Virus record (IMG/VR): IMGVR_UViG_3300031991_000104
Location: 1-27,157 of that record
Source of the DNA: a virus
Lineage: Duplodnaviria > Caudoviricetes
Strand: one strand, 5' to 3'
Length of the DNA: 27,157 bases
Of this stretch, positions 1-27,157 are shown in pieces. Within the stretch, counting starts at the first letter, position 1; each line of letters opens with the position of its first letter. The notes beneath the pieces were generated by a model. That model was given only the letters and a program-made list of their open reading frames with translations. It did not search any database and was not told the DNA's origin. Both the position numbers and the translations under genes were made by a program.

Positions 1-207
1 ATGCCACCGACCGTTGAACCCACGAAATTGCTGTTGCGCCGGGAGGACGTGCTGCGGTGGACGGGCATTTCCCTGTCCGAGTTCAAGAAGATGGTGAGCA
101 CGGGGACGATTGTAGGCGCGCCACTCCGGCCGAAGGGGCGGGCATTCTATCTCAAGGAACACATTCGCGCGGTGCTTATCACCCCGCTGGAAAAACTGAA
201 ATCATGA
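1..207 (+). CDS. Small winged-HTH DNA-binding protein (Xis/AlpA/HTH_17-like)
   Basis: 68 aa with LLRREDVLRWTGIS..FKKMV..G.I....RPKGRAFYLKEHI, the typical excisionase-like HTH plus wing pattern. Stop overlaps the next ATG (ATGA at 204-207). Confidence 0.65.
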   Translation: MPPTVEPTKLLLRREDVLRWTGISLSEFKKMVSTGTIVGAPLRPKGRAFYLKEHIRAVLITPLEKLKS

Positions 208-356
208 GCGACGAAAACGAATTGGAAACGGTGAAGGATCGCGAGGATGCGGTGGCCACGGCCATCTCCGACGCCAGCATGGATGTGGACCAATGCGCGA
301 CGGATTTCGAGACGCGGCATTGCATTTGGCCCGGGCAGAGGGACGACGGCCGCTAG
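204..356 (+). pseudogene. N-terminal 50-codon piece of the portal gene, ended by an in-frame TAG
   Basis: ATG at 204 is coupled to the upstream stop. MSDENELE...CIWPGQRDDGR then TAG (354-356), in the same frame as ORF 369..2303, with only four sense codons between the TAG and ATG 369. Confidence 0.7.
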
Positions 357-368
357 CGCGCGGAGAGC

Positions 369-2303
369 ATGGACAAGGCTCCGTTCCCGTGGGAGGGCGC
401 ATCAGACACGCGCATTCGCCTGGCGGACGAGGTGGTGAACGACAATGTGCGCGTGCTTCGCGCGGCCATGGCCCGGCTCACCGTGCAGGCCAGCCCGGTG
501 GAGAGCGGCGACACGATGGAGAGCGCGGCCGTCACTACATTCATGAAGTGGCTGCTGCATCAGAAGATGAAGCAAAACTTGCGCCGGGAGATTCCCTTGC
601 TGGTGAACTGGCAGGAAAACTTTGCCGCGTCGGTGCTCGCCATCACGTGGGATGAGGAGGTGCAGACCCGCAAGATCCGCGTGGGCTCGCTGGAGCTGCA
701 CGCCGATATGACGAAGATGGCCGCGGACCCCGCCACCGCCAAGGAGGGCGCGATGGGTTTGGAAATGCTGAACGCGCTTTTCGACAAGACTCGCGAGGAC
801 GAGGTGGCCGCCTGGCTCAGGAGCATGCACGAGGCGCTCGGCAAGGGGGCCGCCCGCCGCGCCGTGCGCCAGCTTCGCGAGAAGGGCGAGTGTGTGGTGC
901 CCGATCCCATCGTGGTGCGCAGTCAACCGCTCTGGACGGCCTTGCGCGTGATGCGGGATGTGTTCTTCCCCGCAAATACCTTCGACCTCCAAAAATCCCC
1001 ATGGGTGGCCTTCCGCGAGCCCATCACGCCCGAGGAGCTGCGCAGCCGTGTGCTCACCGACGATTACAACGAGGACGTGGTGGAAGATGCCATCACGCGG
1101 TGCCTAGGCAAAACTCTTCTCGACTCCGTGCGCTACGACAATGAGCGCGCGCAGAAGGCCGTGGTGGACGACGTGGACGGCCTTGTGGAAGTGATGCACT
1201 TCCACCGCAAGTCGGTGGATGCCGATGGCTATTTGAAAATCGAAGTCACCTCGTTCGTGCCCGGCATTCCGGATGCCCTGAAAAAGGAGGATAGCGACTA
1301 CCGCCACCGGGAATACCCTTGCGTGGATTTCATTTGCGACCGCACGGAGCGCATCATCATAGACAACCGCAGCGTGCCCTCGCGCATCGAGACGCAGCAG
1401 CAGGAGGTGAAAACCCAGCGCGACTATCGCGCGGACCGCGCCAGCGTTTCCATCATGCCCCCGGTGAAGGTGCCCATGGCCCGCGCCAATGTGAAGCTGA
1501 CGTTTGGCCCGGCCGCGCAGATCCCGGAGCGCAGGCCCGGGGAGATCGCCTGGATGTCCCCGCCGCAAATGGATGGCGACACGGTGAACCTCGAAAAGCA
1601 GGTGCGCGCCGATGTGGACAGCTACTTTGGCCGCATGAGCGAGGCCGTGGCCCCGCAGCGCCAGGCGCTTTACCAGCAATCGAGCGTGGACGATTTCCTT
1701 GGCGGCATGCAGCAGGCCGTGAAGCAGACTCTTGCTCTCGCTCGCCAGTATTACGACGACGCGCTGTTTGCCCGCGTCACCGGCGTGCAAATGCCTTTCG
1801 CTCTCAGCGATGAGGATGTTACCGGCGAGTGGGACGTGACGCTGGATTTCAACGCGGGCGACCTCAACATGGAAGGCGTGCTGGCCAAGCTCAAAGTGAT
1901 CAACGAGGCCGTGCTTCCGGCCGATACCGAGGGCGTGGTGGATCGCGCCGGGATGATCGAATGGGCCATGCGCTCCATTGACCCGTCTCTCTCCGCCCGC
2001 ATCGTCCGCGCCGCCGAGCCCGCCCGCAATCGCGAACGTGAGGACGAGCAAATGCAGTTTGTCAAGATCGCGGCCGGAGTTGAACCCGAGATGAAGGAGG
2101 GGCAAAACTATGCGCTCCGGGTGAGCGAGTTGGAGAATATCATGAAAAATCCGCAGCTCCAGCAACGCTACGCCACGGACGAAATTTTCCGCAAGCTGGT
2201 GGACACGCGAAAGAAACACTTCGAGTTCCAGATGCAGCAACGGCAAAATGCACAGATCGGCCGCATGGGGGCAGCGCCCGTGCTGGGAAGGATGGCGGGA
2301 TGA
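369..2303 (+). CDS. Phage portal protein (main part; full gene probably 204..2303, about 699 codons)
   Basis: Size, position upstream of scaffold and capsid, largely helical sequence, segments PFPWEGASD, 'QQEVKTQRDYRADRASVSIMPP' and 'FGPAAQIPERRPGEIAWMSPP', and a Gln-rich C-terminus typical of podoviral portals. Confidence 0.8.
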   Translation: MDKAPFPWEGASDTRIRLADEVVNDNVRVLRAAMARLTVQASPVESGDTMESAAVTTFMKWLLHQKMKQNLRREIPLLVNWQENFAASVLAITWDEEVQTRKIRVGSLELHADMTKMAADPATAKEGAMGLEMLNALFDKTREDEVAAWLRSMHEALGKGAARRAVRQLREKGECVVPDPIVVRSQPLWTALRVMRDVFFPANTFDLQKSPWVAFREPITPEELRSRVLTDDYNEDVVEDAITRCLGKTLLDSVRYDNERAQKAVVDDVDGLVEVMHFHRKSVDADGYLKIEVTSFVPGIPDALKKEDSDYRHREYPCVDFICDRTERIIIDNRSVPSRIETQQQEVKTQRDYRADRASVSIMPPVKVPMARANVKLTFGPAAQIPERRPGEIAWMSPPQMDGDTVNLEKQVRADVDSYFGRMSEAVAPQRQALYQQSSVDDFLGGMQQAVKQTLALARQYYDDALFARVTGVQMPFALSDEDVTGEWDVTLDFNAGDLNMEGVLAKLKVINEAVLPADTEGVVDRAGMIEWAMRSIDPSLSARIVRAAEPARNREREDEQMQFVKIAAGVEPEMKEGQNYALRVSELENIMKNPQLQQRYATDEIFRKLVDTRKKHFEFQMQQRQNAQIGRMGAAPVLGRMAG

Positions 2304-2548
2304 ACGCCAAACAAGAAGAGGTCCTGAAAACTATCACCGAGTTACTCGGCGAGCATTTCGACGGCTATGTGCTTTCGGTGGAGAGCGGGCGCGATGAAGT
2401 GGACAGTCAGACCTACACTTATTGGGGCGGTGGGTTCAATTCCGCTTTCGGAATGGCTCATCGGCAGGTTGAGCGCATGCGCGTCACATCAGAAACCGCC
2501 GACGATGATTCCCATCCCGGTGATGATGAATGGAAAGAAAAGGTATGA
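2300..2548 (+). CDS. Hypothetical phage protein (82 aa)
   Basis: ATGA overlap on both sides and natural amino-acid composition (LLGEHFDGYVL...YWGGG). Confidence 0.75.
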   Translation: MNAKQEEVLKTITELLGEHFDGYVLSVESGRDEVDSQTYTYWGGGFNSAFGMAHRQVERMRVTSETADDDSHPGDDEWKEKV

Positions 2549-3012
2549 AACTTATGATCAAACGAATTTTGGAATGGCTGGGCCTTGCGCCACAAACGCG
2601 GCTGGTGCCCGTTCCGGAGCCGGTGCGGGTGTTGGACGAGGGCGAGCTTGCGGCGGCCTTTGCGGTGCCAGCAGACAATGCGTTGTGGCTGGCGGTGAAT
2701 CAGGTGCTTCGCGGCTACCTGGAGAATGCCAAGAGCCAGGTGAGCCTGCCGGAGAATGCCCTGCAACCCGGGGCCTTGACCCATGTGGCCGGGGGCATGG
2801 AATGGATGGCCTACATCCAGGCGGAACTGCATTGGCGCTGGCAGCAGGCTAATGGACGCTACGCGCCAAGCGTCGAAGCGAAGCCAGAACCAAAAGCGGC
2901 CAAGCCTGCTAATACGGCCACCACCGAAAAAGTGGCCATGCCCGTTTCTCAACCGGCCGCGCCAGCGCCGGAGCCGGGCGTGCCAAGCGACGACGATTTA
3001 TTGAACGGCTGA
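2545..3012 (+). CDS. Hypothetical phage protein (post-portal, helical core with Pro/Ala/Lys-rich tail)
   Basis: ATG at 2545 overlaps the previous TGA. The gene is followed by a terminator-like hairpin. Confidence 0.7.
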   Translation: MKLMIKRILEWLGLAPQTRLVPVPEPVRVLDEGELAAAFAVPADNALWLAVNQVLRGYLENAKSQVSLPENALQPGALTHVAGGMEWMAYIQAELHWRWQQANGRYAPSVEAKPEPKAAKPANTATTEKVAMPVSQPAAPAPEPGVPSDDDLLNG

Positions 3013-3041
3013 CCGGCTGAAAAGTGTGTTGGGTGGAGTGG

Positions 3042-3080
3042 TAGGGGCGGCGTGCGAGAGTGCGCCGCCCTTATCATTTT
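3042..3080 (+). terminator. Probable intrinsic terminator (GNRA-capped hairpin)
   Basis: TAGGGGCGGCGTGC-GAGA-GTGCGCCGCCCTTA forms a 14-bp stem (3 G-U pairs) with a GAGA tetraloop, followed by TCATTTT, about 30 nt after stop 3012. Confidence 0.7.
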
Positions 3081-3135
3081 GGCACTGATCGGAGATCGAC
3101 GTTCAGCGTTTCTCCCGCCCTGACGCGCCCTAATT

Positions 3136-3170
3136 TGGTTCAACTAGGGTTCAAAAGGGTTCCCAAGGAA
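3136..3170 (+). promoter_or_regulatory. Helically phased GGTTC direct repeats in the intergenic region upstream of scaffold/capsid
   Basis: tGGTTCaact-agGGTTCaaa-agGGTTCcca, with GGTTC starting at 3137, 3148 and 3158, in the only long non-coding gap (3013-3281). Confidence 0.4.
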
Positions 3171-3281
3171 CTGGCGCTATTTCCGCGCCGAAATGGCACT
3201 GGCATTTTGGAGGCTCACAGCGGCTTTCCTTCTCGTGCCGGAACCAAAACGGGATTGGCAAAAACAATCTTGGAGAACTCC

Positions 3282-4367
3282 ATGGCGAACGAAAACGAAT
3301 CAACGCAAAACGACGTTACCCCGCACGATGATTCGGGCGGAATCTCTGATGCCGAGCTAATCGGCATGCTGGGGCTGGGCGAAGACCTGGCCGGTGGCGG
3401 CGATGAGGGCATTGATGACTTCGACTCCGCAGAGGACGAGGAGGATGCTGGCGGCGACAACGACAGCGAGGATGAAGCTGACGACGCGGACGACGACGAC
3501 GCGGAAGACAGCGAGGAAAACGACGACGCCGAATCCGAGGAGGATGGAGAATCCGACGAGGAAGAGGCCGACGAAGAGGAATCGGAAGAAGAGGAGGAGG
3601 AGCCCCTGCCGAAATCGGTGAAGGACCTGCAAAAACGGGTCCACACGCTGACGAAGCGGGCAAAGGGTGCGGAGGAAGAGCGCGAGTCTTTCAAGACGGA
3701 AGTTTCCGAATTGAAGGCCAAGCTCGAAAAGGCCGCCCCGGTGATTCTCCAGCCCGGGCCGCAAGACCCCATGGCGGATCTGCTTACTGAGGAGGCCGTA
3801 AATGAGCGCCTCTCACAGATGCGGACGTTCCGCAAGTGGTGCTTGGATAATCTCGAAGGTGGGACGTTGAAAGACGCCAAAGGCGAGGACGTGGAGCTGG
3901 ACGCGAAAGCTGTCCGCCAGCGGCTGAACCGCACCGACGAGCTGATCAACGAGCACGGGCCAGAGCGCATCAACTACCTGCGCCTTCTCCACAACGTCGA
4001 GGCCGATGCCCGCAAGGTTTATGCGGCTCTCTTCGACGACAAGACGGAAGATTCCAAAATCGCCAGTTCGTTCCTTCGCACCATTCCGGAGATCATGCGG
4101 CTGCCAAATTTTCAGTTGATCATCGGGGACGCGATTCGCGGCATGCGCGAACGGTTGAAAGAAGCGGAAGCGGCCAAGGGCAAAAAGCCCGGGGTGAAGA
4201 AGGAGGAGGAGAAAGCCAAGCCTAAAAAGAAGGCCCCTCGCGCCATCTCGCCCGCGCCCGCCAAATCGACCACGAGCAAGAAAGCGAACACGTCCAAAGC
4301 AGGGAGAAACTTCATGGCCACGGGATCGAAGCACGATCTGGAAGCCATGGTGCTGGCCTCCTTGTAG
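3282..4367 (+). CDS. Capsid assembly scaffolding protein
   Basis: ATG 3282 preceded by GGAG. Very acidic N-terminal tract, coiled coil (LQKRVHTLTKRAKGAEEERE), Lys-rich linker and a short C-terminal helix. Lies directly upstream of the capsid gene. Confidence 0.8.
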   Translation: MANENESTQNDVTPHDDSGGISDAELIGMLGLGEDLAGGGDEGIDDFDSAEDEEDAGGDNDSEDEADDADDDDAEDSEENDDAESEEDGESDEEEADEEESEEEEEEPLPKSVKDLQKRVHTLTKRAKGAEEERESFKTEVSELKAKLEKAAPVILQPGPQDPMADLLTEEAVNERLSQMRTFRKWCLDNLEGGTLKDAKGEDVELDAKAVRQRLNRTDELINEHGPERINYLRLLHNVEADARKVYAALFDDKTEDSKIASSFLRTIPEIMRLPNFQLIIGDAIRGMRERLKEAEAAKGKKPGVKKEEEKAKPKKKAPRAISPAPAKSTTSKKANTSKAGRNFMATGSKHDLEAMVLASL

Positions 4368-4422
4368 CGCAAACAAATCAACCAGTCGGCAGGCCTAAGA
4401 AACCGCCGCAAGAAAACTCAAA

Positions 4423-5430
4423 ATGGCTAAACTTCTCGAAACGAGCCAGGTGGGCAAAAAGGAAGATTTGCGCGACGTGATCGCTCTCGTTGACGCAAAG
4501 AAATATCCCGTGTCCTCCATGGCGAAAAAGGGCATGTCGCCCAAAAACACGCTGGTGGAATGGCAGGTGGACGGCTACCCCGATCCCAGCTTCGACGGTG
4601 TGCTCGATGGTGCCGATGTCACCACGCACGAAAACATGGCGGAACAGCGCAAGCGGCTTCAGACGCGCGTGCAGATCTTCCGCCGCTCGCCCATGGTGTC
4701 GCTTCTTTCGGAGGAAGTCTCCGAAGTGGCCGGTGTGGGCAAGAAGAAGGAACTGGCCCGCGCCATCGTGAAGAGCATCGAAATGCTCAAGCGCGACATC
4801 GAGTGCGCCATTTGTTCCGACCGCGAGAGCCAGGCGCAAAGCGGCCTGAATCCCTACCGCCTTCGCGGCCTTGGGGTGTGGGCGCAAAACGGCGCGCAAT
4901 CGGATCTCCCGGTGGACTCCGACTACCGCACGCCCACCGGCAGCATCAACAGCACGGCCACGTCCGCACTCACGGAGGCCGACGTGAACAACGTGGTCGC
5001 CAGCATCTGGGACCAGACCGGCGAGGACAAAACCTACGTGCTTGCGGCCGGACGCACCCTGCGCCAGCGCATCAGCACGTTCACCCAGTATGCGACAGCC
5101 AGCACGAATGTGATGGCGGCAATCCGCACGCTGAATCAGGACGCGAACGAGCGCAAGCTAACCAGCACGATTGACATCCTCGAAGGCGACTTCGGGACCA
5201 TAGAGATCGTGCCCACGCACTGGAACGCTCGCGACAACGCGACCGCCGCCGTGCAGCGCGCCCGCGGGTACCTCATCGACCCGGAATACGTCGAAATCGC
5301 CTGGCACACCACCCCGCGCCGCAAACCCCTGCCGGATCTCGGCGGCGGCCCTCGCGAGCTGGTCTATGCCATCGCGGCCCTGTGCGTGAGCAATCCGCTC
5401 TGCATCGGAAAATTCAACGCCACCAGCTAA
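4423..5430 (+). CDS. Major capsid protein (DUF5309 / SU10-like family)
   Basis: 335 aa with GKKEDLRDVI, TLVEWQVD, TRVQIFRR, EMLKRDIECAICSD and EGDFGTIEIVP motifs characteristic of this HK97-fold MCP family. Confidence 0.88.
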   Translation: MAKLLETSQVGKKEDLRDVIALVDAKKYPVSSMAKKGMSPKNTLVEWQVDGYPDPSFDGVLDGADVTTHENMAEQRKRLQTRVQIFRRSPMVSLLSEEVSEVAGVGKKKELARAIVKSIEMLKRDIECAICSDRESQAQSGLNPYRLRGLGVWAQNGAQSDLPVDSDYRTPTGSINSTATSALTEADVNNVVASIWDQTGEDKTYVLAAGRTLRQRISTFTQYATASTNVMAAIRTLNQDANERKLTSTIDILEGDFGTIEIVPTHWNARDNATAAVQRARGYLIDPEYVEIAWHTTPRRKPLPDLGGGPRELVYAIAALCVSNPLCIGKFNATS

Positions 5431-5467
5431 CCGGCTGCGGGCAACCAAAAGGAAGAAGAAAGTAATC

Positions 5468-5932
5468 ATGAAAACGAATACTCTGGACAGTGTGGGCGAA
5501 CGCGCCACGGGGTGGACTCATCAGTTCAAAATCCCTTACACGGATATGACGGGCACGGCGGCCACCACATTGGCCATCCCGTTGCTCACCCTCGCGGTTG
5601 GCGACATCGTGCGCAATGCGGCGTTCTACCTCAAGACGGGGTTTGTGGGGGCGGCTGTGACGAACCTCACCCTGCAAGTGGGATGGAACGGTGCGGCGGT
5701 GGACGATCCCGATGGCCTCATCGAGGCGGCGGAGCTGGCCACGGCCGGAACCGAGATCCTCGCAGGCGATGCCACGGGCGTGGCCTTTGCGACGAAGCGC
5801 ACCGGCTTTGCGCCGCAAGAGACAAGCGCCATCGAAGCGCTCTTCACGGCCACGGGTGCCAACCTTACCGTCCTCACGGCGGGCGAGGTGTGGGTGTACC
5901 TCAACGTGTCGCGTTTGCCAAACGTCGGCTAA
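5468..5932 (+). CDS. Probable capsid decoration/cement protein (beta-rich)
   Basis: 154 aa, Thr/Ala/Gly-rich, directly after the MCP gene. Alternating beta-strand pattern. Confidence 0.6.
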   Translation: MKTNTLDSVGERATGWTHQFKIPYTDMTGTAATTLAIPLLTLAVGDIVRNAAFYLKTGFVGAAVTNLTLQVGWNGAAVDDPDGLIEAAELATAGTEILAGDATGVAFATKRTGFAPQETSAIEALFTATGANLTVLTAGEVWVYLNVSRLPNVG

Positions 5933-5946
5933 CCATCCCGCGCTCG

Positions 5947-6393
5947 GTGAAGGAATTTGCTGATCTCGTTCTAAGCCTCCCGGGGGATCTCTCCCGGGAG
6001 GTGGAGAACGAATTGCGTCGTGGCTGGCATGCGCAGGCGGTGCTCGCTGCGAAAGAGCAGCTTGAGATCGCGCAGGCGCAACCGGCTCGCACCTGGGTGA
6101 ATGGCATGGGCCGGGTGCGGCTCACGATCACGCCAGCGGCTTACCATTATTGGGGGCAGCGGCTGGGATACAAGTGCTGGAAAGACAAGCGGTTTCTGGC
6201 GGAGTTTGAGAGGGACAATCCCGAGGCGCGGGTGCGGAGCGTGGCACCGCGGACGGTTGTAAGGGTCGAGGGACGAGCGTCGAGGGTCGAGGGCAAGGAA
6301 AACGCTGCTGCTGGCGTCTCGACCCTCGACGCTCGACCATCGCCGCCGCTCATCGACTCCCGGCCCATGCCGAAGCCGCTCATTTTGCCATGA
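5947..6393 (+). CDS. Hypothetical phage protein
   Basis: Probable GTG start at 5947 (start uncertain). Globular core 'YHYWGQRLGYKCWKDKRFLAEFERDNPE'. Stop overlaps the next ATG. The C-terminus carries a palindromic insertion. Confidence 0.65.
   Translation: MKEFADLVLSLPGDLSREVENELRRGWHAQAVLAAKEQLEIAQAQPARTWVNGMGRVRLTITPAAYHYWGQRLGYKCWKDKRFLAEFERDNPEARVRSVAPRTVVRVEGRASRVEGKENAAAGVSTLDARPSPPLIDSRPMPKPLILP
6262..6342. repeat. REP-like inverted repeat built of 7-bp units, inside a CDS
   Basis: CGAGCGTCGAGGGTCGAG (6274-6291) and its exact reverse complement CTCGACCCTCGACGCTCG (6318-6335), 26-nt spacer, extendable to 25 bp with 2 mismatches. Confidence 0.85.
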
Positions 6394-7238
6394 GGACGGT
6401 GACTTTCAAATCCGTTCTGCATGGGGCAGCGACACGGTCGGGGCTCGACCCGGCCGTGAACTTGCTGGCGGACGTGGCGCGGTCGCTCTGCGAGTACCTC
6501 AACGACAGGCTGGAAAAGGCCTGGAATATTTTCGACTGGCCGGAGTGGACTTACACGGAAGAACGCCAATTCCGCGCAGACTACGACGCGGCCACCGCCT
6601 ACGCCATCGGGGACGAGGTTTATTACGCCCCCGAAAACAAATACTATGTGGCCACGGTCGCAGGGACCGGGAACCTGCCAACGGTGACGGCATTTTGGGA
6701 AGAGGCCACGGAGCTGGATCGCTACGTGGCCCACTCCCAGGCGTGGGAAGCCCGCACCATCGGCGAAGTGGCGGGCGTTTACTACGACGATCCGCGCAAG
6801 ACTGGCAACCCCCGGCCGGTGAAGTATTGGCTGGGGCCGGAAGGCATTTTGGTGGAAGCCGCCGCGCCTACCAAGGTGTGGGTGGAATTCCGCAGCGAGT
6901 GCCCGGTATTCACAACGACGGCGTGGGCGACGGCCGCGGATTACACCATCGGCGACATCGTTTATCTCAGCACGACGGGTCAGTGTTACAGGGCTCTCGT
7001 AGATGGCAGCGCAAACAATCCCGCGTCCAGTCCCACCGCGTGGGTAGTGGTGCCCTTCCCGAAGATCCTCGCCCGCTATGTGAAAGAAGCGGTGAAGGCC
7101 GATGCCTTGCGCGAGGACGAGAGCATGGACAAGGCGAACCTCATCGAAGGCATCGCCGAGGGCTATCTCTACGAAGAGATCGACCGCGCGCGGAATAACG
7201 CGCGGGAGAACAGAACCTTCAGCGTGAGGAACAGCTAA
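6390..7238 (+). CDS. Head-tail adaptor / tail tubular protein A-like with two CBM5/12-like aromatic modules
   Basis: Helical N-terminus (YLNDRLEKAWNIFDWPEW) and C-terminus (PFPKILARYVKEAVKADALRED), plus two W/Y....Y.IGD.VY.....Y.A...N.P....W modules. Confidence 0.65.
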   Translation: MRTVTFKSVLHGAATRSGLDPAVNLLADVARSLCEYLNDRLEKAWNIFDWPEWTYTEERQFRADYDAATAYAIGDEVYYAPENKYYVATVAGTGNLPTVTAFWEEATELDRYVAHSQAWEARTIGEVAGVYYDDPRKTGNPRPVKYWLGPEGILVEAAAPTKVWVEFRSECPVFTTTAWATAADYTIGDIVYLSTTGQCYRALVDGSANNPASSPTAWVVVPFPKILARYVKEAVKADALREDESMDKANLIEGIAEGYLYEEIDRARNNARENRTFSVRNS

Positions 7239-7244
7239 AAAATC

Positions 7245-7502
7245 ATGAATGCAAAGATCACGAACGGGCAGAATGGAGCGGTCTACATCGGGGGCACCTC
7301 GGCGACAAACGCGGCGTCGACATGGGGAGCAATCCAGATCCTCGCCGATGCGAAGTTCCACACGCTCACGGGCAACCATACTGGCGGGATGGCAAATACC
7401 ACCAGCGGCAGCGCGGCCACCGTGCCGACCGGCACGATTCTTTACGGCAGCTTCACGGTGATTCAGCTGCACAGCGGTGCGGTGATTGCTTACAACGGAT
7501 GA
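7245..7502 (+). CDS. Small virion structural protein (hypothetical)
   Basis: 85 aa, Gly/Thr/Ala-rich beta pattern ending GTILYGSFTVIQLHSGAVIAY. Coupled to the next gene. Confidence 0.65.
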   Translation: MNAKITNGQNGAVYIGGTSATNAASTWGAIQILADAKFHTLTGNHTGGMANTTSGSAATVPTGTILYGSFTVIQLHSGAVIAYNG

Positions 7503-8269
7503 TCTTAGCGCCGACATTGAGTTTGTTTTCCCCGGGAGGGCGTTTTCTGGATTCCGACGCGCGGGCGTTTGCAGCGGCGAGCGGAGCCACGGATGTGGCG
7601 GCATTGTCGGCTTTCGCGAAGGGCATCAAGGCGCTCGGCTTGTGGAATAGCATGGTGTGCTGGCCTATGCGCTCGACTCAGAATGCGGGGACGGGGACGA
7701 CAGTGTTTTCTTTCGGGGGTCTATCTGGCGGCAACGCAACGCTTGTGAACGGACCGACATGGGGGGCGAATGGTATCGCCTCAATAGTTGCTTCGACGCA
7801 TAGCATTACGGTTGCGGCATGGCCGATTTCTCAGGCAAACACGTTTGCCATAGGCTACGTCGCCAATACGTCCGCTTACAATGGCAATGCCGATAGCATG
7901 GGCGGGGACGGCGGAGTGTATAACATTCTCGGATGGGGCATTGGAACACAAATGCTGATTATTCAAAACGACGGGGACACGACTGGTCCAGCCACCGGGG
8001 AGACATTGAATGCGTGGCAATCTATTTTTGGTTCGCGGGAACGTAACGCGACAGGTGGACGCAGGGCATACAGAAACGGCAGCCTTAATGCCTCGCTCAA
8101 TGCGAACAACAACAGTCTGACCCCTCCTGGTAATTTCTGGATTTCCAAGAAGCGCACCGAGACAAGGGCGTTTGCGTTTGTTCTTAACACGAATCTGACT
8201 GACTCGCTGGCTACTGAGTTCAACACCATCTACAAATCAACCCTCGGCGCGGGATTGGGACTACCATGA
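7499..8269 (+). CDS. Virion-associated protein with LamG/concanavalin-like beta-sandwich (possible adhesin)
   Basis: ATG 7499 overlaps the previous stop. 'D.DARAF..ASGATD...KGIKALGLWNSMVCWPMRS.QNAGTGTT' N-terminus, then NATLVNGPTW...W..IFG...RAYRNGSL as in LamG-like domains. Confidence 0.55.
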   Translation: MILAPTLSLFSPGGRFLDSDARAFAAASGATDVAALSAFAKGIKALGLWNSMVCWPMRSTQNAGTGTTVFSFGGLSGGNATLVNGPTWGANGIASIVASTHSITVAAWPISQANTFAIGYVANTSAYNGNADSMGGDGGVYNILGWGIGTQMLIIQNDGDTTGPATGETLNAWQSIFGSRERNATGGRRAYRNGSLNASLNANNNSLTPPGNFWISKKRTETRAFAFVLNTNLTDSLATEFNTIYKSTLGAGLGLP

Positions 8270-8607
8270 GCTACATTGACGCCACAATGCAGTTTCCGCC
8301 GGATCGACTCGGGCAGGCGTTCGTCAGCGAATACCTCTCCCGCTACACGGACCCGGCGACTGGCTGGGCGGCGGCGCATTGGGACGAAAGCGAGCAAACA
8401 CGCAGGCGTCAGGCAAGCCTCTTCGACGGCACGATTGTCCCAACCCCTATTAAGGACGGCCCGGAGCCTGCGGACTTCGCCGTAGACACACGCCCGGTTG
8501 TCGCGTTGCAAATCTCCTGCGGCTGGCCGGAAGCCTTCCTTACGGACCTCCAGCGCAACCCACAACCGGAGCCGGATCTGTTCGGCGGAATCACTATTAT
8601 CGAATAA
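8266..8607 (+). CDS. Hypothetical protein (113 aa)
   Basis: ATGA-coupled to the upstream gene and ends 2 nt before the next ATG. Confidence 0.65.
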   Translation: MSYIDATMQFPPDRLGQAFVSEYLSRYTDPATGWAAAHWDESEQTRRRQASLFDGTIVPTPIKDGPEPADFAVDTRPVVALQISCGWPEAFLTDLQRNPQPEPDLFGGITIIE

Positions 8608-8609
8608 CC

Positions 8610-8993
8610 ATGCCTGACACTTCACCAATCAACACGACTCACACGGAGACGACGACGATCAACTCTGGCGGTGACGCTTCCGCTCTGAAGCAGGCTTTTA
8701 AGACGATTCTAACGGCGTTTCTATCTGCAATCGCGGGGGCGGCGGTGTCGTCGGCTGTCCTAAGCGGTGTGATGATGACGCGGATCGAGCGGCTGGAGTT
8801 TGTCTCGCGGGAGCAAATCGATGAGATCAAGCTTATCGACAAGGACGGGACTCAGAAGGTGCGGTCAATGGATGTGGAGCTGTCCGCTCTGAAGATCCAA
8901 TACTTAGCCATCGCGGACAGGCAGTTGATTCAAATCGAGAAGCTCGCGCGGATCGAAACGATGCTGAACCAAATCGATAGGAATACACCATGA
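8610..8993 (+). CDS. Single-TM coiled-coil membrane protein (holin/lysis-associated candidate)
   Basis: Hydrophobic ILTAFLSAIAGAAVSSAVLSGVMM followed by a coiled coil ending LARIETML. Upstream of the endolysin. Confidence 0.55.
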   Translation: MPDTSPINTTHTETTTINSGGDASALKQAFKTILTAFLSAIAGAAVSSAVLSGVMMTRIERLEFVSREQIDEIKLIDKDGTQKVRSMDVELSALKIQYLAIADRQLIQIEKLARIETMLNQIDRNTP

Positions 8994-9340
8994 ATATAGC
9001 GGCAATCATAAGTGCGGTGACCACCATCGTGTGGCTGACGAATAAGTTTGGTCCGGCGATCCGGGCGTCGATCAAGGCGATGGAGGGAGCGGACATGCCG
9101 GGACCGGAGAAGCGGGCGGCGGTGCTGGCGGAGATCAAGCTGCTGCCGGAGGCAGCGGTTTATCCGGATGGGTTGCTGGATACGGCGATCCAACTGGTGT
9201 TTGCGGTGGAGTTCCGGTTGGGACGGTGGATGGCTGAATTTCGGGCAAGGTCAAAAACAAGGAAGGAATCGGCCGCTGCGGGGAAAGCGGCGGCAAAACA
9301 AGCGGCTGAGGCTGCGAAACCAACAAAGAAAACAACATGA
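8990..9340 (+). CDS. Small membrane-associated protein (holin-like candidate)
   Basis: Hydrophobic N-terminus, 'G.EKRAAVL...D.AIQLV' pattern seen in phage holin-like proteins, basic tail, ATGA coupling. Confidence 0.5.
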   Translation: MNIAAIISAVTTIVWLTNKFGPAIRASIKAMEGADMPGPEKRAAVLAEIKLLPEAAVYPDGLLDTAIQLVFAVEFRLGRWMAEFRARSKTRKESAAAGKAAAKQAAEAAKPTKKTT

Positions 9341-10491
9341 AAACGTGGATACTAAACTTTCTGGCAACCCGAATCGGAGCGATGGTCGCCCCGCTTATCC
9401 TAACGGCAATGGCGGGTGTGGTGGCAACTGTGGCGGCGAAGGTGCCTTGGCTGGCTCCTCTGGTGACGCCGGAAAACTTTCTGATTTTTGTGACGTCGCT
9501 GCTGGCGGCGGGGATGTCGCTGGTGAATTACCTGACGACGGCGCGGGCGTTCAAATACGCGGAGCCGGTGCAGAGGTTTATCAATGTGATCGCGGACAAG
9601 CTGGGGGTGCGATTGATCGCGGAAGATGGCGTGGTGGCTGGGGTGACGGCGGCGAAGGCGGATGAGATCGCGGCGAAGCTGACGGTCCCCGGTGGCCCAT
9701 TCAATCCGAATGCGGAGGTGAAGAAGGCGAAGCCGATTTCTCGCCCTGGTGGTGGGAATTTCAAGGGGCATGTGCTGGATGTGGCGTTGCCGCTGATCGG
9801 GCTGGTGGTGGTGTTTGGACTGGCGGCGGTGTCCATCTTGATGATGGGCGGGTGTGCGCAGATGGACAGTTCGGTGCGCGCTGGAATGCCGGTGTTCAAT
9901 AAGTCGGGGTACGTCGTTCTGAAGAACTACAAAAAGAAGGAAATCCTGATGTGGGAACGGCAGTTGACTTATCGTGAGGCGAAGGACGCGGGGTATAATT
10001 TTTGGGAACGGAATTGGGATCAGCCGATGCTGTTCCCTTTCTCGCTGGTGGATGGGTTGATGCAGTTCGATGGGAAGCGGCTTTACCCTGTCTCGCGGGA
10101 TAATGATTTATCGAAGACGCAGGCTTGGAGGGAGGCGCAGCGGCAGGTGGGGGGATCAGGTGCGGCGATCCCGGATGCAACGCCGAAACCGAAGCCGGTG
10201 AAGGATGATCCGAATGATGTGTATTTGAAGATTCGGGATGGGGCGCAGGTGGTACCGGATATTATTGCCGAGCAGCCGGATCTCCGCGCCTCCGCGCCTC
10301 CGCGTGAGATGCAGCCTGTGCTCCGGGTGATTCCGGTGGAGGATCACAGGCCGATGGTGGTGCGGTTGCTGGGGTCGGTGAAGCCGTCGGTGGATGTGAC
10401 TTGGAGGTGGGATGCGGAGGATGGGATTCAACTCACGGATGTGACTCCTGATGTGCAGCGGCTGTGGCTGAAGTGGGAGGCGGCGTTTTGA
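9337..10491 (+). CDS. Multi-TM lysis-module membrane protein (holin/spanin-like composite)
   Basis: Two N-terminal hydrophobic helices, a PG-binding-like motif, a third hydrophobic stretch ending MMGGC, and a C-terminal ...WLKWEAAF. Stop overlaps the endolysin start. Confidence 0.55.
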   Translation: MKTWILNFLATRIGAMVAPLILTAMAGVVATVAAKVPWLAPLVTPENFLIFVTSLLAAGMSLVNYLTTARAFKYAEPVQRFINVIADKLGVRLIAEDGVVAGVTAAKADEIAAKLTVPGGPFNPNAEVKKAKPISRPGGGNFKGHVLDVALPLIGLVVVFGLAAVSILMMGGCAQMDSSVRAGMPVFNKSGYVVLKNYKKKEILMWERQLTYREAKDAGYNFWERNWDQPMLFPFSLVDGLMQFDGKRLYPVSRDNDLSKTQAWREAQRQVGGSGAAIPDATPKPKPVKDDPNDVYLKIRDGAQVVPDIIAEQPDLRASAPPREMQPVLRVIPVEDHRPMVVRLLGSVKPSVDVTWRWDAEDGIQLTDVTPDVQRLWLKWEAAF

Positions 10492-11105
10492 AAAAGCTTT
10501 CTGATGCTGCGCTGGGGCTGATCCTCGAATTCGAGGTGGGCGGCGGGCAGGCATATTATAATTCCGCGCTGGCACGGCCGTGCTGGCCAGGTGGGGCAAG
10601 TGGCCCGACAATCGGGGTAGGCTACGATCTCGGCTACACGCCCGCAGACCGTTTCCGCGAGGACTGGGGCCGATTGCCGTCCGATGTGCGTAACCGCCTG
10701 GCGGCGATGATCGGCAAAAAGGGCGAGGCCGCCCGTGTGGCGGTGAAGCGCGTGCGCGACATCGTGATTCCGTGGGATGCGGCGTTTGCCGTGTTCGAGG
10801 CGCGCACGATTCCCTACTGGATCGCGCAGACGCTCAAGGCCTTCCCCGGGGCGGATAAGCTGCCGCCCGATGCCTTCGGCGCGCTGGTGTCCCTCGTGTT
10901 CAATCGCGGCCCGGCCACGCAGGGCAAGAACCGCGAGGAGATGGCGAAGATTATGCACGTTCTGGCGGACGGGGTGCAGGCCGGAGACCTGGAAAAGATC
11001 GCGGACGCGCTGGAAAGCATGTGCCGGATCTGGAAAGGCAGGGGGCTTGACGGTTTGTTGAGACGCCGGAAGGCGGAGGCGACGATGGTGCGGAATGCGA
11101 AATGA
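10488..11105 (+). CDS. Endolysin, lysozyme-like muramidase (GH24/pesticin-C-like)
   Basis: TTG 10488 overlaps the previous TGA. LILEFEVGG, WPGGASGPTIGVGYDLG, GALVSLVFNRG and GLLRRRKAEA motifs. Confidence 0.88.
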   Translation: MKKLSDAALGLILEFEVGGGQAYYNSALARPCWPGGASGPTIGVGYDLGYTPADRFREDWGRLPSDVRNRLAAMIGKKGEAARVAVKRVRDIVIPWDAAFAVFEARTIPYWIAQTLKAFPGADKLPPDAFGALVSLVFNRGPATQGKNREEMAKIMHVLADGVQAGDLEKIADALESMCRIWKGRGLDGLLRRRKAEATMVRNAK

Positions 11106-12850
11106 GCGGACGCTACCAGCAGAGCGGCCGGGGACGGCTGGAGGATGCGGCGGTGGTGTCGGATCTGGATTCTGGGTTCGCCGGTGTGGATATGCGGCTG
11201 GACCCGGGGTTGCTTCCTTCGGGGGTGTGCTCGGCAGGGGTGAATTTGGTGTTCCGGCAGGGTGTGGCGGAGCCGCGGAGGGGATTCCAGACGCGGCCAT
11301 GGGCGCAGTTGCTGGGAGTGAGTTTTCCGATTTCGTTTCCGTTTGATTTTACGGAGGAGCTGGGGTTCGGAACGGTGTATGGTGCGGGGGTTTTCTCGGA
11401 TCCGAACGGGCAGGAATGGGCGGTGCTGGCGTGTGAGACGACGGCGTACCAGATCTCTTGGGATGGTCCGGCGCAGGCACTGCGATACCCGAGCGGTGTG
11501 ACGGTGACGGATCGGGTGACGTTTACGCAGGCTTTCAATGTGCTGCTGATGTGGCGGGGTGAGGGGCTGGATCCGCTGGCGGTTTCGACGGGGACGAGTT
11601 TTGGGGAGGAGATCCGGTTCGAGCTGGTGCCGGATGAGACGAATGGGGATTACACGAGCACGATCCCGGATGCTGCGAGGGGGCTGCATTATGGGAACCG
11701 GGTGTGGGTGGGCTATAGGGGCTCGAAGGTGGCGTATTCGGACGTGCTGGCTTACACGCGGTGGGATGGGGCGTTGTCGTCGATCTATGTGAATGATGGG
11801 TCGGATGACCGGCTGCAAGTGCTGGTGGCGTATGGGACGAATGCGATCTTGGCGTTCAAAGATCAATCGATTTTCGCCATCACTGGGGTGTTGCCGTCGC
11901 CTGGGGACACGGGTGCGGTGCAGGTGGTGACGAACGAAAGGGGGACGATTGCGCCGGAATCTGTGGTGCAGGTGGGGAATGATGTGTGGTTTTTGTCGGA
12001 TGATGGAGTGTATGCGATCTCGCAGGCGCTGGAGGGGACGCTGAGAGCGGCGAGTGAGCCGGTGAGTGCGCCGATGGGGCCGCTTTTCCAACGGGTGCAT
12101 TGGGGCCATGCACACAAAGCGGTGGGGACGTTCCATGATGGGAGGTATCTGCTGGCGCTGCCGATTGATGGGGCGGCGCATAATAATGCGATTGCGGTGT
12201 ATGATTTCCAGAACCAGGGATGGGCTGGGTGGTGGGAGTTTGATTTGCTGGATGCGGCGTGGTTTGTGCGGTTGACGGTGGGCGGTCGGAGGCGGCTGGC
12301 GGTGGTGAGTGGCACGGCGATCTCGGGGAATGAGGGTGCGGTGTATGTGCTGGGGGATGACTTTATGGATGAAAGTTTCGGCACGGAATCGGCTGTGGAA
12401 ACGGAGCTGGTGACGCGGGGCTATCTGTGCGGGAGCAATGGGCAGAAGGTTTTCATCGGTGCGGCTGTGGAGGTGGCGACGTGGTATGGTGCGGGGGAAA
12501 TCTCTGCGGTGCGGGATGGGGTGAATGAGGAGGCGGATGCGCAGACGTTCGCGAAGGACCGGACGGTGTACGCGACGTTTGACAAGGGTCCGTATGTTGA
12601 AAGCAATGAGAACGATGATCACGGTGATCCGTATCGGGAGGACTATTCTGTGGTGATCCCGACGGGCGGTTTGCGGCTGGGCTCGGGGGTGTGCCTTGGG
12701 CTGCACCAGACGAGCAGCGAACGGATGCGTGTGCGCCAAAGGGGCAGGCATTTGCAGATCCGTGTGCGGGGCACCCGGGGCCGTGTGGCTGTGCGGGCGG
12801 TGCAGGTGGATGCGCGCGCGGGGGCGGAACCGCTACGGGAGGTTTACTAA
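11102..12850 (+). CDS. Tail tubular protein B / nozzle (P22 gp10-like stabilisation protein, beta-propeller)
   Basis: 582 aa with NRVWV, VAYSD, ILAFKDQSIFAI and 'GTIAPESVVQVGNDVWFLSDDGVYAI...SAPM' propeller blades and the terminal GRHLQIRV strand typical of podoviral nozzle proteins. Confidence 0.8.
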   Translation: MSGRYQQSGRGRLEDAAVVSDLDSGFAGVDMRLDPGLLPSGVCSAGVNLVFRQGVAEPRRGFQTRPWAQLLGVSFPISFPFDFTEELGFGTVYGAGVFSDPNGQEWAVLACETTAYQISWDGPAQALRYPSGVTVTDRVTFTQAFNVLLMWRGEGLDPLAVSTGTSFGEEIRFELVPDETNGDYTSTIPDAARGLHYGNRVWVGYRGSKVAYSDVLAYTRWDGALSSIYVNDGSDDRLQVLVAYGTNAILAFKDQSIFAITGVLPSPGDTGAVQVVTNERGTIAPESVVQVGNDVWFLSDDGVYAISQALEGTLRAASEPVSAPMGPLFQRVHWGHAHKAVGTFHDGRYLLALPIDGAAHNNAIAVYDFQNQGWAGWWEFDLLDAAWFVRLTVGGRRRLAVVSGTAISGNEGAVYVLGDDFMDESFGTESAVETELVTRGYLCGSNGQKVFIGAAVEVATWYGAGEISAVRDGVNEEADAQTFAKDRTVYATFDKGPYVESNENDDHGDPYREDYSVVIPTGGLRLGSGVCLGLHQTSSERMRVRQRGRHLQIRVRGTRGRVAVRAVQVDARAGAEPLREVY

Positions 12851-12853
12851 GCG

Positions 12854-13648
12854 ATGAGTAATTTCGACACGACAACGACGCTGCCGAATACGGGCTGCAC
12901 GCAGGAGGATATTTACAATCTGCTGCGGACGATGGTGCCGGTGGCAGGTCTAGTGAATGCGGAGGGGTTGCAGGTGTTGGCGGATAAGCTGCACTTGGCT
13001 TTGGGTGTGCCGCGGTGGGTGAAGTACACGAAGACGTTTTCCCAACTTGCAGCGGCGGCGACGGTGAATGAGGTCGAGCTTTTCCAGTTGCCTGACGGGG
13101 GGCTGATCCACGGGATCAAGCTCAAGGCCAGCACAGCCTTCACGGGTGGGGCGATTTCCGCTTACACGGCGGAGATCGGGATCACGGGCAACACGGACAA
13201 GTACATTGTGCCGTTCAACATTTTGGCGGCGGTGAGTGGGACGAATTACCGGCTGGCCTGGGCTCCGTTCTTCGATGATTTCGCTCCGGCGGTTTTCGGG
13301 TCGGCGGATGCGGAGATCTCGGGTTCGGTGACGACGGCGAATGGGGCGATTGGGGCGCTGGCGATCTCAAATCCTCCGACGCAGGCGGAGGCGTTCGCGC
13401 TGCGGAATGCAACGGAGACGCTGGCGGATGATGTGCGGGCGCTGGCTACGGCGGCGGAGGAACTGGGCGATGACGGCCGGGCGCTGCGGGCGACGCTGGC
13501 GGGGTTGTTTGTGGGGAACCGGATCGGTGGTGAGGCGCATAATGCGGCGACGAGCATTCGGATCACGGCGCGGAGCACGGGGGCAAATCTCTCGTCGGCC
13601 ACGGCGGGGTCGCTGGATGTGTGGGTTTTAACTTCAACGGTGTTGTAG
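12854..13648 (+). CDS. Virion structural protein, paralogous to 5468..5932 with a helical insertion
   Basis: Shares 'F.G.A....T..(I/V)G' and 'TGANL...TAG...V(W/Y)' with the decoration protein. Insert SNPPTQAEAFALRN...LADDVRAL..LGDDGRAL. Confidence 0.6.
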   Translation: MSNFDTTTTLPNTGCTQEDIYNLLRTMVPVAGLVNAEGLQVLADKLHLALGVPRWVKYTKTFSQLAAAATVNEVELFQLPDGGLIHGIKLKASTAFTGGAISAYTAEIGITGNTDKYIVPFNILAAVSGTNYRLAWAPFFDDFAPAVFGSADAEISGSVTTANGAIGALAISNPPTQAEAFALRNATETLADDVRALATAAEELGDDGRALRATLAGLFVGNRIGGEAHNAATSIRITARSTGANLSSATAGSLDVWVLTSTVL

Positions 13649-13651
13649 ATT

Positions 13652-14512
13652 ATGGCGAGTGGCGAAATCAATCTGACTCCCGGCCGCGTGCTGGATGACA
13701 ATGAGTTGCTGACGACGGCGAAGGTGAACCAGATCGTTGGTGAGTTGTTGCTGCGGATCAAGGCGGGGGCGATTACTTCTCGCGAATTAGCGGACGGGAG
13801 CATCTCGGCGGACAAGCTGGCGGTGGACCTGTCGGCGCAGTTGAGCCTGGCGGATGGGTCGGTGACGACGAACAAGCTAGCGAGTGCGGCGGTGACGAGC
13901 GCGAAGCTGGCGGATGATGCGGTGACGGCCGCAAAGGCGGCGGCGGACATGATCAATGGCCAGACGGCGGTGACGGTGGCGAAGGCTGGTTCGATGCTGT
14001 TGGTGTGGGATGTGGATGCCGCGGAGCTGCGGTCGATAACGGTGGGGAATTTGCATCCGTCGGGGTCAGTGGTGCAGGCGGTGTATGCGGAGTCTAATGC
14101 TTATGTGAAGCTAAGCGGGCAAATTGATTTTGATGATACGATCCCACAGATCACGGAGGGGGATCAGCTGCTTACGGTGTCGATCACGCCGAAGTACTCG
14201 GACAGCAAGGTGCTGGTGACGTTCACGGGTTCGGTGGATTCGGATCCGGATGATGAGGTGACGGGGGCGCTTTTCCGGGATGCGGTGTCGAATGCGGTGT
14301 CGGCGACGGTGATTCGCACGGGGGGTGTGCCGAAGGTCATCTTAATAGAGTACCGGGATGCGCCTGCAACGACTTCGGCGATTACATACCAGGTGCGAGC
14401 GGGGACGGATAATCTGAGTGCGGAGTATAGTTTCAATGGGACATGCAGTGGGGGCCGCAAGTTGGGCGGGGCGCAGCGGGGTGTGCTGATCGCGCGGGAG
14501 ATCCGCGCTTAG
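13652..14512 (+). CDS. Short tail fibre / spike-like protein
   Basis: Decad repeats GAITSRELAD, GSISADKLA, GSVTTNKLAS, AAVTSAKLAD, DAVTAAKAA, and a C-terminal GSVVQ...DDTIPQITEGDQLLTVSITP..SKVLV beta domain common in phage fibres. Confidence 0.7.
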   Translation: MASGEINLTPGRVLDDNELLTTAKVNQIVGELLLRIKAGAITSRELADGSISADKLAVDLSAQLSLADGSVTTNKLASAAVTSAKLADDAVTAAKAAADMINGQTAVTVAKAGSMLLVWDVDAAELRSITVGNLHPSGSVVQAVYAESNAYVKLSGQIDFDDTIPQITEGDQLLTVSITPKYSDSKVLVTFTGSVDSDPDDEVTGALFRDAVSNAVSATVIRTGGVPKVILIEYRDAPATTSAITYQVRAGTDNLSAEYSFNGTCSGGRKLGGAQRGVLIAREIRA

Positions 14513-14526
14513 AAAGAAGAACGATT

Positions 14527-15654
14527 ATGGGTGATACTTACGAACCGCCGGTGCCGCAGCCCATTGCCTACGACCCGGTGATGATGCAGCAGGTGATGGC
14601 GGACAGCGCGGCGACGCAGACGGCCGCCTACGTGGACGGGCAGAAGCAGATGCACCGGCTGCAAATGAAATGGCTGCCAGAGGATTATCCGATGGTGGAA
14701 GGCCTGCGACGGGACAGCGAATTGCTGGACCGGCAGGCGATGATTGATTTTCTGAATCAATACGGTCTGGAAGCCCAGCAGGCCATGCTGGCGAGCAATC
14801 CCGCGCTCGCGAAATCCCTCGGATATGTCGAGAGCATGGCGGATGCCACAAAGCTAACTCCGGAGATCACCGCGGAGCTGGACCGGCAGGCGCTCGAAGG
14901 CATCACGGGAATGGGTGCGCTCACCGCGGAGGAAATGCGCATGAGCGACCAGGCCGCCCGCGAATCCTACGCCGCCCGAGGCATGGTGATGAGCGACCCC
15001 GCCGTGGTGGCCGAAGTAATGAACCGGCAGAGCATGATGGACTCGCGGCTGGCTGAGGACCGCACCTTTGCTTACAGCCGGGAAATGGGGAACCGAAATT
15101 TCGTGCAGTCGAGCACTCAGATCGCGGACGCCACCAGCGCAGGAATGAAGATGCTGGGGATGCCGACCGGCAGCGCGCAGGGCATGAGCAACACCATGGG
15201 CATGGTGTCGGGAGTCCGGACACCGGACCCGGCCGCCACCATGGCCGCCGGGCTGGGCTATTACGGGGACATTCAGGGCTACAACGCGAACATGGAAACG
15301 AGCATGTATAATTCGTACAACAACAATCAGGCGGCGCTGGAGGCCGCACAGTTGCAGGCGGCGGCGTCCGGCGCGGCGGCCAGCTCGGCGGCGAGTTCCT
15401 CCATGATGAGCGCGGGGATCGGGGCGGCCGGTGCCGCAATCGGCGCGGCGGCAGTGGTGTGCTGGGTGGCTCGCGAGGTTTACGGCGCGGCGGATGGACG
15501 CTGGCGGACCTTCCGGGTGTGGCTGTTGCTCACCGCTCCAACTTGGCTGCGACGGGCCTACGTGAGGCACGGCGAGGCCTTCGCGGAAATGATTCAAGGG
15601 CGAGCGGCCGTGAAGGCCCTCTTGCGTCACGCCATGGACACAGTCGCCCGCTGA
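14527..15654 (+). CDS. Internal virion / DNA ejection (pilot-like) protein with C-terminal CWVAREVYG domain
   Basis: ATG 14527 after an A-rich leader. Helical Q/A/M-rich body, Gly/Ala-rich hydrophobic segment (AGIGAAGAAIGAAAVV), then a 64-aa aromatic/basic domain. Position after tail genes matches podoviral ejection proteins. Confidence 0.65.
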   Translation: MGDTYEPPVPQPIAYDPVMMQQVMADSAATQTAAYVDGQKQMHRLQMKWLPEDYPMVEGLRRDSELLDRQAMIDFLNQYGLEAQQAMLASNPALAKSLGYVESMADATKLTPEITAELDRQALEGITGMGALTAEEMRMSDQAARESYAARGMVMSDPAVVAEVMNRQSMMDSRLAEDRTFAYSREMGNRNFVQSSTQIADATSAGMKMLGMPTGSAQGMSNTMGMVSGVRTPDPAATMAAGLGYYGDIQGYNANMETSMYNSYNNNQAALEAAQLQAAASGAAASSAASSSMMSAGIGAAGAAIGAAAVVCWVAREVYGAADGRWRTFRVWLLLTAPTWLRRAYVRHGEAFAEMIQGRAAVKALLRHAMDTVAR

Positions 15655-16802
15655 TGGACAAGCTGACGCTGGACGGTGCGCAAAGGGCGAACACGCCGGA
15701 GGAAACGCTTGGGCGGATCAAACCGTTCTTTCCCGTGGCGGGAATCTCCCGGGTGGCCGACATCACGGGGCTGGACCGCATCGGTATTCCCGTGGCGCTT
15801 TGCATCCGCCCCGACAGCGGCTCGCTCGCGGTGGACAGCGGCAAGGGAATGACGGTGTCGGGAGCCCTGGCCAGCGCGGCCATGGAAGGGATGGAGCGTT
15901 ACGCGGCGGAGGTGGAGGTTTTTGACAGCGAGAGGGGGCCGATCCGAGATTACCGCGAAGTGCGGTTTCCTTTGTTGAAAGGCGCACGGTTGGAATCGGG
16001 GCAGGAGCTGAACTGGGTGGCGGTCCGCGATCTCTTCACTGATGGCGAAATGTGGGTGCCACAGCGTTGCGTAGGGGGTGACATTTATGGCCGGGAACCG
16101 CTGTCGGAACGGGCGTTTTATTCAACGACAAACGGCTTGAGCGCCGGGAACACGCTGGAGGAAGCGGTATGCGGCGGGATCTATGAAGTGATCGAACGGG
16201 ACGCCACTTGCATCGCGCAAAGCCAAATGAACCCGGACCGGGTGGTGACGCTGGAAAGTATCCCCTGGCCATCTGCGCGCGGACTGGTGAAGCAGATCGA
16301 GGCGGCGGGCTGCGGGGTGACGGTGTTCGATTGCCTCTCCGACATCGGGGTTCCGGTGTTCATGGCATGGATCTTCGACAAGAAGGAATCGGGCGTGGGA
16401 GTTTACCGGGGCTACGGGTGCCACCTCTCCGCAGAGATCGCGCTTTGCCGGGCACTCTGCGAAGCGGCGCAGGCCCGTGCGGTAATCGTGGCCGGGGCGC
16501 GGGACGACATCACGCAGGAGCGGCACCTGAACTATTTGCAGGCCAGCGAGCGGAACGACTGGACGGTGTGGGCACTTCCCCAAATCCGGGACATTTCCAC
16601 CGCCCCGGATGGAAGCGGCAAAAGTTTCCGCGAAGACATCGGCCGCCTTATGGAGCAGCTCGAAGTGGCGGGGTTTGCACGGGTGCTTTTGTATGATTTC
16701 CACAGCGCCCTGAATCTTGGAGCGCATGTGGTGCGCATGCTGGTTCCCGGGCTGGAAGGTTATCTCACGCAGTGGCTGCAAGTCGGAGGGCGGGCGAAAT
16801 GA
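15654..16802 (+). CDS. ycaO: YcaO-family ATP-dependent peptide backbone-activating enzyme (TfuA-associated, thioamide-forming type)
   Basis: TPEETL, GISRVADITGLDRIGIPV, GKG.T...A.ASAAMEGMER, TNGLSAGNTLEEAV..GIYEVIERDA, GYGCHL....AL.RALCEAAQAR...AGARDD and VVRMLVPGLE. All hallmark YcaO ATP/Mg-binding motifs are present. ATG overlaps the upstream stop (TGATG). Confidence 0.95.
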   Translation: MDKLTLDGAQRANTPEETLGRIKPFFPVAGISRVADITGLDRIGIPVALCIRPDSGSLAVDSGKGMTVSGALASAAMEGMERYAAEVEVFDSERGPIRDYREVRFPLLKGARLESGQELNWVAVRDLFTDGEMWVPQRCVGGDIYGREPLSERAFYSTTNGLSAGNTLEEAVCGGIYEVIERDATCIAQSQMNPDRVVTLESIPWPSARGLVKQIEAAGCGVTVFDCLSDIGVPVFMAWIFDKKESGVGVYRGYGCHLSAEIALCRALCEAAQARAVIVAGARDDITQERHLNYLQASERNDWTVWALPQIRDISTAPDGSGKSFREDIGRLMEQLEVAGFARVLLYDFHSALNLGAHVVRMLVPGLEGYLTQWLQVGGRAK

Positions 16803-17833
16803 AGGTGGTGTTTCTTGGCCCAAGTCTGGCGCGGGACGCGGCGCTGGACATCCTGCCGGGGGCCATTATCGCGCCCCCTGTAGCGCAAGGTGACATCGCG
16901 AGTATCTGCCGGATGGCAACCCCTCCCGAGGCTATCGGCATTGTGGATGGACTCTTTCGCAAGAGCCTGTCGGTGTGGCACAAGGAAATCCTCTTTGCCC
17001 TCTCGCGCGGGGTGCGCGTGCTGGGTGCGTCGAGCATGGGAGCATTGCGCGCCGTGGAGTGTGAGCCATGGGGAGCGGAGCCGGTGGGCGAGATCGCCGC
17101 ATGGGTGAAGGCCGGGCTCGCCAGTGACGCCGACGTGGCGCTGGCCCACGCCGGGGCGGAGCACGGGTGGCGGGCGTTGAGTGTGCCCATGGTGAATGTG
17201 CTGGCCACGCTAGCGGCTTGCGCGGAGCTGCCCGCCTTTCGGTATCATTCCATCCTCAAAGCAGCGGCCCGGCTTTTCTACGCGGACCGCACCTGGCCTG
17301 GAATCTTCGAGGCGGGGCAATGCACGCCTGCCGAGCGCGAGGTGATCGCGGCAAACCCGCGGGACCAGAAAGCCACGGATGCCCGGGCGATGCTGGGTGA
17401 AATGAGCCGCCCTGCTAAAGGCCGCCACGTGCGGGTGGCAGTCAATATTTTCGAGAACTACGGGGCCGTGCTGCATGGGAACGACGTGCGGATTCCCACG
17501 GCCACGGGTGCCCGCAAGGCGTGGGAGGTGGCGAAACAGAACGCGTGGGCGTTACGTGCTGGCAACGAACGCGTGCTGGCCGTGGAGATGGCGCAGATCC
17601 TCGGCATGGACAAAGATTTGCCGGAGATCCCTTACGACGCCGAAGAGGCCCGCAAGCTCGATTTGCTGCCGCATGAATACCTCCGATTTCGACGCGAGGA
17701 AATGATGCTGGCGCGCGCTGCTGTGTGGGTGAGCGCGACGGACAACGGCCACGGTGACGCCCCCCGGATCCTTTCCCACCTGCGGAGCGCAGGAATTTAC
17801 GACGAGATGAAAAAAGCAAAGTTATGCCCATAG
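16799..17833 (+). CDS. tfuA: TfuA-like protein (YcaO partner for thioamidation)
   Basis: VFLGPSL, PPVAQGDI, IGIVDGLF....SVWHKEIL.AL..GV.V.GASSMGALRAVE, DADVAL.H and LSVPMVNV.ATL are the conserved TfuA core. ATGA overlap with ycaO. Confidence 0.94.
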   Translation: MKVVFLGPSLARDAALDILPGAIIAPPVAQGDIASICRMATPPEAIGIVDGLFRKSLSVWHKEILFALSRGVRVLGASSMGALRAVECEPWGAEPVGEIAAWVKAGLASDADVALAHAGAEHGWRALSVPMVNVLATLAACAELPAFRYHSILKAAARLFYADRTWPGIFEAGQCTPAEREVIAANPRDQKATDARAMLGEMSRPAKGRHVRVAVNIFENYGAVLHGNDVRIPTATGARKAWEVAKQNAWALRAGNERVLAVEMAQILGMDKDLPEIPYDAEEARKLDLLPHEYLRFRREEMMLARAAVWVSATDNGHGDAPRILSHLRSAGIYDEMKKAKLCP

Positions 17834-18741
17834 TTTACAACCCATCAGTGAACGACCGCAGCGGGGAAATCCTCGGAAGCGGGATCGCGGGGGCGGCGCA
17901 GATCAACGCGCAAGGCCAGATGCAGAGCGCGGAGAATCTGTCGCGGGGAATCGCCAGCGCGGGACAGTCCATCGGGCGCGGGATCGAGCAGGCCGGGAGT
18001 ATTTACGCGCAGAACAAGGCTAAGTTGAGCAGCGGCTACGGGAAAATTGATGGGTTCCTTGGTGCTGGTTACATCGCAAAGGAGGAAGCAGATCGGCTCT
18101 CGCAGATCAAAAACCCTGACAAACTTCACGGCGAACTCGCGGTGATTGAGCAGCAGTTTCAAAACGACATGATCCGCAAGCGGCAAGTGGATACGATGAA
18201 TATGCGCTTGATGGAGGAGGAGGCTGGGCGTAAGGGCAGCCGGGTGGGGACGACGACAACGATGGTGGACCCCATCACGGGCCAGAAGGTGGGGGCGTAT
18301 TTTCAGAATGACCGACAGGTCGTGCCCTTCAAAGGCAATGCTCCGGCAGATCAAGGCTTGCAGGGGGTGCGCAAGGTGCAGGTGGGACCGGATGAGTTTA
18401 TTTACACGGACCAGAACGGGAAGCCCCTCAGCCCGAATTTGATCAACGCAAAGCCGCCTGATCCGGTGGCGCAGGCGAAGTTGACGAAGTTGCAGGAGGA
18501 GAAAGCCTATCTCGACGGCGAGGCGGCGAAGGGGCGGGGCGATGCGAAGGATGGGGCGAATTGGTGGCCGTGGTCGGAGACGATCAAGACGCGGCAGGCT
18601 GGCGTGGCGGCGCAGTTGAAGAGCATGGCGGGGGCACCGCTGTATGACACGCCGCAGGCAGTGAAGGCGGCGGTGCGCGCGGGAAAGATCACTCCGGAAG
18701 AGGCCACGGGCATCCTTCGGAGCCAGTTCGGAATGCAGTAA
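17824..18741 (+). CDS. Probable internal virion / ejection protein
   Basis: N-terminal YNPSVNDRSGEILGSGIAGAA...GIASAGQSIGRGI amphipathic Gly-rich helices, Gln/Lys-rich body. Overlaps the tfuA end and precedes the giant protein. Confidence 0.6.
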   Translation: MPIVYNPSVNDRSGEILGSGIAGAAQINAQGQMQSAENLSRGIASAGQSIGRGIEQAGSIYAQNKAKLSSGYGKIDGFLGAGYIAKEEADRLSQIKNPDKLHGELAVIEQQFQNDMIRKRQVDTMNMRLMEEEAGRKGSRVGTTTTMVDPITGQKVGAYFQNDRQVVPFKGNAPADQGLQGVRKVQVGPDEFIYTDQNGKPLSPNLINAKPPDPVAQAKLTKLQEEKAYLDGEAAKGRGDAKDGANWWPWSETIKTRQAGVAAQLKSMAGAPLYDTPQAVKAAVRAGKITPEEATGILRSQFGMQ

Positions 18742-18747
18742 TTTCCC

Positions 18748-21700
18748 ATGACAGCCGAAGAGTTTTTGAATGCACCGGACGAAGCGCCGGTGGTAACTTC
18801 GAAACCAATCAGTCCCACGGGCGGCAGCGGTGTGCCGCCCCTACCGCCCACCACGTCGCCAGGCGTGGAGGGGGCGAAGCCGAGCCCTACGCCGGTGACG
18901 TTTTATTCACTGGGGGCGGACGTGGGCGGGCCGGATGAGACGCAAGACAAGTGGACGAACAAGGGGTTCTCGTCGAAGGGTCCGAATCTCACGCCCGGCG
19001 TGGCGGCCGTGAATGAAAAGAAGTATCCGCTGGGCACGGTGTTGAAGGACACGGACAGTGGCATGGTGTTTCTCGCTACGGACCGGCATGGCAACGAAGA
19101 TCCTAATGTGGTGGACGTTTACGTGGCTCCGGAGAATTACAAGCGCGCGAAGGTGACGCGGAATTTCTCGGTGGTGGGCAAGGTGGATAATATCCCGACG
19201 ACGGCGGAGGGCGTGCGCTCGGCGCTGGCGGCTTTCGGCACGGTGCCCGAGGGGCCGAGCGCGGCGGAGTCGCTGGGGAAGAAGACGGCCAAGCCTGATA
19301 ATGCGGACACGACCGATAAAACGGGCAAGGCCGATTTTATTGATGTGCCGGGGTTGCCGGGCGGAGAGGAAGAGGACGCGGAGAATGAGGGACGCGGAGC
19401 CGCGGGGACGGGAGCGAAGGCGGAGGATTTCCTGAATGAATCCTGGTGGGTGCAGGATGATAAGCTGATGCTCGACCCGAAGAATTTCCGCGATGGGCTC
19501 AAGCAGGCCAAGGCAGCGGGAGTGATTGACGACGAAGCTTTTGCGAAGTTGAGCGAGGATGCGGATAAGGTCGAAGCGGCAGCGAAGGCCCGCGAGGAGT
19601 TGGTGGCAGAGGCCGGGGACAATGCGGCCGCAAAAGCGGCGTTGCATGGTATCGGCAAGGGAAGCGCGATGACGCTGGGCGCATTGGGAGCAGGGGCGGC
19701 GGGGGCATTGGTGGCTCCAGCGGCCGGACCGGCTGCACCGCTGGTGCCGATTGTGACGGGCACGGTGGGGTTGTTTGCGGCGGGGGCGGCGTATGATGCC
19801 GTTTACAAGAAGCTCGCGGATTGGGACGACAGCTACAAGGAAGTGCTGGCCGCGAAGGAACTGGAACCGGGATGGAACGCGGCGGGGGAGATGGCGTTTC
19901 TCGCGCTCCAGCTTCCGGCCAGTGCGGTGAACATGGCGCGGGCGGTGGGCCCGGTGGCGCGGGCAAACGGGACCGGCGCGGCGGTGAAGTTCGGTGCGCA
20001 GGCCGTGGGCGTGGGAGCCGGGACGGCCGCAGTGACGGATACGGGCGTGCGCATTATGCAGCGCGCGGCGGGATACGACGAAGTGCCAGCGCCGAGCGCG
20101 GAGACAGCACTGACAGCGGCAGGGATAGGGGCGCTGACGGCGGGGCTATTCGTGGGGAAGACGCGGTATTCGTTGAAAGACCTTTTCGGCATCGCGAAGC
20201 GACAGGCGGAGGGAAAGAAGCTGTCGGCGGCGGAGACTGAGGCGATGAACGCGGCGGCGCGGGCCGTGGAGCAATTGCAGGGCGAGGGCAACACCGTCAA
20301 GGGCGTGACGGTGGAACAGGCTTCCATGATGGGACGGCCAGAGGTGACGACGCCGACGGTGACAATCGGGCCGGGAGGGAAGGGCGGCGGCGGCAGGGTG
20401 GACTTGAAGCGGTTGGGGCCAGGCGGGGCGCAAGAGCAATTCGAGGGACTGGTGCGCGCCGGGGGCGGGGATGTGGACGCGCCAGCGGGGCGGGCGGTGG
20501 TGCCTGTGCTCGGGAATGGTTTGCCGGAGGGGAGTTTCGCGCCAGCGACAAGCGGGGGGACGGTGCAGAGCGCGGAGGAATTTTTGGCCGCGCCGGCAAC
20601 GGAAGATCCTTTCGCCATTGAGGACGACGGGGTGGAAGAGGGGGAGGGATATGTGGCTGGCGGAGACGAGGAGGCACTGGCAGCAGCCGCGGCGGCGCGC
20701 CAGGCGGAGGCGGATTACCTCGCGGAGATGCAGGGTGACATTGACGAGACGATGCGGGCGGCCCGTGAGCAAAGCGGGAGCGTGGAAATCGCCGATGCCG
20801 TCGAGCAGCTTGGCGGGCTGCCGGGACGGGGCAGCGCATACGAAAAGCCCTACGCCGGGGAACTCCAGATGGTGCGCGAGAACGTGAAGGCGGACAAACG
20901 GATGAAGCTCTTCCGCAAGGACGCGCCCGATCCGGACCGTCTGGTGACTTCGTTGCGGGACATAGGATTCGAGATCGAGGGACCGAATCAGCTTTGGGAT
21001 ATTCTGGACACGCGGTTCCGTGGGAATGTCGAGCATTGGAGCGAACCGAACCGGCAGGATGCTTACTGGCAGGAACGCCACGGCATGATGATGGAGGACG
21101 CGAAGCCGCGCACGGTGCAGGACCTTCCCATGGTGAAGGTGGATGCGCGGGCGGTGAGCGGGCCGGAGGCGGAGACGGCTTATCGTGCGCTGACACCGGC
21201 GCAGTTGCCGGACCGTCCGGTGCGGGTGCAGTTCGTGCGGAGCATCATTGGAAAGTTGAAGGGGCACCACGGTGCAGAACGCATTTTCCAGTTGGTGCCA
21301 CATTTTCAGACGCTGCTGGAAGGCTCGATTCCGATGGACTTCGAGGCGGAACGGAACCCGGTGAAGCATGACAATGTGGTGGGCTTTCAAGACTATCTCG
21401 CAAAGGCGGATATAGGAGGCACGCCAGTCTATGTGCGGTTTTCTGTGCAGCTCTTGAAAACCGGGAGGAAGGCTCCCCGCGGGGCAATGCCGAAGCATGA
21501 ACTTCACAGCGCCTTCGTCAGCGACGTGGCGATGTATGATGAAGCTGGGCGCGTCCTTCACTCCGGCATTAGCACGCCGACGACGGGTGCGCGGCCCAGC
21601 TTCGACAGGAAGCTGGCACAATGGCTGGGGGTAGTCAAGGAACCACAAAAGCCCTACACGGCCGCGCAGACCGCCGAGCGCGGCGATGTGGCGGCGAAGG

Positions 21701-24700
21701 TGCTTGGGACGGCACCAGTGACCAGCGTGGCGCGGGAACTGGCCGTGAAGCCGGGAATGGTGGATGAATTCGCGGCGCAGGAAAAACTGGTGGCGCTCGG
21801 ATGGCGGCGGGAAATGCTCACCAAGGGGAAGGTGGATTTCGTGGGGCGGACGATTAAGAACGCCTACGACCTCGCGCAAGCCGCGCAGGTTTACCGGGAT
21901 CCGCGTTTCGAGACGGTGCGGTGGCTCTTCACGCGAAACGGCAAGGTGGTGGACACTGTGGGCATCACCAGCCGCAATCCTCGTTTTACGATGGTGCTGC
22001 TGCCTGGCCATAGTGTGCAGGATATGGTGGCAATGGCCAGGAAGACGGGCGCGGATGGCGTGTGGCTGCTGCACAATCACCCGAGCGGCGACCCGACACC
22101 GAGCGAAGCAGACCGGCGCATGACGGAGCAGATCGGCCGGGCGGCATTGGCGGCGGATGTGTTCTTTCAGGGCCATGTGGTGATCAACGGCGGCCGGTTT
22201 GCCATGATCACGCCAGACGGTTTCCATGAACTGCACGCCCTCCCGGGCCGGGACGAGCTATTGCAACCGGAAATCGACAGCGAACTGCTCAATCTGCCGG
22301 TGGAGTCCACGGGCCAAGTCGCGGCGGTGGCCGAGGTGTGGGCACGGCTGGCAGCCGACCAGCGTGATGGAGGCGGGCAGGTGACGCTTTTCATACTCGA
22401 CACCAAACGGAAGGTGCGGGCCGTCACCACGGTGCCGTTGGAGTTATTTTTTGATCGGGAAAAATTCTCGGCTTACCTGCATTCGCGGGGCTCCAAGTAT
22501 GGAGTGAGTTTTGCCACGGCTTACTACGATCACCCGGCCCTGCGGGACTGGGTGGGGGATTACATGGGTGAGTATATCCGCGGCGGATTGCTCGACGACG
22601 GGGTGTTGTCTCCACGGGAGACGCTCCGGGAAACCGGGCTGGCGACGCCGGACGTGCCGGACAGTTATTTCGGCGAGAAGTTTTCGAAGTTGGTGCATGC
22701 GGAAGAAGTGCGCGAGGACTCTGCCGGCCGATTGGCGGACATCGCGGTGACGGAGGGGCCGCTGCGGGTGTTGTCGGCTGATGGCAAGAACGTTTACGCC
22801 ACGGTGAAGCTGACCGGGCTGCCGGACATCAAGATTATCGAGATGCCGGAAATGCTGGCGCTCACAAGGCAGATCATGGGCAGCGAGCCGGAGTTGCGCC
22901 GGATGCGCAGCGCGCTGGGGCAATTCGTCGGAGCTGGGCAAGGGCAGATGCGGCTCGACCCGCGAATCTTCGCGGACTCGACCGTGGCGGCGAAAGTGTT
23001 CGCGCACGAGATCGGACACCTCGTGGATTACCTTCCCGACCACACCTTGAAGCGCGGGAACCTCATCGGGCGACTCTACACCTTGAAGCGGCACCTTTCG
23101 GGGACGGCTTTCGGAAGTATTACGGGCATCAAAAATGCGGACATCAAGGCGGAGCTGGAGGGGCTCACGCGGTGGTGGAAACCCTGGGACGACACCGTGG
23201 CGCCGAAGTGGTATAGCGACTATCGCAAGTCGAGCGTGGAGCTTTACGCGGATGCCATCAGCGTGCTTTTCAATAGCCCCGCGGAGTTGAAGGCGCGCGC
23301 GCCGAAGTTCTACAAGGAATTTTTCGCCTGGCTGGACAAGAAGCCCGAGGTGAAAACGGCTTTCTTTGAACTACAGGCTTTCCTGCATAAGCCTTACATG
23401 GAAGTGCTGCGGGCGCGGAGCGGCCGGGTGCGCGAGATGTTCGGCAAAGCGGAGGAAATTTATCTTCGGCATCGCGAGCGGAGGCGGTTGCAAAAGCAGA
23501 CGGTGCGGGGATTCGTGGACACGCTGAAGGATGAGCTTTACGACCGATTCAACCCGGTGGTGCGGCGTCAGGAGGCCGTGGAGAAGGACGGCGGCAAGGT
23601 GGCCGCGGACCTCGACATGCGGAAGCTCTTCGACGAGCACCCGCTCGCGGACAATCTGGTTTACACTTGGCTCTCTCGCGTTTTCGAGCGGGTGGTGAAG
23701 CCGCTGGAGGCCCAAGACATCACGCTGGACGACATGGGGGAATATCTTTTCTTCTCGCGTGTGATGGCGGACCGCGCCGGAATGGCGAACCCACAAGGGC
23801 ACACGGCCGCCACGGCTCGCGCGGCGTTGCTGCGGATGCGGCTCGACCTTGGCAATAAGAAATTCACGCTGTTGGAACGTTCTGCAGAACAGTTTCACGA
23901 CCACGTTTTTGACACGGTGAAGGACGCGGCGGCGGCCGGGCTGATCTCGCAGGAAACTTTCAAAACTGTGATCGAGCCAAACCGGAAAACCTATGCGGCT
24001 TTCCGTCCCATCGAGCATGTGGAAGACTACGTGCCCGCGGGAATCTTCCAACAAATCGGCACGCTGAAAGAGATCGAAAACCCATGGCTCACCACGATCT
24101 TGAAAACCGTGGCGATGCGCCGGGCCATCCAATACAACCGCGCAAAGGTGGGCACTGTGGAGTTCCTCACGGAGTATTTCCCCGACGAGATCCGCGCGGC
24201 CGAAACGCGCTTCGACGGCAAGCGGCAAGTGGTGCTGAAACCCAAGGACAAGGAGCGCGGGCTGATCGAGATCCGGAGGGATGGACAATGGGCGGCCTAC
24301 GAAGTGCCGGGCGATGTGGCGCGGATGTTCGACCGGCTGGACCCGGCGCAGGCTGGCGTCGTGATGAAGGCTCTAAATTTTGTTTTCAAGGCCGGGTTTT
24401 ACAACTTGTGGGTTCGATGGAATCCAGTCTTCCAACTTGCCTATTCGCCGATCCGTGACGCGCAGCGGTATTACGTGAACATGCCGAAGGCTGGCGCGAT
24501 GAAACTGGCGGCGAATTATTTGAAGGCCATCCCGGCTGCGCTGGACCGCATCACCGGGAAGGAAAATCCGCTCATTACGGAAATGTATGAAACCTTCGCG
24601 CTGGCCACGCCTCACGACAGTTACGCCCGCAATCTCACGCGGACGGCCGATGGCTTTGACGAAATCTTGAAGCAATTCCACATCCTTCCGCGGGAGGAGC

Positions 24701-25920
24701 AAAGCGCCTGGCGCAACAATGTGGTGGTGAAGCCCATTGAGAAGCTGCTGCGGTCCATCGAGTTTGCCGGGCAGATTTTCGAGGGTGCCCCGAAGATTAG
24801 CGCTTACAAGGTGCTCACGCGCGATCTTGGCTACTCGGTGAGCGATGCGGCGGCGTATGTGCGGAACTATATCGGGGTGCCGAATTATCTGCGGAAGGGC
24901 CGCCACGCCGTCGCGGCGGGCTCGTTGCTGCCATTCTGGAACGTGGCCACGCAAGGCCTGGCGTCCGATGGGGCGCTGATGACCGGGCGCGGCGGCCGGG
25001 AAGGGAAGAGCGCGGCGAGCTGGTGGTTTCGCTGGGCAATGGCTGGCGGGATCTACGCCATCGTGCAGGCCCTCGCGCGATCCGGACTGCTGGGCGACGA
25101 CGCGGAAGAGCTATTCGGCGGGGTGAGCGATTACGACTCGACGAATTTCACGATCATCCCGCTGGGCACGCAAAGCGGGGGCGATTTCGGCAAGAAGGTG
25201 GTTTACCTCAGAGTTCCCCAGGACGAGATGCACCGCCTGACAAGTGGCTTGCTGAAAAAGTTTATCGAATTGACGGTGAAGCACGCCAAGGACGAGGCGG
25301 TGCGGCCCATAATGAACGACCTAATGGAGCTGGCGGGATTTTCTGGAGGACAATTGCCGGGCGTAAATCCGTCAGTTGGCATCACTTGGAAGTGGATGGA
25401 ATACGCCAACGGGCTCAACCCGTATGACACCTTCCGAGGCCGCCACGTCCTCAGCAACAACGAATGGCTGGCCGGAGGCTGGGCGAGCTTGAAACCCATG
25501 CTGGGCATGACCTTTACCGAATCGGGGCTGGGGAATTTCTATCGTTTCAATCCGGAGACGGACACGACGCTGGAGATGGTGGTGGCAAACGCCCCCATCA
25601 TTCAACGGCTGGTGAAGGTGAGCGACCGAGGGTTTGCCGAGGATCAGCGGGAAACCATCGAACGCGGCCAGGCGGCCGATGCTCGACTCAAGACTCAGAT
25701 GCCCCGCAATGCGCAGCAATTGGCGCAGGAGCACAATTTCCTGCGAACCTTGAGCAAAGCCCGCACTCCGGAACAGGAGGCGCGGTACAAGCAGCTCCGG
25801 GAATGGAACCGCCGCATCTATCAGCCGACGATGGAAGCGGCCGAGGCCCAGCGGGACGCGAAGGTGGACTACCAGCCCACGCTGAACGGGCTGGAGGATG
25901 CGAGCGCGCCGTGGGAGTGA
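18748..25920 (+). CDS. Giant polyvalent internal virion protein (3D domain, TM hairpins, LPD3-like, JAB/RadC, HExxH metallopeptidase, LPD38-like)
   Basis: 2390 aa uninterrupted ORF. VAAVN....PLGT....F.ATDR....VVDVYV (3D), LLHNHPSGDPTPSEAD (JAB/RadC), VFAHEIGHLVD...ELYAD (zincin), PFWNVATQG and YLRVPQ (LPD38-like). Confidence 0.85.
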   Translation: MTAEEFLNAPDEAPVVTSKPISPTGGSGVPPLPPTTSPGVEGAKPSPTPVTFYSLGADVGGPDETQDKWTNKGFSSKGPNLTPGVAAVNEKKYPLGTVLKDTDSGMVFLATDRHGNEDPNVVDVYVAPENYKRAKVTRNFSVVGKVDNIPTTAEGVRSALAAFGTVPEGPSAAESLGKKTAKPDNADTTDKTGKADFIDVPGLPGGEEEDAENEGRGAAGTGAKAEDFLNESWWVQDDKLMLDPKNFRDGLKQAKAAGVIDDEAFAKLSEDADKVEAAAKAREELVAEAGDNAAAKAALHGIGKGSAMTLGALGAGAAGALVAPAAGPAAPLVPIVTGTVGLFAAGAAYDAVYKKLADWDDSYKEVLAAKELEPGWNAAGEMAFLALQLPASAVNMARAVGPVARANGTGAAVKFGAQAVGVGAGTAAVTDTGVRIMQRAAGYDEVPAPSAETALTAAGIGALTAGLFVGKTRYSLKDLFGIAKRQAEGKKLSAAETEAMNAAARAVEQLQGEGNTVKGVTVEQASMMGRPEVTTPTVTIGPGGKGGGGRVDLKRLGPGGAQEQFEGLVRAGGGDVDAPAGRAVVPVLGNGLPEGSFAPATSGGTVQSAEEFLAAPATEDPFAIEDDGVEEGEGYVAGGDEEALAAAAAARQAEADYLAEMQGDIDETMRAAREQSGSVEIADAVEQLGGLPGRGSAYEKPYAGELQMVRENVKADKRMKLFRKDAPDPDRLVTSLRDIGFEIEGPNQLWDILDTRFRGNVEHWSEPNRQDAYWQERHGMMMEDAKPRTVQDLPMVKVDARAVSGPEAETAYRALTPAQLPDRPVRVQFVRSIIGKLKGHHGAERIFQLVPHFQTLLEGSIPMDFEAERNPVKHDNVVGFQDYLAKADIGGTPVYVRFSVQLLKTGRKAPRGAMPKHELHSAFVSDVAMYDEAGRVLHSGISTPTTGARPSFDRKLAQWLGVVKEPQKPYTAAQTAERGDVAAKVLGTAPVTSVARELAVKPGMVDEFAAQEKLVALGWRREMLTKGKVDFVGRTIKNAYDLAQAAQVYRDPRFETVRWLFTRNGKVVDTVGITSRNPRFTMVLLPGHSVQDMVAMARKTGADGVWLLHNHPSGDPTPSEADRRMTEQIGRAALAADVFFQGHVVINGGRFAMITPDGFHELHALPGRDELLQPEIDSELLNLPVESTGQVAAVAEVWARLAADQRDGGGQVTLFILDTKRKVRAVTTVPLELFFDREKFSAYLHSRGSKYGVSFATAYYDHPALRDWVGDYMGEYIRGGLLDDGVLSPRETLRETGLATPDVPDSYFGEKFSKLVHAEEVREDSAGRLADIAVTEGPLRVLSADGKNVYATVKLTGLPDIKIIEMPEMLALTRQIMGSEPELRRMRSALGQFVGAGQGQMRLDPRIFADSTVAAKVFAHEIGHLVDYLPDHTLKRGNLIGRLYTLKRHLSGTAFGSITGIKNADIKAELEGLTRWWKPWDDTVAPKWYSDYRKSSVELYADAISVLFNSPAELKARAPKFYKEFFAWLDKKPEVKTAFFELQAFLHKPYMEVLRARSGRVREMFGKAEEIYLRHRERRRLQKQTVRGFVDTLKDELYDRFNPVVRRQEAVEKDGGKVAADLDMRKLFDEHPLADNLVYTWLSRVFERVVKPLEAQDITLDDMGEYLFFSRVMADRAGMANPQGHTAATARAALLRMRLDLGNKKFTLLERSAEQFHDHVFDTVKDAAAAGLISQETFKTVIEPNRKTYAAFRPIEHVEDYVPAGIFQQIGTLKEIENPWLTTILKTVAMRRAIQYNRAKVGTVEFLTEYFPDEIRAAETRFDGKRQVVLKPKDKERGLIEIRRDGQWAAYEVPGDVARMFDRLDPAQAGVVMKALNFVFKAGFYNLWVRWNPVFQLAYSPIRDAQRYYVNMPKAGAMKLAANYLKAIPAALDRITGKENPLITEMYETFALATPHDSYARNLTRTADGFDEILKQFHILPREEQSAWRNNVVVKPIEKLLRSIEFAGQIFEGAPKISAYKVLTRDLGYSVSDAAAYVRNYIGVPNYLRKGRHAVAAGSLLPFWNVATQGLASDGALMTGRGGREGKSAASWWFRWAMAGGIYAIVQALARSGLLGDDAEELFGGVSDYDSTNFTIIPLGTQSGGDFGKKVVYLRVPQDEMHRLTSGLLKKFIELTVKHAKDEAVRPIMNDLMELAGFSGGQLPGVNPSVGITWKWMEYANGLNPYDTFRGRHVLSNNEWLAGGWASLKPMLGMTFTESGLGNFYRFNPETDTTLEMVVANAPIIQRLVKVSDRGFAEDQRETIERGQAADARLKTQMPRNAQQLAQEHNFLRTLSKARTPEQEARYKQLREWNRRIYQPTMEAAEAQRDAKVDYQPTLNGLEDASAPWE

Positions 25921-25924
25921 GGAT

Positions 25925-27157
25925 TCACAGCGCCTCAATGGTGTGAAGTTTCAAGAGATCGTAATAGTGATCCATCGTCGTCTTGATGTCCTGATGTCGG
26001 AGGAGCTTTGACGCGGTTTCGATGCCGTGTTTCTGAGCGATGATAGAGCCCCATTGCTTCCGCAGCTCGTAAACGCCCTTGATGCGATCTGGGAGATGGC
26101 GGCGCACGAAGGCATTCACGCAGTTGTTTGCACCGCGATGGCGGTCCGTGGCAGTGCCATGCAGCACGAACCCGCCCGGCCCCTTCACTGGCTTGCCGCT
26201 GGGCGCAAATTGTTCGAGAAGGCTGGCGTACAAATCGCGCGCAACGGGGACCTCGCCGGAGGTGCCTTTCGGGCTCCAGTAATCGCGCTCGACAAGGGAG
26301 ATCATTAAGCGTCCGTCCCGCTCGACAAACCAATCCCAACGGAGGTTTTCGACTTCGACGTTGCGCAGGCCGCATCGGCGAATCAGCCAGTAGGTCGCCC
26401 ATGCGTTGCGCCATTGAGCGGGGTAAATGTAGTTCCCTCCCATGCGACGGCGTGGGCCGGTCTGCGGGCGCTCGTGCCACCGTGCCAGGCGGAGCATGCC
26501 AGCGGCTTTCTGGTCCATGGTGTCGAGCACGGCCTGCGGGATCTGGCGATAGGTCTTGTCCGATTTGTCCTTGAGGAAGGAGACGGACAGCCAGTCAGAA
26601 ATGGCGACGTCATCAAGGGCGAGTTCGCGATAAAATTCCCTGGCCATTCGGGCGAAAATGGAGCGGGCGGAGCGCATGATGGCATTCACCGTGGAGGGTG
26701 TGCGAACGGGCTTGCCGGGATGATCAGCGGGCCATTTTGTGCCGTCCCGGAAGGCTTGCATGACTTCGGCGGAAAGGTTGTTGACCCGCAGCGCCCGTGC
26801 GCGCTGGGAGTCGTCCAAGATGCCGGACCCCTCGGCGACGACGATGAGGAAATTCCGGGCGACAATGGCGGACGTAGCGATGCGCGAGGATGCCAAGTAG
26901 GTATCCACCAGCTTGCCGCAGGTGGGGCTGTCGTCGCGCAGCTTGGGCACGGTGTGAAACAAGCCTTCCAGGGCTTTGTCGCGCATGCCGTTGGCGATCC
27001 GTTGGGCGGTGCGGGAATCGGGTGAGCCGGTCGAGCGGTTCACCTGTTTCGTGCGGATGATCGTGGGATTGCGAGCGTCCTTTTCCTTCACGCGAAAGTT
27101 CGCGTAGAAAACGCTCTTGCCAGCGGGGATGTAGATATTTACGTTGCGCGCACTCAT
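25925..27157 (-). CDS. int: Tyrosine recombinase / phage integrase
   Basis: CGLRNVEVENLRW (catalytic R), SPKG (K), YELRK (H-x-x-R box with H replaced by Y), LLRHQDIKTTMDHY (H and catalytic Y). N-terminal arm-binding-like 'FYANFRV...RSTG.....A' segment. Confidence 0.9.
   Translation of the reverse strand: MSARNVNIYIPAGKSVFYANFRVKEKDARNPTIIRTKQVNRSTGSPDSRTAQRIANGMRDKALEGLFHTVPKLRDDSPTCGKLVDTYLASSRIATSAIVARNFLIVVAEGSGILDDSQRARALRVNNLSAEVMQAFRDGTKWPADHPGKPVRTPSTVNAIMRSARSIFARMAREFYRELALDDVAISDWLSVSFLKDKSDKTYRQIPQAVLDTMDQKAAGMLRLARWHERPQTGPRRRMGGNYIYPAQWRNAWATYWLIRRCGLRNVEVENLRWDWFVERDGRLMISLVERDYWSPKGTSGEVPVARDLYASLLEQFAPSGKPVKGPGGFVLHGTATDRHRGANNCVNAFVRRHLPDRIKGVYELRKQWGSIIAQKHGIETASKLLRHQDIKTTMDHYYDLLKLHTIEAL

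Follow-up and report, generated by a model that had tools for sequence, protein, structure and literature searches.

The ycaO-tfuA pair and its operon

The window, by which we mean the whole 27,157-nucleotide stretch analysed, is a 27-kb provirus record that is 65% complete, the remaining third lying outside the data. It is marked as phage by the gene for an SU10-type major capsid protein (4423..5430, + strand; PF17236, E 2e-44; phrog_1328), and a tyrosine integrase gene (25925..27157, - strand; phrog_1, E 1.4e-12) lies at the provirus end. Behind a tail-fibre gene, four genes follow one another on the + strand, EJ1 (14527..15654; 375 aa), ycaO (15654..16802; 382 aa), tfuA (16799..17833; 344 aa) and EJ2 (17824..18741; 305 aa), and these are succeeded on the same strand by a gene for a large polyvalent-type protein of 2390 aa (18748..25920; LPD3, RadC-like JAB). 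An earlier, sequence-only reading had described ycaO and tfuA as intact, full-length genes overlapping their neighbours in a virion operon, which was borne out by matches to PF02624 and PF07812 and by overlaps of 1 nt at EJ1/ycaO (TGATG), 4 nt at ycaO/tfuA (ATGA) and 10 nt at tfuA/EJ2. Its statement that there is no room for a promoter or terminator belonging to the pair also held: no promoter-like site was found on the + strand between 12500 and 19500, where three terminator-like sites compare with 4.9 expected from shuffles. The GC3 values of ycaO and tfuA (0.755 and 0.759) fall inside the range of the flanking virion genes (0.73-0.81). In one public DNA run, which may derive from the source sample, there are contigs identical to the locus (100%), one covering EJ1-ycaO and another tfuA-EJ2, with none covering the ycaO/tfuA junction.

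YcaO matches PF02624 with 224 bits over profile positions 1-325, and its best match among PDB chains is the methanogen protein MJ1094 (6pe3, E 1.6e-29). Alignment of 43 sequences established that E78, E81, E178, E181, R182, D183, E270 and Q273 are invariant and R82 and N160 nearly so; all ten residues, which we take to be the ATP/Mg-binding motifs, are identical in MJ1094. Azoline-forming YcaOs have a Pro-rich C-terminus and an E1-like partner or fusion. The absence of such a C-terminus, remarked on previously, was confirmed: the protein has no terminal Pro-x-Pro and no proline in its last 12 residues, Pro-x-Pro occurs within the last 10 residues of just 2 of the 43 aligned YcaOs, and the score against the azoline-type family TIGR03604 (139 bits) is below its cut-off of 219. 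We assign YcaO to the TfuA-associated group of enzymes that activate amides with ATP. TfuA matches PF07812 above cut-off (104 bits, profile positions 1-119), and its model superimposes on the methanogen TfuA structure 6xp8 with a Z score of 26.6 and an rmsd of 1.9 Å over 203 residues; the candidate catalytic residues S79 and K191 do not vary among 25 aligned TfuAs. Its core (residues 1-208) is followed by a helical C-terminal extension of about 130 aa, which aligns with the long TfuAs of phages and bacteria. The idea that this extension is SurA-like gained no support, there being no match to such a family and no usable Atlas hit.

The flanking proteins EJ1 and EJ2 match no Pfam or PHROG family, and no NCBIfam above cut-off, and they are therefore termed ejection-type from gene order. 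Profiles of the EJ1 family matched no PDB chain. EJ1 is a probable DNA-ejection (internal virion) protein, given its position after the tail-fibre gene, and EJ2 a second probable one; of 41 other proteins that carry the C-terminal domain of EJ1, eight match phrog_4287, 'DNA ejection protein'. This 64-aa domain (15460..15654), here called the CW domain, begins with Cys312-Trp-Val-Ala-Arg, its cysteine being invariant, and is modelled as all-helical with a pLDDT of about 90. The closest EJ1 homologues are without it, and most stop exactly where it begins, which is consistent with the prediction that the domain is removed. A fold search gave a best Z of 4.4 with no solved structure standing out, the BFVD matches were two uncultured phage proteins, and the single occurrence in annotated phages is a hypothetical protein of HMO-2011. 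A weak match to CFI-box-CTERM (NF041770) was obtained for 8 of 16 members (best E 2.5e-4), the copy in the window giving none.

Recurrence, mobility and descent of the pair

Single-protein queries with YcaO and TfuA recovered nothing from viral contigs, and the EJ1 family of the window itself was not found there; an alignment query did find loci. These comparisons of genomic context exclude the closest relatives of the window (EJ1 P0122-P0128; YcaO P0002-P0008), and four loci with a distant YcaO and no tfuA (L026-L029) were left out. Among the 25 viral YcaO loci, 22 lie directly behind an EJ1-type gene, so that recurrence in virion operons is established and the possibility of a one-off insertion, raised beforehand, was not borne out. 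In three records the pair is found apart, on the opposite strand and among other genes. Within one sampled family of EJ1 (family 1), 15 of 104 records carry the pair, and on this distribution it is an optional, mobile cassette. The claim that the pair is embedded in the virion operon accordingly stands in the sense of a recurrent, selected part, but not of a fixed one. The 50,697 annotated phage records yielded one weak YcaO match, of the E. coli type.

Its optional presence, together with a ycaO in two pieces in one record (G140), could suggest that the pair is inert cargo or the decaying relic of a RiPP cluster of chromosomal origin. This we consider extremely improbable, as dN/dS among relatives (0.03-0.10 for YcaO, 0.06-0.27 for TfuA) indicates that both genes are under purifying selection, the motif residues are invariant across the 43 YcaOs, and a deep YcaO clade comprises 21 viral rows and none from a named cell genome. 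In the trees the nearest cellular-type kin are bacterial TfuA-YcaO clusters of RiPP type, and the protein falls outside the methanogen clade. Monophyly of the viral YcaOs is disfavoured by an AU test (p 0.025), yet YcaOs of both clades lie behind Ala-rich EJ1 tails.

In bacterial TfuA-YcaO RiPP clusters, including those of thioviridamide and thiostreptamide S4 and uncharacterised ones with Nif11-like precursors, the order substrate gene-ycaO-tfuA, a C-terminal stretch of small residues and a long TfuA recur as in the phage locus (PMC8153245, PMC8120280). In seven of the bacterial-type loci compared here, the gene immediately ahead of ycaO encodes a Nif11-like peptide whose end is rich in Ala. 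As these kin possess Nif11-like precursors, the precursor role would be played by EJ1 in the phage; the pair may descend from a RiPP cluster in which EJ1 replaced the Nif11-like precursor. The phage locus differs in that the gene ahead of ycaO encodes a probable virion protein of 375 aa ending in a CW domain and that a short precursor, leader, protease, transporter and tailoring genes are missing. The earlier reading had likewise found none of these genes in the window, and in our searches a Pfam scan of its 24 ORFs (65% of the provirus) revealed neither a protease nor a transporter nor any further tailoring gene, and a Nif11-type precursor (TIGR03798) was found in none of five records, namely the window, 65% complete, and four complete relatives. 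EJ1 might alternatively be viewed as a carrier precursor, whose thioamidated tail is cut out and released as a small RiPP-like peptide directed at the host or at competing cells: in related clusters Nif11-like precursors end in a similar way, and thioamitide cores bear thioamides on Val, Met and Ala. We judge this very unlikely given that protease, transporter and tailoring genes are missing from the window and that phages without YcaO retain this hydrophobic end as well, which points to a structural role.

Co-variation of the EJ1 tail with YcaO

The last 12 residues of EJ1 before the CW domain (residues 300-311; 15424..15459) are rich in Ala and Val, with an A/V/S/T fraction of 0.75. To relate this stretch to the pair, family 1 was sampled regardless of YcaO, giving 97 readable tails in the 104 records (7 being cut or unparsed); 10 of the 15 records with YcaO were already among the loci of the initial alignment query. 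All 14 tails accompanied by YcaO are Ala/Val/Ser/Thr-rich (scores 0.58-0.92), and 82 of the 83 tails without it score 0.50 or less, the sole rich one being cut at a contig end; the score was chosen after the first set had been seen and the 0.55 cut after family 1 had been seen. Only the end of the protein differs in this way, the AUC being 1.00 for the last 12 residues and 0.51 for the preceding 12. In a blind sample of CW-domain records YcaO was present in 2 of 118, and their tails were equalled or exceeded by 1 and 2 of 98 negatives. Three loci (L159, L160 and L214) lie outside the YcaO search, and L022, whose tail fits the Ala-rich pattern, was missed by the tail motif. Ala-rich tails do occur without YcaO, both in complete records (L183, 0.67, 100% complete; L422, 0.58, 99% complete, with a PP-loop gene next to it) and in incomplete ones (L246, 0.83; L156, 0.75; L241, 0.67).

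Tail, CW domain, ycaO and tfuA appear to move as one cassette, and the tree of the EJ1 body was for this reason used in place of the CW-domain tree. On the body tree the pair changes nine times, and independent contrasts all run in the same direction (7/7, p 0.016). As the tail physically adjoins the cassette, these seven contrasts are swaps of linked DNA, and linkage could lie behind part of the co-variation. It may thus be argued that the pair thioamidates another target, be it EJ2, a different component of the virion or a protein of the host, and that the Ala tail is merely linked; on the CW-domain tree the YcaO label needs only two changes, the pair forms a unit of its own in three records, and the two known protein substrates, McrA and uL16, are cellular. 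However, in the complete genome G002 the Ala tail is kept although the pair lies on the opposite strand at a distance of about 16 kb, and its CW domain is of the type of its YcaO-less sisters, one of which, the 74%-identical G056, has no pair and a Gly/Leu/Phe tail. Ala tails moreover persist across YcaOs that are just 30-45% identical. EJ2 is a less likely substrate: an EJ2-homologous N-terminus does lie downstream of tfuA in L001, L002 and L021, and N-terminal composition differs weakly with YcaO (AUC 0.87 for the best stretch), but the Ala content of the first 60 residues is 0.20 both with and without it. We therefore regard modification of another target as unlikely. The pair and the Ala-rich EJ1 end are gained and lost together in related phages, and EJ1 is hence likely to be what is modified; the proposal that the phage modifies a protein of its own is supported by this co-variation and narrowed to one stretch of the upstream gene product. 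Modelling of YcaO together with EJ1 residues 242-375 scored 0.01 and is given no weight in either direction.

Proposed thioamidation and a possible maturation slot

With a probability of roughly two in three, we propose that YcaO-TfuA installs at least one backbone thioamide in the Ala/Val-rich last 12 or so residues of EJ1 and that the CW domain is then removed. In such systems YcaO activates the amide with ATP and TfuA provides sulfide from a thiocarboxylated ThiS-like carrier. YcaO would thus use ATP to activate an amide of the EJ1 tail, and TfuA would deliver the sulfide. No ThiS-like gene was found among the ORFs of the window and no ThiS in the 18 YcaO-bearing phage records, and since the phages encode none, the carrier or free sulfide would come from the host. 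Subsequent removal of the CW domain would turn the modified stretch into the C-terminus of mature EJ1. The purpose, the least supported step, would likely be to tune or protect a hydrophobic helix inserted into the envelope of the host during infection; protease resistance, membrane tuning and evasion of host sensing had been put forward in the earlier reading as possible benefits, along with late expression.

In the literature consulted, backbone thioamidation is described for the proteins McrA and uL16 and for RiPPs. The phage pair shares with the methanogen system that forms thioglycine in McrA the adjacent ycaO-tfuA genes, its best PDB matches, a YcaO end that is not Pro-rich and a predicted protein substrate. 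It differs in its place outside that clade, in the TfuA extension and in the lack of an MCR context, and it scores below the cut-offs of the McrA equivalogs (223 against 365 bits for TIGR03266; 135 against 235 bits for NF033432). E. coli YcaO, which thioamidates uL16, likewise acts on a full-size protein, but does so without a TfuA partner (PMC13063428) and belongs to a different subfamily (NF040716; 49 bits, cut-off 700). As had been supposed, no report of viral backbone thioamidation was found in the literature. A thioamidated ejection protein, if confirmed, would have no known precedent among viruses. It would represent a new class of substrate, with enzymes of natural-product biosynthesis recruited to mature the virion.

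The position after EJ1 is itself swappable, being occupied by the CW domain alone, the CW domain with YcaO-TfuA, a PP-loop ATPase (in 46 of 46 cases without the CW domain) or, in one relative, a Peptidase_S74 domain in the CW position. Peptidase_S74 domains remove themselves from phage proteins; the CW domain differs from these and from CFI-box-CTERM in its all-helical model, and its self-cleavage is a prediction. As the maturation devices found in this slot exclude one another, and three loci (L005-L007) have the pair with neither a CW domain nor an adjacent PP-loop gene, the pair could act on the EJ1 end by another chemistry, for example by activating the bond to be cleaved or the C-terminus that cleavage exposes (a thioacid, amidine or ring), and so stand in for the PP-loop enzyme. 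This seems quite improbable, as thioamides are the products of the TfuA-paired YcaOs characterised to date, the shift in composition covers about 12 residues and not one bond, and the pair adds to the CW domain, which 19 of the 22 linked loci retain. Thioamidation of the EJ1 tail would fit a broader picture to which we give even odds, in which one ejection-protein gene of podophage-like viruses is followed by a maturation slot with exchangeable contents, namely a CW or Peptidase_S74 domain that removes itself, a PP-loop ATPase that tends to be misannotated as 'PAPS reductase', or a YcaO-TfuA pair of RiPP origin captured perhaps twice; where the pair is present, the ejection protein would be treated as a RiPP precursor and the virion would carry a helix with a sulfur-containing backbone. 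Phage 'PAPS reductase' genes in this slot are accordingly suggested to mature a virion protein and not to serve sulfur metabolism. With a target of about 12 residues and natural relatives with and without the pair at 74% identity, a direct test is possible.

The ycaO-tfuA pair in the window and in other viruses

The sequence-only reading had described full-length ycaO (15654-16802) and tfuA (16799-17833) genes embedded in a virion operon that leaves no room for a separate promoter. This description was borne out, as both genes score above their Pfam cut-offs, the overlaps of EJ1 with ycaO, ycaO with tfuA and tfuA with EJ2 are 1, 4 and 10 nt, respectively, and no promoter-like site was found on the + strand; EJ1 (14527..15654, +, 375 aa) and EJ2 (17824..18741, +) are the genes upstream and downstream of the pair. 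The GC3 of ycaO and tfuA is in line with that of the flanking genes, and the EJ1-ycaO and tfuA-EJ2 junctions are each spanned by 100%-matching contigs from one public run, which may be the source sample. The best solved relatives are methanogen proteins, namely MJ1094 for YcaO (E 1.6e-29) and 6xp8 for TfuA (E 2.8e-22; fold comparison Z 26.6, rmsd 1.9 Å across 203 residues). The window, a provirus record of 27,157 bases that is 65% complete, has genes for an SU10-type capsid protein, a lysin, an integrase, a tail-fibre-like product and a polyvalent protein of 2,390 aa. The last of these (18748-25920) contains LPD3 and a RadC-like JAB domain, and its residues 305-323 form a hydrophobic Gly/Ala stretch.

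With the eight closest YcaOs aligned to serve as query, 29 viral YcaO loci were found, 25 of which are close relatives (30-51% identity, near-copies included). The tfuA gene neighbours ycaO in 22 of these 25, the other three stopping at a contig edge, and the question of whether the pair recurs among ejection-type genes was answered positively: it lies directly behind an EJ1-type gene in 22 of the 25, with a C-terminal CW domain (see below) on that gene in 19 cases and without it in three. At the remaining three loci (L013, G002:C1:16981-17901, as well as L009 and L020) the pair stands by itself, is oriented against the flanking virion genes and therefore needs its own promoter. Selection on the cassette was confirmed among relatives, the window's own genes having no sufficiently close partner, with dN/dS values of 0.03-0.10 for YcaO and 0.06-0.27 for TfuA (8 of 10 pairs each; 2 saturated). 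The ycaO of G140 (L283) is split in two by a frameshift or assembly error, while the near-identical L311 and L312 are intact; four further viral contigs (L026-L029) carry distant YcaOs and no tfuA, two of them in tandem in L026.

In a 180-row tree the window YcaO sits in a 59-row clade (SH-aLRT 97) whose rows are viral (21) or lack a known context (38); no named cell genome contributes to it. L023-L025 and L168 make up a second viral group, which is separate from this clade and, in a 46-row tree, joins loci bearing Nif11-like precursors; an AU test on the 46-row tree gave p 0.025 against a single viral clade. This suggests that YcaO-TfuA was captured twice by viruses, although long branches may contribute to the signal. 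Judged from sequence, the predicted thioamidation cassette of these phages is genuine, recurs and is under selection, and its likely target can be narrowed down sharply.

The C-terminus of EJ1 and the gene behind it

Towards its C-terminus EJ1 has a hydrophobic stretch of small residues, the last 12 of which (300-311) are here called the tail, followed by the 64-aa CW domain (15460..15654) beginning Cys312-Trp-Val-Ala-Arg. The domain is missing from the seven closest homologues of EJ1, five of which end about at its start, and an estimated 910 or so viral stretches contain a CW motif. It is modelled as all-helical, its Cys is invariant, and 8 of 16 members weakly match CFI-box-CTERM, for which our literature search found no publication. 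Of 41 CW-domain proteins, 8 match a PHROG family called DNA ejection protein; the window EJ1 does not, and its designation as a probable DNA-ejection protein is therefore based on gene order and a common architecture. The CW domain also serves other proteins: L159:2088-4100 encodes three tandem Pro-rich proteins, each with a terminal CW domain and no hydrophobic tail, and acidic stretches occupy the tail position in L199 and L260. A hypothetical protein of a cultured phage carries the domain (L270:7102-9222, HMO-2011 phage1322_25).

Two EJ1 families were sampled, family 1 irrespective of YcaO. In family 1, a gene for a PP-loop protein of approximately 280 aa (PAPS-reductase family) comes directly after every one of the 46 CW-less genes whose neighbour could be read (e.g. 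L279:4671-5513) and after none of 26 CW-bearing genes, which are followed by ycaO (13) or EJ2 (13). With one PP-loop protein as query, whole records yielded matches in 3/3 CW-less controls and 0/39 CW-bearing records, a search that distant versions could escape. In family 2, a PP-loop gene comes next to 36 of 38 CW-less genes and the other two stop at a contig edge, while one member (L423:255-635, -) carries a self-cleaving Peptidase_S74 chaperone domain at the CW position. Rather than belonging to sulfur metabolism, the PP-loop gene likely acts in maturation of the EJ1 C-terminus; the EJ1 end would be a processed site, the CW domain would remove itself, and YcaO-TfuA would be an added modification requiring an Ala-rich version of this end. 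At L005-L007 (records 31-75% complete) YcaO-TfuA follows an EJ1 ending in an Ala run, with neither a CW domain nor an adjacent PP-loop gene.

Tail composition and the presence of YcaO

Tails were scored by their fraction of Ala, Val, Ser and Thr, a last-12 score picked post hoc from four compositions and five lengths and then fixed. Among 121 CW-domain loci sampled irrespective of YcaO from 9/64 parts of the collection, YcaO was present in 2 of 118 searched records; these two blind tails score 0.83 and 0.75, values equalled or exceeded by 1/98 and 2/98 negatives, respectively. The score was 0.76 for 15 dereplicated YcaO-linked tails as compared to 0.34 for 98 YcaO-less tails (AUC 0.98), rows that are non-independent since the YcaO label changes only twice on the CW-domain tree.

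A body-motif scan recovered 104 family-1 loci, 15 with YcaO, of which 10 were already among the 29 initial loci. Of 97 readable tails, the 14 YcaO-positive ones score 0.58-0.92 and the 83 negative ones at most 0.50, the one exception being a 4.6-kb record cut off within the CW domain. Although incomplete records are frequent among the negatives, 22 of the 24 records with a completeness of 90% or more lack YcaO. The pair changes nine times on the EJ1 body tree (62 rows), and all seven independent pairs point in the same direction (p 0.016, threshold set post hoc). The contrast is confined to the tail (AUC 1.00), the 12 residues preceding it giving 0.51. EJ2 composition shows a weaker contrast (AUC 0.87 for the best of 50 windows), which we read as linkage. 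Family 2 (46 loci) holds three YcaO records, one near-identical group already among the initial 29, with all tails at 0.58. The window EJ1 (0.75) nests among CW-less homologues at 0.33-0.50 known without genomic context, and between a YcaO-bearing EJ1 and its 74%-identical counterpart from a YcaO-less complete phage it is the tail and CW domain that differ most.

Linkage, mechanism and precedent

We put the probability that the EJ1 tail is the thioamidation target at roughly two in three. The main weakness of this reading is linkage, because the tail borders the cassette, and there are counter-examples with high tails and no YcaO, namely L183 (0.67, complete), L422 (0.58, 99% complete) and three incomplete records. 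Linkage alone is argued against by the complete genome G002, which keeps its Ala tail with the pair approximately 16 kb from EJ1, whereas its YcaO-less sister G056 (98% complete, EJ1 74% identical) has a Gly/Leu/Phe tail; by the retention of Ala tails across YcaOs just 30-45% identical; and by short peptides directly upstream of ycaO in 7 of 63 metagenome and genome loci inspected by eye, the final 12 residues of these peptides scoring 0.58-1.0. Six of these seven weakly match Nif11-leader models, below cut-offs.

If the tail is the target, YcaO-TfuA would modify EJ1 at residues ~300-311, the CW domain would then be removed, and the modified EJ1 would be packaged into the virion and act during ejection. 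Thioglycine formation in McrA depends on both YcaO and TfuA (PMC5589413), and so do the thiostreptamide S4 thioamides, including those of a Val-Met-Ala stretch (PMC8153245); TfuA is reported to hydrolyse a thiocarboxylated ThiS carrier (PMC13063428 and PMC8153245, both citing another study). ThiS was found in none of 18 YcaO-bearing phage records, and the sulfur is therefore likely host-derived. Titles and abstract openings of largely open-access papers revealed no published YcaO, TfuA or thioamide system of a phage, prophage, virome or virion, and the word 'phage' is absent from the main text of PMC13063428, PMC5589413 and PMC8120280, the supplement of the last of which could list prophage loci. 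The enzymes are of a known kind; what is new is their setting and the proposed class of substrate. Bacterial TfuA clusters include Nif11-like precursors, according to PMC8120280. Uncharacterised bacterial-type clusters with a Nif11-like precursor bearing an Ala-rich end, ycaO and a long tfuA were seen at L035, L037-L039, L043, L047, L074 and L078, the precursor of the last, from Azospirillum, being a 418-aa Ala/Ser repeat.
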